A DNA stretch of 64,000 bases from Candidatus Eiseniibacteriota bacterium. GTDB lineage: Bacteria; Eisenbacteria; RBG-16-71-46. The position numbers were made by a program, and so were the translations under genes. Location of the stretch: the NCBI GenBank assembly GCA_041483195.1, contig JBGPFC010000002.1, positions 159,706-223,705 of the forward strand. Reading direction: 5' to 3'. How positions within the stretch are numbered: position 1 is the stretch's first letter; each line of letters begins with the position of its first letter. The notes beneath the pieces were generated by a model that saw nothing but the letters and a program-made list of their open reading frames with translations, did not search any database and was not told the DNA's origin. Below are positions 1 through 64,000 of the stretch, in pieces.

Positions 1-687
1 GCGCTCACCCTCGCGCTCGATGGCCCGCACGCGCGTGCGCATGCGGAGATCGGCGCCGCGCTCGCGCAGGTGACGCTCGAACGCGTCGATCAGCGAACGG
101 TACCCGCGCGTGAGGCAGCCTTTCACCTCGGCCTTGGTCTTCTGCTCGCGGCTCATGCGACTCGACAGCCACAGCGCCGGGAGCGCCGGGTAGTGATCCC
201 CGATTTTCGCTGAGAGCAGCGGCTTCCACAGGATCTCGAACGCCCGCTCTCCGACCTTGCCCCGCACCCAGTCCGCGGCCGTGACGTCGTCCAGCGCGGC
301 GTTGGAGCCGTGCCTGCGCATCTGCAATCCCATCCAGCCCATGCGCAGCCGCTCGATCATCGTGAGCGGCGAGAACCGCAGCAGGTCGATCGCGTTGTTC
401 AGCGGGTAGACTTGCTTGCGGTACATGAAGCCCATGCGGGTTTCCCGCCACTGTAGCTCGCGCTCGAGCCCCAGTTCGCGGATCAGCGGGAGCAGCGCGG
501 TGTCCTGCGGAAGGATGCAGTGGTAAAAGCGCTCGAGGTGCCCGTCGCGGTACGGGAACGTGGTGCCGAGGCCGCCGAGAAAGTCCTCGCCCTCGTAGAG
601 CGTGACGTGCATGCCGAGGCCGGCGAGGCGCAGCGCGCTCGCGAGCCCCGAAATCCCGCCACCGATGACGGCGGCCGTCTTGGCCAT
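1..687 (-). CDS. FAD/NAD(P)-dependent oxidoreductase (protoporphyrinogen/amine-oxidase-like), runs off the left edge
   Basis: Manual translation from ATG at 687: MAKTAAVIGGGISGLASALRLAGLGMHVTLYEGEDFLGGL..ERFYHCI, a Rossmann GxGxxG motif. This frame is not in the ORF track because it has no stop in the window. Confidence 0.85.
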   Translation of the reverse strand, partial: MAKTAAVIGGGISGLASALRLAGLGMHVTLYEGEDFLGGLGTTFPYRDGHLERFYHCILPQDTALLPLIRELGLERELQWRETRMGFMYRKQVYPLNNAIDLLRFSPLTMIERLRMGWMGLQMRRHGSNAALDDVTAADWVRGKVGERAFEILWKPLLSAKIGDHYPALPALWLSSRMSREQKTKAEVKGCLTRGYRSLIDAFERHLRERGADLRMRTRVRAIEREGER

Positions 688-1069
688 GCATCCTTCCCAT
701 GTGCCGTGGGTGGGCACGGTTGGAGATCGCCCGGCGGTGTGCACGAAGCGCTTCGAGGGCGGCCGCGCGGCCCACCCCGGCTCAGAGCACGAGGATCCGC
801 ACCCGTTATCGGCGTCCGACCTCGCCGCCTGAAGCGCGGGGCCGCGTCATCCGGCGAGCGCGCGAGTCGTGGATCGCAAGCCCCATCGCTGCGGCGGCAG
901 CTTACGGGCGAGGGGCCGTCCCCGCAAGCGATGGATGCGCCCGCCCCGAGTGTTGCCGCTCCGCGAATCGCTGCCCTATGCTGCGCGACCGAGCGTCGCC
1001 CGGCGTCCGCCGGCGGATCGTGCGGCGGGACCCACGGGTGAAGCGCAGACGGGGCGAGGAGGAGCCGGA

Positions 1070-2644
1070 TTGACGAGTCCGAGCGCGGTCGACCAGAGGA
1101 CGTCCTTCCGGGGGTTGTGGCTGCTCGGCGCCGGGCTGCTCGCGGTGCGGTTCCTTCATCTCACCGGCCCGCTCGACGATCCGCACTCGTGGCGTCAATG
1201 CGACACGGTGGGCTATTCGCTCGACTTCTACCGTCGCGGGGTCGACCTCCTGCATCCCGCGGTGTGCTGGCTGGGGGCGCATCGCACGCTCATCTTCGAG
1301 CTCGCCCTGCCCGAGGCGATCAGCGCCATGCTCTATCGCGTGTTCGGGCCGAGCGCGGTGTGGGATCGCGTCGTGGCGCTGGGCTTCTTCGTGATCGCGA
1401 GTCTCTACTTCCATGCGCTCGTCCGGCGGGTGGCGGGACGGCGATCGGCGGCGCTCGCGACCGTCGCCTGGTTGGCGCTGCCGCTCGGCCAGTTCTTCTC
1501 GCGGGCCGCGCACGTGGATTTCGCGGCCACCGCGTTCGCGCACGCGCTCCTCTACCACGCCTGGGTCGCGCTCGAGCGCCGCTCGCCGGCGCACGCGGCG
1601 CTCGCGGGCGCGGCGGGCGCTTTGGCGGCGATGATCAAGGCGCCCTACCTGCTGCCCATCCTTCCGCCGCTGGCGCTGGTCGCGCTCGCGGCCCCGCTCG
1701 CGGCCATGGTGTGGATGGGCGCGCCGCTCGCGCTGTCCGCCGTGGCGTTCGCGATCTGGCGGCGTCACGTGGACGCGGTGAACGCGGCGGCCCCCGACTG
1801 GGATTTTCTCCCTGGCTACTACAAGGAAGTTAATCCGCTGTGGTGGTACTTCGGCGGCGCGTCGGAGCGTTTCGACACCGCGAGCTGGATCAAGCTCGCG
1901 CGACGGCTGCTGTTCGAAGTCGCGACCCCGCTCGGCGCGCTGCTCGCGATCGCGGGACTCGCGCCGCGCGCGACCAGGAGTCACGCGGGCGGCGGTCGCG
2001 TCGGCGCCGAGGCGGGGCCCGGTGCTCGCGCCTTCGCGCTGGCGTGGTCGCTGGGCGTGCTCGGCTACCTGCTCGTGTTCTTCCCGCTCAACGTGATCCA
2101 CGACTACTACCAGATCCCGTTCCTCGCGCCGGCCGCGCTGTGGATCGGTCTCGGGATGGATGCGCTCTGGGAGCGCGCCCCGCAGGTCGGACCCGTGCGC
2201 GCCGCCGCGCTCGCGCTGGCGGCCTTCGCGCTGCTCGCGGTATGGGCGCCGCGCCGGCTCGGCTACTACCGCGTGGACTGGCTGCGCGTGGAGGCGGGCC
2301 GCATGATCGACGCGCGGCTGCCCCGCGGCGAGCTGCTGATCGTGGCCGACCACAACTCGGGGTACAGCGATCCGCGACTGCTGCGTCGCGCCGATCGTGA
2401 GGGCTGGGCGCTCGCGATCGCGGACCTCACGCCGGACCGCCTGCGCACGCTCGCGGGGCTGGGTGCGCGGTGGGCCGCGGTGGTGACCAGCCCCGAGCAT
2501 CCGGGTCTCGCGCCGCCGCCGTCGCTGGCGTGGGCGCGCATCGCGGAGCTGCCGATCGTCCACGCGGGGCATCCGATCGGCACCCTCGGTCTGTACGATC
2601 TCGATCGCCCCGGGCCCCGGCCCCCGGGAGGGTCGACGCCGTGA
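1070..2644 (+). CDS. GT-C fold (ArnT/PMT-like) membrane glycosyltransferase
   Basis: Multi-TM protein with HSWRQCDT and MIKAP motifs. Probable TTG start after GGAGGAG, in the frame of ORF 869..2644. Confidence 0.7.
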   Translation: MTSPSAVDQRTSFRGLWLLGAGLLAVRFLHLTGPLDDPHSWRQCDTVGYSLDFYRRGVDLLHPAVCWLGAHRTLIFELALPEAISAMLYRVFGPSAVWDRVVALGFFVIASLYFHALVRRVAGRRSAALATVAWLALPLGQFFSRAAHVDFAATAFAHALLYHAWVALERRSPAHAALAGAAGALAAMIKAPYLLPILPPLALVALAAPLAAMVWMGAPLALSAVAFAIWRRHVDAVNAAAPDWDFLPGYYKEVNPLWWYFGGASERFDTASWIKLARRLLFEVATPLGALLAIAGLAPRATRSHAGGGRVGAEAGPGARAFALAWSLGVLGYLLVFFPLNVIHDYYQIPFLAPAALWIGLGMDALWERAPQVGPVRAAALALAAFALLAVWAPRRLGYYRVDWLRVEAGRMIDARLPRGELLIVADHNSGYSDPRLLRRADREGWALAIADLTPDRLRTLAGLGARWAAVVTSPEHPGLAPPPSLAWARIAELPIVHAGHPIGTLGLYDLDRPGPRPPGGSTP

Positions 2645-4191
2645 TGCGAGTGGCGCTGCGCGCGGCGCTGTGGGCGGTGTCGATCGCCTCGGTGCTCGTC
2701 TACCTCGCGCTCGCGATCCGGCGCATGGTCTACCCGCTCGAGCTCGACTGCATCGAGGGCGTGATGCTGGACCACGTTCGCCGGCTCGCCGCTGGCCAGC
2801 CGATCTTCGTCGAGCCCTCGCTCGGTTTCATTCCGCTCGCCTACATGCCGGGATTCGCGACCGCGAGCGCGCTGGTCGCCCGCTTCGCGGGAACGCACTT
2901 CTGGGTGCCGCGCCTGATCTCGGTGGCGGCGACGCTTGGCATCATGGGGGTGATCGCCTGCGTGGTTCGCGCGGAGACCCGGAGCTGGACCGCCGCGGTC
3001 GCGGGCGCGGGCCTCTACGCCATGGCGTTCGGGCTCACCGGTGGTTGTTACGATGTCGCGCGTCCCGACTCGCTCATGCTGCTGCTCGCATTCGGCGGGC
3101 TCGCGACGCTGCGCTTCACGCGCGGCGCGGCCGGCGCGATCGCGGCCGCGCTGCTCCTGACGGTGGCGTTCTTCACCAAGCAGCACGCCGCCTGGTTCGT
3201 GCTCGCCTCGCTCGCCCACCTCGCGTGGAACGACCGGCGGCGGCTCGGTCCGTTCGCGCTCGCGATCGCGCTGGGCTGCGGAGGCGGCTACGCTTTGCTC
3301 GCGGCGTGGCTCGGCCCGTGGTACCGGTTCTTCACGCTCGAGGTGCCGTCGGGCTGGTCGGAGCTGAGCAGGGGGCGGATCCTCACGTATCTCGGGCACG
3401 GCGTGTTCGGCACGCTCGCCCTGCTCTCGGTGCCGGTCCTGCTCTCGCTCGCGCGCGCCGAGCGTCCGTGGCGCGGCCCTTCGGGGATCTGGATGTGGGC
3501 GGGTCTGGGCGCGATCGGCACCGGTTTGCTCGCGACGCTCGACCCCAGCGCATACCGCCACGTGATGATCCCGACGATGGTGACGCTCGCGATCCTGGGA
3601 CCGATCAGCCTCGCGCGCGTGAGCCGGGATCTCGAGTCGGCGGGGGCGGGGGCCGCGCGCGTTCCGAGCGTGCTCTTCAGCGGCATGCTGCTGCTCCAGT
3701 TCGTGCCGCTGCTCTACCCGGTGCGAAGCCAGATGCCGCACCCGCACGCGGCCGAGGCGCACGCCGCGCTGCTGGGGCGGCTGCGTTCCATCGAAGGCGT
3801 CGTGCTCATGCCCTATCACGGATTCTATCTGTCGCAGGCCGGGAAGCCGGTCTCGCTCCAGATCATCGCGCTCGACGACATCCTGCGCGCACGCGGGAAC
3901 CGTCTGCTGGCCCGGGACCCGCGGTTCCTCGATCGCATGTTCGAGCCGCTGCGGCGCGGGCCCCATCGTCCCGCGATCGTCACCGACATCCCGCTCGAAC
4001 GGGGCAACAGCGCGCTGTGGCGATCGCTCGCGCCGGTCTACGCGCTGGCCGACACGCTGGGCTGGATCTCCGAGCCGCTCCGTCCGGTGACCGGGAATCC
4101 CTACGCCCCGCGCTACCTCTACCTGCCGGTCGAGCCGGCGGCGAGCGAGGCCGCGAGCGCGCCGGCGTCGGCACCGGGCCGCGCGCCGTGA
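2644..4191 (+). CDS. GT-C fold membrane glycosyltransferase-like protein
   Basis: YPLELDCIEG, ARPDSL and FFTKQ motifs with many TM helices. The ATG overlaps the upstream stop. Confidence 0.7.
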   Translation: MRVALRAALWAVSIASVLVYLALAIRRMVYPLELDCIEGVMLDHVRRLAAGQPIFVEPSLGFIPLAYMPGFATASALVARFAGTHFWVPRLISVAATLGIMGVIACVVRAETRSWTAAVAGAGLYAMAFGLTGGCYDVARPDSLMLLLAFGGLATLRFTRGAAGAIAAALLLTVAFFTKQHAAWFVLASLAHLAWNDRRRLGPFALAIALGCGGGYALLAAWLGPWYRFFTLEVPSGWSELSRGRILTYLGHGVFGTLALLSVPVLLSLARAERPWRGPSGIWMWAGLGAIGTGLLATLDPSAYRHVMIPTMVTLAILGPISLARVSRDLESAGAGAARVPSVLFSGMLLLQFVPLLYPVRSQMPHPHAAEAHAALLGRLRSIEGVVLMPYHGFYLSQAGKPVSLQIIALDDILRARGNRLLARDPRFLDRMFEPLRRGPHRPAIVTDIPLERGNSALWRSLAPVYALADTLGWISEPLRPVTGNPYAPRYLYLPVEPAASEAASAPASAPGRAP

Positions 4192-5093
4192 TCCGTCCGC
4201 TCGCCACGGTCAGCGTGGACGTGGACCCGGTCGATCTCCACCTGATCGGCTACGGGTTCCGCGACCTCCCGCCCGACCCGCTGAGCTACGAGCGCGCGCT
4301 GCCGCGACTGCTCCAGTGCTTCGAGCGTCACGCGATCCGCGCCACGCTGTTCTTCGTCGCGCGCGATGCGCAGGGTCAGGCGCCGGCGATCCGCGCGCTG
4401 ACCGCCGCTGGACACGAGGTCGCGAGCCACTCGCTCACGCACCCGATGGCGTTCGCGAAGCTCTCGCCAGAGCGCCAGCGCGCGGAGCTGGAGGGATCGA
4501 AGCGCGCGCTCGAAGCGGCAGGAGCGGGGGAGGTGGCCGGCTTTCGTTCACCCAACTTCGACATGGACGCTCGCGCGCTTGCGGCGCTCGCCGCGGCCGG
4601 GTACCGCTACGACGCGTCGGGCTATCCCACGCCGCTCCTGTTTCCCGCGCGCGTGGTGCTCGCGCTCAAGAGCCGCGATCCGCTCGCGGTGTTGCGGCTG
4701 CGGCCCTGGCCCTTCACGCTGCGGCGCGCCCCGCACACGCTCGATGCCGGCGGCCGTTCGCTGCGCGAATTTCCGGTGAGCGTCACGCCCGGGGCGCGCT
4801 TCCCCGTCTATCACACCCTGCGCTACGGAATGAGCGACGCGCGCTTCGCCGGCACGCTCGACGGGTTCGTGCGTCGCGGCGAGCCGCTCTCGTATCCGCT
4901 CCATGCGGTGGACGCGCTCGGGTTCGCCGAAGACGGCGTGGACCCGCGCCTCGCCGGACACCCGGGCATGGCCACCGCCCTCGCCGCCAAGCTCGACCTG
5001 CTCGAACGCAGCCTGAAGGCGATCGCCGAGCGATTCGAGACCGCGACGTTTCGTGAGCGGCTGGACCGCGAAGGCGGCGCGCGCACGGAATGA
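4188..5093 (+). CDS. Polysaccharide deacetylase (CE4/NodB family)
   Basis: SVDVD, RATLFFV, GHEVASHSLTH, GFRSP and YRYDAS motifs. GTG start overlaps the upstream stop. Confidence 0.85.
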   Translation: MIRPLATVSVDVDPVDLHLIGYGFRDLPPDPLSYERALPRLLQCFERHAIRATLFFVARDAQGQAPAIRALTAAGHEVASHSLTHPMAFAKLSPERQRAELEGSKRALEAAGAGEVAGFRSPNFDMDARALAALAAAGYRYDASGYPTPLLFPARVVLALKSRDPLAVLRLRPWPFTLRRAPHTLDAGGRSLREFPVSVTPGARFPVYHTLRYGMSDARFAGTLDGFVRRGEPLSYPLHAVDALGFAEDGVDPRLAGHPGMATALAAKLDLLERSLKAIAERFETATFRERLDREGGARTE

Positions 5094-5152
5094 CCGCGCG
5101 CGGCCGGCGTACCTTGGGACGATCGCACGACTCGGCACCCCGGAGGCACTCC

Positions 5153-6517
5153 ATGAATCGCCCGATTTCGCTGCTGACGCTTGGACTCACGACGCTCGCG
5201 CTCGGCGCGCCGCCCGCGTCCCGCGCGGGCGCGGCGCCCGCCGGCCCGGCGGTCACGATCTACGGCCACGACCTGGGTTTCGTCAGCGAGACCCGCGCGT
5301 TCGACCTGCGCTCCGCCCGCGACACCGTCCGTCTCGCGGGAGTCCCCGACCGCATCGATTTCTCATCGGTGCGCCTCGCGGCCGGTGACGCGAGGCTGAC
5401 GCGGCTCGCCTACCGCTACGACGTCGCGGGGGGCGATGCGCTGATCGAGCGCGCGAAGGGGAGCCGGGTGCGCGTGACCTCGCGCGGCGATCGGATGACG
5501 GAGGGCACGCTGGTGGCGGCGGATGAATCCTGGCTGGTGGTGCGCTCGGACGACGGAGCCCTGAGCACGCTCGCGCGCGTGGCGGTCGATGCCGTGGCGC
5601 TGGCCAGCCCCCCGGCCGGCATCACGTTACGCCCGACATTGGAAGCGGTGCTGGAGGGCGGAAAGCGCTGCCACACCGAGGCCGAGCTGAGCTATCTGAC
5701 CGGGGGCCTCTCGTGGAGCGCGGAGCACACCGTGGTGCGACGCGGCGAGGGCGCGGCCACCTGGTCGACCACGGTGACCGTCGACAACCAGACCGGGCGC
5801 GAGTTCGCGGACGCCACGCTCAAGCTGGTGGCCGGCGAGCCGCAGCGCGCGGCACCCCCCCCGATGCCGATGGCACGCAAGGCCGTGATGCAGATGGACG
5901 TGATGGCGGGCGCCGGCGCCGACTTGAGCGAGCAGTCGTTCGCCGAGTACCACCTCTATACCCTCGATCGCCCCGCGACCCTGCGCGATCGGGAAACCCA
6001 GAGCCTGACGCTGCTCGATCCGCGGAGCGTGAAGGTCGTGCCGCGGTACCTGTATCGGGGCGGCGACCCGCGTGGCGTGCGCACCCAGCTGATCGTGAAG
6101 AACGAGGCCGCCGCGGGGCTCGCGGTGCCGCTGCCCGGCGGGCGGGTGCGATTCTACGAGGCGGATCCCGCGGGCGATCTCCAGTTCACGGGCGAGACCA
6201 CCATTCTCCACACCGCCGAGGGCGAGGCGCTGACCCTCGAGGTCGGGCAGGCGTTCGACCTGGTCGCGGAGCGGCGCGAGATCTCGAACCGGCGAATCTC
6301 GGATCGCGAGCGCGAGGTGCAGGTCGAGATCAAGCTGCGCAACCGGAAGAAGAGCGACGCCACGATCGTCGTCGAGGAGAACGTGGGCGGCGACAACGAG
6401 GTGATCCAGAAGACACACGACTACACGCGCAAGGACGCGAGCACGCTGACATTCGTCATTCCGGTCGCGGCGGGGAAGGAAGCGGTGATGAGTTACACGG
6501 TGCGGTTGCGCTATTGA
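5153..6517 (+). CDS. Secreted DUF4139-domain protein
   Basis: Signal peptide; VTIY..DLGFV, SYLTGGLSWSA and EYHLY motifs; ends YTVRLRY. RBS GGAGG. Confidence 0.75.
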   Translation: MNRPISLLTLGLTTLALGAPPASRAGAAPAGPAVTIYGHDLGFVSETRAFDLRSARDTVRLAGVPDRIDFSSVRLAAGDARLTRLAYRYDVAGGDALIERAKGSRVRVTSRGDRMTEGTLVAADESWLVVRSDDGALSTLARVAVDAVALASPPAGITLRPTLEAVLEGGKRCHTEAELSYLTGGLSWSAEHTVVRRGEGAATWSTTVTVDNQTGREFADATLKLVAGEPQRAAPPPMPMARKAVMQMDVMAGAGADLSEQSFAEYHLYTLDRPATLRDRETQSLTLLDPRSVKVVPRYLYRGGDPRGVRTQLIVKNEAAAGLAVPLPGGRVRFYEADPAGDLQFTGETTILHTAEGEALTLEVGQAFDLVAERREISNRRISDREREVQVEIKLRNRKKSDATIVVEENVGGDNEVIQKTHDYTRKDASTLTFVIPVAAGKEAVMSYTVRLRY

Positions 6518-6524
6518 GGCGCGC

Positions 6525-7748
6525 GTGACGCACGGGATGCCGGCGGCCGCCGACGAGCGCGTCGGGTTCGTGCTCCGCCTCGGCCGCGCGCTCCACACGC
6601 ACGGCGTCTCGGCGGACCGCCTCGAGGACGTGCTCGACCAGGTGTCGCGGCGGCTCGGCCTCGAGGGGCAGTTCTTCTCGCAGCCCACCTCCATCTTCGC
6701 CGCGTTCGGCGCGCAGGACCGGCAGCACACGTTCCTCATGCGCGTCGACCCGGGCGAGGTGCACCTCGAGCGGCTCGCGGAGCTGGACGGCGTCGCACGC
6801 GATCTGCTGCGCGGCACGCTGGGTCCGGCCGATGGCTCGCGCCGCGTCGATGCGATCACCGGCTCGCGGGCGCGATATGGCGCGGCGCTCACGACGCTGG
6901 CGTTCGGCGTCTCGTCGGGCGCGGCCGCGCGGTTCCTGGGCGGCGGCGCGCGCGAGGTGGCGCTGGCCGCGGCGATCGGGATCATGACCTCCGTGCTCGC
7001 CCGGCTCACCGGGCGCGCGCCCGCGACGCGCCGGGTGTTCGAGCCGCTCGCAGCTTTTGCGGCGGCGCTGCTCGCGGCGGCCGCGAGCGTGAAGCTCGGC
7101 GCGCTGTCCGTCACCATCGCGACGCTCGCCGGGATCATCGCGCTCATCCCCGGCCTCACGCTTACCACCGCGATGACCGAGCTCTCGACCCGTCACCTGG
7201 CGTCGGGCACCGCGCGGCTCACCGGCGCGGTCGTGTTGTTCGTCGCGATCGCCTTCGGCGTGGCGCTCGGCGGAAGGATCGCGGCGATCGGACTGGGCGC
7301 CTCGCGCATCGCGGCGCCGGTGCCGCTCGCGGGCTGGACCGAGTGGCTGGCGCTGCTGGTCGCGCCGCTCAGTCTCATGGTGCTGTTGCGAGCGGCACCG
7401 CGCGACGCGCCGTGGATCCTGGGCGCCGGCGCTCTCGCGTTTCTCGGCGGACGCCTCGGCGCGCACGCGCTCGGACCCGAGCTCGGCGTCTGCGCCGGCG
7501 CGCTCACCGCGGGGCTCGCGGCGAACGCGTATGCGCGGCGGGTCGACCGCCCCGCCGCGGTCGCGCTGGTGCCCGCCATCCTGCTGCTGGTGCCGGGAAG
7601 CGTGGGATTCCGCAGCCTGGTCTCGCTCCTCGATCGCGAGGTGGTGCTGGGCGTCGAGACCGCGTTCCGCACCGTGCTCATGCTGTCCGCGCTGGTCGCG
7701 GGATTGCTGCTCGCGAACATCGTGCTCCCCGCGCGCCGCGCGGGGTAG
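6525..7748 (+). CDS. Threonine/serine exporter ThrE family
   Basis: LGRALHTHG..RLE N-terminus, IIALIPG and LLVPGS motifs, about 10 TM helices. Confidence 0.85.
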   Translation: MTHGMPAAADERVGFVLRLGRALHTHGVSADRLEDVLDQVSRRLGLEGQFFSQPTSIFAAFGAQDRQHTFLMRVDPGEVHLERLAELDGVARDLLRGTLGPADGSRRVDAITGSRARYGAALTTLAFGVSSGAAARFLGGGAREVALAAAIGIMTSVLARLTGRAPATRRVFEPLAAFAAALLAAAASVKLGALSVTIATLAGIIALIPGLTLTTAMTELSTRHLASGTARLTGAVVLFVAIAFGVALGGRIAAIGLGASRIAAPVPLAGWTEWLALLVAPLSLMVLLRAAPRDAPWILGAGALAFLGGRLGAHALGPELGVCAGALTAGLAANAYARRVDRPAAVALVPAILLLVPGSVGFRSLVSLLDREVVLGVETAFRTVLMLSALVAGLLLANIVLPARRAG

Positions 7749-7908
7749 TCGGGGGCATCGAGCCGGGGCGCCCACGAGGAAGATGGCGCCTCGCGCACTC
7801 GACCGGTCCCCCGCGCTCGGGTAGCATCGCGCCCCGAATCCCTCGGCGCGGCACGAGCCGAATGCTCGAGCCGTCTGCTGGGCATCCCACGACCCCCGGA
7901 GTCGCCCG

Positions 7909-10830
7909 TTGAACCCTCTCGAACAACGCGTGCGCGCCCTGCTCGATGGCCGATATCGCATCGAGCGCGAGATCGGCCGTGGCGGGATGGCGACGGTCTA
8001 CCTGGGCGAGGACCAGAAGCACCATCGGTCGGTGGCGATCAAGGTGCTCGACCCGGATCTGAGCGCGATGCTCGGCCCGGAGCGCTTCCGCCAGGAGATC
8101 GCCTTCGCCGCGCGGCTCCAGCATCCGCACATCCTCACGCTGCTCGACTCGGGCGCCGGCGACGGCCTCCTCTATTACGTGATGCCATACGTCGAGGGCG
8201 AGTCCCTCCGCAGCCGCCTCGATCGTGAGCGGCAGCTTTCGGTCGACGAGGCGCTGCGGCTGACGGAAGAAGTCGCGCGGGCGCTCGACTACGCGCACCG
8301 TCAGGGCATCGTTCACCGCGACATCAAGCCCGAGAACATCCTGCTCGCGGACGGCGAGCCGATGATCTCGGACTTCGGGATCGCGCGCGCGGTGCGCGCG
8401 GCGGGCGGCGAGCAGCTCACTCAGTCGGGCACCACGCTCGGCACCCCGCCCTACATGAGCCCCGAGCAGCTCGCGAGCCAAGCTGACGTGGACGGACGCA
8501 GCGATCTCTACAGCCTCGGCTGCGTGCTCTACGAGATGCTGGCCGGACAGCCGCCCTTCACCGGCCCGCCGCAGACGCTCGCGCACCAGCACCTGAACCT
8601 CGCGCCGCGACCCGTTTCGGAGATGAGGCCGACGGTTCCGGGCGCGCTCGACGAAGTCCTGCAACGCGCGCTCGCGAAGACGCCCGCCGATCGCTTCGCA
8701 ACGGCTTCGCAGCTCGCCGACGCGGTGCGGGCCACCTCGACGCGGGCGGCCATCGCGGCAACCCCGCCACCGGCCGCGCCGCCGATCGCGATCGCGGGGC
8801 CGGCGCCCTCCGTTCCCGCGGAGCCGTCCTCGCCCGTGCGCGCGCCTTCGCGCCGTGGGGCCGGGCGCGCGGCCGTCCTCATCGCGTTGTTCGCGATCGT
8901 GGGAGCGATCGCCGCGTGGCGCTCGGGTCTGATCGATCGCGTGCTTCACCGCTCGCGAGCGCCGGTGGCCACGCAGCGCCAGTGGCTCTGGCTCGCGTCG
9001 TTCAACGGGCCGGCGGATGATCCGAGCATGGCGGGCGCGGCGCGTGACCTGGTCGCGGCGGCGCTGGATCAGTCCGAGCGGGTCGCGACCGTTCCGGCGG
9101 AGCAGGTGCGCATCGCGCTGCGCAACGCGGGCCGGCCGGAGTCCACGCGGGTGGATGGGCCGCTCGCGCGCGAGCTGGCCTACCGGTCGTCCATCCCGGT
9201 CGTGGTGGAGGGAAGCATCGGGCGGATCGGGAGCGGTTACAGCATCGCGCTGAACGCCACCAACGCGAGCGACGGCCACGTCATCTTCACCACCGAGGGC
9301 ACCGCGGCCGACGAGGGGGCGATCATTCCCGCGCTCACGAGGCTCGCGCGCGAGCTGCGCAAGGGACTGGGCGAGCGCTCCGCGGGCTTCCGCGTCGAGC
9401 AGACGATGGGCGACGCGCCGACGCCTTCGTTCGAGGCGTTCAAGCTTTATGTCCGCGGCCGCACGCTGATCAACGACGACGAACCAGGCGCGGCCGTCCC
9501 GATCCTGCGGCGGGCGCTCGCGCTCGATTCGGCGTTCGCGGTCGCGTGGGGCGCGCTCGGCACCGCGTTCGCCAACATGGGCCAGCCCGATTCCGGGCTC
9601 GCGGCACAAGGCGAGGCGCTGAAGCATCCGGAACGTCTGACCGAACTCCGCCGCCTCGACGCGCTCGGAAAGATCGCGCTCATCCGGGGCGACTCGCGAG
9701 CCGCGATGGAGGCCTACGATGGCATGTTGAAGCTGAACCCCTCGCCGACCGACGCGGCCGTCGCGCTCAACAATCTGGCGATCGCTCTCAGCTCGCTCGG
9801 CCAGGATGAGCAGGCGCTCGCGATGTACCGCCGCGCGGCCGCGGCCTGGCCGATCGCCGCCCCTCCCATATCGGACAACAACATCGCCTCCGCGCTGATC
9901 GGGGTCGGGCGTCCCGAGGAGTCGCGCGCCGTCGCGGCGCGAATGAAGGGCGACCCGGCGGCGCTGGCCATGCTCGACGTCCTGCTGGTGGAACGTGATT
10001 GGGTCCACGCGGACAGCATCGCCATGGCGCTGGACCTGGAGCCGCGGGCCGGGCTGCTGGCCCGCTCGATCGCGGGCGAGGCGCATGCATCGATCCTCGC
10101 CGCTCGCGGTGAGCTCGGGATCGCGGCTCGCGTTCTCGATCGCATCCAGGAGCGGGCGGCCGCGGAGGGGCGCGCGGGGTTTGCGGCCGTGGCCTGGTCG
10201 GACCGGGCGTGGCTTGCGTATCTCGCGGGGCATGAGGCTCCTTCACCACCTGCGCCCGCCGGTCAAATCTTCCCGGGTCCGAGCGCATCCGCGCTGGGGG
10301 CCGCGATGCACGGCGATTCGGCGGCCGCGAACCGGTGGATGGCGGCCTGGAGTCCGAACGGCGGCCCAGAACCGCGTCGGACTTTCGCGGCGCTGATCGC
10401 GGGCTGGCTCGACTGGCGGCGGCAGCGCTGGTCTCGAGTGCTCGAGGATCTGCGCGAGACCGCCCGAGGCGGGCTGCGGGAGGGAGTGCCTCCCGTCGAG
10501 GGCCTGCGGCTGCCGGCGCGCTGGCTGATGGCCGACGCGTTCGAGAAGCTCTCTCAGCCGGATTCGGCGGCCGTCTATCTGGGCCTCATGCTCGATCCCC
10601 CGGGCCGCCACACTCGCGTGTTGTCCACGCGCGGCCTGTCGGAGCCGTTCGTGCGCCGGCGGCTGGTCGCGCTCAACGTCGCGCTCGGGCGGATCGGCGA
10701 GGCGCGGCGCCAGTGGGACCAGCTGGCGGAAACCTGCACGCGCCCCGATCCGCCGCTGGCGGCCATGCTGTACGACACCCGCACCGCGCTGCTGTCGGCG
10801 GAGGCGATGCGGGGCGCGGCGAGGAAATAG
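7909..10830 (+). CDS. Hanks-type Ser/Thr protein kinase with a TM helix and C-terminal TPR-like repeats
   Basis: [25 protein letters not shown] and GTPPYMSPE motifs, then a Pro/Ala linker, a TM segment and helical repeats. Confidence 0.9.
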
Positions 10831-10973
10831 CGGGCGATGCAGGGCCGGGCGCGCTCGCGCGCTCGCGCGATCGCGGCTCAACCACGCGAGCGTCGCCAGC
10901 GTGCGCGGGGGCGGGCGCCGCGCTTCGCCGCCCGCTCGACCGCACCCCCCGCCTCCGCTACCATCGCCCGGCC

Positions 10974-13091
10974 ATGCCATTCGAACTGCGCGCCCCATAC
11001 TCGCCCCGCGGCGACCAGCCCGACGCCATCGCCGAGCTGGCCTCCGGCCTCGAGCGTGGCGACCGTTACCAGACCCTGCTGGGCGTGACGGGTTCGGGAA
11101 AGACCTACACGGTCGCCAACGTGATCGCGCGGTGGAAGCGGCCCACCCTCGTCATCTCGCACAACAAGACGCTCGCGGCCCAGCTCTACGGCGAGTTCCG
11201 CCAGTTCTTCCCGGACAACGCGGTGGGCTACTTCATCTCGTACTACGACTACTACCAGCCCGAAGCCTACGTTCCATCGACCAACACCTACATCGCGAAG
11301 GACGCGAGCATCAATGACGACATCGACCGGCTGCGGCTGCAGGCCACATCGATGCTGCTCGAGCGCGAAGACGTCATCATCGTCGCGAGCGTCTCGTGCA
11401 TCTACGGGCTGGGGACGCCCGAGGACTGGAAGGGGATGCGGCTGAACGCGGCCGCCGGCGAGCGTGTGAGCCGTCGCGACCTGCTCGAGAAGCTGGTCTC
11501 GATCCAGTACCAGCGCAACGACATCGAGGTGGGGCGCGGCTGCTTCCGCGTGCGCGGCGACGTGGTCGAGGTGCATCCGGCGTACGAAGACACGATCGTG
11601 CGCATCGAGCTGGACGACGACGTGGTGGCGCGCATCTCGGCGGTGGACCCGGTGACGGGACAGGTGCAGCGCCGCATGGAGAAGCTGGCGCTCTACCCGG
11701 CCAAGCACTTCGTGACGCCCGAGCCCCGAATGCACGCCGCGCTCGCGGGCATCCGCGCGGAGTTGAACCAGCAGCTCGAGAAGTTCCGCGTCGATGGCAA
11801 GCTGCTCGAGGCGCAGCGGCTCAAGCAGCGCACCGACTACGACCTCGAGATGCTGCGCTCGATCGGCACCTGCCCCGGGGTGGAGAACTACTCGCGCCAT
11901 CTCTCGGGGCGCGCGGCGGGCGAGCGCCCGGGCTGCCTGATCGACTACTTCCCAGACGACTTCCTGCTGGTGATCGACGAATCGCACGTCACCGTCCCGC
12001 AGATCGGGGCCATGTACGAGGGCGACCGCTCACGCAAGCAGACGCTGGTCGAGTTCGGATTCCGCCTGCCCTCGGCGCTCGACAACCGCCCGCTTCGCTT
12101 CGACGAGTTCGAGACCCTCACCGGGCCGACGCTGTTCGTATCGGCGACGCCGGCCGAGTACGAACTGCAGAAGACGCGGGGCGTCGTGGTCGAGCAGATC
12201 ATCCGGCCCACCGGGCTGGTGGATCCCGAGGTCGAGGTGAAGCCGATCCAGGGCCAGGTGGACGACCTGCTGGCCGAGATCCGCACGCGCGTCGAGCACC
12301 GGGAACGCGTGCTGGTCACGACCCTCACCAAGCGCATGGCCGAGGACCTGACCGACTACCTGAAGGAGATGGGCGTCCGCGTGCGCTACCTCCACAGCGA
12401 CATCGATGCCCTCGAACGCGTCAACATCCTGCGCGGACTTCGCCTCGCCGACTTCGACGTGCTGGTGGGCATCAACCTGTTGCGCGAGGGACTCGACCTC
12501 CCCGAGGTGTCGCTGGTGGCGATCCTCGACGCCGACAAGGAGGGCTTCCTGCGCTCGGAGCGCTCCCTGATCCAGACCGCGGGACGGGCCGCGCGCAACG
12601 TGAGCGGGCGCGTGGTGCTGTACGCCGACGTCATGACCGACTCGATGCGGCGCGCGCTCGAGGAATTCGCGCGCCGGCGCACGAAGCAGCTCGAGTACAA
12701 CCGCGCGAACGGCATCACGCCCCGCACCGTCGAGAAGAGCGTACAGGACGTGATGCGCTCGACCTCGGTGGCCGACTCGATCGGCGCGAGCGAGGAGCAG
12801 GAGGTGCGCGCGTTGCTGGGAGCGATCGGCGAGGACGGCCCGGAGGCGCTGGTCGCGCGCCTCGAGGCCGAGATGCTGGATGCCGCCCGCAAGCTGGAGT
12901 TCGAGCGCGCGGCGTCGCTGCGGGACCGGATCGACGAGGTGCGGCTCGCGCTCGGCGCCGCGGAGCGCATGGGCCTGACCCCTGCGCAGTCCGCGCATGC
13001 CGCGGCGGGCGGTCCCGAGGGTCCGCTGGTGAGACGCCGGACGCCGCGGGAGCCGCGCGCCGTGAAGCGCCGCTTCGGGCGGGATCGCTGA
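10974..13091 (+). CDS. uvrB: Excinuclease ABC subunit B
   Basis: [32 protein letters not shown] and QTAGRAARN motifs plus the C-terminal UVR domain. Confidence 0.97.
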
Positions 13092-13092
13092 C

Positions 13093-13986
13093 ATGCTCGA
13101 AGCCATCGCGTTGCCGATCGTGAAGTACGCGCTGAGCGAAGACGTGGGGACCGGCGACATCACGACGCTCAATGCGATTCCATCGGGCGTGAACGCCCGG
13201 GCGGCGATCATGGCGCACGCGCCGGGCGTGATCGCGGGGCTCGACGTGGCGCGGCTCACGTTTCGCGAGGGGGACGCCGGTCTCAAGTTTCGCCCGCTCG
13301 CGCGCGACGGCGACGCGGTCGAGGCCGGCGCGGCGGTCGCGCAGGTCATTGGCGACGTGGGCGGCATCCTCAAGGTCGAGCGCACGGCGCTCAACTTCCT
13401 CCAGCACCTGTCGGGCATCGCCACCCTCACGCGCCGCTACGTCGACGCCGTGCGCGGCACCGGCGTGATCATCCTCGACACGCGCAAGACCACGCCCGGT
13501 CTGCGCTTCCTCGAGAAGTACGCGGTCACGGCGGGCGGGGGCGAGAACCACCGCCTCGCGCTCTGGGACATGTACCTGGTCAAGGACAACCACGTGCGCG
13601 CGGCCGGCGGCCTCACCGCGGCGATCGATCGCATCTCGCGCACCCGACAGGGCGACCTGCTGCTCGAGGTCGAGGTGGAGTCGCTCGATCAGCTGCGCGA
13701 GGCGCTGCGTCCCGAGGTGGACCGCATCCTGGTGGACAACCGTCCGCCCGAGGAGGTGCGGATCGCGGTCGCCGAGGTGGACCGCTGGTGCGCGGAGCAG
13801 CGTGAGCCCAGCCCGCGACGCACCGCGGCCGCGAAGCGCTGGCCCGAGGTCGAAGTCTCGGGCGGCGTCAACCTCGACAGCGTGCGCGCCTTCGCCGCCA
13901 CCGGCACGGACTACATTTCGGTCGGCGCGCTCACGCACAGCGCGCCCGCGCTGAATCTGAGCCTGGAGATCGAGGAAGTTGGCTGA
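13093..13986 (+). CDS. nadC: Quinolinate phosphoribosyltransferase
   Basis: ERTALNFLQHLSGIAT, DTRKTTPG, KDNH and SVGALTHS motifs. Confidence 0.96.
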   Translation: MLEAIALPIVKYALSEDVGTGDITTLNAIPSGVNARAAIMAHAPGVIAGLDVARLTFREGDAGLKFRPLARDGDAVEAGAAVAQVIGDVGGILKVERTALNFLQHLSGIATLTRRYVDAVRGTGVIILDTRKTTPGLRFLEKYAVTAGGGENHRLALWDMYLVKDNHVRAAGGLTAAIDRISRTRQGDLLLEVEVESLDQLREALRPEVDRILVDNRPPEEVRIAVAEVDRWCAEQREPSPRRTAAAKRWPEVEVSGGVNLDSVRAFAATGTDYISVGALTHSAPALNLSLEIEEVG

Positions 13987-14788
13987 GACCCTCTTCGAAC
14001 GCGCCGCGTACGAAGCGCGGCTCACCACGCGCAGCCTCGGGCGCACGCTGATCGCGCGCGCCGAGGTCGCATCCACCAACGACGTCGCGTGGGACGCGCT
14101 GGGGGAAGGCCTGCCCGACGGCACGGCGGTGGTCGCCGATGCGCAGACCCGGGGCCGCGGGCGCGCGGGCCGCGACTGGCACACCGGCCCCGGCAAGGGC
14201 CTCGCGCTGAGCGTGCTGCTCCAATCGGGCTGCGATCGCCGGCCGCTCGGCCTGCTGCCGCTCGCGGCGGGCCTCGCGCTCGCCCGCGGGCTGGAGCGGC
14301 TCGGCGCGCGCGCCGAGCTCAAGTGGCCGAACGATCTACTGCTGGCGGGCCGCAAGCTGGCGGGCGTGTTGTGCGAGAGCCGCGGCGTGCGCGGCGCCGA
14401 GGCCGCCGTGATCGGCGCCGGCGTCAACGTCGCGCACGCGCCAGAGGATTTTCCGCCGGCGCTGGCGGCGGTCGCGACCTCGCTCGCGATGGAGGGCTGC
14501 GTCACGACCCGTGAGGCGGTGGCCGCCGAGTTCCTGAACGCGCTCGAGCCGCTGTGGAACGAGCTGCGGGAGGGAGATCCCATGGCGGTGCTGGGCGCGT
14601 GGCGATCGCGGGCCGGCTTCTGGGGCCGCGCGGTGCGCGTGCGGACCCCGGGCGGGCCGGTCGATGGCATCGCGCGCGCCCTCGACGACGACGGGGCACT
14701 CGTGATCGAGGACGCGAGCGGCGCGACGATCACCGTGCTGGCGGGCGACCTCGACATCGCGGGCGCGAGCGTGCGCGAGGGCGCATGA
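13979..14788 (+). CDS. birA: Biotin-protein ligase without an N-terminal HTH
   Basis: STN, QTRGRGRAGRDW, KWPND and KLAGVL motifs. Confidence 0.93.
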   Translation: MAETLFERAAYEARLTTRSLGRTLIARAEVASTNDVAWDALGEGLPDGTAVVADAQTRGRGRAGRDWHTGPGKGLALSVLLQSGCDRRPLGLLPLAAGLALARGLERLGARAELKWPNDLLLAGRKLAGVLCESRGVRGAEAAVIGAGVNVAHAPEDFPPALAAVATSLAMEGCVTTREAVAAEFLNALEPLWNELREGDPMAVLGAWRSRAGFWGRAVRVRTPGGPVDGIARALDDDGALVIEDASGATITVLAGDLDIAGASVREGA

Positions 14789-15561
14789 AGCCCGATCCGC
14801 GGCAAACCGGCGAGATGACGTTTCTCGAGCATCTCGAGGAGCTGCGCAAGGTGCTCACCCATGCGATCATCGCCTGCCTGATCGGCGCGTTGATCGGCTG
14901 GTGGATCGCGCCGCGCGTGCTCGAGGACGTCATCCGACGCACGGTGAAGCAGGCGGTCGTGCTCTCGCCGCTCGAGGCATTCAACGAGCGGTTGAAGCTG
15001 GCGCTCATCCTGGGCCTCATGCTGTCGCTGCCGGTGGTGTTCTACCGCGTCTGGAGCTTCGTGGTGCCCGGGCTCATGAAGCGCGAGCGCTCGATGATCC
15101 TGCCGATGGTGTTCGCGTCCATGCTGCTGTTCGCCCTGGGCGCGTGGGCCGCGTACGGCTACGTGGTGCCGCTCGTGATCCAGGTGTTGAGCGGCTTCAT
15201 GACCCCCAGCATGAAGGCCGAGATCCGGCTCGGCTCGCTGCTCGGATTCGTATACAACATGGCGCTCGCGTGTGGAGTGGTGTTTCAGCTGCCGCTGGTG
15301 ACCATGACGCTCACCGCGATCGGCCTGGTGACGCCCCGCATGCTGCTCCAGCAATGGCGCTTCGCGATCGTCGGCGCGTTCTTCGTCACCGCCATCATCA
15401 CCCCGGGCGACGTGGTCACCGCCCAGCTCGTGATGGGCGTGCCGATGACCGCGCTCTACTTCTTGAGCGTGGGATTGTCCTACCTGGTCGCGCGCCGCAA
15501 GCGCGCGAACCCGTCCGAGGTGAAGGCCGATGCACTGGAGGGAAGCGGCGATGCCATCTGA
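14785..15561 (+). CDS. tatC: Twin-arginine translocase subunit C
   Basis: MTFLEHLEELR, FVVPGL, FQLP and IITPGD motifs. Confidence 0.95.
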   Translation: MKPDPRQTGEMTFLEHLEELRKVLTHAIIACLIGALIGWWIAPRVLEDVIRRTVKQAVVLSPLEAFNERLKLALILGLMLSLPVVFYRVWSFVVPGLMKRERSMILPMVFASMLLFALGAWAAYGYVVPLVIQVLSGFMTPSMKAEIRLGSLLGFVYNMALACGVVFQLPLVTMTLTAIGLVTPRMLLQQWRFAIVGAFFVTAIITPGDVVTAQLVMGVPMTALYFLSVGLSYLVARRKRANPSEVKADALEGSGDAI

Positions 15562-16408
15562 ACGGAAGAGCGGAAGCGGCCGCGGCGGCGCGAGGCCCGC
15601 GGCGCGCGCGGCCGCGGCGGCGCACGTTCGCGGCGGAGCGCGGGCCGCGCAGGAGCTGATCGCGGTGGACGTCGGCAACAGCGAGACGGTGGTGGGCCTG
15701 TTCCGCGGCGAAGCCATCGCGGGTTTCTGGCGGCTCACCAGCGGGCGGCTCACGGCCGACGAGCTCGGACTCCAGCTCGAGCTGCTGTTGCGCGCGGCGC
15801 CGCGCGGCGTGCGGCGCGGTGCCGTGTTGTGCTCGGTCGCTCCCGCCCTCACGCTGGCGTGGATCACGGCGCTGGAGCGCGCGACCGGCGCCCCGCCGGT
15901 CGAGGTCAGCGCCGCGACCGCGAAGGATCTCCCGATCCGCTACCACGACAAGAGCGCGGTGGGCGCCGACCGCATCGCGAACGCGATCGCCGCGCGGGGG
16001 CTCTACGGAACGCCGGCGATCGTGGTGGATCTCGGCACCGCGACCACCTTCGATTGCATCTCGCGGCAGGGCGCGTATCTCGGCGGGATCATCGCGCCGG
16101 GTGTCATGACGTCGGCGGAGGAACTGTTCCGCCGCGCGGCTCGCATTCCGCGCGTGGAGCTTCGCAGGCCGGCGCGCGCGCTCGGCCGCACCACCGAGGA
16201 GTCGCTGCGGGCGGGCGTGCTGTGGGGCGCCTCCGGGCAGGTGGATTCGTTGGTGCGCCGCCTCGCGCTCGAGATGCAGGGCACGCCTCACGTCATCGCG
16301 ACCGGAGGACTCGCGCCCGTCATCGCCCCCGAGTGCGAGACCGTGAACTTCGTGGACGAGACGCTCACCCTCAAGGGCATGCGGCTCGTGTGGGAGAAGG
16401 CCTCGTGA
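15551..16408 (+). CDS. coaX: Type III pantothenate kinase
   Basis: VDVGNS, VGADR, DLGTATTFD, GGIIAPG and IATGG motifs. Confidence 0.95.
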   Translation: MPSERKSGSGRGGARPAARAAAAAHVRGGARAAQELIAVDVGNSETVVGLFRGEAIAGFWRLTSGRLTADELGLQLELLLRAAPRGVRRGAVLCSVAPALTLAWITALERATGAPPVEVSAATAKDLPIRYHDKSAVGADRIANAIAARGLYGTPAIVVDLGTATTFDCISRQGAYLGGIIAPGVMTSAEELFRRAARIPRVELRRPARALGRTTEESLRAGVLWGASGQVDSLVRRLALEMQGTPHVIATGGLAPVIAPECETVNFVDETLTLKGMRLVWEKAS

Positions 16409-18282
16409 GGCCCGCCGGTTTCACCCCGCGGCCTCGCTCGGAGGTCCGGTCGATGCCGCGCGGCGCGCGCGGCGCTTCGGCCATGATGGTGCTCGGCGCG
16501 ATCGTGCTCGCGGCCGGCGGCGCGCCCGGCGCCGCGCGCGACGGCGATTCGCCCGACACGCGGCTCCAGACATCCGTCGTCCGGCGCCTCGCGGATCCGG
16601 CGTGGGAGGGGCGCGGCGTCGGCACCGCCGGACTCGATTCGGCCGCCGTGTTCGTCGCCGGTGCGATGAGGCGGACGGGACTCACGCCGGCGGGAGACGA
16701 CGGCGGCTACTTCCAGGCGATGGAGGTCACGACCGGCGTCGCGCTGGGCGAGCCGTGCGCGATCGAGATCGGCGGCGTGCGCCACGACGTCGGCGAGGCC
16801 TTCATGCCGCTCGGCTTCTCGACCAACGGGCGGCTGCATGCGCCGGTGGTGTTCGCGGGCTACGGCATCTCCGCGCCCGGAATGGAGTACGACGACTACG
16901 CGGGGCTCGACGCCCGCGACAAGCTGGTGCTGGTGATGACCAACGAGCCGGGCGAGATGGACTCGACCAGCCGCTTCGATGGAAGCGTCAACACCCCGCA
17001 CGCGGAGCTGCGCACCAAGGCGATCAACGCGCGCGAGCACGGCGCGCTCGGCATGCTGGTCGTCAACGGGCCGAAGTTTCACTCGGGAGAGCCCCTCCGA
17101 AAGCCGCGTGGCGAGGGCGGTGGCTACATGACGAGCGGCCTGATCGCGGCGCAGGTGTCCGAGCCGCTCGCGGACGCGCTGCTGGCGCCGCTCGGCATCA
17201 CGCTCGCTCAGGCGCAGGCGGCGATCGAGGCCCACGCGAAGCCGCACAGCCTGGCGTTCGCCGAATCCGCGACGGTCACGGTGACGCTTCGGCGGACGCG
17301 CGCACGGATCGAGAACGTGGTGGGTTGGATCCCCGGACGCGACACCACGCGCACGCTCGTGATCGGCGCGCACTACGATCATCTCGGGTACGGCGGCGAG
17401 GGCTCGCTCGCGCCCGACCTGCACGTGCCGCATGTCGGGGCGGACGACAACGCGTCGGGGGTCGCGGCGATGCTGAGCGTGGCCGCGGACTCGCGCGCGC
17501 GCATGGCGCGCGGCTGGCGCCCGGAGCACAACCTGGTGTTCTGCGCGTTCACCGGCGAGGAGATCGGGCTGGTGGGCTCCGCGCACTTCGTGGATGCCCC
17601 GAGCCGTCCGCTCGAATCGATCGAGGCGATGCTCAACATGGACATGGTCGGGCGGCTGCGCGACGACAAGCTGATGGTGATGGGGGTGGGCACCGCCGGC
17701 GAATTCGATTCGCTGGTCCGGGGCGTGAACCGGGCGGCCGGGCACTTCGACCTGAAGACCTCGACCGACGGTTACGGCCCGAGCGATCACTCCTCGTTCT
17801 ACAAGCGCCAGATTCCGGTGCTCATGCTGTTCACGGGCGCGCACCCCGACTACCACAAGCCCAGCGACACCCCCGACAAGATCAACTTCCAGGGGCTCGC
17901 GCGCGTCGCCGGCTTCGCGACGGCCATCGTCGACTCGCTCGATCTGCGGCCCCGGGTGCACTACGAGAAGGCGAAGGCCGACAGCAGCGTGGGCCGCATC
18001 GCGGGCGGCGGCGGCTACGGCGCATACCTCGGCACCATCCCGGATTACATGCAGACCGAGGGCGGTGTGCTGCTCTCGGGCGTGCGCGCCGGCGGTCCCG
18101 CCGATCAGGCCGGCATTCGCGGCGGCGACGTGATCGTGAAGTTCGACGGGGTGCACATCGACAACATCTACGACTACACCTACGCGTTGCGTTCGCGGAA
18201 GCCCGGCCAGCTGGTCCGGATCACCGTGAAGCGCGGCGGCGCGGAGCAGGACTTGATCGTGACGCTCGGGAGGAGACCGTGA
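16405..18282 (+). CDS. Secreted M28-family peptidase with PA and PDZ domains
   Basis: GAHYDH, GADDNASG, FTGEE, NMDM, SDH and DYHKPSD motifs plus a C-terminal PDZ. The start is uncertain (16405, 16453 or 16483). Confidence 0.9.
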   Translation: MRPAGFTPRPRSEVRSMPRGARGASAMMVLGAIVLAAGGAPGAARDGDSPDTRLQTSVVRRLADPAWEGRGVGTAGLDSAAVFVAGAMRRTGLTPAGDDGGYFQAMEVTTGVALGEPCAIEIGGVRHDVGEAFMPLGFSTNGRLHAPVVFAGYGISAPGMEYDDYAGLDARDKLVLVMTNEPGEMDSTSRFDGSVNTPHAELRTKAINAREHGALGMLVVNGPKFHSGEPLRKPRGEGGGYMTSGLIAAQVSEPLADALLAPLGITLAQAQAAIEAHAKPHSLAFAESATVTVTLRRTRARIENVVGWIPGRDTTRTLVIGAHYDHLGYGGEGSLAPDLHVPHVGADDNASGVAAMLSVAADSRARMARGWRPEHNLVFCAFTGEEIGLVGSAHFVDAPSRPLESIEAMLNMDMVGRLRDDKLMVMGVGTAGEFDSLVRGVNRAAGHFDLKTSTDGYGPSDHSSFYKRQIPVLMLFTGAHPDYHKPSDTPDKINFQGLARVAGFATAIVDSLDLRPRVHYEKAKADSSVGRIAGGGGYGAYLGTIPDYMQTEGGVLLSGVRAGGPADQAGIRGGDVIVKFDGVHIDNIYDYTYALRSRKPGQLVRITVKRGGAEQDLIVTLGRRP

Positions 18283-19397
18283 ACATGCAGCACATCCAGT
18301 CGCGCAGGGTCGTGAGGATCGGAGCGGTCGCCGCGGCGATCGCGTTGCTGGGCTGGAGTTCGACGCCCGTTTGGGCGGGACGACTCGATGCCCGGCCGGT
18401 GCCGCCCACCGCGGTCAGTCAGGACAGCCTGATCCGGGTCGGCGAGCATCACTTCGAGCACCTGTGGCAGCTCACGTTCGGCGGCGAGAATGCGGAAGGC
18501 TACTGGTCCGCGGGCGGCACCCGGATCATCTTTCAATCCACCCGCGACGGATGGCCCTGCGACCAGATGTTCGTCATGAACATGGAGAGCGGCAAGATCA
18601 CGCGCGTGAGCACGGGCAGGGGCCGCACCACGTGCGGCTACTTCTACGATCACGACCGGCGCGTGCTGTTCTCTTCGACGCATCTGGCCGGGGACTCCTG
18701 CCCGCCGTTGCCCGACTACTCGAAGGGCTACACCTGGCCGCTCTATTCCGGATACGACATCTTCACCGCGCGCCCCGATGGCGGCGATCTGCGGCGCCTC
18801 ACCGATCATCCGGGCTACGAGGCGGAGGCCACGGTCTCCGTGGACGGAAAGTGGATCGTCTTCACGTCGCTGCGTGACGGCGACGTCGACCTCTACAAGA
18901 TGCATCCGGATGGTTCCGGCCTCGTGCGCCTCACGCACGAGCCCGGCTACGACGGCGGAGCGTTCTTCTCGGCCGACGGCCGGTGGATCTGCTGGCGCCG
19001 GAATCCGCTCACCGACTCGACCGCGATCGCCACCTACGGCGAACTGCTCGCGCAGAATCTGGTGCGGCCCACGCGCATGGATCTCTGGGTGATGCGCGCG
19101 GACGGAACCGGCAAGCGGCAGGTGACCGACGACCCCGGCGCCTCGTTCGCGCCGTACTTCACGCCCGATGGCAAGGCGCTCATCTATTCCTCGAACTGGG
19201 AGAACCCAACCGGCCGCAACTTCGACCTTTACCTGGTGGATGTGGCAGGGGGCAGGCCGCGGCCCGTGACGCGCGACGGGAGCTTCGACGGCTTCCCCAT
19301 GTTCAGCCCCGATGGCCACTGGCTGGTGTTCGCCTCCAATCGCGGCGCGAAGGTGCGCGGCGAGACCAACCTGTTCCTCGCGCAGTGGCGGCCCTGA
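18279..19397 (+). CDS. TolB-like/PD40 beta-propeller secreted protein
   Basis: Signal peptide; QLTFGGENAEGYWS and repeated SxDGxWIVF units. Confidence 0.88.
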   Translation: MNMQHIQSRRVVRIGAVAAAIALLGWSSTPVWAGRLDARPVPPTAVSQDSLIRVGEHHFEHLWQLTFGGENAEGYWSAGGTRIIFQSTRDGWPCDQMFVMNMESGKITRVSTGRGRTTCGYFYDHDRRVLFSSTHLAGDSCPPLPDYSKGYTWPLYSGYDIFTARPDGGDLRRLTDHPGYEAEATVSVDGKWIVFTSLRDGDVDLYKMHPDGSGLVRLTHEPGYDGGAFFSADGRWICWRRNPLTDSTAIATYGELLAQNLVRPTRMDLWVMRADGTGKRQVTDDPGASFAPYFTPDGKALIYSSNWENPTGRNFDLYLVDVAGGRPRPVTRDGSFDGFPMFSPDGHWLVFASNRGAKVRGETNLFLAQWRP

Positions 19398-19435
19398 AGC
19401 CGGGCCGCGGCGAGCGCTCGGCGGCTCCTCCCGGA

Positions 19436-21262
19436 GTGCGTGAAGCGGCGGGGGCGGGCGCGCCCGGCCGGGTCGCGACGCGCGGGTCCGGCCCCGCGAC
19501 CTGGGCGGTCCTCGGGCTGCTGGCGGTCTTTCTCGGCGCGTCGTATCCGCACGCGCTGTCGCTGCCCTTCATCAACGACGACTACCTGATCCTCGACAAG
19601 ACCATCCGGCAGTCGCTGGGATCGCTCTGGGCGCCGCGCGACCTGCTGTTCAACTGGTACCGCCCGTGGTCGCGTGAATTCCACTACTGGACGCTGCGAC
19701 ACCTGTTCGGCCTGAACGTGAAGCCCTACCACCTCGCGAGCTTCGCGCTGTGGCTCGCGGACATGACGCTGTTCTTCACGCTCGCGCGGCGCCTCGCCGG
19801 CGGCGCGACCGCCGCGCTCGCCGCCGCGGCCACCGCGGCGCTCGCGGCGTGGGCCGGCTCGCTGCTGTGGGTGGCCGGCGTGCAGGATCTGTGGATGATG
19901 CTGTTCGCGTTTCTCTTCCTCCACGCGTTCGCGCGCCGGCGCGCGGCGTGGAGCGCGGCGTGGCTCGCGCTCGCGCTGCTCAGCAAGGAGCTGGGGGGCG
20001 TGCTCCCGGCGCTCGCGCTGGCGTGGGCGCTGCTCGTGGACCGTGATCGCGCGCGCTCCGCGTGGCGTCGTGTCGCGCCGCTCGCGGCGCTGACCCTGGG
20101 CTGGGCGTTCCTGCATCCGCGACTGCTGGGGCGCATGTGGGGACCGTTCGCGGAAACCGTGGAGAGCGCGGGGCGACCCTCGCCGCTCGCGACCGCCGGC
20201 AAGACGCTGCTCGCGCTGATCAATCTCGAGGCGTGGCCGGCGCCGGTCTCGGGCGCGGGGACGGTGCTGAGCTACAGCGCGATCGGCATCGCGGCGCTCG
20301 GCGCGCTTGCGCTGCTCGCCTGGCGCTCCGCTGCGAACGAGCGGGGGAAGGCGCGTGCGATCGGCGCCGCGCCGGGGAAGCGGCGAGCGCACGCCCGCGC
20401 CGTGCGCGGCGCCGAGGAAGCGGCCGCGCCGGACGCGCGCGCGCCCCGCCCGGTCGCGTTCGCCGCGTGTTGGGCGCTGGTGGGCTCCGCGCCGCTGCTG
20501 CTGCCCTCGATCGGATGGCATGCCTACTATGGATTGTTCGGCGCGTTCGGCGCGTGGCTGATGTTCATGATCGCGCTCGAGCGCCGCCCGGGCATCGCGC
20601 TCGCGGTGGTGCTCGCGCTCGCGGCGATCCGCCCGCTGCGCGCCGACACGCCGTCCTGGGACTGGGCCTCCGACGCGTATCAGCGGCGGGCGGGCTACTT
20701 CCTCCAGCTGCTGCGCGACGACCTGCTGCGCCGGCATCCCACGATGCCGCCTCACGCGCGGCTCTACTTCGCGCGCGTGCCTCGCAATATCGGACTCATC
20801 GCCGGGGACGGTCCCGCGTTCCGCGTGTGGTATCGCGACACCACCATCCGGGCCGGCTACTACTCGTACTATCGCCCGCGCGCGGAGGGCGAGCCCGCCG
20901 GGCCCGACTACTTCTTCCGCTTCGACAGCGTGGGCGCCTGGGTCGAGGTCGTGCCGGGTCGCGAGGACGTTCGGGCCGCGCGGGAACGCGATCCCTATTG
21001 GGAGGCCGACCACCGCGAGCTCGCGCTGCTGCTCGGCACCTCCGACGACTGGCGGGCCGCCGCGCGGGAGCTCGAGAAGCTGGCGGGCGCGTTTCCGGAC
21101 TCGCTCGAATATCCGCTGAACGCGGCGGTGTGCTACGAGAAGCTCGGGGACTCGAGCGCGGCCGCGCGCTGGTACGCGCGCGCGGCCGCGCTCCCCGCGG
21201 CGGATCCGCGCGTGAAGGACGCCGCGCGACACTACGCGCGCCACTTGAAGCCCGCGCCGTAA
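19436..21262 (+). CDS. TMTC-like GT-C membrane protein with a C-terminal TPR
   Basis: FINDDY (DD motif), YRP, YHL and LLSKE motifs, many TMs and a TPR-like tail. The start is uncertain (19394 or 19436). Confidence 0.6.
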   Translation: MREAAGAGAPGRVATRGSGPATWAVLGLLAVFLGASYPHALSLPFINDDYLILDKTIRQSLGSLWAPRDLLFNWYRPWSREFHYWTLRHLFGLNVKPYHLASFALWLADMTLFFTLARRLAGGATAALAAAATAALAAWAGSLLWVAGVQDLWMMLFAFLFLHAFARRRAAWSAAWLALALLSKELGGVLPALALAWALLVDRDRARSAWRRVAPLAALTLGWAFLHPRLLGRMWGPFAETVESAGRPSPLATAGKTLLALINLEAWPAPVSGAGTVLSYSAIGIAALGALALLAWRSAANERGKARAIGAAPGKRRAHARAVRGAEEAAAPDARAPRPVAFAACWALVGSAPLLLPSIGWHAYYGLFGAFGAWLMFMIALERRPGIALAVVLALAAIRPLRADTPSWDWASDAYQRRAGYFLQLLRDDLLRRHPTMPPHARLYFARVPRNIGLIAGDGPAFRVWYRDTTIRAGYYSYYRPRAEGEPAGPDYFFRFDSVGAWVEVVPGREDVRAARERDPYWEADHRELALLLGTSDDWRAAARELEKLAGAFPDSLEYPLNAAVCYEKLGDSSAAARWYARAAALPAADPRVKDAARHYARHLKPAP

Positions 21263-21316
21263 GCGGCTATTGATCCGCGCGGCACGTTGCGCGGCCGGGC
21301 GGACGAAGGGAGCCTG

Positions 21317-22918
21317 ATGGGCAAACGGATCCAGTTCGATGATGCGGCACGCGAGGCCTTGCGCCGCGGCGTGGATCAGCTGGCGGGCGCGGTGCGCGTC
21401 ACCCTCGGACCGCGCGGGCGCAACGTCGTGATCGAGCACGGCGCCGGCGGGCCCACCATCACCAACGACGGGCTCACCATCGCGCGCGAAATCGAGCTGG
21501 CCGACCGCTTCGAGAACATGGGCGCGCAGCTGGTCAAGGAGGTGGCGATCAAGACCGGCGAGGTGGCGGGCGACGGCACGACCACCGCGACCGTGCTCGC
21601 GCACGGCATCGTGACGCGCGGCCTGCGCGCGATCGCCGCCGGTCACAACCCCGTGACCCTGAGGCGCGGCATCGAGCGCGCGGTGACGACCGCGGTCGAG
21701 TCGATCAAAACCCAGTCGCGCGCCGTGCGCGATCGCGCCGACATCGCGCGGATCGCCGCCGTGAGCGCCAACGACGACGGCGCGATCGGCGACCTGGTGG
21801 CCGATGCGATGGAGCGCGTCGGCCGGCAGGGTGTGATCACCGTCGAGGAAGGGCGCGGCATGGAGACCACGCTCGAGGTGGTGGAGGGCGTGCGCTTCGA
21901 CCGCGGCTACCTCTCGCCCTATTTCGTCACCAGCCCCGAGACCATGGAGGTCTCGCTCGAGAATCCGCTGGTGATGCTCGCCGACCTCAAGTTCTCGGTT
22001 CCGCGGGATCTGCTGCCCGCGCTCGAGCACGCCGCGAACGCATCGCGTCCGCTGCTGCTGGTGGCAGACGACGTCGAGGGCGAGGCACTCGCGATGCTGG
22101 TGGTGAACCGGCTGCGCGGCACCGTGAGCTCGGTCGCGGTGCGCGCCCCGGCCACCGGCGACCGTCGCCGCGACCTGCTCGACGATCTCGCGGTGCTCAC
22201 CGGCGCCACGCTGTTCGCGCCCGATCTCGGGCGCAAGGCCGACCAGATCCGTCCCGAGGATCTCGGACGCGCGCGTCGGGTGCGGGTGGACCGCGACAAC
22301 ACCACGATCATCGAGGGCGGCGGGCGCGCGGGCGCGATTCGCCAGCGGATCGCGCAGATCGAGAAGTCGCTCGCGACCTGCGATTCCGACTACGATCGCG
22401 AAGCGTTGCGCGAGCGGCTCGCGCGGCTCACCGGCGGGGTGGCCGTGATTCGGGTGGGCGCGCCCACCGAGACCGCGCTCGGGGAGCGGAAGGCCCGTCT
22501 CGAAGACGCACTCGCCGCGACGCGCGCCGCGGTGGAGGAAGGCGTGGTGGTGGGCGGGGGCGTCGCGCTGCTCCGCGCGCAGGCGGCGGTGCGCGCGCTC
22601 GCGCTCACGCCCGAGGAGCAGGTGGGGCGGGACATCGTGCTGTTCGCCCTCGAGCTGCCGGCGATGCAGATCGCGGAGAACGCGGGGCTCGACGGCCCGG
22701 TGGTGGTGGAGCGCATCCGGCGCGCGGGCGGCGACATCGGGCTCGACGCATCGACCGGCAACTACGTCGATCTCGCGGCGGCGGGCATCCTCGATCCGGC
22801 GAAGGTCACGCGCTGCGCTCTGCAAAACGCCGCGAGCATCGGATCGCTGGTGCTCACCACCGACGCGATCGTGGTGGACAGCGACGACGACGAATCCGCG
22901 CCGGAGGCCGAAGGCTAG
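21317..22918 (+). CDS. groEL: Chaperonin GroEL, divergent paralog
   Basis: [37 protein letters not shown] and GILDPAKV motifs. Confidence 0.95.
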
Positions 22919-22949
22919 AGATCCGGAGCGGCGGTCGGGGGCGGGGAGT

Positions 22950-23831
22950 TCACGGCCATCCGAGCGGGCGCGTGAGCGCGAACGTATCGGGCGCGGACAC
23001 CGCGCCCGCGCCATCGATCGTGAGCCGCGCCTCCCCGCCGCACGCCGCGTGCGCCAGCACCGCGAGCCCGATCCATCCGCCCGCGCCGTCGGGTGCCACG
23101 CTGGTGAGGACGCCGACCCGTTCATCGGCGGCGCGGACTTCGGCCGGAATCGCGGGCGGGGCGCCGGCGGCGCCGATCCGCGCGAGCCGCCGCCGCACGG
23201 CGTCGTACGTGACGAGCCGCAGCAGCGCCTCCTGTCCGGTGAAGCAGCCCTTCGCGAGGTGGACCTCGTGCGCAATCCCGATCTCGAACGGCGTGAACGC
23301 CTCCGCGATCTCGTGGCCGTGACGCGGCCAGCCCATCCGCACGCGGCGCGGCTCAGCGTCTTCGGCCGCGGCGGCGCCCGGCGCGGCATCGATCGCGTAA
23401 CCGAAGTCGGCAACGGGCTGCACGCGGACGGGCGCGCCGTCCCGCTCCTCAGCGGTGCCCGCCGCGAGACCGCTCGCGTCCGGAATCCCGCGCACCGCAA
23501 AGCGCGCGCTCTGATCCTCGACCCGCACCCGCTCGCGGAACACGTGGCGTTCGATGAACGCGGCGAGCGTATCGCCCGGCGCGTCGTCGCGGATCAGCCA
23601 GAGCGCGCCGTCGCGGGTCCGCGCGACCGCCGCGCGATGCAGCAGCCGGCCGCGAAAATCGCAGAAGGGCGCCATCCGCGCGCCGCCTGAGGCGAGGTCC
23701 TCGAGGAACGGGGTCGCGAGGCGGTGGAGCAGCCCGAGCGCGTCCGGCCCATCGAGACGGATGAGCGTCGGCGCAGACCGGGCCGGGCCCGCCGGGCCGG
23801 CGGGGGCGGAGTGCGAATCGGAGGATCCCAC
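22950..23831 (-). CDS. ygfZ: YgfZ/GcvT-like folate-binding Fe-S assembly protein
   Basis: KGCFTGQE signature. Confidence 0.85.
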   Translation of the reverse strand: MGSSDSHSAPAGPAGPARSAPTLIRLDGPDALGLLHRLATPFLEDLASGGARMAPFCDFRGRLLHRAAVARTRDGALWLIRDDAPGDTLAAFIERHVFRERVRVEDQSARFAVRGIPDASGLAAGTAEERDGAPVRVQPVADFGYAIDAAPGAAAAEDAEPRRVRMGWPRHGHEIAEAFTPFEIGIAHEVHLAKGCFTGQEALLRLVTYDAVRRRLARIGAAGAPPAIPAEVRAADERVGVLTSVAPDGAGGWIGLAVLAHAACGGEARLTIDGAGAVSAPDTFALTRPLGWP

Positions 23832-23928
23832 GCGCCGAGGCTAACCAGCGGGCGAGGGTGGCGCAACCCGGCACCCGATGCTAGATTCGCGCGTCGCGTT
23901 CACACGCCGCCTCATGCGGAGTCCACCG

Positions 23929-25002
23929 ATGCCGGTCAATACCGAGACGCTCGCCGAGCTGCTGGAGACGCTGATCAACATTCCGAGCGAGACCGGCTCC
24001 GAGCTCGCGCTCGCCGACTGGATCATGAACCGGCTGCGCGCGCGCGGCGCGGGGGAATGCCTGCGCTCGGGGCACAGCGTCGTGTGGCGCGGCCCGCAGC
24101 GCGGCCGGCCCCTGGTGGTGCTCGCGGGTCATCTCGACACGGTGCCGGCGCGCGGCAACGCGCGCGCGCGCTACGGCGACGGCCGGCTCTACGGCGTCGG
24201 GTCCACCGACATGAAGGGCGGCGACGCCGTCATGCTCTCGCTGGCCGAGACGCTCGACCCCTCGCGCCTCCGCTTCGACCTGGCGGCGGTGTTCTACGAG
24301 GCGGAGGAGGGGCCGGCGGATGGCAACGGCCTGGGTCGACTGCTGGGCGAGATGCCGTGGTTGCGCGAGGCGAGGCTCGCGGTCCTGCTCGAGCCCACCG
24401 ATCTCAAGGTGGAGCTGGGATGCATCGGCACGCTCAACGCCGAGGTGCGCGTCACCGGCAAGAGCGCCCACAGCGCGCGGCCCTGGCTCGGCGCCAACGC
24501 CGTCGAGCGCGCGGCACCATGGCTCGCCGAGATCACGCGCTTCCCGGTGACGTCGGTCAGCGTGCAGGGGGTCGAGTTCCGCGAGACGCTCCAGGTCACG
24601 ACGCTGCACGCGGGCCGCACCCGGAACGTGATCCCCGACGAACTGATCGCGAACCTCAACTATCGCTTCCCACCCGACCGCACGCTGGATTCCGCCGAGC
24701 GGCGGCTCCGCGCCCTGGTGCCCGGCACCTTCGAGTGCCGGATCGTGGATCGCGCGCCGCCCGGGCGGGTGTGCCTCGACCGGCCCGAGGTGCGTGAGTT
24801 CATCGCGCGCTTCGACGCCGCGACGGCGGGCAAGCAGGGATGGACCGACGTCGCGCGCTTCACCGATCTCGGCATCGCGGCGTTCAATTTCGGCCCGGGC
24901 GTGCCGGAGCTGGCGCACCAGGTGGAGGAGTACTGCCCGGTCGCGAATCTCGCGCCGGCCTACGACTGGCTCGCGCGCTACCTCACGTCGGAGGACGCGT
25001 GA
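23929..25002 (+). CDS. dapE: Succinyl-diaminopimelate desuccinylase
   Basis: GHLDTV, DMKGG, EAEE, GWTD and LAH motifs; lies next to dapC and dapD. Confidence 0.92.
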   Translation: MPVNTETLAELLETLINIPSETGSELALADWIMNRLRARGAGECLRSGHSVVWRGPQRGRPLVVLAGHLDTVPARGNARARYGDGRLYGVGSTDMKGGDAVMLSLAETLDPSRLRFDLAAVFYEAEEGPADGNGLGRLLGEMPWLREARLAVLLEPTDLKVELGCIGTLNAEVRVTGKSAHSARPWLGANAVERAAPWLAEITRFPVTSVSVQGVEFRETLQVTTLHAGRTRNVIPDELIANLNYRFPPDRTLDSAERRLRALVPGTFECRIVDRAPPGRVCLDRPEVREFIARFDAATAGKQGWTDVARFTDLGIAAFNFGPGVPELAHQVEEYCPVANLAPAYDWLARYLTSEDA

Positions 25003-26183
25003 GCGCCGGCGCGACGCGGCGCGTGGCGAGCGAAGCGCCGCTCAACCCGCTGCTCACGGGCGCGGGCGAGTATCCGTTCATCCGCCTCGACCGCATGAAG
25101 CAGGCGCTTCAGCCCTCCGGGATGAAGCCCATCAACTTCAGCATCGGCGACCCGCGCGAGCCGACGCCGGCGTTCATCCGCGACGAGCTGAAGCGCTCGG
25201 TGCCCGACGTCTCGAGCTATCCTTCGGTCGCTGGACTGCCCGAGCTGCGCGCGGCGTGCGCGGGCTGGCTCGCGCGCCGGTTCGGCGTATCGCTCGATCC
25301 GGAGACCCAGATCCTCCCGGCCAACGGCACCAAGGAGGCGGTCTTCCTGCTCGCGTTCGCGGTCGTGGGGCGCGATGCCGCGCGCGACACGGTGGTGATT
25401 CCGACGCCCGCCTATCCGGTGTACGAGCCCGCCGCGCGTTTCGCGGGAGCGCAGGTGCACTCCGTTCCACTCGCTCGGGCCGAAGGATTTCGGTTCGATC
25501 CGGAGCGCGTGCCGGACACGGTGTGGGCTCGCACCGCGCTGCTCTGGCTCAACTACCCGCACAATCCCACCGGCGCCACGCTCGATCCGGCCGCCTACTC
25601 GCGCATCCACGAGCACGCGAGAGCGCACGGATACTGGGTGGCGTCCGACGAGGCCTACGCCGAGATCTATTTCGGGACGCCCCCGCGCAGCATGCTCGAG
25701 GCCGGATCCGACCACGTGCTCGCGCTCCACTCGCTCAGCAAGCGCTCCGCGATGACCGGCTACCGTTCGGGTTTCATGGCGGGCGACGAGCGGCTGATCG
25801 CGGCGCTCCGGCGCTTTCGTCCCAACGTGGGGGTGGCGACCCCGGAGTTCGTGCAGCACGCGGCGATCGCGGCGTGGAACGACGACGCGCACGCCGGCGA
25901 CCAGCGCGCGCGGTACGCCGTCAAGCGCCGGCTGTTCCTCGACGACTTCGCGCGGCGCGGGTGGGTGACCGAGGCCAGCGAGGCGACGTTCTATCTCTGG
26001 ATCCGCGCCGCGCGCGGTGACGACGTCGGCCTGGTGGAGCGCATGCTGCGCGCGGGGCTGGTGGCGCTGCCCGGCTCGTTCCTGGGGGCGGGCGGCGAGG
26101 GGTTCGTGCGCTGGGCGCTGGTGCCCACGCTCGAAGAATGCCGCGAGGCGATCGCGCGGCTCGCCACGGTCGAGAACGCATGA
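24999..26183 (+). CDS. dapC: Succinyldiaminopimelate aminotransferase (PLP class I/II)
   Basis: NYPHNPTG, SDEAY and SLSKRSAMTGYRSG motifs; gene context. Confidence 0.88.
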   Translation: MSAGATRRVASEAPLNPLLTGAGEYPFIRLDRMKQALQPSGMKPINFSIGDPREPTPAFIRDELKRSVPDVSSYPSVAGLPELRAACAGWLARRFGVSLDPETQILPANGTKEAVFLLAFAVVGRDAARDTVVIPTPAYPVYEPAARFAGAQVHSVPLARAEGFRFDPERVPDTVWARTALLWLNYPHNPTGATLDPAAYSRIHEHARAHGYWVASDEAYAEIYFGTPPRSMLEAGSDHVLALHSLSKRSAMTGYRSGFMAGDERLIAALRRFRPNVGVATPEFVQHAAIAAWNDDAHAGDQRARYAVKRRLFLDDFARRGWVTEASEATFYLWIRAARGDDVGLVERMLRAGLVALPGSFLGAGGEGFVRWALVPTLEECREAIARLATVENA

Positions 26184-27049
26184 GCGACGAGTATCCGCTC
26201 GATCGCTGGCGCGCGACGGTGGCCGAAGCCTACGACGGGCGCCGCCCACTCGACGACGCCGCGGTGCGCGGCGCGGTCGAGGGCACGGTCGCTGCGCTCG
26301 ATTGCGGCGATCTGCGCGTGGCCGAGCGCGGGCCGCAGCGCGAGCGCGTGGGCGGCGCGCCGTCCCCGGGCGCGGAGTGGATCACGCACGGCTGGATCCA
26401 GCAGGCGCTCGCGCTTTACTTCCGGCTGCGCATTTCGAAGACCATCGAGGCCGGGCCCTTCGAGTTCCACGACAAGATTCCGCTCAAGAAAAACCTCGCG
26501 GCCGCCGGCGTGCGCGTCGTGCCCCCGGGCATGGTGCGCTACGGCGCGTTCCTCGAGCCCGGGGTGATCGTGATGCCGGCCTACGTGAACATCGGCGCGC
26601 GCGTGGGGGAGGGGACGCTGGTGGACACCTGGGCGACGGTCGGATCGTGCGCCCAGATCGGCAAGCGCGTGCATCTGTCGGGCGGCGTGGGGATCGGTGG
26701 CGTCCTCGAGCCGCCGCAGAGCCGGCCGGTGATCGTCGAGGACGATTGCTTCATCGGCTCGCGCGTGATCCTGGTCGAGGGCGTGCTGATCGAATCCGGC
26801 GCGGTGCTGGGAGCCGGCGTGGTGCTGACGTCCTCGACGCCGGTCGTGGACGTGACGCGAGCCGAGGCCGCGATCATGCGCGGACGGGTCCCGCCGCGGG
26901 CGGTGGTGATCCCGGGCACGCTGCCCAAGCAGTTTCCCGCCGGGTCGTTCGGGACGCCATGCGCGCTGATCATCGGGGAGCGCAAGGAATCCACCGACCT
27001 CAAGACCTCGTTGAACCTGGCGCTGCGGGAGTTCGGCGTGCCGATGTAG
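26180..27049 (+). CDS. dapD: Tetrahydrodipicolinate N-succinyltransferase
   Basis: DKIP, DTWATVGSCAQIG and HLSGGVGIGGVLEP motifs. Confidence 0.96.
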   Translation: MSDEYPLDRWRATVAEAYDGRRPLDDAAVRGAVEGTVAALDCGDLRVAERGPQRERVGGAPSPGAEWITHGWIQQALALYFRLRISKTIEAGPFEFHDKIPLKKNLAAAGVRVVPPGMVRYGAFLEPGVIVMPAYVNIGARVGEGTLVDTWATVGSCAQIGKRVHLSGGVGIGGVLEPPQSRPVIVEDDCFIGSRVILVEGVLIESGAVLGAGVVLTSSTPVVDVTRAEAAIMRGRVPPRAVVIPGTLPKQFPAGSFGTPCALIIGERKESTDLKTSLNLALREFGVPM

Positions 27050-27134
27050 GACCCGGCCGCGCCCGGGCCCGCACGCGAGGCCGGTTCGCGTTCGACCGCG
27101 CCACCTCGCCGTCCACGGACCGCCGCGCCCGCGC

Positions 27135-27163
27135 TTGACCACCCCCCATCCCGCTCCTAGACT
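27135..27163 (+). promoter_or_regulatory. sigma70-type promoter for the folB operon
   Basis: TTGACC-N17-TAGACT in the intergenic region upstream of folB. Confidence 0.6.
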
Positions 27164-27225
27164 CCGCGCGGTTCGTGGCGGCCGGCCATCGGGTCGTCCG
27201 CCGCTCGCACATCGGAGGCAAGCGG

Positions 27226-27585
27226 TTGGCCACCATACGTCTCGAAGGTCTCTCGGTGTTCGGGCACCACGGGGCCCGGCCCTACGAAAAGGAAGCCGGC
27301 CAGCGGCTCGAAGTCGACCTGGAGCTGGAGCCGACCGACGACCGTGCCGAGAAGAGCGATCGCCTGGGGGATGCCGTGGACTACGATCTCCTCAATCGCA
27401 CCGTGCGTGAGGTGGTCGAGGGCAAGAGTTTCCATCTGCTCGAGACGCTCGCGGCGACCACCGCCGAGACCGTGCTGGAGCGCTTCGCGGTGCGAAGGGT
27501 GAAGGTGCGGATCGCGAAGCAGAATCTGGGCTGGACGACCGGTGGACGGGCGATCATCGAAGTCGTGCGGGAGCGGCGCGCATGA
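27226..27585 (+). CDS. folB: Dihydroneopterin aldolase
   Basis: FGHHG..E...GQ, VDY and LLETLA motifs. TTG start after GGAGG. Confidence 0.92.
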   Translation: MATIRLEGLSVFGHHGARPYEKEAGQRLEVDLELEPTDDRAEKSDRLGDAVDYDLLNRTVREVVEGKSFHLLETLAATTAETVLERFAVRRVKVRIAKQNLGWTTGGRAIIEVVRERRA

Positions 27586-28076
27586 AGGCGTTCATCGGGC
27601 TGGGCTCGAATCTCGGCGAGCGCGAGGCCATGATCCGCCAGGCGCTCGAGGAGCTGGTGCGCCTGCCCGGCACCCAGCTGACGCGGGCTTCCTCGCTCTA
27701 CGACACCGAGCCGGCCGGCGAAGTGGATCAGCCGAACTTCTTGAACGCCGTCGCGCAGATCGATACCGAGCTCACCCCCCGCCAGCTGCTCTGGAATCTG
27801 ATGCTGATCGAGAAACGTCTCGGCCGCGTGCGCACCCGGCGCTGGGGGCCGCGCACCATGGATCTCGACCTGCTGCTGTACGGCGACCTCATCATCGAGG
27901 AGCCCGACCTCGTGGTGCCGCATCCGGAGCTCACGAGGCGTTCGTTCGTCCTGGTGCCGCTCGTCGAGCTCGATCCCCTGCTGGTGCATCCGGGGACGGG
28001 AGAAACCCTGCTCAATCATCTGTCGAGGCTGACCACGAGGCCGCCGATCAAGCGGGGCACCCGGCTCTGGAATTGA
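27582..28076 (+). CDS. folK: HPPK (6-hydroxymethyl-7,8-dihydropterin pyrophosphokinase)
   Basis: IGLGSNLG, FLNAV, RWGPRTMDLDLL and PHP motifs. Confidence 0.96.
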   Translation: MKAFIGLGSNLGEREAMIRQALEELVRLPGTQLTRASSLYDTEPAGEVDQPNFLNAVAQIDTELTPRQLLWNLMLIEKRLGRVRTRRWGPRTMDLDLLLYGDLIIEEPDLVVPHPELTRRSFVLVPLVELDPLLVHPGTGETLLNHLSRLTTRPPIKRGTRLWN

Positions 28077-28078
28077 GG

Positions 28079-28729
28079 ATGGCGGACAATCGCTACATCG
28101 TCGTCGAGGGGGTCATCGGAGTCGGCAAGACCACCCTCGCGCGGCTGCTGAGCGAGCGTCTCCAGGCCAAGCTGGTGCTCGAGGAAGTCGAGGAGAATCC
28201 GTTTCTCAAGGATTTCTACCGGGACCGCGCGCGCTACGCTTTTCAGACGCAGATGCACTTCCTGTTCAGCCGCTATCAGCAGCAGCGCGGGCTCCCTCAG
28301 ATGGAGCTGTTCCGCGAGCGCATGGTGGCGGACTACCTGTTTCAGAAGGATCGCATCTTCGCCTCGCTCAACCTCTCGGAGCGCGAGCTGGCGCTCTACG
28401 AGCGGATGGTGGGGTGGCTCGAGCTCGAGATCATGAAGCCCGACGTCGTGGTCTACCTGCAGGCCAGCCCCGACACGCTCATGGAGCGGATCGGCCGGCG
28501 CGCGCGGCCATACGAGAAGGAGATGGAACGCGAGTACATCAAGCAGCTCAACGAGGCCTACAATCATTTCTTCTTCCACTACGCGGAGGTCCCGCTGCTG
28601 GTGGTGAACACGAACGCGATCGATTTCGTGAACAACCCGGACGACTTCGAGGATCTTCAGAAGCGGATCCTGGCGCACGGGCAGGGCACCGTCTACTACG
28701 CACCGATCGAACGGGGGAGCACCTCATGA
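28079..28729 (+). CDS. Deoxynucleoside kinase
   Basis: VEGVIGVGKTT, ENPFL and FLFSRY motifs. Confidence 0.92.
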   Translation: MADNRYIVVEGVIGVGKTTLARLLSERLQAKLVLEEVEENPFLKDFYRDRARYAFQTQMHFLFSRYQQQRGLPQMELFRERMVADYLFQKDRIFASLNLSERELALYERMVGWLELEIMKPDVVVYLQASPDTLMERIGRRARPYEKEMEREYIKQLNEAYNHFFFHYAEVPLLVVNTNAIDFVNNPDDFEDLQKRILAHGQGTVYYAPIERGSTS

Positions 28730-29562
28730 GCGCCGATCCGCCGGTGAGGGCCGCTGGCCCTTCGCGCGCGAAACGCACCGCGCCGATGTTTCTGGAGTCG
28801 AAGCGGCGCGGCGAGCCGATCGTGGTCGTCACCGCCTACGATTTTCCGACCGCGCGCATCGCCGACGAAGCCGCGGTGGACATGATCCTGATCGGCGACA
28901 GCGTTGGCACCGTGGTGCTCGGCTACGAGAGCACGCTGCCGGTGACCATGGAGGACATGCTCCACCACACGAAGGCGGTGACGCGGGCGAAGCCCCTGGC
29001 GCTCGTCATCGCCGACATGCCGTTCATGTCGTACCAGGTGAGCGTCGAGCAGGCGGTGCTGAACGCCGGGCGGCTGGTGCAGGAGGGCGGCGCCGACGCG
29101 GTCAAGCTCGAGGGCGGCGAGCGGGTCGCCGAGGCGGTGCGGCGCATCGTGGAAGTCGGCATTCCGGTGATGGGCCACCTCGGTCTCACGCCGCAGTCGG
29201 TGCTCGCGTTCGGCGGATACAAGGTGCAGGCGCGCGGCGAGGCCGACCAGGAGCGCCTGTTGCGCGAGGCCCGGCTGCTCGAATCGTGCGGCTGCTTCTC
29301 GCTGGTGCTGGAAGGCATCCCCTCGCGGCTCGGCGCGACGGTGAGCCGCGATCTCACGATTCCCACCATCGGGATCGGCGCGGGCCCCGGCTGCGACGGG
29401 CAGGTGCTCGTCAGCCACGATCTGCTCGGGCTCTACCTCGGGCACACCCCGAAATTCGTGCGACGCTACGCCGCGCTCGCGGACGAGATGCGGAGCGCCT
29501 TCGAGCGCTTCGCGGCCGACGTGCGTGGGCGCTCATTTCCCGGCGAGCGGGAGTCCTATTGA
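28726..29562 (+). CDS. panB: Ketopantoate hydroxymethyltransferase
   Basis: TAYD, GDS, DMPF, VKLEGG and GHLGLTPQS motifs. Confidence 0.96.
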   Translation: MSADPPVRAAGPSRAKRTAPMFLESKRRGEPIVVVTAYDFPTARIADEAAVDMILIGDSVGTVVLGYESTLPVTMEDMLHHTKAVTRAKPLALVIADMPFMSYQVSVEQAVLNAGRLVQEGGADAVKLEGGERVAEAVRRIVEVGIPVMGHLGLTPQSVLAFGGYKVQARGEADQERLLREARLLESCGCFSLVLEGIPSRLGATVSRDLTIPTIGIGAGPGCDGQVLVSHDLLGLYLGHTPKFVRRYAALADEMRSAFERFAADVRGRSFPGERESY

Positions 29563-30464
29563 TGGCGTCGCCCTCGCGCCGCGCGGTACGTCGCGTCTCG
29601 TGGGCGTCGCGCGTCATGCGGCGGGTCCGCAAGATTTCCGATCTGCGCAGCCAGACCGCGGCGTGGCGTCGCGCGCGCGAGCGGATCGGGTTCGTTCCGA
29701 CCATGGGGGCGATCCATCGCGGACACCTGAGCCTGGTGCGCCGGGCGGCGGCGGCGAACGACCGCGTCGTCGTGAGCATCTTCGTGAACCCGCTCCAGTT
29801 CGGTCCGGGCGAGGACTTCCGCCGCTACCCGCGCCCGCTCGCCAGGGACCGCGCGCTGCTGCGCGCGGCGGGGGTCGATCTGCTCTGGGAGCCGCGCATC
29901 GATGACGTCTACCCGGCCGGCGACCGCACCCGCGTGCGCGTCGCGGAGCTGGGAGAGCGCCTCGAGGGCCGGGCGCGCCCCGGGCATTTCGAGGGCGTCA
30001 CCACCGTGGTGCTGCGGCTGCTGCACGCCGTGCAGCCCGACACGATGTGGGTGGGGCAGAAGGACGCTCAGCAGGCGCGGATCATCGAGCAGATGGTGCA
30101 CGACCTGCACCTGCCGGTCGCGGTGCGGCGCGCGCCAACGGTGCGCGAGCCCGACGGCCTCGCCTGCTCGTCGCGCAACGCGTATCTCGTCCCCGGGGAG
30201 CGTGCGCAGGCGGTCGCGTTGTCGCGGGGGCTCGCCGAGGCGCTGCGCGTGCTCGAGGGCGGCGAGCGTTCGGCGGCACGGGTCCGGGGAGCGATCCGCC
30301 GGGTGTGGCGCGCCCATCCGCGCGTGCGCGAGGATTACGTCGCGGTCGTGGACGCGGGGACGCTCCTGCCGGTGAAGCGCGTGCGGTCGCGCGTGCTGGT
30401 CGCGGTCGCGGCGCGGGTCGGCCGGACGCGCCTGATCGACAACCTCGAGTGGGAGCCGGCGTGA
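29562..30464 (+). CDS. panC: Pantoate-beta-alanine ligase
   Basis: PTMGAIHRGH, FVNPLQF, RPGHF, SSRN and RLIDN motifs. Alternative start at 29616. Confidence 0.95.
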   Translation: MASPSRRAVRRVSWASRVMRRVRKISDLRSQTAAWRRARERIGFVPTMGAIHRGHLSLVRRAAAANDRVVVSIFVNPLQFGPGEDFRRYPRPLARDRALLRAAGVDLLWEPRIDDVYPAGDRTRVRVAELGERLEGRARPGHFEGVTTVVLRLLHAVQPDTMWVGQKDAQQARIIEQMVHDLHLPVAVRRAPTVREPDGLACSSRNAYLVPGERAQAVALSRGLAEALRVLEGGERSAARVRGAIRRVWRAHPRVREDYVAVVDAGTLLPVKRVRSRVLVAVAARVGRTRLIDNLEWEPA

Positions 30465-31240
30465 CGCGCTATCGCCATTCCGAGGTGGCGTGCCTGGTGC
30501 TCGCCGCCGGGCAGGGCACGCGCATGAACAGCGATCTCGCCAAGGTGCTCCATCCGATGGCGGGCCAGCCGCTGCTCGCTCACGTGCTCGACGCGCTCGA
30601 GCGGCTCGGGGTGGGACGCGTGCTGGTCGTGATCGGCCACCAGCGCGAGCGGGTGCGCGCGGCCTTCGATGAGCGCGGGATCGAGTGGGTGGTGCAGGCG
30701 GAGCAGCGTGGCACCGGTCATGCGGTGCTGATGGCCGGCCCCGCGCTGGAGGCCTTCGAAGGCACGCTGCTGGTGGTGTGCGGCGACACGCCGCTGCTCA
30801 GGCCCGGCACGCTCCACGAGCTGCTCGTTGCGCACGCGTCGGGAGACGCCGCGGCCACCGTGCTCTCCATGCGCGTGCCCGACCCGAGCGGGTACGGGCG
30901 CATCCTGCGCGGCGCCGGCGACTCCGTCACGGCGATCGTCGAGGAGCGCGACGCCACCCCGGAGCAGCGACTCATCGACGAGGTGAACTCGGCGATCTAC
31001 GCATTCGACTATCCGAAGCTGGTCACCGTGCTCGCCAGGCTCAGCGCTCACAACGTGCAGGGCGAGTACTACCTGACCGACACCATCGCGTTGCTCCAGC
31101 GCGACGGGCATCGCACCGCGGTGGTGTGCGGCCCCGACTATCGCGAGCTGCTCGGGATCAACACCGTGGATCAGCTGGCCGAAGCGGAACGCATCTATTT
31201 CGCGCTGCAGGAACGTGGCAGCGAGGCGGGCGCCGGCTGA
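30461..31240 (+). CDS. GlmU-like nucleotidyltransferase (uridyltransferase domain only)
   Basis: LAAGQGTRM, KVLH, QRGTGHAV, GYGRI, EYYLTD and GIN motifs. Stops at about 259 aa, before the hexapeptide-repeat domain. Confidence 0.88.
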   Translation: MTRYRHSEVACLVLAAGQGTRMNSDLAKVLHPMAGQPLLAHVLDALERLGVGRVLVVIGHQRERVRAAFDERGIEWVVQAEQRGTGHAVLMAGPALEAFEGTLLVVCGDTPLLRPGTLHELLVAHASGDAAATVLSMRVPDPSGYGRILRGAGDSVTAIVEERDATPEQRLIDEVNSAIYAFDYPKLVTVLARLSAHNVQGEYYLTDTIALLQRDGHRTAVVCGPDYRELLGINTVDQLAEAERIYFALQERGSEAGAG

Positions 31241-31803
31241 TGGCTCCCGCGCGGGTCACGGATCGGCTCTGGGCGCCGTGGCGCATGGCGTACATCCGCG
31301 AAGCCGCCGCGCCGCGCGGGTGCCTGTTCTGCATGGTGCGTCGGGCGCGGGGGTCCGACCGGACGCTTCGAGTGCTCGCCCGCGCTCCGCACGCGCTGCT
31401 CATGCTGAATCGCTTTCCGTACAACCCCGGGCACCTGATGGTCGCGGCCGCACGTCACGTGGCGCGAATCGGCGATCTGGAGCCCCTGGAGCGTGAGGAT
31501 CTCGTGCGGCTGCTCGCGCTCGGTGAGCAGGCGCTCGAATCCGAATACCGCCCACACGGCATGAATGTCGGCGCCAACCTGGGCAGTGTCGCGGGCGCGG
31601 GCTTTCCGGGGCACCTTCACGTCCACATCGTCCCGCGCTGGAACGGCGACACCAATTTCATGCCGGTGATCGGGGAGACGAAGGTGCTCCCCGAGTCGCT
31701 GGACCGGACCTGGCGGCGCCTGCGTCACGCGCTGGCCGGGCTCGCCACGCGCGCGCCGCGTGCCGCGACGCGCGATCGGACCGGCCGTGTCGACCGTCGC
31801 TAG
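31240..31803 (+). CDS. HIT-family nucleotide hydrolase/phosphorylase
   Basis: LWAPWRMAYI, CLFC and HLHVHIVPRW motifs. Confidence 0.9.
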   Translation: MAPARVTDRLWAPWRMAYIREAAAPRGCLFCMVRRARGSDRTLRVLARAPHALLMLNRFPYNPGHLMVAAARHVARIGDLEPLEREDLVRLLALGEQALESEYRPHGMNVGANLGSVAGAGFPGHLHVHIVPRWNGDTNFMPVIGETKVLPESLDRTWRRLRHALAGLATRAPRAATRDRTGRVDRR

Positions 31804-32212
31804 CGTCACGCGCCGGATCGCGATCACCGTGCTGGCGGTGACCGTGCTGGCGCTCATCCTCTCGTGGGGCTACGCTCGGTTCCGGCGGCTTCCGGAGATG
31901 CGCACGCGGGGCGCCGCCGAACGCGTGATCCGGGTCCAGGTGCTGAACGGGTCCGGTGAGGGCGGCATCGGTTCGCGGGTTGCCTCGACGCTCCGCGACG
32001 GAGGGTTTCACGTCGTGGAAGTCCGGAACGCGGATCGCACGGATTACTTTTCAACGCTGGTCGTGGCGCGCCGCGACGATCGGGCGGCAGCGGATGTCGT
32101 CGCGCGCTATCTGGGAGGGCCGCCGGTGATCCGCCAGGCGTGGGATTCCGATCTGGCGGAAGTCACGGTCGTCATCGGGAGCGATCGCAGTCGACTCCGG
32201 CTCGACCACTAG
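31787..32212 (+). CDS. LytR C-terminal domain membrane protein
   Basis: N-terminal TM; VQVLNGSG, NAD and VTVVIGSD motifs. Confidence 0.82.
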   Translation: MSTVASVTRRIAITVLAVTVLALILSWGYARFRRLPEMRTRGAAERVIRVQVLNGSGEGGIGSRVASTLRDGGFHVVEVRNADRTDYFSTLVVARRDDRAAADVVARYLGGPPVIRQAWDSDLAEVTVVIGSDRSRLRLDH

Positions 32213-32232
32213 GCGCAACCAAGGAGGAAGAC

Positions 32233-32436
32233 GTGTTCGGACTCGGCGGAGCGGAGATGGGGGTGCTGTTCCTGGTGATCCTGCTGATCTTCGGTCCGAG
32301 TCAGATTCCGAAGATGGCGCGCAGCATCGGGCAGGCCATGCGCGAGTTCAAGAAGGCGCAGCGCGAGATCAGCGACGAGCTGAACAAGGACGACGGCACG
32401 TCCGGGAAGCCGCCCGAGAACAAGCCCGTCCAGTAG
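32233..32436 (+). CDS. tatA: Twin-arginine translocase TatA/E
   Basis: FGLGGAEMGVLFLVILLIFGP..IP..ARSIGQAMREFK; RBS AAGGAGG. Confidence 0.92.
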   Translation: MFGLGGAEMGVLFLVILLIFGPSQIPKMARSIGQAMREFKKAQREISDELNKDDGTSGKPPENKPVQ

Positions 32437-32462
32437 GCGATCGCCACGCGGCGCGTGGCGGG

Positions 32463-34283
32463 CTAGTAGTTCTCGGTGGAGCTCCGAAGGTCTTCGACCT
32501 TCGCCTTGCTCCGAAGTGCCGTGAGGTAGCCGACGAAGAAATTCTGCTGCCGGCGCTGCAGGATGTCCGTCGAGATCTGGCCCTTGAGCTTCGCGAACGA
32601 AGCGGTGTCGGCGGGCGTGAGCTGGTCGAGTCGCGCGAAATACCATCCGTTGAGCCCGCGCACCGGGCCGATCACCCGGCCGGGAGCCCCCGCAAACAGC
32701 GCACCGACCAGCTCGGGAACCGCCGAGACCCGCGGGTCGGGCTGCTGGCGGGTCATGCCCGAGATCTTCATGGAGATGATTCCGGCCGATTGTGCCGCCT
32801 GTTCGAGCGTGGTGCCCCGCGCCAGCGCCGCGGCGATCGCATCCGCCTTCGGCTTGCTGTGCTCGACACGCGCCTCGAGGGTCGCAAGCTGGCGCACCGG
32901 CTCCGCCACCTCCTCGCGGGGGGGAATGCCGGCGGGACGCTGCGCCGCGACCTGGACGATGGCGAATTCGTCGAGACCTTCGAACACCTGGCTGAGCGCG
33001 CCGTTCTTCGCGCTCAGCCCCCAGTCGCCGGCCTCTGGCACGCCGAACAGCACCTGGGGCGAGCCGTTGAAGTCGTAGAATTCGGTCTTGGTGGTCGCGA
33101 TTCCCTGCTCGGCCGCTGCCTTGCCCAGGCCGATGTGCGAGGCACGGGCGCGCAGCTTCTTGAGCTCGTCGATCTGGGTGCGCATGGTATTTTCGTTGGG
33201 CCGCACCTTGACCACGAGCTGCGCGACCTTGAGGCCCGGGCCGCCCCCGGGCCCTGCGGCCTTCTCGAGCAGCTTGAAGACGATGAAGCGCGTGCCGTCG
33301 AGGAGCGGATCGCTCACGTCGCCGACGTTCATCGCCGCGATCTTGGGTCCCATCACCGGACCGAACTCCGAGGGCTGGAATACGCGGTCCACGAGGCCGC
33401 CCTTGTCCGCACCCGGGCCCTCCGAATAGTCCTTCGTCAGCGCGGTGAAATCCTCGCCGCCCCGGGCGCGGCCGGCCAGCCCCTGCGCCATTTCGCGCGC
33501 GGCACGCACCTCGTCGTCGCCGATGCGCTTCGGCACGACCAGCGCCTCGAGCTGGGTGCGCGGTCCGGAGGCGAAACGAGTCCGGTACTTCTGGTACGCG
33601 CGCTCGAGATCGCCATCGGTGGGCATGGTGCCCTGCGAGTCCGCGGTGGCGAGCACCTGAACGACCGTCGCGTTCGCGCGCTCGTAACGATCCCGGAACG
33701 CGTCGCGCAGCTCGGGCTCGGACAGCTTGATCGAGGCCAGCAGCCGCTCCTGCAGCTTCCGCACCGGGAGCTGCTCGCGCACCACCGCCTCGAACGGGGC
33801 CCAGTTGTTCTTGGGATCGCGGAGCGCCTGCTGGTACTTGGCGGGGTCGAACTTGCCTCCGGTCTGGAACACCGCGGCAGTGGCCAGCGCGGCGGGCGGC
33901 GACGTTTCCAGCGCCAGCAACACCTCGCGGTCGGTCACCTTGATACCGAGCGCGCGCGCCTGATCCGTCAGCAGGCGCTGCGTGATGAGCCCGCGCCACG
34001 CCTGGAGCTCGACCATCTGCTGATCGCGCTCGGTCGGATCCGATCCGTACTGGCGCTTGTAGGCCTCGCGCTGCTCCTGAAGCGCCGCCATCCACTGATC
34101 CCGCGAGATCGGCGTGCCGTTGACGGTTCCGACCGCGCCGGTGATGCGAGCCTGCGACCCGGAGCCCAGCCCCGAGCCGAGCAGGAACACAAACCCGCCG
34201 ATGAACGAGGCGACGGTGACGAAGATGAGCACCCACCAGATCGTCTTGGTGCGCCTGGTGGCGCCGCGCAGAAATCGAAGCAT
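32463..34283 (-). CDS. PpiD/SurA-like periplasmic chaperone with a parvulin domain
   Basis: MLRFLR plus TM, a SurA_N-like VNGTPIS segment and the parvulin GEDF..L.KDYSE motif. Confidence 0.85.
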   Translation of the reverse strand: MLRFLRGATRRTKTIWWVLIFVTVASFIGGFVFLLGSGLGSGSQARITGAVGTVNGTPISRDQWMAALQEQREAYKRQYGSDPTERDQQMVELQAWRGLITQRLLTDQARALGIKVTDREVLLALETSPPAALATAAVFQTGGKFDPAKYQQALRDPKNNWAPFEAVVREQLPVRKLQERLLASIKLSEPELRDAFRDRYERANATVVQVLATADSQGTMPTDGDLERAYQKYRTRFASGPRTQLEALVVPKRIGDDEVRAAREMAQGLAGRARGGEDFTALTKDYSEGPGADKGGLVDRVFQPSEFGPVMGPKIAAMNVGDVSDPLLDGTRFIVFKLLEKAAGPGGGPGLKVAQLVVKVRPNENTMRTQIDELKKLRARASHIGLGKAAAEQGIATTKTEFYDFNGSPQVLFGVPEAGDWGLSAKNGALSQVFEGLDEFAIVQVAAQRPAGIPPREEVAEPVRQLATLEARVEHSKPKADAIAAALARGTTLEQAAQSAGIISMKISGMTRQQPDPRVSAVPELVGALFAGAPGRVIGPVRGLNGWYFARLDQLTPADTASFAKLKGQISTDILQRRQQNFFVGYLTALRSKAKVEDLRSSTENY

Positions 34284-34503
34284 GCTTGACTCCGGGCCGA
34301 TGCGAGAGCGATTGCCGGTAACGAAGCGAGCGGGGGAGTCTAGCAGCCGGTATGGAAGCGCACAAACGATGCCCGCCGAGCGAGGTCGCGATCCCCCGTT
34401 GCGGCGCCGAGCCCGCCTCACGCACGCAATGATTGCGGGGCCGCCCGGCGTGTGCTACCTGTAGCGATGGTGCCATTCCGAGTTCCACGGAGGGAGGTCG
34501 AGC

Positions 34504-35604
34504 ATGCGCAGCGAGGCCCTGGGTCGTGCGGTCGAACCCGAGGCTCCGGCGCGGCCCCCGCCGTGGCCGGTGCATGTGCTCGATGCGCTCGACCAGGCGG
34601 TCGTCGCCCTCGACCGAGAGCGCAAGGTCATCTACAACAACCGCCGGATCGAAGAGCTGCTGGGGGTCGAGGCCGGCACGTTCATCGGGATGGCCGGGTC
34701 GCGCCTGTTCCCAGGCGCCGAGGCGCGCTGGCTGAAGGGCGCCTCCCGCGAGCCGCGTGATTTCCGGTTGGAGGCCGAAGGGCGACAGCTCACGCTCAAG
34801 GCCGAGTCGCTCCCGATCCGCGACGAAGACGGCGATCTGATCGGCTCGGTCGTGCTCGCGGAAGCGATCTCCGAGACCGAGGACGGCGAGTTCCAGAAGC
34901 GCATCGACCGGCTGGTCTCGCTCGGAGAGCTCTCCGCGTACGTCGCGCACGAGATCCGCAATCCGCTGACCGGGATCCGCACCACGGTGCAGTTCGTCGG
35001 GTCCAAGCTCAAGCCACGCGATCCGAGTCGCGAGGACCTCGACGACGTCATCAAGGAGCTGGATCGAATCGAGCAGATCATCAATGGCCTGCTCATGTTC
35101 GCGCGCCCGCCCGCGGCTCGGCCCCAGCCCTGCGACCTCCACCAGGTGCTCGAGAAGACGCTCGCGCTGCTCGAGCTGCAGCTGACCGACGCCCAGGTCG
35201 TGCTGTTCCGCGAATACGCGGAGGATCTGCCGATGGTGTACGCCGATCCCGACCTGGCGCAGCAGGTGTTCCTCAACCTGTGCCTCAACGCGATCCAGGC
35301 GATGCCGGAGGGCGGCGAGCTGCACGCCGCGACCGGCGTGCGCCGCTACCGCACGCGGCGTTCGATGGTGGACGTCTCGTTTCGCGATACCGGCGTGGGA
35401 ATCCCCAGGGACCTCATGGAGAAGATCTTCGATCCGTTCTTCACAACGCGCTCGATGGGCACCGGGCTCGGACTCCCGATCTCGGTGCAGATCGTGCGCG
35501 AGGTGGGAGGGGTGATCACCGCGAAGAACAACCCGGGCGGCGGCGCGACGCTGCGCGTCTCGTTCCCGATTCCGGCCGAGTCGCCGGGACGTCCGGAGGA
35601 ATGA
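34504..35604 (+). CDS. Soluble PAS-domain sensor histidine kinase (NtrB-like)
   Basis: PAS domain, H-box AHEIRNPL, N-box NLCLNA, DTGVG, FDPFF and GTGLG; no TM helix. Confidence 0.92.
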   Translation: MRSEALGRAVEPEAPARPPPWPVHVLDALDQAVVALDRERKVIYNNRRIEELLGVEAGTFIGMAGSRLFPGAEARWLKGASREPRDFRLEAEGRQLTLKAESLPIRDEDGDLIGSVVLAEAISETEDGEFQKRIDRLVSLGELSAYVAHEIRNPLTGIRTTVQFVGSKLKPRDPSREDLDDVIKELDRIEQIINGLLMFARPPAARPQPCDLHQVLEKTLALLELQLTDAQVVLFREYAEDLPMVYADPDLAQQVFLNLCLNAIQAMPEGGELHAATGVRRYRTRRSMVDVSFRDTGVGIPRDLMEKIFDPFFTTRSMGTGLGLPISVQIVREVGGVITAKNNPGGGATLRVSFPIPAESPGRPEE

Positions 35605-35611
35605 GCTCGCG

Positions 35612-37003
35612 ATGAAGCTCTCGGTGCTGGTAGTGGACGACGAGCTGCTGATTCGCAAGTCGCTCGCGAAAGTCCTTCGCGCGCGCGGCTACGGCGTGGA
35701 TCTGGCGAGCACCGGCGCCGAGGGGCTCGAGAAGGTGGGCGAGGTCAGGCCACAGGTGATGATCCTCGACATGCGACTGCCCGACACGGATGGGCTGTCG
35801 GTCCTGCGGCGGGTGCGTCAGCTCGACCCCCTGCTGCAGGTGATCGTGATCACCGCGTTCGGCGATCTTCAGACTGCCGTCGACGCGATGAAGCTCGGGG
35901 CCTGCGACTTCCTGCGGAAGCCCTACGAGATGGAAGACATCGTGCTCGCCGTGCAGGCCGCCGGGCTCAATTTCCGGCAGGCGAGCGAGCTCGATCTCTA
36001 CCGCCGGCAGGCCTGGCGGCAATACTCCGACGAGGAGATCATCGGGCGCTCGAAGCCCATGGGAATCGTGCGCGAGCTCATCGAGAAAGTGGTGCGCAGC
36101 AAGGCCACCTCGGTGCTGATCACCGGCGAGAGCGGCACCGGGAAGGAACTGGTGGCGCGGGCGATCCACTACAAGGGGGATCGCGCCCAGGCGCCGCTCA
36201 TGGAGGTCAACTGTTCCTCCTTCCACGAGGGTCTGCTCGAGAACGAGCTGTTCGGCCACGAACGCGGGGCGTTCACCGACGCGGGGGAGACCAAGAAGGG
36301 ATTGGTGGAGCTCTGCGACGGCGGCACGTTGTTCCTCGACGAAGTCGCCGACATGTCGCTGCCCACCCAGGCCAAGCTGCTCCGATTCATCGATCACCGC
36401 AACTTCAAGCGGGTCGGGGGCGCACAGGACATCTCGGTGGATATTCGCATCGTGACGGCGACCAACAAGGATCTCGAGACCGAGGTGCGATCCGGTCGTT
36501 TCCGCGGCGATCTCTACTTCCGGCTCAAGGTGGTGAGCATCCATCTCCCGCCGTTGCGCGAGCGCGGCGACGACATCCTGCTGCTGGGGCGCCATTTCGT
36601 ACGCGAGTTCGCGCGCAAGTTTCAGAAGCGCTTCAACGAGATCTCGCCGGCCGCGGCCGAGATGCTGACCGCGTACTTCTGGCCTGGCAACGTGCGCGAG
36701 CTGCGCAACCTGATCGAGCGGGTCGTGCTCCTCGAAGAGGGCCAGCACCTGCTGCCCGAGCACCTCCCGGCCGAGTTCACCGGCCGGCGCACCGCGGGCG
36801 GCGACGCGCCGGCGAGCGGCGACGCGCTCTCGCTGCCAACGCTCGCGCAGATGGAGGCCGAGCACATCGCAGAAGTCCTGCGGCTCACGGCCGGCAACAA
36901 GAGCCGCGCCGCGCGCGTGCTCGGCATTTCCCGCCAGGGTCTCATCGAGAAGCTTCGCCGGCTGCGCATCCTGGAAGAGGGCGTTGGGCGTCAAGTATCT
37001 TGA
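35612..37003 (+). CDS. sigma54-dependent response regulator (REC-AAA+-Fis HTH)
   Basis: Receiver DD..D..K, GESGTGKE, ELFGHERGAFTDA, FLDE, WPGNVREL and a Fis-type HTH. Confidence 0.95.
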   Translation: MKLSVLVVDDELLIRKSLAKVLRARGYGVDLASTGAEGLEKVGEVRPQVMILDMRLPDTDGLSVLRRVRQLDPLLQVIVITAFGDLQTAVDAMKLGACDFLRKPYEMEDIVLAVQAAGLNFRQASELDLYRRQAWRQYSDEEIIGRSKPMGIVRELIEKVVRSKATSVLITGESGTGKELVARAIHYKGDRAQAPLMEVNCSSFHEGLLENELFGHERGAFTDAGETKKGLVELCDGGTLFLDEVADMSLPTQAKLLRFIDHRNFKRVGGAQDISVDIRIVTATNKDLETEVRSGRFRGDLYFRLKVVSIHLPPLRERGDDILLLGRHFVREFARKFQKRFNEISPAAAEMLTAYFWPGNVRELRNLIERVVLLEEGQHLLPEHLPAEFTGRRTAGGDAPASGDALSLPTLAQMEAEHIAEVLRLTAGNKSRAARVLGISRQGLIEKLRRLRILEEGVGRQVS

Positions 37004-37004
37004 C
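36990..37004. promoter_or_regulatory. Candidate enhancer (UAS) palindrome
   Basis: GTCAAG-TAT-CTTGAC inverted repeat with perfect arms, about 240 bp upstream of the predicted sigma54 start site. TTGACAC recurs at 37088. Confidence 0.4.
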
Positions 37005-37215
37005 ACCCACAAAGAAGTGGACATCTGTTGCTAACTTGAGTCGCGACATAGTCATGGAATCGTGATTCCGCGCAAGGTTCCATAAAATTGACACTTAGGC
37101 CCGCTTTCCACACCGCAGTCCCCAGTCATCCCCGCCGGTCCAGTCCCTCCTAGCAGCCCGCTGAATCAATTGCCGCAACTGGTTACAAGCCGCCTCGAGA
37201 TGACATCCGGGCTTC

Positions 37216-37231
37216 TGGCATGACTGCTGCT
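37216..37231 (+). promoter_or_regulatory. sigma54 (-24/-12) promoter
   Basis: TGGCATGACTGCTGCT has GG-N10-GC spacing and lies in an AT-richer intergenic region directly downstream of a sigma54 activator. Confidence 0.65.
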
Positions 37232-37380
37232 GATATAAAGGCGCAAGGCCTCACGGGGCACTCGGGAGCTCCGTGTCAGGGCCGCCCGGGCCGCGATCCT
37301 GGCGGCTGCCACAAGTGGATCGGCGAAGGGTCGTTCGCTTCGCCGCAGGGAGTTCAATCACAGCGAGGAGGTGATTCTCA

Positions 37381-37449
37381 ATGGCTGCCAAGAAGAAGGC
37401 TGCGAAGAAGAAGGGCACGAAGAAGAAGGCTGCGAAGAAGAAGAAGTAG
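37381..37449 (+). CDS. 22-aa lysine-repeat microprotein MAAKKKAAKKKGTKKKAAKKKK
   Basis: SD AGGAGGTGA at 37366-37374, ATG at 37381, 13 Lys codons (all AAG), TAG stop, and a terminator-like hairpin downstream. Confidence 0.75.
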   Translation: MAAKKKAAKKKGTKKKAAKKKK

Positions 37450-37477
37450 GACAACTGTCTGGACCTGGCACGTCCTT

Positions 37478-37518
37478 GGGGATTGGTCGGCTGCAATCGT
37501 CGGCCAATCCCCGCTTTC
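37478..37518 (+). terminator. Terminator-like hairpin after the microprotein ORF
   Basis: GGGGATTGGTCGGC pairs with GTCGGCCAATCCCC (14-bp stem with two G-U pairs), followed by a weak U tract GCTTTCT. Confidence 0.6.
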
Positions 37519-37561
37519 TACTGGAGCACTGGCCGCCTAGGGCGGAGGGAACAATCACCGG

Positions 37562-38128
37562 ATGCGTCCCATCTCATCGTTGAATGGATCCGCCGCCAGA
37601 GTTCCGGAGTGCCCTCCGGTCGCTCTCGTGCCCCAGCCCGCGCGCAAGAACGGCGCGGTCCGGCGTGAGCCGAACATCGCAGTCGGGTTCGGGCCCCATC
37701 TCGTATTCGACGGCACCGGCTGCCCGGTCGACCGTCTCGTGGATCTCGACCGACTCTACCGGCTGCTGGATAGCCTGCCCGATCGCATTCACATGACGAA
37801 GATCATGCCGCCTTACGTGTTTCGCCACGGCGAGCCGGGCGATCCGATGTACGGGCTTTCCGGTTTCGTCCTGATCGCCGAGAGTCACATCAGCCTTCAC
37901 ACTTTTCCCGGCCGTCACTACGTGAACGCCGATATCTTCTCCTGCGAACAGTTCGACGTCGAGGACGCGCTCGCCGCGCTCAAGTCCGCGTTCGCACCGC
38001 GCCAGACCGAGTGGAAGCTGCTCGATCGGGGCCGCGAATTTCCCAAGCACATCGCGGCATCGCGCGCCATCGTCGCGCGGGATCGCCGGCTGGTGGCCCG
38101 GGATTTGGGGCTGGAGGCATCGCGCTAG
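37562..38128 (+). CDS. Pyruvoyl-dependent decarboxylase proenzyme, AdoMetDC/SpeD family
   Basis: [23 protein letters not shown] autocleavage motif and DIFSC; RBS GGAGGGA. Substrate uncertain, so no symbol is given. Confidence 0.88.
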
Positions 38129-38157
38129 GGCTGGCCGTCTTCCTCCAGTTCGGTGCG

Positions 38158-38186
38158 GCGGCCCGCTCACGGACGAGCGGGCCGTT
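38158..38186 (+). terminator. GC-rich hairpin after the SpeD-like gene
   Basis: CGGCCCGCTC-ACGGAC-GAGCGGGCCG inverted repeat. Confidence 0.45.
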
Positions 38187-38297
38187 CGCGTGTGCGGCGG
38201 CGCGGCGGTCCCGCCCACCGCGCGTGCTATAGTCGCGCTCCGAGACGCGGCCGCACCTCCGCAGCGTGGCGGCACGTCCGCCGGACCCGAGGCCCCG

Positions 38298-41204
38298 TTG
38301 ACCGAATCGCCCGATGGTGCCGCCTTCATCCGCATCCGAGGCGCGCGCCAGCACAACCTCAAGAACCTCGATCTCGATCTGCCCCGTCGCCGGCTCACGG
38401 TCGTCACCGGTGTCTCAGGCTCTGGCAAGTCTTCGCTCGCGTTCGACACGATCTACGCCGAGGGCCAGCGGCGGTACGTGGAGTCGGTTTCGAGTTACGC
38501 GCGGCAGTTCCTCGAACGCCTTCCGCGGCCGGACGTCGATTCGATACATGGCCTCACGCCGGCCGTCGCGATCCAGCAGGTCGCGGCCGCGCGCAGCGCG
38601 CGTTCCACCGTCGGAACCGCGACCGAGGTTCACGACTATCTGCGGCTGCTGTTCGCGCGTCTCGGCACCGTGCACTGCGGGCGCTGCGGTGAGCCGGTCA
38701 CCGCAGCGAGCCCGGAGTCCATCGCGCGCGAGTCCGCGAGCTGGCCGGCGGGCGAGGCGCTGCTGGTGCTGGCCCCGATCGCGCTCTCGGAGCGCCTGAG
38801 CTGGGAGGAACAGGCGGGCCACCTCCAGCGGGCGGGGTTCACCCGCGTGCTGATCGCCGGGGAAGTCGTGCCGCTCGACCCGCTGCCGAGGCTGCTCAGG
38901 AGCACGCGACAGATCGCGGTGGTGGTGGACCGCTTCTCATGGTCGCGGGATGAGACCGCGCGCCTCGCCGAATCGTGCGAGCAGGCGTTCCGCCGGGGCG
39001 AGGGCCGGCTCGATCTGCAACGCGGCTCGCGGGCGCCGGAGCGCCGCAGCGAGCGCTGGGAGTGCGCGTCGTGCGGGGCCGCCGCCATTCGGCCCGAGCC
39101 CAGCCTGTTTTCCTTCAACAGCCCGCTCGGCGTCTGCCCCGGGTGCCGCGGGTTCGGCAACGTGCTCACTTTTACCGCCGATCTCATCGTGCCCGACCCG
39201 TCGAAGACGCTCCGCGAGGGAGCGATCGATCCATGGGCGCGATCGTGGCGCTCGATCGCGTGGCCGCGGCTGGAAAAGCTCGCGCGCGAGCGCGGGGTGC
39301 CGCTCGATGTGCCATGGGGCAGGCTCTCCGCGGCGCACCGCACGCTGCTGCTCGAGGGCGGCGAGGGATTTCGCGGCGCGATTCCGTTTCTCGAACGGCT
39401 GCAGGCGAAATCGTACAAGGCAGGCAATCGATTCGTCGTGAAGCGCTATCAGACGGCGTTGCCGTGCGAGGCGTGCTCCGGCGCGCGGCTGCGTCCCGAG
39501 GCGCTGCGGGTGCGCGTCGGCGGTCGCTCGATCGCCGAGGTCTCCGCGATGACGATCGCCGATGCCGCGCGGTTCCTGGGCGCGCTCGACTTCACGGCGG
39601 GAGAGCGCGAGGTGGCGGGGCCGGTGCTCGGCGAGCTGGCGTCGCGGCTCGCTTTCCTGGAGCGCGTGGACCTCGGGTACCTCACGCTCGATCGCATGAC
39701 GCGCACCCTGTCGGGCGGCGAGGCGCAGCGGATCGAGCTCGCGAACGCGCTGGGTGCCAACCTCACCGACACGCTTTACGTGCTCGACGAACCCACCATC
39801 GGACTCCATCCGCGCGACACGCACCGGCTGGTGGCGATCCTCCACGAACTCGCGGCGCGCGGCAACACGCTGGTCGTGGTGGAGCACGAGCCGCTCGTCA
39901 TCCGTGAGGCGGATCATCTCGTGGATCTCGGCCCGGGCGCGGGGGAACAGGGCGGACGGCTGCTCTATGCCGGGCCGGCGGGGGACGCGCTGCGCGCGGT
40001 CGAGACCGAGACCGCGCGCTATCTGCGGGGCGAGCGGCGCGTCAGCCGCCTCCGGGCGGACCGTGCCCCATTCGCGGCCACGGCACGCAGCGCCCGACGG
40101 TCGCGGAGCGCGCGGGCGTCGGGCGCCGCGCGGGTTCAGGTCGCGGCCGACGCCCCGCGGGGCCCCGGCGTGGCGCGCGGCTTCCTCACGATCGAGGGCG
40201 CGACCCACCACAATCTGCGCGACGTCACCGCGCGGTTCCCGCTCGGCCGTCTGACCGCGGTGACCGGCGTGTCGGGCTCCGGCAAGAGCAGTCTGATCGA
40301 CGAGGTGCTGTACCGGGCAGCCCGCCGCGCGCTCGAGGGACGCGAGGAGGAGCCGGTCGGCGCGCATCGCGCCGTGCATGGACTCGATGCGGTCAAGCGG
40401 GTCGTGATGGTCGACCAGTCGCCGATCGGGCGGACCCCGCGTTCGTGCCCGGTGAGCTACATGGGTGCCTACGCGCCGCTGCGCGAGGTATTCGCGCGAC
40501 AGCCCGCGGCGCTCGCGCGCGGACTCAAGGACGGCGCGTTCTCGTTCAATACCGGGGGCGGCCGATGCGAGGCATGCCAGGGCGCGGGCTGGGTCACGGT
40601 CGAGATGTACTTCCTCGCCGATCTGCTGGTGCCGTGCGACGCCTGCGGCGGCGCGCGATTTCGCCGCGAGGTGCTCGAGGTGCGCTACCGCGGCGTCAAC
40701 ATCCGCGAGGCGCTCGACCTCACCGCGGACCAGGCGTTCGAGCATTTCGCGCGCGAGCCGCGCTTCACCCGCGCGCTCCACATGCTGCGGCGGGTGGGAC
40801 TCGGCTACCTGCGGCTCGGGCAACCCGCGAATCAGCTCTCCGGGGGCGAGGCCCAGCGCCTCAAGATCGCGCGCGAGCTCGCCGACCGGAACGCCGGCGC
40901 GGCGCTGGTGCTGCTCGACGAGCCGACCGTCGGACTCCACTTCGCCGACGTGCAGCGTTTGCTCGAGGTGCTCGACGACCTCGTCGCGCGCGGCGACACG
41001 GTGGTGCTCGTCGAGCACAATCTCGATGTGATCCGCTGCTGCGACTGGATCGTGGATCTGGGTCCGGAGGGCGGGGACCGCGGCGGCTGGCTGGTCGCGG
41101 AAGGCACCCCCGATGCGATCGCGGAGTGCGAGGCGTCGTGGACGGGGCGGTATCTCCGCGAGGGCGCCGCGCAACCGGAACCCTCGCCGGCGGGCGGAAC
41201 ATGA
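38298..41204 (+). CDS. uvrA: Excinuclease ABC subunit A (UvrA family)
   Basis: GARQHNLKN, two GVSGSGKSS Walker A motifs, two LSGGEAQR signatures and Zn fingers. Probable TTG start. Confidence 0.93.
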
Positions 41205-42685
41205 GGGGCGCGCCTTCCCCAGAATCCCACGGCGTTCGCCGGGCCGCGATGGGTCCGGTCGTCCAGCTCGACGAGTTTCGATGGATGCTGCCACGCGCGG
41301 GGGGCATGCGCGTTCCCGGAATCCTGTTCGGGGATCGCGCGCTGGTCGAACAGATGATGTCGGATCGCACCCCCGATCAGGTGCGCAACGCGGCGCATCT
41401 GCCCGGCATTCTCGAGGCTTCGATCGCGATGCCCGACGCGCACTGGGGCTACGGGCTGCCGGTCGGCGGCGTGATCGCGACCCATCCCGAGGAGGGCGTG
41501 GTCTCGCCCGGCGCGGTGGGCTACGACATCGGTTGCGGGGTGCGGCTGATGCGCAGCCGCCTCACGCGCGCCGGCCTCGCCGCGAAGGTCGATCCGCTCG
41601 CCGACGCGCTGTTCAGCGAGGTCCCGTGCGGCGTGGGATCGACGGGTGCGATCGTCGTGGCGAAGCCGGAGTTCGACCGCGTGCTGCGCGAGGGCGCGCG
41701 GTGGGCGGTGCGGCGCGGGCTCGGCTGGGCGAGCGATCTCGAGCACTGCGAGGAAGGCGGCGTGCTCGAAGGCGCCGAGCCGGACGCCGTGAGCGAGGGT
41801 GCGAGGGGGCGGGGCCGCGATCAGCTCGGAACCCTCGGGTCGGGCAATCATTTCCTCGAGGTGCAGGAGGTCGACGAGATCTTCGACGAGGACGCCGCGC
41901 GGGCGCTTGGCCTCGAGCGCGGGGCGGTCACCGTCATGATCCACTGCGGTTCGCGAGGCTTCGGTCACCAGATCTGCACCGACCACGTGCGCGACGTGAT
42001 GCGCAAGCTCGCGGGGTGGGGGATCGATCTGCCCGATCGCCAGCTCGCGTGCGCGCCGCTCGGATCGCCCGAGGCGCTGCGCTATCTCGGCGCCATGCGC
42101 GCGGCGGCCAACTACGCGTGGGCGAACCGGCAGTGTATCGCGCACGGCGTGCGGACGGCCTTCGAGCGGGTGCTCGGCCGCGGCGCCGAGTCGCTCGGGC
42201 TCGCGCTGGTGTACGCCGTCGCACACAACATCGCGAAGTTCGAGACGCACTCGACCGCCGCGGGCCGCGAGCGATGCCTCGTGCACCGCAAGGGCGCGAC
42301 GCGCGCGTTCCCCGCCGGGCACCCGGACGTGCCGGCGGCCTACCGTCACGTGGGCCAGCCGGTGCTGGTGCCCGGCGACATGGGGCGCTACTCGTTCGTC
42401 CTGATCGGCAGCCCCGGCTCGATGGAGCACGCGTTCGGCTCGACGTGTCACGGCGCCGGGCGGCGGATGAGCCGCACCCAGGCGGTGCGCGAGACGCGCG
42501 GGCGCGACCTGGTCGCCGAGCTCGCGAAGATCGGCGTGACGGTGCGCTACGAGGGACGCGACACGCTGCGCGAGGAGACCAGCGAGGCTTACAAGGACGC
42601 GGCCCACGTGGTCCGCGTGTGCGAGGGCGCGGGGCTCTCGAAGCCGGTGGCGAAGCTCAAGCCGTTCCTGGTGGTGAAGGGCTGA
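41201..42685 (+). CDS. rtcB: RNA ligase RtcB (long, archaeal-like type)
   Basis: PDAHWGYG, GYDIGCG, GSGNHF, HCGSRG, HN, HRKGAT and HGAGR motifs. Start at 41201 or 41249. Confidence 0.95.
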   Translation: MRGAPSPESHGVRRAAMGPVVQLDEFRWMLPRAGGMRVPGILFGDRALVEQMMSDRTPDQVRNAAHLPGILEASIAMPDAHWGYGLPVGGVIATHPEEGVVSPGAVGYDIGCGVRLMRSRLTRAGLAAKVDPLADALFSEVPCGVGSTGAIVVAKPEFDRVLREGARWAVRRGLGWASDLEHCEEGGVLEGAEPDAVSEGARGRGRDQLGTLGSGNHFLEVQEVDEIFDEDAARALGLERGAVTVMIHCGSRGFGHQICTDHVRDVMRKLAGWGIDLPDRQLACAPLGSPEALRYLGAMRAAANYAWANRQCIAHGVRTAFERVLGRGAESLGLALVYAVAHNIAKFETHSTAAGRERCLVHRKGATRAFPAGHPDVPAAYRHVGQPVLVPGDMGRYSFVLIGSPGSMEHAFGSTCHGAGRRMSRTQAVRETRGRDLVAELAKIGVTVRYEGRDTLREETSEAYKDAAHVVRVCEGAGLSKPVAKLKPFLVVKG

Positions 42686-42687
42686 CC

Positions 42688-42802
42688 GCGCGCCGCGCCC
42701 GCGAAGTGGGAGCCTTGCTCGCGCCCGCCGCGAACCAGCCGCACGGATGGCGCGAGGTGTGGGTGCAGGATCCGGACGGTTATCTATGGGCGGCCGGGAT
42801 TG
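42688..42802 (+). pseudogene. Remnant C-terminal part of a VOC/glyoxalase-family gene
   Basis: ARRAREVGALLAPAANQPHGWREVWVQDPDGYLWAAG resembles the VOC 'G.RE..V.DPDG' motif; no N-terminal half or RBS. Confidence 0.55.
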
Positions 42803-42892
42803 GGATCGGCGGCGCGGTGTCAGCCCGAACGGCCACCCGGCGCGCCTCCGCAGGGGGTCTCGACCGTTCGCGGGACGCGCCCGGCTGCGCCG

Positions 42893-43798
42893 CTACGCGC
42901 CGCTCAAGTCCGACGGCAGCGGACGGTCGCGCGCCACCATCGCGGCCTCGCCTCCCGCGAGCACCCCGTCCTCGACGACGATGCCGCGCAGCAGGGCCAT
43001 GGGCACCAGCTCGAAATAGACGTTGCGAGGCTGCACGCCGGAGGCCGGCGCATCCCACACCTCGGCCGGCGGCATCTCGTCGATTCGCAGGGCGGCCGTG
43101 GTCGCCGGAAGAAACTTGCGGCGCTCGGCGAGCGCGTAGACCGGCACCCCGTGCTCGCGCGCGGCGAGCGCGGCGGCGAACGAGCCCACCTTGTTGAGCA
43201 CCCCGCTCTCGGTCACCGCGTCGGCTCCGAGCCAGAGCATGCCCGCCTGCGATAGTACCAGCGGAAGCGCAGCGTCCACCACCAGCCACACCGGCAGTCC
43301 GGCCGCCGCCAGAGCCGCCGCCAGCGCTCGCCCTTCCAGCCCCGGCCGCCCTTCCGCCACCAGCGCGCGCGGCTCGCGGCCCGCCCGCTTCGCCTCGAGC
43401 AGCGCCTCGCGCACCGTGACGCTCGCGGAGAGGGTCGCGATCCACGCGCCGCGCTCGCCGAGCAGCGCGGTCGCGGTGCGCGCCACCCCCGCGCGCGCCG
43501 CGAGCAGATCGTCGCGCTCCGCGGCGCAGCTCCGCGCGAGATGGGCGCGCAGGTCGGGCGGCGGATCGCGGCGCGCGACGCCGGCCTCGGCGACTTCGAG
43601 CGCTCGCGCCGCGAGCTGATGCACCAGGCCCATGCTGGGCTGCGCGGCCTGCGCGGCACGCAGCCAGCGCAGCAGCGCCGCGCGCAGCGCGGGGGCGGCG
43701 CTCGAGGTGTCGGTCGCGATCCAGCCCTCGAGCTCGCCGAGAAACGCGAGCGCGACCTCGCTCGAGCCCGATCGTCGATCGTTCGCGAAGGCGCCCAT
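42893..43798 (-). CDS. eIF-2B alpha/beta/delta-like (sugar-phosphate isomerase fold) protein
   Basis: DRRSGSSE, QPSMG, TLSAS, EGRPGLEG, GADAV, NKVGS and NVYFELVP motifs. Confidence 0.82.
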   Translation of the reverse strand: MGAFANDRRSGSSEVALAFLGELEGWIATDTSSAAPALRAALLRWLRAAQAAQPSMGLVHQLAARALEVAEAGVARRDPPPDLRAHLARSCAAERDDLLAARAGVARTATALLGERGAWIATLSASVTVREALLEAKRAGREPRALVAEGRPGLEGRALAAALAAAGLPVWLVVDAALPLVLSQAGMLWLGADAVTESGVLNKVGSFAAALAAREHGVPVYALAERRKFLPATTAALRIDEMPPAEVWDAPASGVQPRNVYFELVPMALLRGIVVEDGVLAGGEAAMVARDRPLPSDLSGA

Positions 43799-43803
43799 GC
43801 GGA

Positions 43804-44457
43804 TCAGCGGGAGGGCGCGAGCCAGCGCAGGGAGGGGTGGAGAAACGCGAGCAGCGCGTTCACGCCCACCAGCGAGATCGCGATCGCGAGCGCGACCCCG
43901 GCGCGCGAGGCGACACGCGTGCCGCGCGTGCCCAGCGCCAGACCCCAGGGTCCGGCGCACGCGACCAGCCCGCTGCCGAAGTGCACGGCGGCCGCGATCA
44001 CACCCATCATCTGGAACATCATCCAGCCGGGCTGCGCGAGCTGCTTCGCCATGATCAGGAACAGATCGGTCGCGCCGCCGAGCCGCGCGGGGGAGAGACG
44101 CGTGCTCCACACGTGGAATACGACGTACACCACGAGGAACAATCCGGTGGCGCGCTGCGCGGGCTGCATCCATGGCGCCGGGAATCCGCGGGTGTCCTCG
44201 GCGGCCTGCCCGGCCGTCGCGACCGCGAGCCCGATCCCGATGTGGGCGAGCAGCGGCAGCACGATCGCGAGCGTCTCGAGCAGCGGGAGATGGGGAATGC
44301 GCCAGATCCGCGCGACCGCTCCGTTGAATGCTCCGGGGCCCTCGATCGCTTGGCCGTTCGTGAGCAGGTGGAGGAGCAGGAAGAGCCCGATGGGCACCAC
44401 GCCGGTGGCAAGCTGCAGCCGCTTCAGCGTTCGATAGGTGGAGTCGGAGACGGTCAT
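43804..44457 (-). CDS. Succinate dehydrogenase cytochrome b558-like subunit (SdhC-like), orphan
   Basis: Five TMs, GVVPIGLFL.LHL, QRATG and four spaced His residues typical of diheme SdhC. Confidence 0.75.
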   Translation of the reverse strand: MTVSDSTYRTLKRLQLATGVVPIGLFLLLHLLTNGQAIEGPGAFNGAVARIWRIPHLPLLETLAIVLPLLAHIGIGLAVATAGQAAEDTRGFPAPWMQPAQRATGLFLVVYVVFHVWSTRLSPARLGGATDLFLIMAKQLAQPGWMMFQMMGVIAAAVHFGSGLVACAGPWGLALGTRGTRVASRAGVALAIAISLVGVNALLAFLHPSLRWLAPSR

Positions 44458-44706
44458 CGGGCATGGGCCGCGGCGTGCGGCGCGCGGCACTATAGCAAGC
44501 GGCGGGGGTGAGGCCCAGCGGGCTCACGGGCGCGTCGTTGTCCCGGCCGCCGCGGGTGTGCTAGTTTTCCCGTCGCCTGAAGTCTTTCGCCCGTTGGAAC
44601 TTGGCGCGGGCGATCCATGTTTTTTCTGCGCCGGGGCGGGTCGCCTTCCGGCCCACTCCCTGCGCGCACTCTTCACGAACCGAGCGCGAACCCGGAAAGG
44701 CTCAGC

Positions 44707-47367
44707 ATGAGCGCGGCGGTCGCCGACCTCATTCAGCACCAGTTGCTGCCCCGCGTGTCGAAGCCCAATCGGTATCTGGGCAACGCGCTGCACGTCCCGC
44801 GCAAGCCGCTCGATCAGGCCGAGGTCCGGGTGCTGCTCGCGTTCCCGGACGCTTACGAGATCGGACTCTCGAACTCAGGCATCCGCATCATCCACCACAT
44901 TCTGAACGCGCGCCCCGACTGCGCCGCCGAGCTGACGTTCGCGCCGTGGCCGGACGCGGAGGCCGAGATGCGCCGGCTCGGCATCCCGCTGTTCTCGCTC
45001 GATTCGCACGCGGCGGCGAGCGCGTTCGACGTGATCGGGTTCTCGCTCCAATACGAGCTGCAGTACACCAACGTGCTCACCATGATCGAGCTGGCCGGGC
45101 TGCCGCTGCGCACGGTGGAGCGCGACGCCGGCCACGCGCTGGTGATCGCGGGCGGCGCGCAGGCGTTCAGCCCCGAGCCCATGTCCGAGTTCATCGACGC
45201 GTTCGTGATCGGCGACGGCGAGGACGTGATCCACGCGCTGGTGGACCGGGTTCGCGCTGCGAAGCGCGGGGGCTGGAGCCGGCCGCGACTGCTGCGCGCG
45301 CTCGCGCAGGTGCGCGGCGTGTACGTGCCGTCGGGCTACGTGAGCCACGCGACTAGGGAAGGCTGGCTCGCGCCGCGGCCGCGGCCGGGATTCCCGGCGC
45401 GCGTGCAATCGGCGTGGGTGAAGGAGCTCAAGAGCGAGTACTACCCCGCGGCGCCGCTGCTGCCGGTCGGGGAGATCACGCACGACCGGCTCTCGGTCGA
45501 GATCATGCGCGGATGCACGCGGGGCTGCCGCTTCTGCCAGGCGGGGATGATCAATCGCCCGGTCCGCGAGAAGCCGGCGCAGGCGGTGGTCGAGGAAGTT
45601 CTGCGCGGGCTGCAGGCGACCGGGCTCGAGGAGGTCTCGCTCATCTCGCTCTCGTCCACCGATCACACTCAGATCGTCGAGCAGGTGAATGCGCTCGCCG
45701 ACGAGCTGTGCCCGACTCGCGTTCAGATCTCGCTGCCATCGACGCGGCCCGACAACGTTCCGGTCGAGGTCGCCCGCCGCATGGCGGCCCAGAAGAAGGG
45801 CTCGATCACGCTCGCTCCCGAGGCCGGGAGCCAGCGCATGCGCGACGTGATCAACAAGAACCACACCGAGGAGGAGCTGCTCCGCTCGGTGGCCACCGCC
45901 GCGCGCGAGGGCTACACCGGAGCCAAGCTCTACTTCATGTGCGGGCTGCCCGGGGAGAACGACGACGACCTGCGCGCGATCCTCGACCTCGCCGTCGAGG
46001 CCGGCCGCGCGGCGAAGCAGGCGGGCCATCGCAACTTCCGTATCACCGTGAGCGTCTCGCCCCATGTGCCCAAGCCCCACACCCCGTTCGCATGGGCCGA
46101 GCAGGTCTCGACCGCCGAGCTCAACCGCCGCCTCGGCGTTCTGCGCGACGCCGCGCGCGGCAAGCCGGTGACGCTCAAGTATCGCGACGCCGAGACCTCG
46201 CTGCTGGAGGGGGTCTTCACGCGCGGCGACCGCCGGCTCGGGCTGGCGGTGGAGGAGGCGTACCGGCGCGGCTGCCGGTTCGACGCATGGTCCGAGCACC
46301 TGCGGTTCCGGACCTGGCTCGACGTGTTCCGCGACCTCGGCATGGATCCCGAGCGCCAGTTGCTCGAGCGCTCGACCGACCGCGAACAGCCCTGGGACGT
46401 CGTGCAGTCGCCGGTCACCAAGAAGTTCCTGGTCCGCGAGAAGCTGCGCGCGGATCGCGGCGCGATCACGGACGACTGCCGGCTCGAGGACATCTGCTTC
46501 TCGTGCGGCGTCGACGCCTGTCCGCAGCGGCCGTGGGTCAAGCAGCCGCACGCGCCGCTCGACCTCGTGAAGGCGCACGCCGCCGTGCCGCCGCCCGTCT
46601 TCGGCCGCCGCACCCGCCGCGCCGCCGCAGCTCCGGGCGTCGCGACCAGCACCCGTTTCCGCATCGTTTTCGAAAAGGGGACCGAGATGCGATTCACATC
46701 GCACCTCGACCTCATGCGTACCTGGGAGCGGACGTTGCGCCGCTCCGGATTGCCGCTCGCTTTCAGCCAGGGCCATCACCCGCACATCAAGATGTCGTTC
46801 GGGCCGCCGCTGTCCCTGGGTCACCGTTCCCGGGCCGAGGTCTTCGACCTGGAGTTCTCGCAGCCGCCGGCGGTCGATCTTGCCGAACGGCTGAATGCGG
46901 TGCTGCCGTCGGGACTCCGGGTGCTGGCCTACCGGCCCATCCTGTTCAAGACGCCTTCGCTCATGAGCCAGCTCGAAGGCGCCTCGTACCGGGTTCGCTT
47001 TCCCGGATCGTTTCTCGCGCATGCCGGCCTCGAGCCGGATGTCCTGCGCGAGACGCTCGAGGCGCGCAGTGCCGGGCTGCTGCAGCGGGAGCACGTGGTC
47101 GTGCGCCGCGTGAGCGAGGGCCAGACCCGCGAATTCGACGCCCGATCCTCCATTGCTTCGCTCGAGGTGAGCGACGAGGAGAACCCGGCCGCCCTGGACG
47201 CGCACATTCGCTTCACCGTGCGCGCGCAGGTCCGTCCGGACGAGCTGATCGCCCTGTTGCTGCCCACCGCGGATCCCCGCACGGCCGATGTCGAGCGGGT
47301 GGAGCTGTGGGCGGACATCGGCGGTCGCCGGCTCGACCCGCTCGCGCTGCTGAACGCGAGAGCCTGA
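44707..47367 (+). CDS. Radical SAM protein (TIGR03960-like) fused to a TIGR03936/DUF2344-like domain
   Basis: FPDAYEIG, GCTRGCRFC and PKPHTPF motifs; C-terminal SHLDL and FSQGHHPH; sits upstream of rng. Confidence 0.88.
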   Translation: MSAAVADLIQHQLLPRVSKPNRYLGNALHVPRKPLDQAEVRVLLAFPDAYEIGLSNSGIRIIHHILNARPDCAAELTFAPWPDAEAEMRRLGIPLFSLDSHAAASAFDVIGFSLQYELQYTNVLTMIELAGLPLRTVERDAGHALVIAGGAQAFSPEPMSEFIDAFVIGDGEDVIHALVDRVRAAKRGGWSRPRLLRALAQVRGVYVPSGYVSHATREGWLAPRPRPGFPARVQSAWVKELKSEYYPAAPLLPVGEITHDRLSVEIMRGCTRGCRFCQAGMINRPVREKPAQAVVEEVLRGLQATGLEEVSLISLSSTDHTQIVEQVNALADELCPTRVQISLPSTRPDNVPVEVARRMAAQKKGSITLAPEAGSQRMRDVINKNHTEEELLRSVATAAREGYTGAKLYFMCGLPGENDDDLRAILDLAVEAGRAAKQAGHRNFRITVSVSPHVPKPHTPFAWAEQVSTAELNRRLGVLRDAARGKPVTLKYRDAETSLLEGVFTRGDRRLGLAVEEAYRRGCRFDAWSEHLRFRTWLDVFRDLGMDPERQLLERSTDREQPWDVVQSPVTKKFLVREKLRADRGAITDDCRLEDICFSCGVDACPQRPWVKQPHAPLDLVKAHAAVPPPVFGRRTRRAAAAPGVATSTRFRIVFEKGTEMRFTSHLDLMRTWERTLRRSGLPLAFSQGHHPHIKMSFGPPLSLGHRSRAEVFDLEFSQPPAVDLAERLNAVLPSGLRVLAYRPILFKTPSLMSQLEGASYRVRFPGSFLAHAGLEPDVLRETLEARSAGLLQREHVVVRRVSEGQTREFDARSSIASLEVSDEENPAALDAHIRFTVRAQVRPDELIALLLPTADPRTADVERVELWADIGGRRLDPLALLNARA

Positions 47368-47405
47368 AGAACGGCGTCACGCGGGGGCACGAAAAGGAAG
47401 CCTCC

Positions 47406-48953
47406 GTGAAACAGAAGATCATCATCAACGCCGATTCGTACGAGACCCGCATCGCCATCCTCGAAGACGACGAGCTCGCGGAGCTGCTGGTCGAGCGCGC
47501 CGATCAGCGCCGCCACGTCGGCGACATCTACAAGGGGCGCGTCAACGCCGTGCTGCCCGGCATGCAGGCCGCCTTCGTGGACCTGGGGCTGCCCAAGACC
47601 GGATTCCTCCACGCCTCCGACCTCGCGGAATCGCTGAGCGACCTCGAGGACATCTCCGACCTCGACGAGAACGGCGACAAGGGCCGGCGTCGCCGCGGTC
47701 CGGTGCTCAAGATCGAAGACCATCTCAAGAAGGGCCAGGAGATCCTGGTCCAGATCACCAAGGAATCGATCGGCACCAAGGGACCGCGCGTGACACAGCA
47801 GGTGAGCCTTCCCGGCCGCTTCTGCGTGCTGATGCCGGGCGTCGATCACGTCGGAGTCTCGCGCCGCATCGAGGACCGCGCCGAGCGCCAGCGGATCAAG
47901 GCGATCATCCACGATCTGAAACCGAAGGAGGTCGGCCTCATCGCGCGCACCGCCGGCGAGGGCAAGGCCGAGTCCGATTTCGCGGCCGACATCAAGCACC
48001 TGACCAAGCTCTGGAACAAGCTGGACCGCAAGGCGGCCTCGGTGCGCGCCCCGGCGCTCGTCCACCGCGAGCTCGAGATGACCGCGAGCCTGATCCGCGA
48101 TCTGTTCACCGACGAGGTCGAGGAGGTCGTGATCGACGACAAGGAGTCGTTCGCCGAGACCCAGGCCTACCTCAAGTCGGTGTCGCCCGAGCTGCGTGAC
48201 CGCGTGAAGCTCTACAAGGGCCGCGAGCCCATCTTCGACGAGTTCGGCATCGAGACCCAGATCGAGAAGACCTTCGAGCGCAAGGTGTGGCTCAAGAAGG
48301 GCGGCTACATCTGCGTCGATCACACCGAGGCGCTGGTGGCGATCGACGTGAACACCGGCCGCTTCACCGGGAAGAAGAACCAGGAAGAGACCATCTTCCG
48401 CACCAACATGGAGGCCGCGAAGGAGGTGCCGCGCCAGCTGCGGCTGCGCGACATCGGCGGCATCATCGTGGTGGACTTCATCGACATGGAGATCGAGGCC
48501 AACAAGCGCGCGGTGCTCGACGAGATCCGCAAGGAGCTGCGCAAGGACCGCGCCCGCACCAAGGCGTTCGCGGTGTCGGATCTGGGCCTGATCGAGATGA
48601 CGCGCCAGCGGGAGCGCTCGAGCCTGCTCCACTACTACACGGAGGACTGCCCGCACTGCGCGGGCCTCGGCAAGGTGCCGAGCCCCGAGACCATGCTGGT
48701 GAAGCTCGAGCGCGCGATGCGGAGGGTGGCGGCGCTCGGCAACGAGCGGCGCATCACCGTGAAGGTCGCGCCCGAGATCGCGCTCTTCTTCGTCGAGCAG
48801 GAGGCGCGGCGCTTCTCGGAGCTGGAGAAGCGGTTCAAGATCTCGATCGACCTCAAGGACGACCCGCAGCTCAAGCGCGGCGAGATGAAGGTGTTCACCG
48901 AGAAGAAGCAGGAGCTCACCAAGCAGGTGGTGGGGGCGGTCCCGGGTACGTAA
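47406..48953 (+). CDS. rng: Ribonuclease G/E family
   Basis: GDIYKGRV, PGMQAAFVD, IDVNTG, GGIIVVDFIDM and CPHC motifs. Confidence 0.92.
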   Translation: MKQKIIINADSYETRIAILEDDELAELLVERADQRRHVGDIYKGRVNAVLPGMQAAFVDLGLPKTGFLHASDLAESLSDLEDISDLDENGDKGRRRRGPVLKIEDHLKKGQEILVQITKESIGTKGPRVTQQVSLPGRFCVLMPGVDHVGVSRRIEDRAERQRIKAIIHDLKPKEVGLIARTAGEGKAESDFAADIKHLTKLWNKLDRKAASVRAPALVHRELEMTASLIRDLFTDEVEEVVIDDKESFAETQAYLKSVSPELRDRVKLYKGREPIFDEFGIETQIEKTFERKVWLKKGGYICVDHTEALVAIDVNTGRFTGKKNQEETIFRTNMEAAKEVPRQLRLRDIGGIIVVDFIDMEIEANKRAVLDEIRKELRKDRARTKAFAVSDLGLIEMTRQRERSSLLHYYTEDCPHCAGLGKVPSPETMLVKLERAMRRVAALGNERRITVKVAPEIALFFVEQEARRFSELEKRFKISIDLKDDPQLKRGEMKVFTEKKQELTKQVVGAVPGT

Positions 48954-49062
48954 CCGAGTCGCGCGGGCGCGCGCGAGCCCCGATATTCGAGGTGGACCGG
49001 CGCATCGTCATGCGTCACGATTGAGGCCACGGCGACCGGGCGACTCCCGCGGGAGGAAGCCC

Positions 49063-49788
49063 ATGAAGACCCCGGTGTCGCTGTACGAGTTCATGCCCTA
49101 CGGCGCGCCAGAACTCATCGAGTCCCGGCAGGCGCACATGCTGCGGGCGCTGGGCCTCGCGACCGCCCTCGCGGTCGCCGTCTTCGGTGCCGGCGGGCGG
49201 CTCGCGACGCTCATCCCCGAAGCCCCGCCCGTGCTGAACATCCCCACCCACCACGTCTCCCGAGATCCTTCGCGGCCTCCGCTGTTACAAATGCCGGAGG
49301 CCCCGGCCGCGGCGCCGCGCGTCCGCGTCGAGCCCGATGCCGGTGTTCCGCTCCCGGTGCCGGACTCGAAGGCCCCGCCCGAGACCCGGGTCGCCGCCGA
49401 CCCGGACGTTCTTGGCGCGGCTCCCGACGCGACGATCGGAGCTGGCGAGGTGAGCGAAGCCACTCGAGGGACGGCGCCGGAGCCCCCGCTCCCCGGCATC
49501 GACGACTACGTCTACGTCGAGGAGCTGCCGGTTCCCGTCAAGCAGATCGTTCCGGCCTATCCCGAGATCGCGCGAGACGCGGGAGTCGAGGGGCTGGTGA
49601 TGGTGAAAGTGCTGGTCGGGAAGGACGGCCGCGTGCTCGACGTGTGGCTCGATCCGAAGCACGAGATCCCGATGCTGAACGACGCCGCGATGAGCGCGGC
49701 GCGAAAGTGGGTGTTCAAGCCGGCGTTCGCGAATGGGAAGCCGGTCCCGGTGTGGACGGCCATCCCGTTCAACTTCGTCCTGCGCTGA
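49063..49788 (+). CDS. TonB-family energy transducer
   Basis: TM anchor, Pro-rich linker, C-terminal YPEIAR..GVEG.V and W.FKPA motifs. Confidence 0.88.
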   Translation: MKTPVSLYEFMPYGAPELIESRQAHMLRALGLATALAVAVFGAGGRLATLIPEAPPVLNIPTHHVSRDPSRPPLLQMPEAPAAAPRVRVEPDAGVPLPVPDSKAPPETRVAADPDVLGAAPDATIGAGEVSEATRGTAPEPPLPGIDDYVYVEELPVPVKQIVPAYPEIARDAGVEGLVMVKVLVGKDGRVLDVWLDPKHEIPMLNDAAMSAARKWVFKPAFANGKPVPVWTAIPFNFVLR

Positions 49789-49840
49789 GTCGGCGCGGCG
49801 CAGGCGTCGCGAACGCGCCCAGGCGGTACACAGCGCCGCG

Positions 49841-50431
49841 TTATTCCACCAGCTTGCGGAAGCTCAGCGGTCGCTGGAGCCGTTCGAATCCGGTGCGCCG
49901 CGGGTCGTCCATCTGCGCGATCACGCGCTCGAGGTAGCGCATGTTGTTGAGGTCGGCGACCACCACCGCCGAAGGCGGCGGCTCGTTCACCACCACCACC
50001 AGCCGCAGCTTGGCGCCCACCAGATTCCACGCGTCGGCCGCCGCGCGCGTCGGCGGATAGCCCGGCAGCACCACGATCACGTCGGTCTCGGCCGGGAGCT
50101 GGTTCAGCACGTCGAGCGGCGCGTACTCGGGGGGCCATTGCGGGAGGGCGATCACCACGTGTTCGAGCGCGGGAAGCTGCTCGAGGTCGTGGAGCTCGTT
50201 CGCGCTCGGCACCCGCGTGAACTGGACGGTCGTCCCGATTCGGAGATCGGCGCGATCGAGCAGCAGCGGGTACGCGATGGTCCCGAACCCGGTGCGCCGT
50301 TCCGCGAACGGACTGCCGAGCGGGGAGACGGGGGCGGGTGCCGGCGCCTGAGCCGTGAGGGGCGGGCCGCCCGCGACGCACCCGGCCACCAGCCCGATGG
50401 CGAACGCCGTGCCGATGGTCCATGCACGCAT
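49841..50431 (-). CDS. Hypothetical exported protein or lipoprotein with internal repeats
   Basis: RBS AGGAGG, signal peptide with a VAGC lipobox candidate, protein-like composition. Confidence 0.65.
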   Translation of the reverse strand: MRAWTIGTAFAIGLVAGCVAGGPPLTAQAPAPAPVSPLGSPFAERRTGFGTIAYPLLLDRADLRIGTTVQFTRVPSANELHDLEQLPALEHVVIALPQWPPEYAPLDVLNQLPAETDVIVVLPGYPPTRAAADAWNLVGAKLRLVVVVNEPPPSAVVVADLNNMRYLERVIAQMDDPRRTGFERLQRPLSFRKLVE

Positions 50432-50566
50432 GTCGACCTCCTGATTTGCTGTGAAGGGTTGCGGTCCGGCCTCGCGATTCCCGCCGACTATGGTTCAGGC
50501 GTCGCCCATCCGCCAGGGCGGGCGAGCCGCCCGGCCGCGGCGCGCGGCTCGCGTAAAAGGCGTGCC

Positions 50567-50596
50567 TTGACGGCCCGAGCAACGGCATGGTAGAAA
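50567..50596 (+). promoter_or_regulatory. sigma70-type promoter for rplU-rpmA
   Basis: TTGACG-N18-TAGAAA with an extended TG. Confidence 0.45.
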
Positions 50597-50704
50597 ACCA
50601 CGTTCGGCGCTCGTCCGGGGGCTTGGCAGGAGCATGTCATCCGGCCGCGACGCCGCTTCAGATGATCCACGGGAATCGATGTAGGCCAAGGAGATAGCCA
50701 GCCG

Positions 50705-51016
50705 ATGTACGCCATCGTGAACATCAACGGCATCCAGACGAAGGTCGAGCCGGATGCGACGCTCGAGGTGCCGCGCCTCAAGGGTGAGCCGGGGGCCACG
50801 CTCACCTTCGATCAGGTGCTGCTGGTCTCGGACGGCGACAAGATCCAGGTCGGCCAGCCCTATCTGAAGGGCGCGACGCTCACCGCCGAGGTGGTGGATC
50901 ATCTCCGCGGCAAGAAGATCAAGATCTTCAAGTTCAAGCGCCGTCACGACTATCGCAAGCGGCGCGGCTACCGCGATGACCTCACGCGCATCCGCGTGAC
51001 GGCGATCACGGCGTAG
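50705..51016 (+). CDS. rplU: 50S ribosomal protein L21
   Basis: MYAIV, G.PYL.GA and KFKRR..YRK..G motifs. Confidence 0.97.
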
Positions 51017-51026
51017 GGGAGCGCTC

Positions 51027-51299
51027 ATGGCTCACAAGAAAGGTCAGTCTTCGTCTCGGAACAATCGCGAGTCGAACGCGCAACGCCTCGGCGTCAAGCG
51101 CTTCGGCGGCGAGTTCGTGAGCGCGGGAAGCATCATCGTGCGGCAGCGCGGCACCAAGTTCCATCCCGGCACCAACGTTGGAATCGGGAAGGACGACACG
51201 CTGTTCGCGTTGATCGACGGCAAGGTGAAGTTCACGGGATCCACCGACACGCGGCGCAAGGTGCACGTCATGCCGCGCGAAGCGAGCCCGGTCCAGTAG
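51027..51299 (+). CDS. rpmA: 50S ribosomal protein L27
   Basis: MAHKKG, RLGVK, RQRGT and DTLFA motifs. Confidence 0.97.
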
Positions 51300-51408
51300 C
51301 CAGCCGCCAGACCGCTCGGGCGCCACGCCGTCGCGGGTCCCTCGGGACTCCGAGGGGGTGGCGCTTACGTTTGGGGTTCGTGGGGACTCAACAAGGGGAG
51401 GGTGGGAG

Positions 51409-52341
51409 ATGAATCGCAAAGTCGCAGTGATCGGCGCGGGCAACGTTGGCGCGAATACGGCACTCTACATCGCGGAGCGCGGACTCGCGGACGTCACCCT
51501 GATCGATATCGTGGAGGGCATGCCGCAGGGCAAGGCGCTCGACCTGCAGCAGGCGGCGCCGCTCTGGCACAAGGGCGGCAAGATCACGGGGGCGAACGAC
51601 CTGAGCGCCGTGGCCGGCGCGGACGTGGTGGTGATGACCGCGGGCTTCCCGCGCAAGCCCGGCATGTCGCGCACCGATCTCCTCAAGGCCAACGCCGACA
51701 TCGTGCGGCCCGCGGCCGAGGCGGTGAAGAAGCACGCGCCGCACGCCTACGCGGTGGTGGTCACCAATCCGCTCGACGTGATGGCCTATCTGTTCTGGAA
51801 GACCACCGGTTTCCCGAAGCAGCGCGTGCTCGGGATGGCGGGCATCCTCGACTCGGCCCGGATGCGCGCGTTCATCGCGATGGAGCTGGGCGTGTCGGGC
51901 GCCGACGTGGACGCGATGGTGCTCGGCGGCCACGGCGACTCGATGGTGCCGCTGCCGCGCTTCACGACGGTGGGCGGCATTCCCATCACCGAGCTGATGG
52001 CCGCCGACCGCATCGCCGCCATCTCGGATCGCACTCGCAACGGCGGCGCCGAGATCGTCAAGCTCCTGAAGACCGGCTCCGCCTACTACGCGCCCGCCAT
52101 GTCGGCGGTCGAGATGGTCGAGGCGATGCTCACCGACCAGAAACGGCTGGTGCCCTGCTCGGTGCTGCTCGATGGGGAGTACGGGTTGAAGGATCTCTTC
52201 ATCGGAGTGCCGGTGATGCTGGGCGCCGGCGGGGTCGAGAAGATCGTCGAGCTCAAGCTCAGCGCGGACGAGCTGGCGGCGCTCCGGAAGTCGGGCAAGG
52301 ACGTCGCGGACTCGATCGCGGAGCTCGCGGTCGGAGTCTGA
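51409..52341 (+). CDS. mdh: Malate dehydrogenase (LDH-like)
   Basis: IGAGNVG, PRKPGMSR, VTNPLD and LGGHGD motifs. Confidence 0.95.
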   Translation: MNRKVAVIGAGNVGANTALYIAERGLADVTLIDIVEGMPQGKALDLQQAAPLWHKGGKITGANDLSAVAGADVVVMTAGFPRKPGMSRTDLLKANADIVRPAAEAVKKHAPHAYAVVVTNPLDVMAYLFWKTTGFPKQRVLGMAGILDSARMRAFIAMELGVSGADVDAMVLGGHGDSMVPLPRFTTVGGIPITELMAADRIAAISDRTRNGGAEIVKLLKTGSAYYAPAMSAVEMVEAMLTDQKRLVPCSVLLDGEYGLKDLFIGVPVMLGAGGVEKIVELKLSADELAALRKSGKDVADSIAELAVGV

Positions 52342-52352
52342 CGCTCGTGAGC

Positions 52353-52997
52353 ATGCGCGCCGCCCTCGGGAAATCGTCCGAGGGCGGCGCGTCGCGTTTC
52401 GGCGGCTCGCGCCTCCGGATGGCGGGGGCGTGCGCGCTGCTCGGCGGGCTCGTCGTCGGACTCGTTCCGGCGATCGGCCCGGGACCGTCCGCGGCGGCCG
52501 GGGTCGCCGCGCTTCGGGCCGCCACGAGCACGCCCGCCCGCACGCGGAGCGTCGCGATGGCGGAGGATGCCGCGGCGCTCGCGGCCATGCGCGACACCGT
52601 GGCGGGCGTGTTGCTGCGCGGCGCCCCGCCCGGTGACTCCGCGATTCACGTCGTCCGCGACACGACCGTTTTCGCGTACCAGTATGCCCGCGCCACCGCG
52701 CGCGCCTGCCGGGTTCGCATGGTCGTGAACGACACCACGCCCTGCCCGGTCTCGGCGTTCGAAAGGTGGCTGAACGCCTCGGGATGGATGCACCACCCGG
52801 GCTACGACGCGGACAGCCCGGACGGAACGGTCTTCGCCTACGATCGCGGCCGGCTGTTCTGCCTGGTCGAAGGCTCGTGGGACGGCGGTGACGATTCCGA
52901 TTCCACGGTCGTTCCCGTCCCGGGCTGCACCTTGACCGTGACGCTGGCGCCGCTCCGCATGGACGACACGCTGCGCTGGGAGCCGCGGCCGCGATGA
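52353..52997 (+). CDS. Hypothetical exported protein
   Basis: Hydrophobic signal-like segment and a Cys-containing globular C-terminus; the stop overlaps the kdsB ATG. Start uncertain (52353 or 52419). Confidence 0.6.
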   Translation: MRAALGKSSEGGASRFGGSRLRMAGACALLGGLVVGLVPAIGPGPSAAAGVAALRAATSTPARTRSVAMAEDAAALAAMRDTVAGVLLRGAPPGDSAIHVVRDTTVFAYQYARATARACRVRMVVNDTTPCPVSAFERWLNASGWMHHPGYDADSPDGTVFAYDRGRLFCLVEGSWDGGDDSDSTVVPVPGCTLTVTLAPLRMDDTLRWEPRPR

Positions 52998-53722
52998 CCG
53001 CGAAAGCGGTGCTGGCCGTGATCCCCGCCCGGTACGGCGCGCAGCGCTTCCCCGGCAAGCCGCTCGCGACGCTGTGGGGCAGGCCCATGCTCCAGCACGT
53101 GTGGGAGCGCGCGCGCGCTGCGCGCGGGATCGACCGGCTCGTGATCGCGACCGACGACGAGCGCATCGCGGTCGCCGCGCACGGATTCGGGGCGGAGGTC
53201 GAGATGACCGGCGTGGACTGCGCGACCGGCACGGACCGCGTCGCGCAGGTCGCGCGGCGCCATCCCGAGTGCGGCATCGTCGTGAATCTCCAGGGCGACG
53301 AGCCGGAGCTCGACTCCGAAGGCGTCGCGCGCATGATCGCGGGGATGCGCGCCGATCCATCGTTGCGGATGGCGACGCTCGCGCACCGCGAGAGCGACCC
53401 CGCGTCGCTCGCGGCGAAGGACGTGGTCAAGGTGGCGGTGGACGCGAACGGCTTCGCGCTCTACTTTAGCCGGGCGCACGTCGAGTCGGGGCGCGGCGCC
53501 ACCCTGCGTCACGTGGGCGTCTACGGATTCACACGCGAGTGCCTCCTCGAGTTCGCGGCCTGGCCCCCGGGCAGGCAGGAACGGGTCGAGCGTCTCGAGC
53601 AGTTGCGGGCGCTCGAGCGCGGGGTGAAGATCCGGGTGTTCGAGGCGGCACGCGCGTTCTCGGGCGTCGACACCCCGGAGCAGCTGGCGGCACTGGAGAA
53701 GCGCGGACCGCGACCGGATTGA
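52994..53722 (+). CDS. kdsB: CMP-Kdo synthetase
   Basis: IPARY..RFPGKPL, TGTDR, NLQGDEP and LEQLRAL motifs. Confidence 0.95.
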
Positions 53723-53807
53723 GGGCGAAGCGGCGGCGGCAGGCCGCGTGCGAGCGCCCTCTGCGATGCGGTTCGAAGCGAAACCCTCAGCGAAGGGAAA
53801 CGGAACG

Positions 53808-55538
53808 ATGGCCAAGATCGTGGTGGTCACCGGCGGGGTGGTGTCCTCGCTCGGCAAGGGAATTGCCGCGGCTTCGCTCGGGTTGCTGCTCAAGGCGCGC
53901 GGGTTGCGCGTCACGCTGCAGAAGCTCGATCCCTATCTCAACATCGATCCGGGCACCATGAGCCCGTTCCAGCACGGCGAGGTGTTCGTCACCGACGACG
54001 GCGCCGAGACCGATCTCGATCTCGGCCACTACGAGCGCTTCACCGGGATCAGCGTCACCCGCAGCCACAACGTCACCGCGGGCCAGGTCTACGACGCGAT
54101 ACTCTCGAAGGAGCGCCGCGGCGACTACCTGGGCCGCACGGTGCAGGTCATCCCGCACGTCACCGACGAGATCAAGCGCCGCATCATGAGCCTCGGACTC
54201 ACGACCCAGGCCGACGTCCAGATCGTCGAGATCGGCGGCACGGTGGGAGACATCGAGTCGCTGCCGTTCCTCGAGGCGGTCCGCCAGCTCAAGCTCGAGC
54301 ACCGTCGCGAGACCCTCTTCATCCACGTGACGCTGGTGCCGTTCATCAAGGCGGCCGGCGAGATGAAGACCAAGCCGACGCAGCACTCGGTCAAGGAGCT
54401 GCGCGAGATCGGCATCCAGCCCGACATCCTGTTGTGCCGCTGCGAGCGTCCCCTCACGAGCGAGCTGCGCGAGAAGATCGCCCTGTTCTGCAACCTGCCG
54501 ACCGAAGCGGTCATCGACGCCACCGACGTGGGCTCGATCTACGAGGTGCCGCAGGTCTTCCATCGCGGCGGGCTCGACTCGCTGGTGGTGCGCGAGCTGG
54601 CGCTCGACGCCGGCGATCCGGACCTCAAGGCCTGGGACGGTTTCGTCTCGCGCGTCCTCAATCCCACCCGGCAGGCCGTGGTCGGCATCGTCGGCAAGTA
54701 CACGCACGTGCGCGACGCCTACAAGAGCATCATCGAGGCGTTCGTCCACGCGGGGGCGGCCAACCAGGCGCGCATCGATCTGCAGTGGATCGAGGGCGAG
54801 GAGATCGAACAGAAGGGAGCGAGCGCGTTCCTCAACGATCTCGACGGCGTCGTCGTGCCGGGGGGGTTCGGCGAGCGCGGCATCGAGGGCAAGATCCTCG
54901 CCGCCCAGTTCGCCCGCGAGCGGGGCATCCCCTACCTGGGTCTCTGCCTCGGCATGCAGGTGGCGACCATCGAGTTCGCTCGCCACGTCGCCGGCTGGGC
55001 GCAGGCCAACTCGAGCGAGTTCGACCCGTCGACGCCGCAGAAGGTGATCGACCTCCTCAGCGAGCAATCGGACGTCACCGACAAGGGCGGCACCATGCGG
55101 TTGGGCGCCTACCGCTGCGCGCTCAAGGAGGGGAGCCTCGCCGCGCGCGCCTACGGCAAGCTCGAGGTCGAGGAGCGGCACCGCCACCGCTACGAGTTCA
55201 ACAACAAGTACGCCGCCCAGCTCCAGTCACGCGGGCTGGTGCTGTCGGGCAAGTGCGTGGGCCGCGAGCTGGTCGAGATCATCGAGCTGCCCGACCACCC
55301 GTGGTTCCTGGCGGTGCAGTTCCACCCGGAGTTGAAGTCGCGACCGCACGAGCCGCATCCGCTGTTCGTCGACTTCGTGCGCGCCTCGCTGGAGCGTCGT
55401 CTCGCCCGGCTGGGGCACAACGACTACTCGCCTCCGGCCGCGCACGAGGAGGGCGCCCCGGCGTCCGACGACACGGCGCTGAGCATGCCCACCACCGGGT
55501 CGAGCGCTCCGCGGCCCACCGCGCCGCGCAGAGCATGA
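53808..55538 (+). CDS. pyrG: CTP synthase
   Basis: [27 protein letters not shown] and QFHPE motifs. Confidence 0.98.
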
Positions 55539-56356
55539 AGCGTTTCAGCATCGGCGCGGCGCAGGCCGGCGGGCCGCGGCTGCTGGTCATCGCGGGGCCC
55601 TGCGTCGTCGAGAGCGCCGAGATGTGCCTCAAGGTGGCCGTCCAGCTCAAGGCCGCATGCGCCGCTCGCGACCTCCCGTTCGTCTTCAAGGCCTCCTACC
55701 GCAAAGCCAACCGCTCGAGCGGGCGTTCGTTCGCGGGGCTGCCGATGGACGAAGCGCTCGCAGCACTCGCGCGCGCCAGGCGCGAGGCCGGCGTGCCGGT
55801 GATCACCGACGTGCACGAGGTGACCGAGGTGGCCGCCGCGGCCGAGGTGGCCGACGCGCTCCAGATCCCGGCCTTCCTCTGCCGCCAGACCGCGCTGCTC
55901 GAGGCGGCGGCACGCACGGGCCGGGCGGTGAACGTGAAGAAGGGTCAGTTCCTGGCTCCCGAGGACATGGCGCAGCCCGTCGAGAAGCTCACCGCCGCGG
56001 GGAGCGATCGCATCCTGCTCACCGAGCGCGGCACCAGCTTCGGCTACCACGACCTGGTGGTGGACATGCGCGGGCTGGTGGCAATGCGTGCCCTGGGGTG
56101 GCCGGTGGTGTTCGACGCCACCCACAGCCTGCAGAAACCCGGTGGCGCCGAGACGCGCGGCGACCGCCGCTACGCGTTCCCGCTCATGCGCGCCGCGATC
56201 GCCTGCGGCGTGGACGGGTTGTTCTTCGAGGCGCATCCCGATCCCGAACGCGCCCTCTCGGACGCCGGCACCCAGCTGCCGCTCGCCGAGGTCGAAGGAT
56301 TCCTCGACGAGGCGAGGCGGGTGCACGAGGCGGTGACCGAACGCACCCATGCCTAG
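55535..56356 (+). CDS. kdsA: Kdo-8-phosphate synthase
   Basis: [27 protein letters not shown] and DATHS motifs. Confidence 0.96.
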
Positions 56357-56864
56357 CCCCGTCACCGGCAAGGTCCGCATCCTGTTCCTGGATGTCGATG
56401 GCACCATGACCGACGGCGTGATCGGCTGGGACACGCGCGGCGACACGCGGAACTTCTACGTCCGCGATGGCCTCGCGCTGGACTGGGCACGCGACTCGGG
56501 CCTGCTGCCGGTCGTCATCTCGGGCCGCGACTCGATGGCGGTCAAGGGACGCATGGCCGATCTGAGGCTCGAGCACTACCTCGGCATCAAGGACAAGGTG
56601 GCCGTGGCCGAGGAGGTGCGAGCGCGGGAAGAGGTGCTGTGGAGCGCCTGCGCGATGGTGGGCGACGACCTGCCCGACGTGCCGCTGCTCAAGCGCGTGG
56701 GTTGGCCGATCGCGGTCGCGGACGCCGTGTCGGAGGTGAGGGCCGTGGCCCGGCTGACCACGGTCCACGATGCCGGCCGCGGCGCCGTGCGCGAGGTGGT
56801 CGAGACGCTGCTGCGGCACAACGGCACCTGGGATGACGTGCTGCGCAGGTACGAGGCACTGTGA
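56349..56864 (+). CDS. kdsC: Kdo-8-phosphate phosphatase (HAD family)
   Basis: DVDGTMTDG, GDD..D and GRGAVRE motifs. Confidence 0.92.
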   Translation: MPSPVTGKVRILFLDVDGTMTDGVIGWDTRGDTRNFYVRDGLALDWARDSGLLPVVISGRDSMAVKGRMADLRLEHYLGIKDKVAVAEEVRAREEVLWSACAMVGDDLPDVPLLKRVGWPIAVADAVSEVRAVARLTTVHDAGRGAVREVVETLLRHNGTWDDVLRRYEAL

Positions 56865-57922
56865 AGACCAAGCCAGCCCGCAAGTCCGCCAAGAAGCGCG
56901 GGATGGCGGCCGCTCCTCGAGCAAAGCCTCAGCCTCGGGGGAAGCGAGCGGCCGCCGATCTGCTGGCCCTCGCCCGCCAGGTGGTGCGCACCGAGGCCGC
57001 CGCCGTCGCGGCACTCGAGCATCGGCTCGGCCCCGAGTTCCTGCGCGCGGTGGAGATCCTGGGGGAGTGCCGCGGGAAGGTGATCGTCTCGGGCGTCGGC
57101 AAGTCGGGCCTGATCGCCCACAAGCTCGCCGCCACGCTCACCAGCACCGGCACGCCGGCGGTGTTCCTGCACCCCACCGATGCGCTGCACGGCGATGCCG
57201 GCCTGTTCACGCCGGGCGATGCCGCGCTGTTCATCTCGAAGAGCGGCGGGAGCGAGGAGCTGCTGGCGCTGCTCCAGTACCTGGAGCGTCACGGCATCCC
57301 GCTGGTGAGCATCATCGCCACTAGGGCATCGGCGCTCGCCACGCGCAGCCAGGTCACCTTGCTGACCGGCCCCGCACGCGAGGCGTGTCCCATGGAACTC
57401 ACCCCGACGACCAGCATCACGCTCGCCCAGGTGATGGGCGACTGCCTGGCGGTGGCGCTGCTCCAGCGCCGCGGCTTCCGGCCGGAGGACTTCCGCTTCC
57501 TGCATCCGGGTGGCGTCATCGGCGGCATCGCCTCGCGCCGCGTGGGCGAGCTGATGCACGCGGGCGAGGGGGTGCCGCGGATCGGCGAGTCCGCCGGGCT
57601 GCGCGCCGTCATGCTCGAGATCATGGCCAAGCTGCTGGGGATCGTCGCGGTGGTGGACGGGAACGGTCGGCTCTCGGGCGTGATCACCGACGGCGACTTC
57701 AAGCGGATCCTGGTGCGGCACGCCGATCCCTGGCATCTGACTGCCGCCGACGTGATGACCCGCTCGCCCAGCACCATCGCCAAGGAGATGCTGGTGGCCG
57801 CCGCGGTGCGGACGATGGAGGAGCACGCTCCGGGTCCCATCACCGCCCTGGTGGTGGTGGACGGCGATCGCCGTCCGATCGGGGTGCTCCATCTGCACGA
57901 CTGCCTGCGCGCCGGGACGTAA
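56861..57922 (+). CDS. kdsD: Arabinose-5-phosphate isomerase (SIS plus CBS domains)
   Basis: GVGKSG, HGD, PTTS and HPGG motifs plus a CBS pair. Confidence 0.94.
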   Translation: MKTKPARKSAKKRGMAAAPRAKPQPRGKRAAADLLALARQVVRTEAAAVAALEHRLGPEFLRAVEILGECRGKVIVSGVGKSGLIAHKLAATLTSTGTPAVFLHPTDALHGDAGLFTPGDAALFISKSGGSEELLALLQYLERHGIPLVSIIATRASALATRSQVTLLTGPAREACPMELTPTTSITLAQVMGDCLAVALLQRRGFRPEDFRFLHPGGVIGGIASRRVGELMHAGEGVPRIGESAGLRAVMLEIMAKLLGIVAVVDGNGRLSGVITDGDFKRILVRHADPWHLTAADVMTRSPSTIAKEMLVAAAVRTMEEHAPGPITALVVVDGDRRPIGVLHLHDCLRAGT

Positions 57923-57966
57923 CGTCGGTCGACCACGCCGCGCCACCGCCCGACCCTCAAACAGCT

Positions 57967-57996
57967 CCGCCCCGAGGCCCATGCTCCTCGGGGCGG
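57967..57996. terminator. Likely bidirectional terminator between convergent kdsD and the pilin cassette
   Basis: CCGCCCCGAGG-N8-CCTCGGGGCGG, a perfect 11-bp stem. Confidence 0.65.
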
Positions 57997-58021
57997 TTGT
58001 GACGACCGGCCGGTGGACGAC

Positions 58022-58246
58022 CTAACCGTTGAAGACCTCGTACTTCTTGTTCGCCGGCGTGATCCCCGGCGCCACCTTCTGGGTGTTCGGCGCGGGGGTG
58101 ACCTTGGGCGCCGAGACCTTGGTCGGCACCTCGCGCTCCTTGTGCGACCGGGTCCACGCCTCGTAACCCATCAGGCCGCCCAACCCGAGGATGAGCGCGA
58201 CCATGACCGGGATGATGAGCTGATTACCGTCGGGACGAGACATCAC
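58022..58246 (-). CDS. Small single-TM protein at the end of the pilin operon
   Basis: LIIPVMVALILGLGGLMGY hydrophobic helix and a Pro/Lys tail; the start overlaps the upstream stop. Confidence 0.6.
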   Translation of the reverse strand: MMSRPDGNQLIIPVMVALILGLGGLMGYEAWTRSHKEREVPTKVSAPKVTPAPNTQKVAPGITPANKKYEVFNG

Positions 58247-59901
58247 AGCTCCTTCCAGGCGAGCGTGCGGGCCGACGGAAGGTCGGGCACGAACTGGTTG
58301 GTGGTCGGGAAGTACGGCGGCACAAGACCGCGACGGTCGTAGTGGAAGTCACGCGCGAAGCCGTGCAGCAGGTTGCCGTTCGAATCGAACTGGTAGAACA
58401 CGCCGTAGTACGAGGCCACCATGCCGCCGCGCAGGTGGAACGTGCCCATCGGCGCACCGGAGTTCCAGTTGTCCACCTTGAACTCGCCATTGCTGCCGGC
58501 CGCCATGACGAAGGCATCGAGGTTCGCATCGTTGGGCGCTCCCGAGCCGATCCGCACGTCGCCGCCCGAGGAGTAGATGCCAAGCACGGCCTCCCCGTTG
58601 TCGTAGTCGTAAGCGGTGATGTCGTTCTGGATCACGATGTCGCCGCTGGCCGTGATCAGCATCTGGTTGCCGTTGGCGATCGCGGGCACGACCGTGCCGC
58701 CTGAACGGTCCGGCCCGCCCAGGTCGGCCATGGTGCCCTGCGTGTACATGATGGGTCGCATGGCGCCGGTATATATCGTCGTGGCGGAGCCATCCCAGAC
58801 GTAGGTGAGTGGCGGGACAGGGCCGGGATCCACCGTGATTCGCTTCATCACGCTACCCTGCGTCATCGTGTAGACCTGCCGGCCGAGGCTATCGACCCTC
58901 ATCGCGCAGGAATTCAGGTCACCCTGAACGTAGATGCCGCCGCTCAGAGTGGCACCCACGAGGACGCCAGCCACCATGGCGCCACCCGTGCTGGGCAGGT
59001 AGATCCCGTTTGGCGGTGCGGACCCACCGGTCATGCCGAGCGCCGCGCGGATCTGCGTATTCGTGGGCGAAGCGGTGTCCGAAGGATCACGGCCGAGCGA
59101 CGCGTTCTTCTGGCTATAGGCGCTTACCGGCAGGGGCACGTTGGGCGCGCCACGCGTGAATCCACCGTAGAGGTTCGGCACGTCGATGCTGCCGTTGTTA
59201 TTCGCCGACAGCTCCACGTTGTTGCCCTTGTTGTAGTACCAGGCCTTGGAGTTGACGCTGGTGATCAGGTCTTCGAAGGTCGGCTTGTAGGCGAACTTGA
59301 ACTCGGTGTTCGTGTGCACGCGCCCGTCGAAGTAGCCGCTCGACGTGAACCAGATGTTCGATCCATCGCCCATCGTGTGGGTGTTGGTGTAGATCAGATA
59401 CTGGGCGAAGGAGCCGCGGCCCGCGCTCACGCGCAGGATGCCCTGGCTCTGCACCGCACGCGTCCCCGACTGACCATCATTGCCGGTCGAGGTGATCGTG
59501 TAGCGGTAGTTGTAGACTTGGGCGGTGTCGGTCAGGTCGCTGTCGGAGAACGCGATCGTCGCGCTGGTGGTGAACTTCGGGTTGGTCGCGCTCCCGACCA
59601 GCGAACCGCCCGGGAAGAACGTCAGCGGCGCCGCGATGACGGGTCCGGTGCCGGTGTAGAGCGCCGACAGGCTCTCCAGCTTGGCCGTCGAGAAACTGGC
59701 GAGCTGCTGCTGAGCCGTGCGGATGCCGGCGTCGGCCGCGTAGAGCGAGGCCTTCGCCACGTGCACGTTCGACGACATGGATCGTTCGCCGCTGATGGTC
59801 GTCATGAACGTGACGGCCAGCACGGAGATGAGCAGCAGGATGAGAGTCGCAGTGATCAGTGCCGCACCGCGCTCGCCGCGGACGCAATTCGAGCCTTTCA
59901 T
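58243..59901 (-). CDS. PilX/GspK-like large minor pilin with a C-terminal beta-rich domain
   Basis: ERG|AALIT prepilin-like site lacking Glu5, SLYAADAG motif, and a Thr/Gly/Asn-rich body. Confidence 0.8.
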   Translation of the reverse strand: MKGSNCVRGERGAALITATLILLLISVLAVTFMTTISGERSMSSNVHVAKASLYAADAGIRTAQQQLASFSTAKLESLSALYTGTGPVIAAPLTFFPGGSLVGSATNPKFTTSATIAFSDSDLTDTAQVYNYRYTITSTGNDGQSGTRAVQSQGILRVSAGRGSFAQYLIYTNTHTMGDGSNIWFTSSGYFDGRVHTNTEFKFAYKPTFEDLITSVNSKAWYYNKGNNVELSANNNGSIDVPNLYGGFTRGAPNVPLPVSAYSQKNASLGRDPSDTASPTNTQIRAALGMTGGSAPPNGIYLPSTGGAMVAGVLVGATLSGGIYVQGDLNSCAMRVDSLGRQVYTMTQGSVMKRITVDPGPVPPLTYVWDGSATTIYTGAMRPIMYTQGTMADLGGPDRSGGTVVPAIANGNQMLITASGDIVIQNDITAYDYDNGEAVLGIYSSGGDVRIGSGAPNDANLDAFVMAAGSNGEFKVDNWNSGAPMGTFHLRGGMVASYYGVFYQFDSNGNLLHGFARDFHYDRRGLVPPYFPTTNQFVPDLPSARTLAWKEL

Positions 59902-59914
59902 CAGAGAGCTCCTG

Positions 59915-60766
59915 TCAGAAGGTACGCGGCTTGACCGTCGCCCAGGCAGAATCCAAGACCGAAGCCTGGCCGGGGGTGATCAAGCGCGTGCTCACGACCG
60001 GCCGCAGCCTGTCGATCATCGACGGGTCAGCCGGGTTGCGGGTCAAGCTCTCGTCCTGGAGCAGGTACGTCACGGTGAACTGGCGCACGTCATAGGCCAC
60101 GAACTGATCGGGCCGGCCGGCCTCGCGCCGAACCAGCATGGGCTTCCTCGCCAAGGTCGAGTCGACGCGGTAGGAGACCCAGCTGGCCCGATACACCTGC
60201 GCGCCGGTGGGGTATCCGGTGCCTCCCCCCGGCCAGCCCGCACGAGTGCCGTTGTTGTAAGTCGACGAGTTGGAGCAGGTGATGTCGTTCGTGGTGATCG
60301 ACGTGATCTTGAACAGGTGTGCCCACGTACCGCTGGTGACCACCATGAAGTCGCCGACCGCGAAGCCCGCGGCACTCGTGACCTTGATGACGTCGGTCTG
60401 CAGGGCCAGCGGCAGGCGCAACGTGGTCGCCGCATCCCAGCCGCCCATGATCTGAAGCGTGTCGTTCGCCGCCAGCGAGCCACCATAGCCGGTCGTCACC
60501 CCCCGCACGCCGATGGTCGCTCCACCGTAGACGCCCTGCACCACGGTGCGACCCCAGCCCGAGCCGGCCATGCGCACGTCCCGTTCGAGCAGCTGCAGCG
60601 CGGCGCGCGTGTTCTGGCGATTCTCGACCAGCTTGGTCACGCGCGAGGTCGCCTTCTGCGAGCCGAACATGACCGAGAAGACCGAGATGACGACGACACT
60701 CGTGAGCGCGAGCGCGACCATCAGCTCGATGAGAGAGAAGCCATGGGCGTTCCGGGCGTGGCGCAT
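59915..60766 (-). CDS. PilW-like minor pilin
   Basis: HG|FSLIELMVAL and ERDVRMAG motifs. Confidence 0.85.
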   Translation of the reverse strand: MRHARNAHGFSLIELMVALALTSVVVISVFSVMFGSQKATSRVTKLVENRQNTRAALQLLERDVRMAGSGWGRTVVQGVYGGATIGVRGVTTGYGGSLAANDTLQIMGGWDAATTLRLPLALQTDVIKVTSAAGFAVGDFMVVTSGTWAHLFKITSITTNDITCSNSSTYNNGTRAGWPGGGTGYPTGAQVYRASWVSYRVDSTLARKPMLVRREAGRPDQFVAYDVRQFTVTYLLQDESLTRNPADPSMIDRLRPVVSTRLITPGQASVLDSAWATVKPRTF

Positions 60767-60770
60767 GGGA

Positions 60771-61190
60771 CTAACCCCCCGCCTCGGGTGAGACGACGAC
60801 CAGCGTGGACATCGGCAGTGACGCGAACGTGCGACGGTAGACCCTGACGGTGATCCGCTTGCAGTCCGCGCGCGGCTGGTCGTCCTCGACCGTCCAGCGC
60901 ACGTAGTAGCCGCCCGGGTAGGGATTGTTGACGTCGTCATGGTCGCCGCTCGTCATGTCCCCGTCGGCGTAAGGCGTCTCCAGCACCTGCTCCGCGCAGG
61001 TGGCCGCCAGCTCCGAGGCACGGGTCTGCTGGGCGGCGGTGTTGCTCCGCTTGATGCCGACCGGGATGACCGCCGCGAGCGACAGGACACCGATGCCGAA
61101 CACCACCAGTGCGATCATCAGCTCGACCAGCGAGAAGCCGGCCACGCGAGCGCGCACGGGGCGCATCCTGGACCTGGTCGTGGGGGTCAT
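60771..61190 (-). CDS. PilV-like minor pilin
   Basis: AG|FSLVELMIAL..IGVL motif. Confidence 0.85.
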   Translation of the reverse strand: MTPTTRSRMRPVRARVAGFSLVELMIALVVFGIGVLSLAAVIPVGIKRSNTAAQQTRASELAATCAEQVLETPYADGDMTSGDHDDVNNPYPGGYYVRWTVEDDQPRADCKRITVRVYRRTFASLPMSTLVVVSPEAGG

Positions 61191-61669
61191 GGGCGGTACA
61201 CCAATCCGGCCATCGACACCATGATCGTGTCGCGGAGGCCTGCGGTGGTCTGGACGATCAGCCGGCCGCCGGTCGTGCCGGGCTTGAGGATGCCGGTGAT
61301 GTCGAACAGCAGGGAATCGGGGGGGCTGAGCTCCACGCTGGAGAGCCTGGAATCCTTCGGCATCTGCTTGAACTGCCGATACTCGCTCGACTGGACCGTA
61401 CGGTCGTTGTTCGTGTCGGCGTGGATGCTGAACCCGGTCACGTCGGTGGTGGTGACGCCGTTGCCGAAGCAAACGACGACGGGGGTGTGCCCGGTCACCG
61501 CCCGCTGGCGGGCGGCGCGGAGGTTCTCGATGACGACCGCCCGCGCCTGCTGCTTGACCAGGGACAGGCGAAAGCTCCTGAAGGAGGGCACGCCGATGGC
61601 CAGCATGAGCCCCATCAGCACCAGCACGACCATCAACTCGACCAGCGTGAAGCCGTTTGGACGACTCAC
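61187..61669 (-). CDS. FimT/FimU/GspH-like minor pilin
   Basis: NG|FTLVELMVVL, LRAARQRAV and LLFD..G motifs. GTG start after GAGGT. Confidence 0.85.
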   Translation of the reverse strand: MSRPNGFTLVELMVVLVLMGLMLAIGVPSFRSFRLSLVKQQARAVVIENLRAARQRAVTGHTPVVVCFGNGVTTTDVTGFSIHADTNNDRTVQSSEYRQFKQMPKDSRLSSVELSPPDSLLFDITGILKPGTTGGRLIVQTTAGLRDTIMVSMAGLVYRP

Positions 61670-61716
61670 TCGATACCTCGCGATGCAAGAGACGGCTCTG
61701 TGTGCACCAGAGGTAT

Positions 61717-61732
61717 TGCAAGGCCGGTGCCA
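61717..61732 (-). promoter_or_regulatory. sigma54 promoter of the minor-pilin operon
   Basis: Minus strand reads TGGCAC-CGGCC-TTGCA, a full consensus match about 48 bp upstream of the first pilin start. Confidence 0.85.
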
Positions 61733-61947
61733 CGCATGAGCATCCCGATGGCGCGGTTTCATTGTTGTCGCGCATCGGCTTAGCGGACGCGGCGCACGTG
61801 CCCAGTCGGCCTCCGGGCAGCCCAATCGAGCGCGTCGTGCAAGTTTTCTGATCGGCCGCAACGCGTTTTGCTCGGCGTGGGAGCAGAGACCACGGGCGGC
61901 GACCAGCGAAGTCGCTCGGCCGCCTCCCAGTCGGGCCGGCGACTCCT

Positions 61948-61971
61948 GCGGGAGGTCATCCGGGAGGTCAT
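61948..61971. repeat. Perfect 12-bp tandem direct repeat
   Basis: CGGGAGGTCATC occurs twice in tandem, between two divergent sigma54 promoters. Confidence 0.7.
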
Positions 61972-62040
61972 CGACGACGGGACCGACTTGCACGCGTCAA
62001 GCCAAAGGCCTGTCGAGCCGATAACCCCATTCAGAATCGC

Positions 62041-62056
62041 TGGCACACGTCCTGCT
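62041..62056 (+). promoter_or_regulatory. sigma54 promoter upstream of lptC-lptB-rpoN
   Basis: TGGCAC-ACGTC-CTGCT with GG-N10-GC spacing, about 80 bp before the lptC ATG. Confidence 0.65.
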
Positions 62057-62135
62057 TGCGACCACCACGGACGTTTGTTAGCGTGACCCAAGCGCGCGAC
62101 GACGCCAGGCTCACCGACCCGATGCGGAAGGCACG

Positions 62136-62738
62136 ATGCCCCCTGTCCGATACTCCGTAGCAAGGTCGCCGGCGGGCCCGATTCTCGCCGCATCGCTGCT
62201 GGCGCTCCTCTTCTCGCTCCCGGGATGCGAACGGAGCGCCGGAGTGGGCCCGAGCTCCTCGCCCGCCATACTCCCCGACACCGAGGTCAGCGACTTCGTC
62301 ATCACGGAGACCGATCGCGGCCTGGTCCAGTGGAAGATGTACGCACGGTCGGCCGCCACCTATCGGGCGCGCAGCACGGTCATCGCCCGCGGCCTGCGCA
62401 TCGACTTCTTCGACGAGAAGGGGTCCCGTTCCTCGACCCTCACGGCGCAGGAAGGGGAGATGAACGACCTCAGCCACGACATGAACGCCCGCGGTGACGT
62501 GGTCATCCAGACCACCGAGGGGACGCGGATGACCACCGACAAACTGCGGTTCCGGAACAAGGAGCAGCGCATCGATACCGACGCCTTCGTGCGTGTGGAT
62601 CGCCGCGGGGACGTGCTCACCGGCTGGGGCTTCGAGAGCGATCCCGAGCTGAAGGACTTCCAGTTCAAACGCCAGGTGAAGGCCACCGTGCGCACCCGCT
62701 CCGGCGGCACGCTCGAGCGTCGCGGAGGGACGAAGTGA
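62136..62738 (+). CDS. lptC: LPS export protein LptC
   Basis: N-terminal anchor, a beta-jellyroll pattern (F....G...S.L.A..G, IDTDAFV, G.GFE) and position before lptB. Confidence 0.82.
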   Translation: MPPVRYSVARSPAGPILAASLLALLFSLPGCERSAGVGPSSSPAILPDTEVSDFVITETDRGLVQWKMYARSAATYRARSTVIARGLRIDFFDEKGSRSSTLTAQEGEMNDLSHDMNARGDVVIQTTEGTRMTTDKLRFRNKEQRIDTDAFVRVDRRGDVLTGWGFESDPELKDFQFKRQVKATVRTRSGGTLERRGGTK

Positions 62739-63514
62739 CCCACGCCCCGTCGCCGTCGATCGTGGCCGACGCTCCGCTCCCTGTGCTCCGCGGCGAGGGC
62801 CTGGTGGCCGAGGGACTCGAGCGTTACTACGGCAAGTGGCGGGTGGTGAGCGACGTCACCATCCAGGTGCGCCGCGGCGAGGTCGTGGGGTTGCTCGGGC
62901 CCAATGGCGCGGGCAAGACCACCTCGTTCTACATGATCGTCGGCTTGCTCACGCCGAATCAGGGGCGCATCCTGCTCGACGGACGCGACATCACGGACGA
63001 GCCGGTCTACCGTCGCGCCCGCAGCGGCCTCGGGTATCTCGCGCAGGAGGCGAGCATCTTCCGCCGGCTGACGGTGCGCGAGAACCTGCTGGCGGTGCTC
63101 GAGACCATGGACATGACGCGCGAGGCGCGGGGGATCCGGCTCAAGCAGCTGCTCGAGGACCTCAATCTGACCCACCTGGCCGAACGCCGGGCGGATAAGC
63201 TGTCGGGCGGCGAGCGGCGGCGGGTCGAGATCACCCGCGCGCTGGTGCGTCAGCCCTCATTCATGCTGCTGGACGAACCGTTCGTGGGCATCGACCCGAT
63301 CGCCGTCGCGGAGATCCAGGACATCGTGCGGCGGCTGCGGGAACGCGGACTGGGCGTATTGATCACCGACCACAACGTGCGGGAGACCTTGAGCATCACC
63401 AACCGCGCGTACATCATGTACGAGGGACGGATCCTCCTGCAGGGCTCGGCCGAAGAGCTGGCCAAGGACCCGCGGGCACGCGAGATCTACCTCGGCGAGC
63501 GTTTCCGACTGTGA
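62735..63514 (+). CDS. lptB: LPS export ABC ATPase
   Basis: GPNGAGKTTSFYM, LSGGERRRVEI, ITDHNVRETL and YLGE.F motifs. Confidence 0.96.
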   Translation: MTHAPSPSIVADAPLPVLRGEGLVAEGLERYYGKWRVVSDVTIQVRRGEVVGLLGPNGAGKTTSFYMIVGLLTPNQGRILLDGRDITDEPVYRRARSGLGYLAQEASIFRRLTVRENLLAVLETMDMTREARGIRLKQLLEDLNLTHLAERRADKLSGGERRRVEITRALVRQPSFMLLDEPFVGIDPIAVAEIQDIVRRLRERGLGVLITDHNVRETLSITNRAYIMYEGRILLQGSAEELAKDPRAREIYLGERFRL

Positions 63515-63530
63515 CCGGGAGTCTTCCACG

Positions 63531-64000
63531 ATGGAAATGAAACACTCGCTCCACCTGACCCAGCGGCCGGCGCTCATCATGACGCAGCGCCTGCAGCAGG
63601 CCTTGAAGCTGCTCCAGGTGCCGACCCTCGAGCTGCAGCAGATCCTCAAGCAGGAGATCATGCAGAACCCGATGCTCGAGGAGGTCGACGAGCTGGAGGA
63701 GAACGAGGACATCGCCAAGGAGGATTCGCCCGAGGAGACGGCGAACCAGGAGGCCGAGGAGCCGGCCGACGAAGATCCCATCGACTGGTCCGAGTACATG
63801 CAGGATAGCGCGCTCGATCGCGCCTACATCCCCCAGAGCGAGACCAGCATCGAGTTCCTCGAGAAGGTGCCGGTCACGCGCACCACGCTGGCCGAGAGCC
63901 TGCTCGAGCAGCTGCACTTCCTGAACGTGGCGCCCGAACACATGACGCTGTGCGAGTTCCTGGTCGGCTCGCTCGACGACCGCGGCTACATGGTGACGCC
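63531..64000 (+). CDS. rpoN: RNA polymerase sigma-54 factor, runs off the right edge
   Basis: Manual translation MEMKHSLHLTQRPALIMTQRLQQALKLLQVPTLELQQILKQEIMQNPMLEE..LIGSLDDRGY-like segment; follows lptB. Confidence 0.95.
   Translation, partial: MEMKHSLHLTQRPALIMTQRLQQALKLLQVPTLELQQILKQEIMQNPMLEEVDELEENEDIAKEDSPEETANQEAEEPADEDPIDWSEYMQDSALDRAYIPQSETSIEFLEKVPVTRTTLAESLLEQLHFLNVAPEHMTLCEFLVGSLDDRGYMVT

Follow-up and report, generated by a model that had tools for sequence, protein, structure and literature searches.

Short leader ORFs are known to control decarboxylases of the polyamine pathway, as in SpeFL-speF. In Myxococcus xanthus, the pxrK-pxrR-pxr locus places genes for a histidine kinase and an NtrC-like regulator immediately 5' of a small gene with a predicted sigma-54 promoter and enhancer-binding region, an arrangement conserved across the lineage (PMC5684412). 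In Pseudomonas aeruginosa, nrsZ is an intergenic gene located right after ntrC, with a TGGCAC-N5-type RpoN promoter and dependence on both NtrC and RpoN (PMC4253122). For enzymes of the SpeD fold, Li et al. 2023 indicate that agmatinase and homospermidine genes in a genome without a canonical SpeE mark arginine/ornithine decarboxylases (PMC10407285).

The locus considered here lies in a window of 64,000 nucleotides, the whole stretch of DNA analysed, from a member of Candidatus Eisenbacteria, an uncultured phylum; all coordinates refer to this window. A sequence-only reading had described a PAS kinase, a sigma-54 activator, a palindrome, a promoter, a structured leader, a Lys-repeat ORF, a hairpin and a SpeD-family decarboxylase, and each of these was indeed found on the + strand at the positions given below. 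We give a little better than an even chance to the explanation that the locus encodes a small mRNA, induced by a two-component system through sigma-54 and translated into a polycationic peptide, with read-through feeding the decarboxylase gene where that gene is present.

The block of kinase, activator, promoter, leader, Shine-Dalgarno (SD) sequence, Lys/Ala ORF, invariant 15-mer and terminator occurs in single copy in 24 of 41 related genomes. Of 80 public contigs retrieved, a further 58 carry the ORF with its motif, and almost all of these bear the label Candidatus Eisenbacteria. This recurrence exceeds chance. Families f2 and f5 possess the ORF with a diverged 3' motif, and beyond families f1 and f3 of the phylum only three genomes were found to carry the gene in its exact-motif form. 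The constant downstream neighbour is uvrA (38190-41204, + strand; UvrA_inter, UvrA_DNA-bind and ABC_tran domains), which directly follows the small ORF in 12 of 24 relatives and, in the others, follows the decarboxylase gene wherever the locus extends so far. The comparison supports a single conserved unit made up of kinase, activator, sigma-54 promoter, leader, Lys-rich ORF and hairpin, and to that extent the earlier proposal of a single signal-controlled unit stands. Its inclusion of the decarboxylase does not: an orthologue stands behind the ORF in 12 of 24 relatives; among 70 unique loci, 16 have it and 54 lack it. The expected synteny was likewise borne out for the promoter and the Lys-rich ORF, which stay together in relatives, but not for the decarboxylase, which is often absent, with uvrA there instead.

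The first gene of the block encodes a soluble PAS histidine kinase of 366 aa (34504-35604, + strand) with PAS_4, HisKA and HATPase_c domains and the H-box AHEIRNPL; no hydrophobic N-terminus was found in this gene product. Single-copy orthologues (E <= 1e-60) are present in 40 of 41 relatives, located about 1.9 kb 5' of the 15-mer on the same contig where contigs allow. The second gene (35612-37003, + strand) encodes a response regulator and sigma-54 enhancer-binding protein of 463 aa with Response_reg, Sigma54_activat (2.8e-64), AAA_lid_14 and HTH_8 matches, so that the receiver, the AAA+ sigma-54 interaction domain and the Fis-type HTH are all present. Its best NCBIfam matches fall short of equivalog identity as either AtoC (440.7 bits against a cut-off of 714) or NtrC (402 against 558.6). 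In 22 of 24 loci an activator orthologue stops roughly 450 nt short of the 15-mer; the remaining two loci are truncated upstream. The sigma-54 contact loop reads GAFTDA instead of the canonical GAFTGA; GAFTDA or GAYTDA occurs in 20 of 20 activator orthologues, and GAFTDA is shared by 4 of the 22 activators of the genome. The genome contains about 22 strong Sigma54_activat matches, the locus activator among them, and a single rpoN (Sigma54_DBD, 1 match, 213.6 bits). The adjoining PAS kinase and NtrC-family activator most likely activate the sigma-54 promoter described below; because the loop is GAFTDA and not GAFTGA, and because the regulator is one of about 22, adjacency is the one feature that pairs it with this promoter.

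A palindrome, GTCAAG-N3-CTTGAC (36990-37004, no strand assigned), spans the stop codon of the activator gene in conserved alignment columns. Its exact form, GTCAAG-TAT-CTTGAC, occurs once in the 4.17-Mb genome, is kept in 31 of 68 unique loci and recurs with at most one mismatch in 49 of 68, making it a candidate for either an activator binding site or a hairpin terminating the upstream operon. The -24/-12 promoter TGGCAT-N5-CTGCT (37216-37231, + strand; predicted transcription start at about 37241) reads TGGCAT-GACTG-CTGCT, with GG and GC ten bases apart. Of 68 unique orthologous loci, 55 match the strict sigma-54 pattern, compared with 0.05 of 68 in shuffles, and 8 further loci carry a near-variant that keeps GG-N10-GC (63 of 68 in total); in the remaining five, a receiver-only gene takes the place of the promoter. 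No sigma-70-like promoter was found in 36900-38400.

The transcript begins with a leader of about 140 nt containing two stem-loops (37247-37307, + strand) supported by covariation. Stem-loop 1 (37247-37283) exposes an invariant apical CUCGGG at 37261-37266, and stem-loop 2 spans 37289-37307; the 293-nt transcript folds with z = -1.84. In a covariation test on 32 long-leader sequences with 500 shuffles, 86.3% of cells were paired, compared with 76.7% in the shuffles, none of which (0/500) reached the observed value, and pairing fell to 34-46% when the partners were slid. Compensatory changes were seen in 14 of 19 leader pairs (7.1 in shuffles). An extended SD sequence, GAGGAGGTGAT (37365-37375, + strand), stands 5 nt 5' of the ATG, and all 63 aligned loci share its core GG.GGTGA unchanged. 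Beyond the ORF lies the invariant 15-mer GGACCTGGCACGTCC (37461-37475, + strand), a near-palindrome of the form GGACxTGxCAxGTCC that is able to fold into a 4-bp hairpin. It is unique in its own genome, and 24 of 41 relatives likewise have one copy and no more, a reversed control giving 0 matches; it was also present in 9 of 10 loci located via the decarboxylase rather than via the motif. Our preferred reading leaves this 15-mer unexplained. An intrinsic-terminator-like element follows at 37477-37519 (+ strand), consisting of a hairpin of 15 pairs with a loop of 7 (37477-37513) and a CTTTCT tail, the sole terminator-like site in 36900-38400. Its stem covaries, columns 384/411 being AU in 39 and GC in 22 sequences and columns 388/407 GC in 56 and AU in 4. 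Searches with the Rfam 15 covariance models returned 0 matches at E <= 1 in 34000-39000 of the window and, in 10 related loci, nothing beyond one chance-level MicL match (E 0.76).

The small ORF (37381-37449, + strand) encodes the 22-residue peptide MAAKKKAAKKKGTKKKAAKKKK, which contains 13 Lys, and carries a net charge of about +13; its coding sequence consists of about 3.6 copies of a 15-nt unit that specifies KKK and two small residues. Of 104 motif loci, 82 contain an intact ORF, 17-27 aa long across loci; the other 22 are chance matches in other phyla. Among the 82, 79 keep the ORF together with its start codon, its stop codon and an extended SD at a constant distance. The 49 unique coding sequences measure 54-84 nt, all multiples of three, and entropy by codon position is 0.148, 0.261 and 0.418, the third position varying most. 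Ala and Gly codons vary synonymously (for Ala, GCC 95, GCG 102, GCT 70 and GCA 9). Lys is encoded by AAG in 634 of 634 codons, a usage that would equally fit constraint at the nucleotide level; in a low-GC relative (G039), AAA and AAG are mixed and Lys is kept. Because every length change preserves the frame, substitutions in Ala and Gly codons are synonymous and the low-GC relative still encodes Lys, we conclude that the ORF is translated. Transcription of the ORF, which the sequence-only reading presumed, agrees with assembled metatranscriptome contigs from three studies, covering 37254-37464 (3 differences), 37245-37410 and 37264-37414, and from a fourth study, covering 37380-37513; such contigs carry neither strand nor ends, and the libraries can hold DNA. 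Where they span the leader, the contigs begin 4-23 nt after the predicted start site, a weak hint of RpoN dependence. The peptide has no NCBIfam family match, a collection of about 15 billion proteins does not contain its exact sequence, and no target for it was found.

The last, optional member of the locus is a SpeD-fold pyruvoyl decarboxylase paralogue of 188 aa (37562-38128, + strand; AdoMet_dc 3.5e-24) with its own SD, GGAGGG, at 37544-37549. All 13 orthologues found, from three families, lie directly 3' of the small ORF; in locus L035 the distance is as small as about 30 nt. No sigma-70-like promoter was found in the 42-nt gap between the hairpin and the decarboxylase gene, which makes co-transcription by read-through plausible and lends no support to an independent promoter, the possibility that the earlier reading had set against its own proposal. 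The AESH processing site and the catalytic His and Cys are present, and AESHISLHT and FSC align with the solved SpeD chains 2iii and 1vr7. The earlier assignment to the SpeD family as a supplier of a polyamine precursor holds for the fold, but AdoMet decarboxylation is doubtful: the protein scores 67.7 bits against the TIGR03330 AdoMetDC equivalog cut-off of 75.65 (NCBIfam), a second SpeD copy, 56% identical to it and encoded beside an agmatinase gene, scores 83.7 bits, and a spermidine-synthase search of the genome gave three weak Spermine_synth matches (34-42 bits), all in ORFs of 560-1050 aa. The genome also encodes a homospermidine-synthesis gene, and a deoxyhypusine-synthase-like protein (NF001980, 561 bits) passes the homospermidine-biosynthesis family cut-off. 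The gene upstream of the latter encodes the only other Lys/Ala-rich protein found in the genome, and this neighbour recurs in 3 of 30 relatives under a strict pattern. The locus enzyme is thus a diverged paralogue of the SpeD homologue linked to agmatinase, and no canonical spermidine synthase is evident in the genome; together this suggests a decarboxylase of the arginine or ornithine type.

Under our preferred explanation, the locus would be a small gene specific to the Candidatus Eisenbacteria lineage, expressed as an mRNA of about 280 nt from the sigma-54 promoter upon activation by the upstream kinase-activator pair, with presumed dependence on this activator and on RpoN. Translation from the near-perfect SD would yield a peptide of 17-27 residues composed of KKK blocks and two small residues. 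The peptide itself would be the functional product: induced by the signal, it would act in the cytoplasm as a polycation and may bind polyanions, for example RNA or ribosomes, DNA, or polyphosphate. Most transcripts would end at the hairpin (37477-37519); in lineages keeping the decarboxylase gene, read-through might enter it and place a second, putatively polycation-producing activity under the same signal. A further, rather doubtful extension regards the ribosomally made oligolysine as an inducible intracellular stand-in for, or partner of, polyamines, controlled by its own two-component/sigma-54 circuit, ancestrally co-expressed with a pyruvoyl arginine/ornithine decarboxylase, so that a single signal would increase peptide and amine polycations together, and possibly aminoalkylated on its Lys residues.

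Two alternatives involve the decarboxylase. Translation of the Lys-rich ORF could act as a gate, sensing lysyl-tRNA or polyamines and setting read-through into the decarboxylase gene and uvrA. Such leader peptides are known for polyamine decarboxylases (SpeFL), a small hairpin begins 6-16 nt beyond the run of 11-15 Lys codons, with the terminator next, and the enzyme gene stands right behind the ORF in 13/13 cases, with about 30 nt between them in L035. We nevertheless regard the gate as unlikely: the downstream gene is not constant, being the decarboxylase in 16 of 70 unique loci and otherwise uvrA; in six relatives and 21 of 23 metagenome matches the decarboxylase gene comes with its own, separate leader element, itself conserved; and the long structured leader lies 5' of the ORF, not between ORF and terminator. 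No conserved antiterminator pairing was found across loci. The purine-only ORF has no conserved pyrimidine partner, and the sole long-range helix from RNAalifold joins two segments that are both invariant and thus give it no covariation support. Taken literally, the sequence-only reading makes peptide and decarboxylase obligate partners, the peptide Lys being aminoalkylated with the enzyme product, and this is very improbable, since 54 of 70 loci have no decarboxylase. The exclusive placement of the orthologue behind the ORF (13/13, three families) would suit it, as would a deoxyhypusine-synthase-like enzyme with a Lys/Ala-rich protein gene just upstream, but that enzyme passes the homospermidine-biosynthesis cut-off, the Lys-rich neighbour recurs in only 3 of 30 relatives, and no transferase is linked to the ORF.

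The remaining alternatives concern the nature of the product. The locus might mainly produce a regulatory RNA, either a Pxr/NrsZ-type sRNA or a protein sponge in which AAG repeats serve as A-R-N motifs, with a secondary peptide; the hairpin and U tail would then be a typical chaperone-binding 3' end of a dual-function RNA. Retention of ORF, start, stop and SD spacing in 79 of 82 loci, length changes that are all multiples of three, the greatest variability at third positions and the replacement of AAG by AAA with Lys kept in the low-GC relative all speak for the peptide, and no Rfam family matches. We hold this interpretation to be improbable, although the genomic layout is that of Pxr and NrsZ, the RNA is structured, nucleotide elements outside the ORF are invariant (the CUCGGG loop and the 15-mer) and AAG accounts for 634/634 Lys codons. 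The idea of a housekeeping small basic protein, ribosomal or nucleoid-associated, with a promoter merely resembling sigma-54 sites, draws on a single-copy, conserved gene with a very strong SD and RNA detectable in several metatranscriptomes, and tiny polycationic ribosomal proteins do exist. It appears even less credible than obligate partnership, given that GG-N10-GC is kept beside the activator gene in 63 of 68 loci with no sigma-70-like promoter found, that the exact-motif form was not found outside families f1 and f3 apart from three genomes, and that the peptide has no NCBIfam match; the genome also has a separate ORF elsewhere that we take to be bS22-like.

Because gene callers skip such small ORFs and the exact peptide is missing from the protein collection searched, a conserved and apparently expressed gene of an entire uncultured lineage is currently invisible. 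The locus adds a coding member to the known small RNA genes that combine a sigma-54 promoter with an adjacent two-component system, and its product is extreme, 13 of the 22 residues being Lys. Should the peptide work as an inducible polycation, it would be a bacterial effector of stress or state of a new type, and it would provide a handle on the signal sensed by the PAS kinase. Additionally, the locus marks a regulated second SpeD-fold decarboxylase whose substrate is accessible to published assays.

Compared with described systems, the Eisenbacteria locus resembles pxr in that a small sigma-54 unit directly follows two-component genes, and ntrBC-nrsZ in that the small gene lies directly 3' of the activator gene. 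Unlike non-coding Pxr, it carries a conserved Lys-rich ORF that appears to be strongly translated, has no sequence or Rfam similarity to it and belongs to another phylum; unlike NrsZ, a processed non-coding RNA, its RNA appears to be coding, and its regulator, one of about 22 activators, scores below the NtrC cut-off. Identification as a non-coding sRNA gene of the Pxr/NrsZ type was not supported: the layout agrees, but the ORF is conserved with a coding signature. The genomic signature, two SpeD homologues, apparently no canonical SpeE, and agmatinase and homospermidine genes, is that of genomes with SpeDA/SpeDC, neofunctionalised SpeD homologues that are pyruvoyl arginine or ornithine decarboxylases, for which the accessible text of PMC10407285 mentions neither a small ORF nor sigma-54 control upstream. 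As in SpeFL-speF and classic attenuators, a short ORF precedes a polyamine-pathway decarboxylase and is followed by a termination signal; in contrast to SpeFL-speF, no specific arrest sequence or alternative pairing was found, and the ORF persists without the decarboxylase. A leader-peptide attenuator was likewise not supported as an identity: the codon run and terminator are present, and neither a covarying antiterminator helix nor a constant regulated gene was found. Lys/Ala-rich histone H1-like bacterial proteins and tiny basic ribosomal proteins are either much longer or of specific sequence. The peptide differs from them in matching no family model, and resembles them in its KKK/AA composition, which suggests non-specific nucleic acid binding.

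The small ORF at 37381–37449 (22 codons, MAAKKKAAKKKGTKKKAAKKKK) is a real, conserved and unannotated micro-gene, and the best-supported reading treats its locus as a small transcription unit that codes for a polycationic peptide and is induced via a two-component system and sigma-54. All elements named in the sequence-only reading were confirmed on the plus strand. In order, these are a histidine kinase of 366 aa (34504–35604; PAS_4, HisKA and HATPase_c) with a non-hydrophobic N-terminus; a regulator of 463 aa (35612–37003) with a receiver domain, a sigma-54 interaction domain (2.8e-64) and a Fis-type HTH; a 6-3-6 palindrome, GTCAAG-TAT-CTTGAC, spanning the regulator stop codon (36990–37004); a sigma-54-type promoter element, TGGCAT-N5-CTGCT (37216–37231); a leader of about 140 nt ending at the Shine–Dalgarno sequence (SD) GAGGAGGTGAT (37365–37375); the small ORF; a 15-pair hairpin with a CTTTCT tail (37477–37519); and a SpeD-like gene with an AdoMet_dc domain (3.5e-24; 37562–38128), here termed the decarboxylase, after which uvrA starts at 38190. 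Within 36900–38400, the hairpin is the sole terminator-like site and no sigma-70-like promoter was found. An Rfam search of the locus returned no matches at E <= 1; no known RNA family was found.

The small ORF carries a coding signature. A script recovered an intact ORF adjoining an SD in 79 of 82 loci, comprising 49 distinct coding sequences whose lengths (54, 60, 66, 69, 72, 81 and 84 nt) fit the gain or loss of codons or of a 15-nt repeat unit. Across 22 distinct 69-nt versions, mean entropy at codon positions 1, 2 and 3 is 0.148, 0.261 and 0.418, respectively. Alanine is written with GCC (95), GCG (102), GCT (70) and GCA (9), spacer residues are limited to A, G, T, V, S and P, and a low-GC relative (G039) mixes AAA and AAG for lysine. 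The SD core is unchanged in all 63 aligned loci. What counts against a purely coding constraint is that all 634 lysine codons of the GC-rich genomes are AAG. The peptide matches no NCBIfam family, and its exact sequence is absent from a collection of ~15 billion proteins.

Immediately 3' of the small ORF lies an invariant 15-mer, GGACCTGGCACGTCC (37461–37475). Extended by the GGGG that follows it, the 15-mer is found once, and only once, in each of 24 out of 41 related genomes; the reversed control gave 0. Gene order, established by local BLAST of flanking ORFs, is activator, small ORF, optional decarboxylase and uvrA: the activator precedes the small ORF in 22 of these 24 loci, the remaining two ending before its position, and the decarboxylase follows in 12, with uvrA directly next in the other 12. 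A single copy of the kinase orthologue is present in 40 of the 41 genomes, and wherever contigs permit it lies ~1.9 kb upstream of the 15-mer on the same contig. On the synteny that the sequence-only reading put up for testing, kinase, activator and small ORF are kept together, but the decarboxylase is present in only 12 of 24 loci. The relatives counted include one genome flagged as unpublished (G026), on which no claim rests. A motif scan covering one genome per prokaryotic species matched 108 stretches, 80 of which were examined. The small ORF is present in 58, which, three bins excepted, carry the label Candidatus Eisenbacteria or unclassified; the 22 lacking it are from other phyla and look like chance matches. 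Among 206 genomes of the phylum, the exact 15-mer occurs mostly in two families, f1 and f3, while f2 and f5 have the small ORF with a diverged 3' motif. To our knowledge, the phylum has no cultured member.

The promoter is conserved alongside the ORF. Of 68 unique loci, 55 show the strict sigma-54 pattern, where shuffled sequences gave 0.05, and GG-N10-GC is kept in eight more; in the other five, a receiver-only gene occupies its place. Such a response-regulator gene, between activator and small ORF, was observed in loci L032, L033, L083, L089, L098 and L176 (the last from G039) of families f3 and f5, where the sigma-54 pattern is missing and the small ORF may be co-transcribed with it. The genome has one copy of rpoN and about 22 sigma-54 activators, one of which is the locus regulator. 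Its sigma-54 contact loop reads GAFTDA rather than GAFTGA, as it does in 20 of 20 orthologues. GAFTDA occurs in four of the 22 activators of the genome: the one at 35612–37003 and those at C4:70154, C2:137206 and C5:76415 on other contigs. The palindrome at the regulator stop is matched exactly by 31 of the 68 unique loci and with at most one mismatch by 49; its exact form occurs once in the genome, and it is a candidate binding site for the activator.

The leader structure was drawn manually and tested on 32 long-type leaders. It consists of a stem-loop with an invariant CUCGGG apex (37247–37283) and a second stem-loop (37289–37307). In this model, 86.3% of cells are paired, compared with 76.7% in column shuffles (0 of 500 as high) and 34–46% for slid partners, and compensatory changes occur at 14 of 19 pairs. 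A second, shorter leader type also occurs; it carries a second CACGTCCTGA ~10 nt upstream of the SD. Downstream, the terminator stem covaries across loci, and the adjacent 15-mer is invariable. Within the 15-mer, CTGGCACG equals the sigma-54 -24 consensus. A role as a second sigma-54 promoter was rejected, since no GC stands at -12 spacing and the distance to the GGGG behind it varies. The 15-mer was likewise rejected as an operator of uvrA, whether for LexA or another regulon, because it has no second copy in the genome, where GGAC.TG.CA.GTCC occurs once. Its CACGTCC segment is one base off what we take to be the anti-Shine–Dalgarno core, CACCTCC, and RNAalifold pairs CACGUCC with the SD; as both segments are invariant, this helix lies beyond the support of covariation. 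Occlusion of the SD by leader or 15-mer is unsupported, the SD pairing probability being 0.638 with native and 0.631 with shuffled flanks, and higher with native flanks in 32 of 63 sequences.

Small shares of a 601-nt query occur in at least 24 sequencing runs, 21 of which are registered as RNA; the runs come from 17 studies. Contigs were aligned for four runs (X1, X2, X3 and X5): one of 211 nt from X1 spans 37254–37464 with three differences, one of 166 nt from X2 spans 37245–37410, one of 151 nt from X3 spans 37264–37414, and one from a relative in X5 spans 37380–37513. They match a discrete transcript from just past the predicted start (~37241) to the hairpin, a weak hint only, because assembled contigs reveal neither their strand nor their ends and DNA can occur in RNA libraries. 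The gaps in contig coverage (36900–37244 and 37514–37823) were excluded as evidence, as were the 24 runs as a basis for naming a habitat. Most short pieces matching 37381–37450 are AAG-rich low-complexity contigs, probably from other organisms.

Residues typical of SpeD-fold enzymes, namely the AESH processing site plus a His and a Cys, are present in the decarboxylase, which scores 67.7 bits against an AdoMetDC equivalog cut-off of 75.65. Matches in 20 of 41 related genomes split into an orthologue group (56–79% identity) and a paralogue group (49–55%), the own genome having one of each. A mechanical scan placed a Lys-rich small ORF upstream of ten orthologues and beside no paralogue; the other three have it as well, and the orthologue is located solely behind the small ORF (13/13). 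The paralogue (56% identity to the window decarboxylase, 83.7 bits) shares an overlap with a gene for agmatinase (TIGR01230; 215.7 bits, cut-off 174.3). This pair, on the minus strand at C16:13359–14847 (or L163:5360–6848), looks like a two-gene arginine-to-putrescine route of SpeDA–SpeB type. The genome also has a homospermidine-biosynthesis (deoxyhypusine-synthase-like, DHS-like) gene (561 bits); only weak matches, embedded in long ORFs, resemble spermidine synthase. In the available part of Li et al. 2023 (PMC10407285), two SpeD homologues or a missing SpeE is the signature by which pyruvoyl arginine/ornithine decarboxylases were found, and none of the enzymes described there used lysine. 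Because this signature matches and the score lies below the cut-off, the window gene is, as far as homology can tell, not to be classed as an AdoMet decarboxylase.

The decarboxylase starts 42 nt beyond the hairpin tail and has its own SD. No promoter-like site was found between hairpin and gene, which makes terminator read-through the likely source of its mRNA. In six relatives (L032, L033, L039, L044, L068 and L090), an extra conserved element occupies this interval, close in front of the decarboxylase start codon: GCG, A or G, ACTCCAGTTT, variable stems of 40–90 nt, AGTGCGGGACGC and GGAG. It recurs in metagenome loci L179–L201, where 21 of 23 hits have the small ORF and 15-mer upstream and the decarboxylase 22–25 nt downstream. 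The element has no match in Rfam; a riboswitch or a leader belonging to the SpeD-like gene behind it is a possible identity. The window lacks it, and the genus there carries a 40-aa extension at the N-terminus instead.

Apart from the small ORF, the genome has a single Lys/Ala-rich stretch: it encodes a basic, H1-like protein (~113 aa) ending in an acidic tail (contig C51; L167:about 911–1252) and lies directly upstream of the DHS-like gene (L167:1396–2523). Such a pairing as a general theme was rejected, a strict pattern finding it in 3 of 30 relatives' loci. Two more small, very basic ORFs with SD-like upstream sequence, of 31 and 33 aa, lie at C21:4439 (+) and C7:26271 (+); the former appears to resemble the small ribosomal protein bS22.

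Taken together, the data establish the layout of the locus, its conservation, the coding signature of the small ORF and the RNA structures. From these we infer that the two-component system and sigma-54 would switch on transcription of the small ORF in dependence on the adjacent regulator, that its polycationic peptide may bind polyanions such as RNA, DNA or polyphosphate, and that read-through of the hairpin would reach the decarboxylase as an accessory downstream gene. Of the single unit proposed in the sequence-only reading, the conserved block with its coding small ORF stands, but the decarboxylase is accessory, being present in 16 of 70 unique loci, some of them incomplete. The literal version of that proposal, a module in which the enzyme's product aminoalkylates the peptide, is weakened by the 54 of 70 loci from which the enzyme is missing. 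A leader-peptide gate, with translation of the ORF controlling the gene behind it, has lost ground because that gene varies and the alternative pairing was not found. The leader and terminator structures would also suit a transcript acting chiefly as a regulatory RNA, a view weakened by the coding signature, and a housekeeping basic protein is disfavoured both by how narrowly the gene is distributed and by conservation of the sigma-54 element.

A search for literature on a lysine-rich small protein under sigma-54 found nothing, and among the Eisenbacteria matches listed, none concerned the locus by title or start of abstract. As described in the available parts of the respective papers, pxrK–pxrR–pxr (PMC5684412) and ntrBC–nrsZ (PMC4253122) share the layout of the small-ORF locus. 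Unlike both, the small-ORF transcript is translated, and its product is a different one.

Follow-up and report, generated by a model that had tools for sequence, protein, structure and literature searches.

A putative lysine/alanine polycation gene of 22 codons beside a sigma-54 activator in Candidatus Eiseniibacteriota

Organisation of the locus

The window, i.e., the whole stretch of DNA that was analysed, covers 64,000 nts of contig JBGPFC010000002.1 from a Candidatus Eiseniibacteriota genome. The first gene of a conserved unit (34504..35604, forward strand) encodes a cytoplasmic sensor histidine kinase in which Pfam recognises PAS, HisKA and HATPase_c domains. It is followed on the same strand by a gene (35612..37003) encoding an NtrC-type sigma-54-dependent response regulator, with a receiver, a Sigma54_activat domain, an AAA lid and a Fis-type helix-turn-helix (HTH_8) identified by Pfam and NCBIfam profiles, none of the NCBIfam equivalog cut-offs being reached. 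This activator gene adjoins a lysine/alanine (Lys/Ala) small open reading frame (sORF) of 22 codons at 37381..37449, also on the forward strand, which starts with ATG and ends with TAG. A sequence-only reading of this DNA had proposed that the sORF is a free-standing gene, and in agreement with this proposal it is surrounded by its own promoter, ribosome-binding site and terminator. The sigma-54 type of the promoter, the upstream kinase/activator pair, an invariant motif in the 3′UTR and the similar micro-ORFs of many phyla, all described below, were absent from that reading.

Next to the sORF lies an AdoMet decarboxylase gene (37562-38128, forward strand) and, a few kb away, an IF-2B-family gene (42893-44527, reverse strand), which we presume could encode a methylthioribose-1-phosphate isomerase. 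Together they hint at a polyamine or methionine-salvage theme in the neighbourhood, to which little weight is given because the linkage is not conserved.

The small open reading frame and its Shine-Dalgarno sequence

The predicted peptide is built of Met, four xxKKK repeats and a terminal Lys, and thus contains 13 Lys and neither acidic nor aromatic residues. Re-reading of the sequence gave the same 22-aa ORF as had been claimed, with 13 Lys in a 5-residue period, all encoded by AAG. Such AAG-only usage is largely expected at 70% GC, and because AAG represents 93.9% of the Lys codons genome-wide, the 13 out of 13 AAG codons of the window sORF are unremarkable. Among the ORFs of 10-60 aa in the assembly, a Lys content of at least 40% is otherwise reached only by two ORFs of 10 aa. 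The repeat is not part of a larger protein, as its frame closes at 22 aa, and the peptide matches no Pfam or NCBIfam profile at E up to 10. Elsewhere in the same genome, a frame of ~330 aa near position 163000 of contig C1 (reverse strand) has a Lys/Ala-rich C-terminal tail, and a frame of ~113 aa at 14997-15548 of contig C51 (forward strand) is Lys/Ala-rich in its N-terminal half.

The AAG repeats contain no stops and leave all six frames open over the sORF, hence the case for the sORF frame rests on the Shine-Dalgarno (SD) sequence, the start, the stop and the pattern of insertions and deletions. The alternative frames were rejected, as their lengths range from 9 to 540 aa among the loci and none is consistently conserved.

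The SD sequence covers 10 nts (37366..37375), 8 positions of which are invariant in 24 out of 24 aligned sequences. It had been described as near-perfect; a 9-nt SD is indeed found at 37366-37374, 6 nts before the ATG, and the complementary run reaches 10 nts. This complementarity is judged against the universal 3′ end of the 16S rRNA, the 16S rRNA gene not being assembled in this genome. The 4.17-Mb assembly contains 7 copies of the SD 10-mer, and the sORF is one of the two cases in which it precedes a start codon at the spacing of a ribosome-binding site. The expression signals, previously called strong, can be considered exceptional. From the sequence, translation of the sORF is strongly implied.

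Conservation across the phylum

The intergenic DNA at 37004-37561 matches 40 of 41 related genomes, including 24 of 24 other genomes of the window's family, and its conserved core extends from the SD to the terminator. Of the 35 loci first fetched, 34 have, behind the same SD, an sORF of 17-27 aa that is rich in Lys. A further 13 loci, from families f16, f17, f18 and f5, yielded an sORF of 15-37 aa in 12 cases. In total, 46 out of 48 loci of the phylum carry a Lys-rich sORF of 15-37 aa at the same position and with the same ribosome-binding site, the exceptions being loci L042 and L176 (45 out of 47 if locus L038, from the unpublished genome G026, is left aside). The sequence-only reading had staked its claim on the absence of frameshifts, stops and loss of the SD or ATG in orthologues, and these 46 of 48 loci have indeed kept SD and start codon as well as a frame free of interruptions. 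Such locus counts overstate independence, because the genomes counted are related.

A scan of 206 genomes of the phylum with the reference DNA gave 171 matches at E up to 1e-6. By family, matches were obtained for 85 of 88 genomes in f1, 3 of 3 in f2, 10 of 10 in f3 and 37 of 41 in f18, while many of the matches in the remaining families correspond to Lys/Ala repeats within larger genes.

The changes observed among orthologues follow the reading frame. The length of the sORF changes by whole codons only, whereas the spacers on either side of it (SD to ATG, stop to 3′ motif) change by numbers that are not multiples of 3. Lys codons show no variation at positions 1, 2 and 3, and in the non-Lys codons 2, 5 and 7 of 8 columns are variable at codon positions 1, 2 and 3, respectively. 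Ala is replaced by Gly, Thr, Val, Ser or Pro. Arg stands in place of Lys at six positions, and three of these are CGC codons, which differ from AAG at all three bases. In 34 orthologues, the Lys codons are AAG in 444 cases and AAA in none, which is notable but, given the 93.9% of AAG genome-wide, a modest excess among sequences that are related and not independent. AAG-only usage fits the known avoidance of slippery A-runs. Among the Ala codons of the sORFs, GCT accounts for 56 out of 198 (28%), compared with 4.2% genome-wide, and it occurs at recurring fixed positions.

Low-complexity peptides preclude a proof of homology, hence the argument for homology within the phylum rests on synteny. 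Taken from the conservation of its sequence and position, the sORF appears to be a conserved gene and not a chance frame.

Promoter, leader and transcript

A sigma-54-type promoter with -24 GG and -12 GC elements at canonical spacing is predicted at 37216..37230 (forward strand). The motif is found 118-168 nts upstream of the ATG in 24 of the 25 loci of the window's family (it is absent in L026), and none of its -24 and -12 core bases varies among the 24 sequences of alignment A1. By simple arithmetic, the seven specified bases would be expected by chance ~0.04 times per 600 nts. The genome encodes the corresponding sigma factor, since a 485-aa frame, rpoN, matches Sigma54_DBD with 213.6 bits. 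In family f3, the promoter motif is located ~500-550 nts upstream of the ATG, ahead of a receiver-only gene, in 5 of 7 loci, the other two being cut by contig ends. It was not found in f2 (2 loci, 420 nts scanned) nor in f18 (6 loci, 600 nts scanned).

Further upstream, conserved non-coding blocks seen in the family loci at 36990..37124 form a candidate enhancer region for binding of the activator, and the block at 37066-37124 is matched separately in genome G003. A perfect palindrome of 15 nts (36990-37004) spans the stop codon of the activator gene and is kept in most loci of the family.

Downstream of the promoter, conservation and hairpins define a predicted structured 5′ leader of ~138 nts (37243..37380, forward strand), if transcription starts where the promoter predicts. 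BLAST similarity to relatives begins at 37241-37245, approximately at the start expected for a sigma-54 transcript. Between 37243 and 37365, the leader contains conserved hairpins with compensatory changes in alignment A1, one of them with a conserved 6-nt loop; they may serve stability or regulation.

RNA data were available as assembled contigs, not reads, of four metatranscriptome runs. Run X12 contains a contig of 211 nts over 37254-37464 with 3 differences, X14 a contig of 166 nts over 37245-37410 with 7 differences, X19 a contig of 151 nts over 37264-37414, and X23 a more divergent contig over 37380-37513. The starts at 37245, 37254 and 37264, in near-identical contigs of three studies, fall 15-35 nts past the -12 element and no more than 20 nts from the predicted start. 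Together with the one contig that stops at the terminator hairpin, they provide a weak hint of a discrete RNA of ~270 nts, DNA carry-over being possible. The flanks (36900-37244 and 37520-37800) returned no RNA contigs, an absence which carries no weight as evidence.

Over 37380-37450, the same libraries contain many short contigs, with a depth of up to 1356, that match the AAG-rich core only, one of which has a loose end with another SD-plus-start context. They derive from Lys/Ala-coding sequences of other organisms and were rejected as evidence for the sORF. Such sequences of other organisms are seemingly abundant in soil and freshwater metatranscriptomes.

The order of these elements suggests that the sORF forms a separate transcription unit, composed of a sigma-54 promoter, a leader, an SD, 22 codons, a 3′ motif and a terminator.

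The 3′UTR motif and the terminator

Following the stop codon, a motif of 15 nts (37461..37475, forward strand), which can fold into a stem of 4 bp and a loop of 7 nts, is identical at 15 of 15 positions in 24 of 24 sequences of the family and occurs once in the genome. Loci of two other families share its 9-nt core (37467-37475), and in f18 a one-sided change of the motif keeps the stem as a wobble pair. The 3′ half of the motif and the SD are complementary at 7 of 8 positions, the eighth being a conserved G-G mismatch, and they are paired with each other in the RNAalifold structure. In single-sequence folds, this pairing is favoured in 3 of 34 transcripts and partial in 3 more. No covariation is seen, because both partners are invariant. 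With no covariation and little support from single sequences, the pairing was rejected as a proven switch. The motif probably tunes the translation or the stability of the mRNA.

The motif is followed by an intrinsic terminator (37477..37520, forward strand), formed by a 15-bp hairpin and a T-rich tract. The sequence of the hairpin differs among families while its stem is kept and the motif is unchanged. One contig of the RNA libraries ends at 37513, at the terminator hairpin.

Association with the kinase/activator pair

In 32 of 35 loci the activator gene directly precedes the sORF, and the three exceptions are cut by contig ends or devoid of the sORF. Downstream, uvrA is found in 31 of 35 loci (the misses correspond to contig ends or to L042, which has no sORF), and uvrA is separated from the sORF by the AdoMet decarboxylase gene in only 11 of the 35. 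Activator and sORF are not direct neighbours in families f2, f3, f16, f17 and f18, where a receiver-only gene separates them.

Five genomes, of families f4, f7, f8, f10 and f11, gave no DNA match. Each of them has one match to the activator with 55-58% identity, against 43-48% for the best listed paralogue, and in 5 out of 5 the orthologous kinase gene is located upstream. Downstream of the activator, on the same strand, these genomes carry a longer, Lys/Arg-rich repeat ORF of ~42 to 60 aa, one of which runs off its contig. By gene order, kinase, activator and basic-repeat ORF thus stay together across the phylum. It is worth noting that NtrC-type activators form an unusually large set in genomes G038, G041, G054, G069 and G076, with 16-28 matches per genome at E up to 1e-60.

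Across the phylum, the peptide drifts from 15 to about 60 aa, with a varying content of Lys/Arg and of Ala/Gly/Thr/Val. Because a basic repeat peptide, of whichever sequence, occupies the slot after the sensor pair in every case, it is likely that selection maintains protein-level charge and that the peptide is the output of the module. We consider this occupancy of the slot the strongest argument for both.

Similar micro-ORFs in other phyla

When species genomes were scanned for the 3′ end that the sORFs share, at least 120 stretches were obtained, 80 of which (L043-L122) came with DNA and were classed as loci. The 3′ motif is found in 19 of these 80 listed loci, always together with the promoter motif; their records bear the title Candidatus Eisenbacteria in 14 cases and only "bacterium" in 5. 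Another 33 consist of a stop-to-stop frame of at most 50 aa, and the rest comprise 12 loci whose frames have 51-100 aa, 13 in which the match is the tail of a longer or open frame, and 3 cut loci. The 33 listed records with short frames are titled Alphaproteobacteria, Acidobacteriota, Planctomycetota, Verrucomicrobiota, Bacteroidota, Rokubacteria and one thaumarchaeon. In addition, two listed Gemmatimonadota records of the 51-100-aa class contain a comparable ORF of 22 aa, preceded by a ribosome-binding site. Among the matches listed, identical peptides recur among species of a group, for example in three Chryseolinea records. The 61-aa ORF of one Flavobacteriales record (L052) ends in the same Lys/Ala tail, preceded by a small basic N-terminal part, and the resulting protein, in our estimation, may resemble the ribosomal protein THX.

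A hairpin with a T-run follows the micro-ORF in 29 of the 33 listed loci, a scan which discriminates poorly because the opposite-strand control scored 19 of 33. The 3′ motif and the sigma-54 promoter are absent from all 33 listed loci of this non-motif class, and none of them has uvrA within 400 nts. Among the matches listed, uvrA or AdoMet decarboxylase genes stand beside Lys/Ala micro-ORFs only in Eisenbacteria-type loci, hence this synteny provides no functional clue elsewhere.

By exact look-up, ten of the peptides, including that of the window, are absent from a collection of 15 billion proteins. The partial texts returned by a literature search contain no description of free-standing Lys/Ala micropeptide genes in bacteria, and those returned for the name of the phylum are metagenomic surveys only. 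Judged by their sequences, the micro-ORFs of other phyla seem comparable to the sORF and may be either homologous or convergent.

Comparison with known systems

Lys/Ala-rich tails are known from the C-terminal domain of histone H1, the chlamydial Hc1 and Hc2, AlgP of Pseudomonas and the mycobacterial HupB. The sORF peptide shares with these tails its composition and its short-period repeats of Lys/Ala(/Thr/Pro), as well as, presumably, electrostatic binding of nucleic acids. However, the nucleoid proteins are ~100 aa or more in length and their tail is usually attached to a folded domain, whereas here the repeat stands alone, in 22 aa and with its own promoter and terminator. Because the repeat is alone and no profile matches, the sORF falls outside the H1/Hc1/AlgP/HU-type class. 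Similarly, the small basic ribosomal proteins bTHX, bS22, bL37 and bL36 resemble the peptide in size, charge, strong translation signals and a tendency to be missed by annotation. Unlike them, the sORF peptide is of low complexity, has no family match and lacks Arg or aromatic anchor residues, and its gene has a conditional sigma-54 promoter and a variable length.

As for its genetic setting, the sORF seems to be a micro-gene reserved as output for the sensor-regulator pair next to it, a trait shared with small proteins induced by two-component systems such as MgrB under PhoQP. In contrast to MgrB, the peptide is neither hydrophobic nor membrane-bound but a sequence-unspecific polycation, and its gene would depend on sigma-54 rather than sigma-70. 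The small RNAs GlmY (with GlrR) and Qrr (with LuxO) are also short, terminator-bounded transcripts of a -24/-12 promoter beside an NtrC-type activator, with a conserved non-coding motif. The sORF transcript differs in carrying a conserved, SD-linked coding ORF, in having no Rfam match and in coming from an assembly in which Hfq was not found. The attenuator leader peptides hisL and trpL share a short ORF dominated by one codon and followed by a terminator, but the sORF is not followed by a lysine-related operon, no antiterminator is seen in the consensus fold and the downstream gene is variable. Finally, the available part of one report on the cfiA element of Bacteroides fragilis mentions an "Lrp" ORF, a lysine-rich peptide of unknown role (PMC9138018). 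This ORF, likened to the sORF by its description and not by its sequence, has a different context, i.e., a mobile element with acetyltransferase genes (PMC9138018). By analogy, the layout of the sORF unit seems closest to that of sigma-54-driven small-RNA genes located beside their activators.

Proposed function and alternative explanations

The explanation we prefer, which we rate at about an even chance, is that the sORF is a genuine and efficiently translated micro-gene whose product, an inducible Lys/Ala polycation, would act by charge on polyanions. The peptide is predicted to be an unstructured polycation of 22 residues with a charge of roughly +13, and from this composition we infer that it binds nucleic acids or other polyanions, polyphosphate being the alternative named in the sequence-only reading. 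The kinase would sense a cytoplasmic signal through its PAS domain and phosphorylate the activator, which would then open the sigma-54 promoter and provoke a burst of peptide. By charge alone, the peptide could coat rRNA, mRNA, DNA or another polyanion, working in the manner of the H1-type or HU-type Lys/Ala tails or as a gene-encoded polyamine. Up to the promoter, this chain appears to be supported by the anatomy of the locus and its conservation.

Two alternatives would deprive the peptide of its central role. According to one of them, the sORF is a chance ORF inside a conserved non-coding region, as could be imagined from AAG repeats that are open in six frames and from the scarcity of stops in high-GC DNA. 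This is scarcely credible in view of the constant spacing between SD and start and the in-frame stop of 46 out of 48 loci, and of insertions and deletions which, within the ORF, comprise whole codons only. According to the other, the RNA is bifunctional or mainly regulatory, with the 3′ motif as its functional core and the peptide as a secondary product or a by-product; the motif would either pair in cis with the SD and throttle translation, or serve in trans as the seed of a 3′UTR-derived small RNA directed against SD-like regions. Such an RNA-level function could be the main one, because conservation within the transcript is highest in the non-coding motif of 15 nts and not in the peptide. 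The motif is more conserved than any codon spacer, is unique in the genome and has its 9-nt core in other families, its 7 of 8 pairing with the SD is recovered by RNAalifold, and together with the terminator it has the layout of a 3′UTR small RNA. However, the pairing shows no covariation and has a high probability in only 3 of 34 transcripts (partial in 3), the region 36500-38200 has no Rfam match at E up to 1, the Hfq profile was not found in the 96.8%-complete assembly and the genome contains no 11-nt complement of the motif elsewhere. Moreover, the in-frame insertions and deletions, the Lys-to-Arg changes and the conserved start and stop would be left unexplained. A mainly regulatory RNA is hence unlikely, and it is compatible with, rather than exclusive of, a functional peptide. 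The related idea that the AAG runs act as an Hfq-binding triplet repeat was dismissed as unsupported, Hfq not being found.

The remaining alternatives accept the peptide and assign it another task. It could be a ribosome-associated peptide, i.e., a conditional small ribosomal or hibernation-type factor with specific binding to the rRNA, which would be a special case of polyanion binding. Late-discovered ribosomal proteins are typically tiny and extremely basic, the SD of the sORF is very strong, and the Flavobacteriales protein described above joins a small basic N-terminal part to a Lys/Ala tail. We nevertheless consider this role improbable, as the peptide matches no ribosomal family of Pfam or NCBIfam, its gene lies outside any ribosomal operon (its neighbours are the kinase, the activator, AdoMet decarboxylase and uvrA), sigma-54 control implies conditional and not constitutive expression, and its length drifts freely, unlike that of proteins fitting a defined rRNA pocket. 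A lysine-sensing leader peptide, attenuating read-through into the AdoMet decarboxylase or uvrA gene, would account for 13 Lys codons out of 22 followed by a terminator and by genes of the same strand. This attenuator reading was rejected, and we give it very little credence, since it fails on the downstream genes and is not supported by the structures seen. The gene that follows is AdoMet decarboxylase in 11 of 35 loci and otherwise uvrA, neither of which relates to lysine supply; no conserved antiterminator is seen in the consensus fold or by eye in the 3′ regions; the arms of the terminator differ among families while the motif is constant; the stop codon lies 27 nts ahead of the terminator stem; and the sORF of sister families stands at the end of an operon and is not a leader. 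Equally far-fetched is a feedback connector that would modulate its own kinase or activator in the manner of MgrB. The strict linkage of the sORF to the kinase and activator across the phylum speaks in its favour. However, known connectors are membrane-embedded or folded and act in a sequence-specific way, whereas hydrophobic segments are absent from this peptide, which accommodates large changes of length and composition.

Implications

The sORF may thus belong to a class of tiny polycation genes that occurs in many phyla and has never been annotated, ORFs this short being discarded by gene callers and hidden by low-complexity filters. A broader proposal, possible but on balance doubtful, is that of a phylum-wide system in which a sensor kinase and a sigma-54 activator have a gene-encoded polycation as their main or only output, a ribosomal counterpart of polyamines and protamine. 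This system would be one lineage of a cross-phylum class of Lys/Ala micropeptides with their own terminators, unrecorded by annotation pipelines and maybe abundantly expressed in soils and sediments.

The carriers of the sORF are uncultured, the phylum itself being known solely from metagenomes, and the locus gives a first indication of what one of its signalling modules may do. Its strict two-component pairing also offers an experimental handle, with one promoter, one activator and one product of 22 aa, and the invariant 3′ motif complementary to the SD poses a separate and testable puzzle of translational control. If the peptide is made, these bacteria would raise their cytoplasmic polycation content by regulated translation and not by polyamine synthesis, which would have a bearing on the compaction of the nucleoid, the stabilisation of ribosomes and RNA, and survival under stress.
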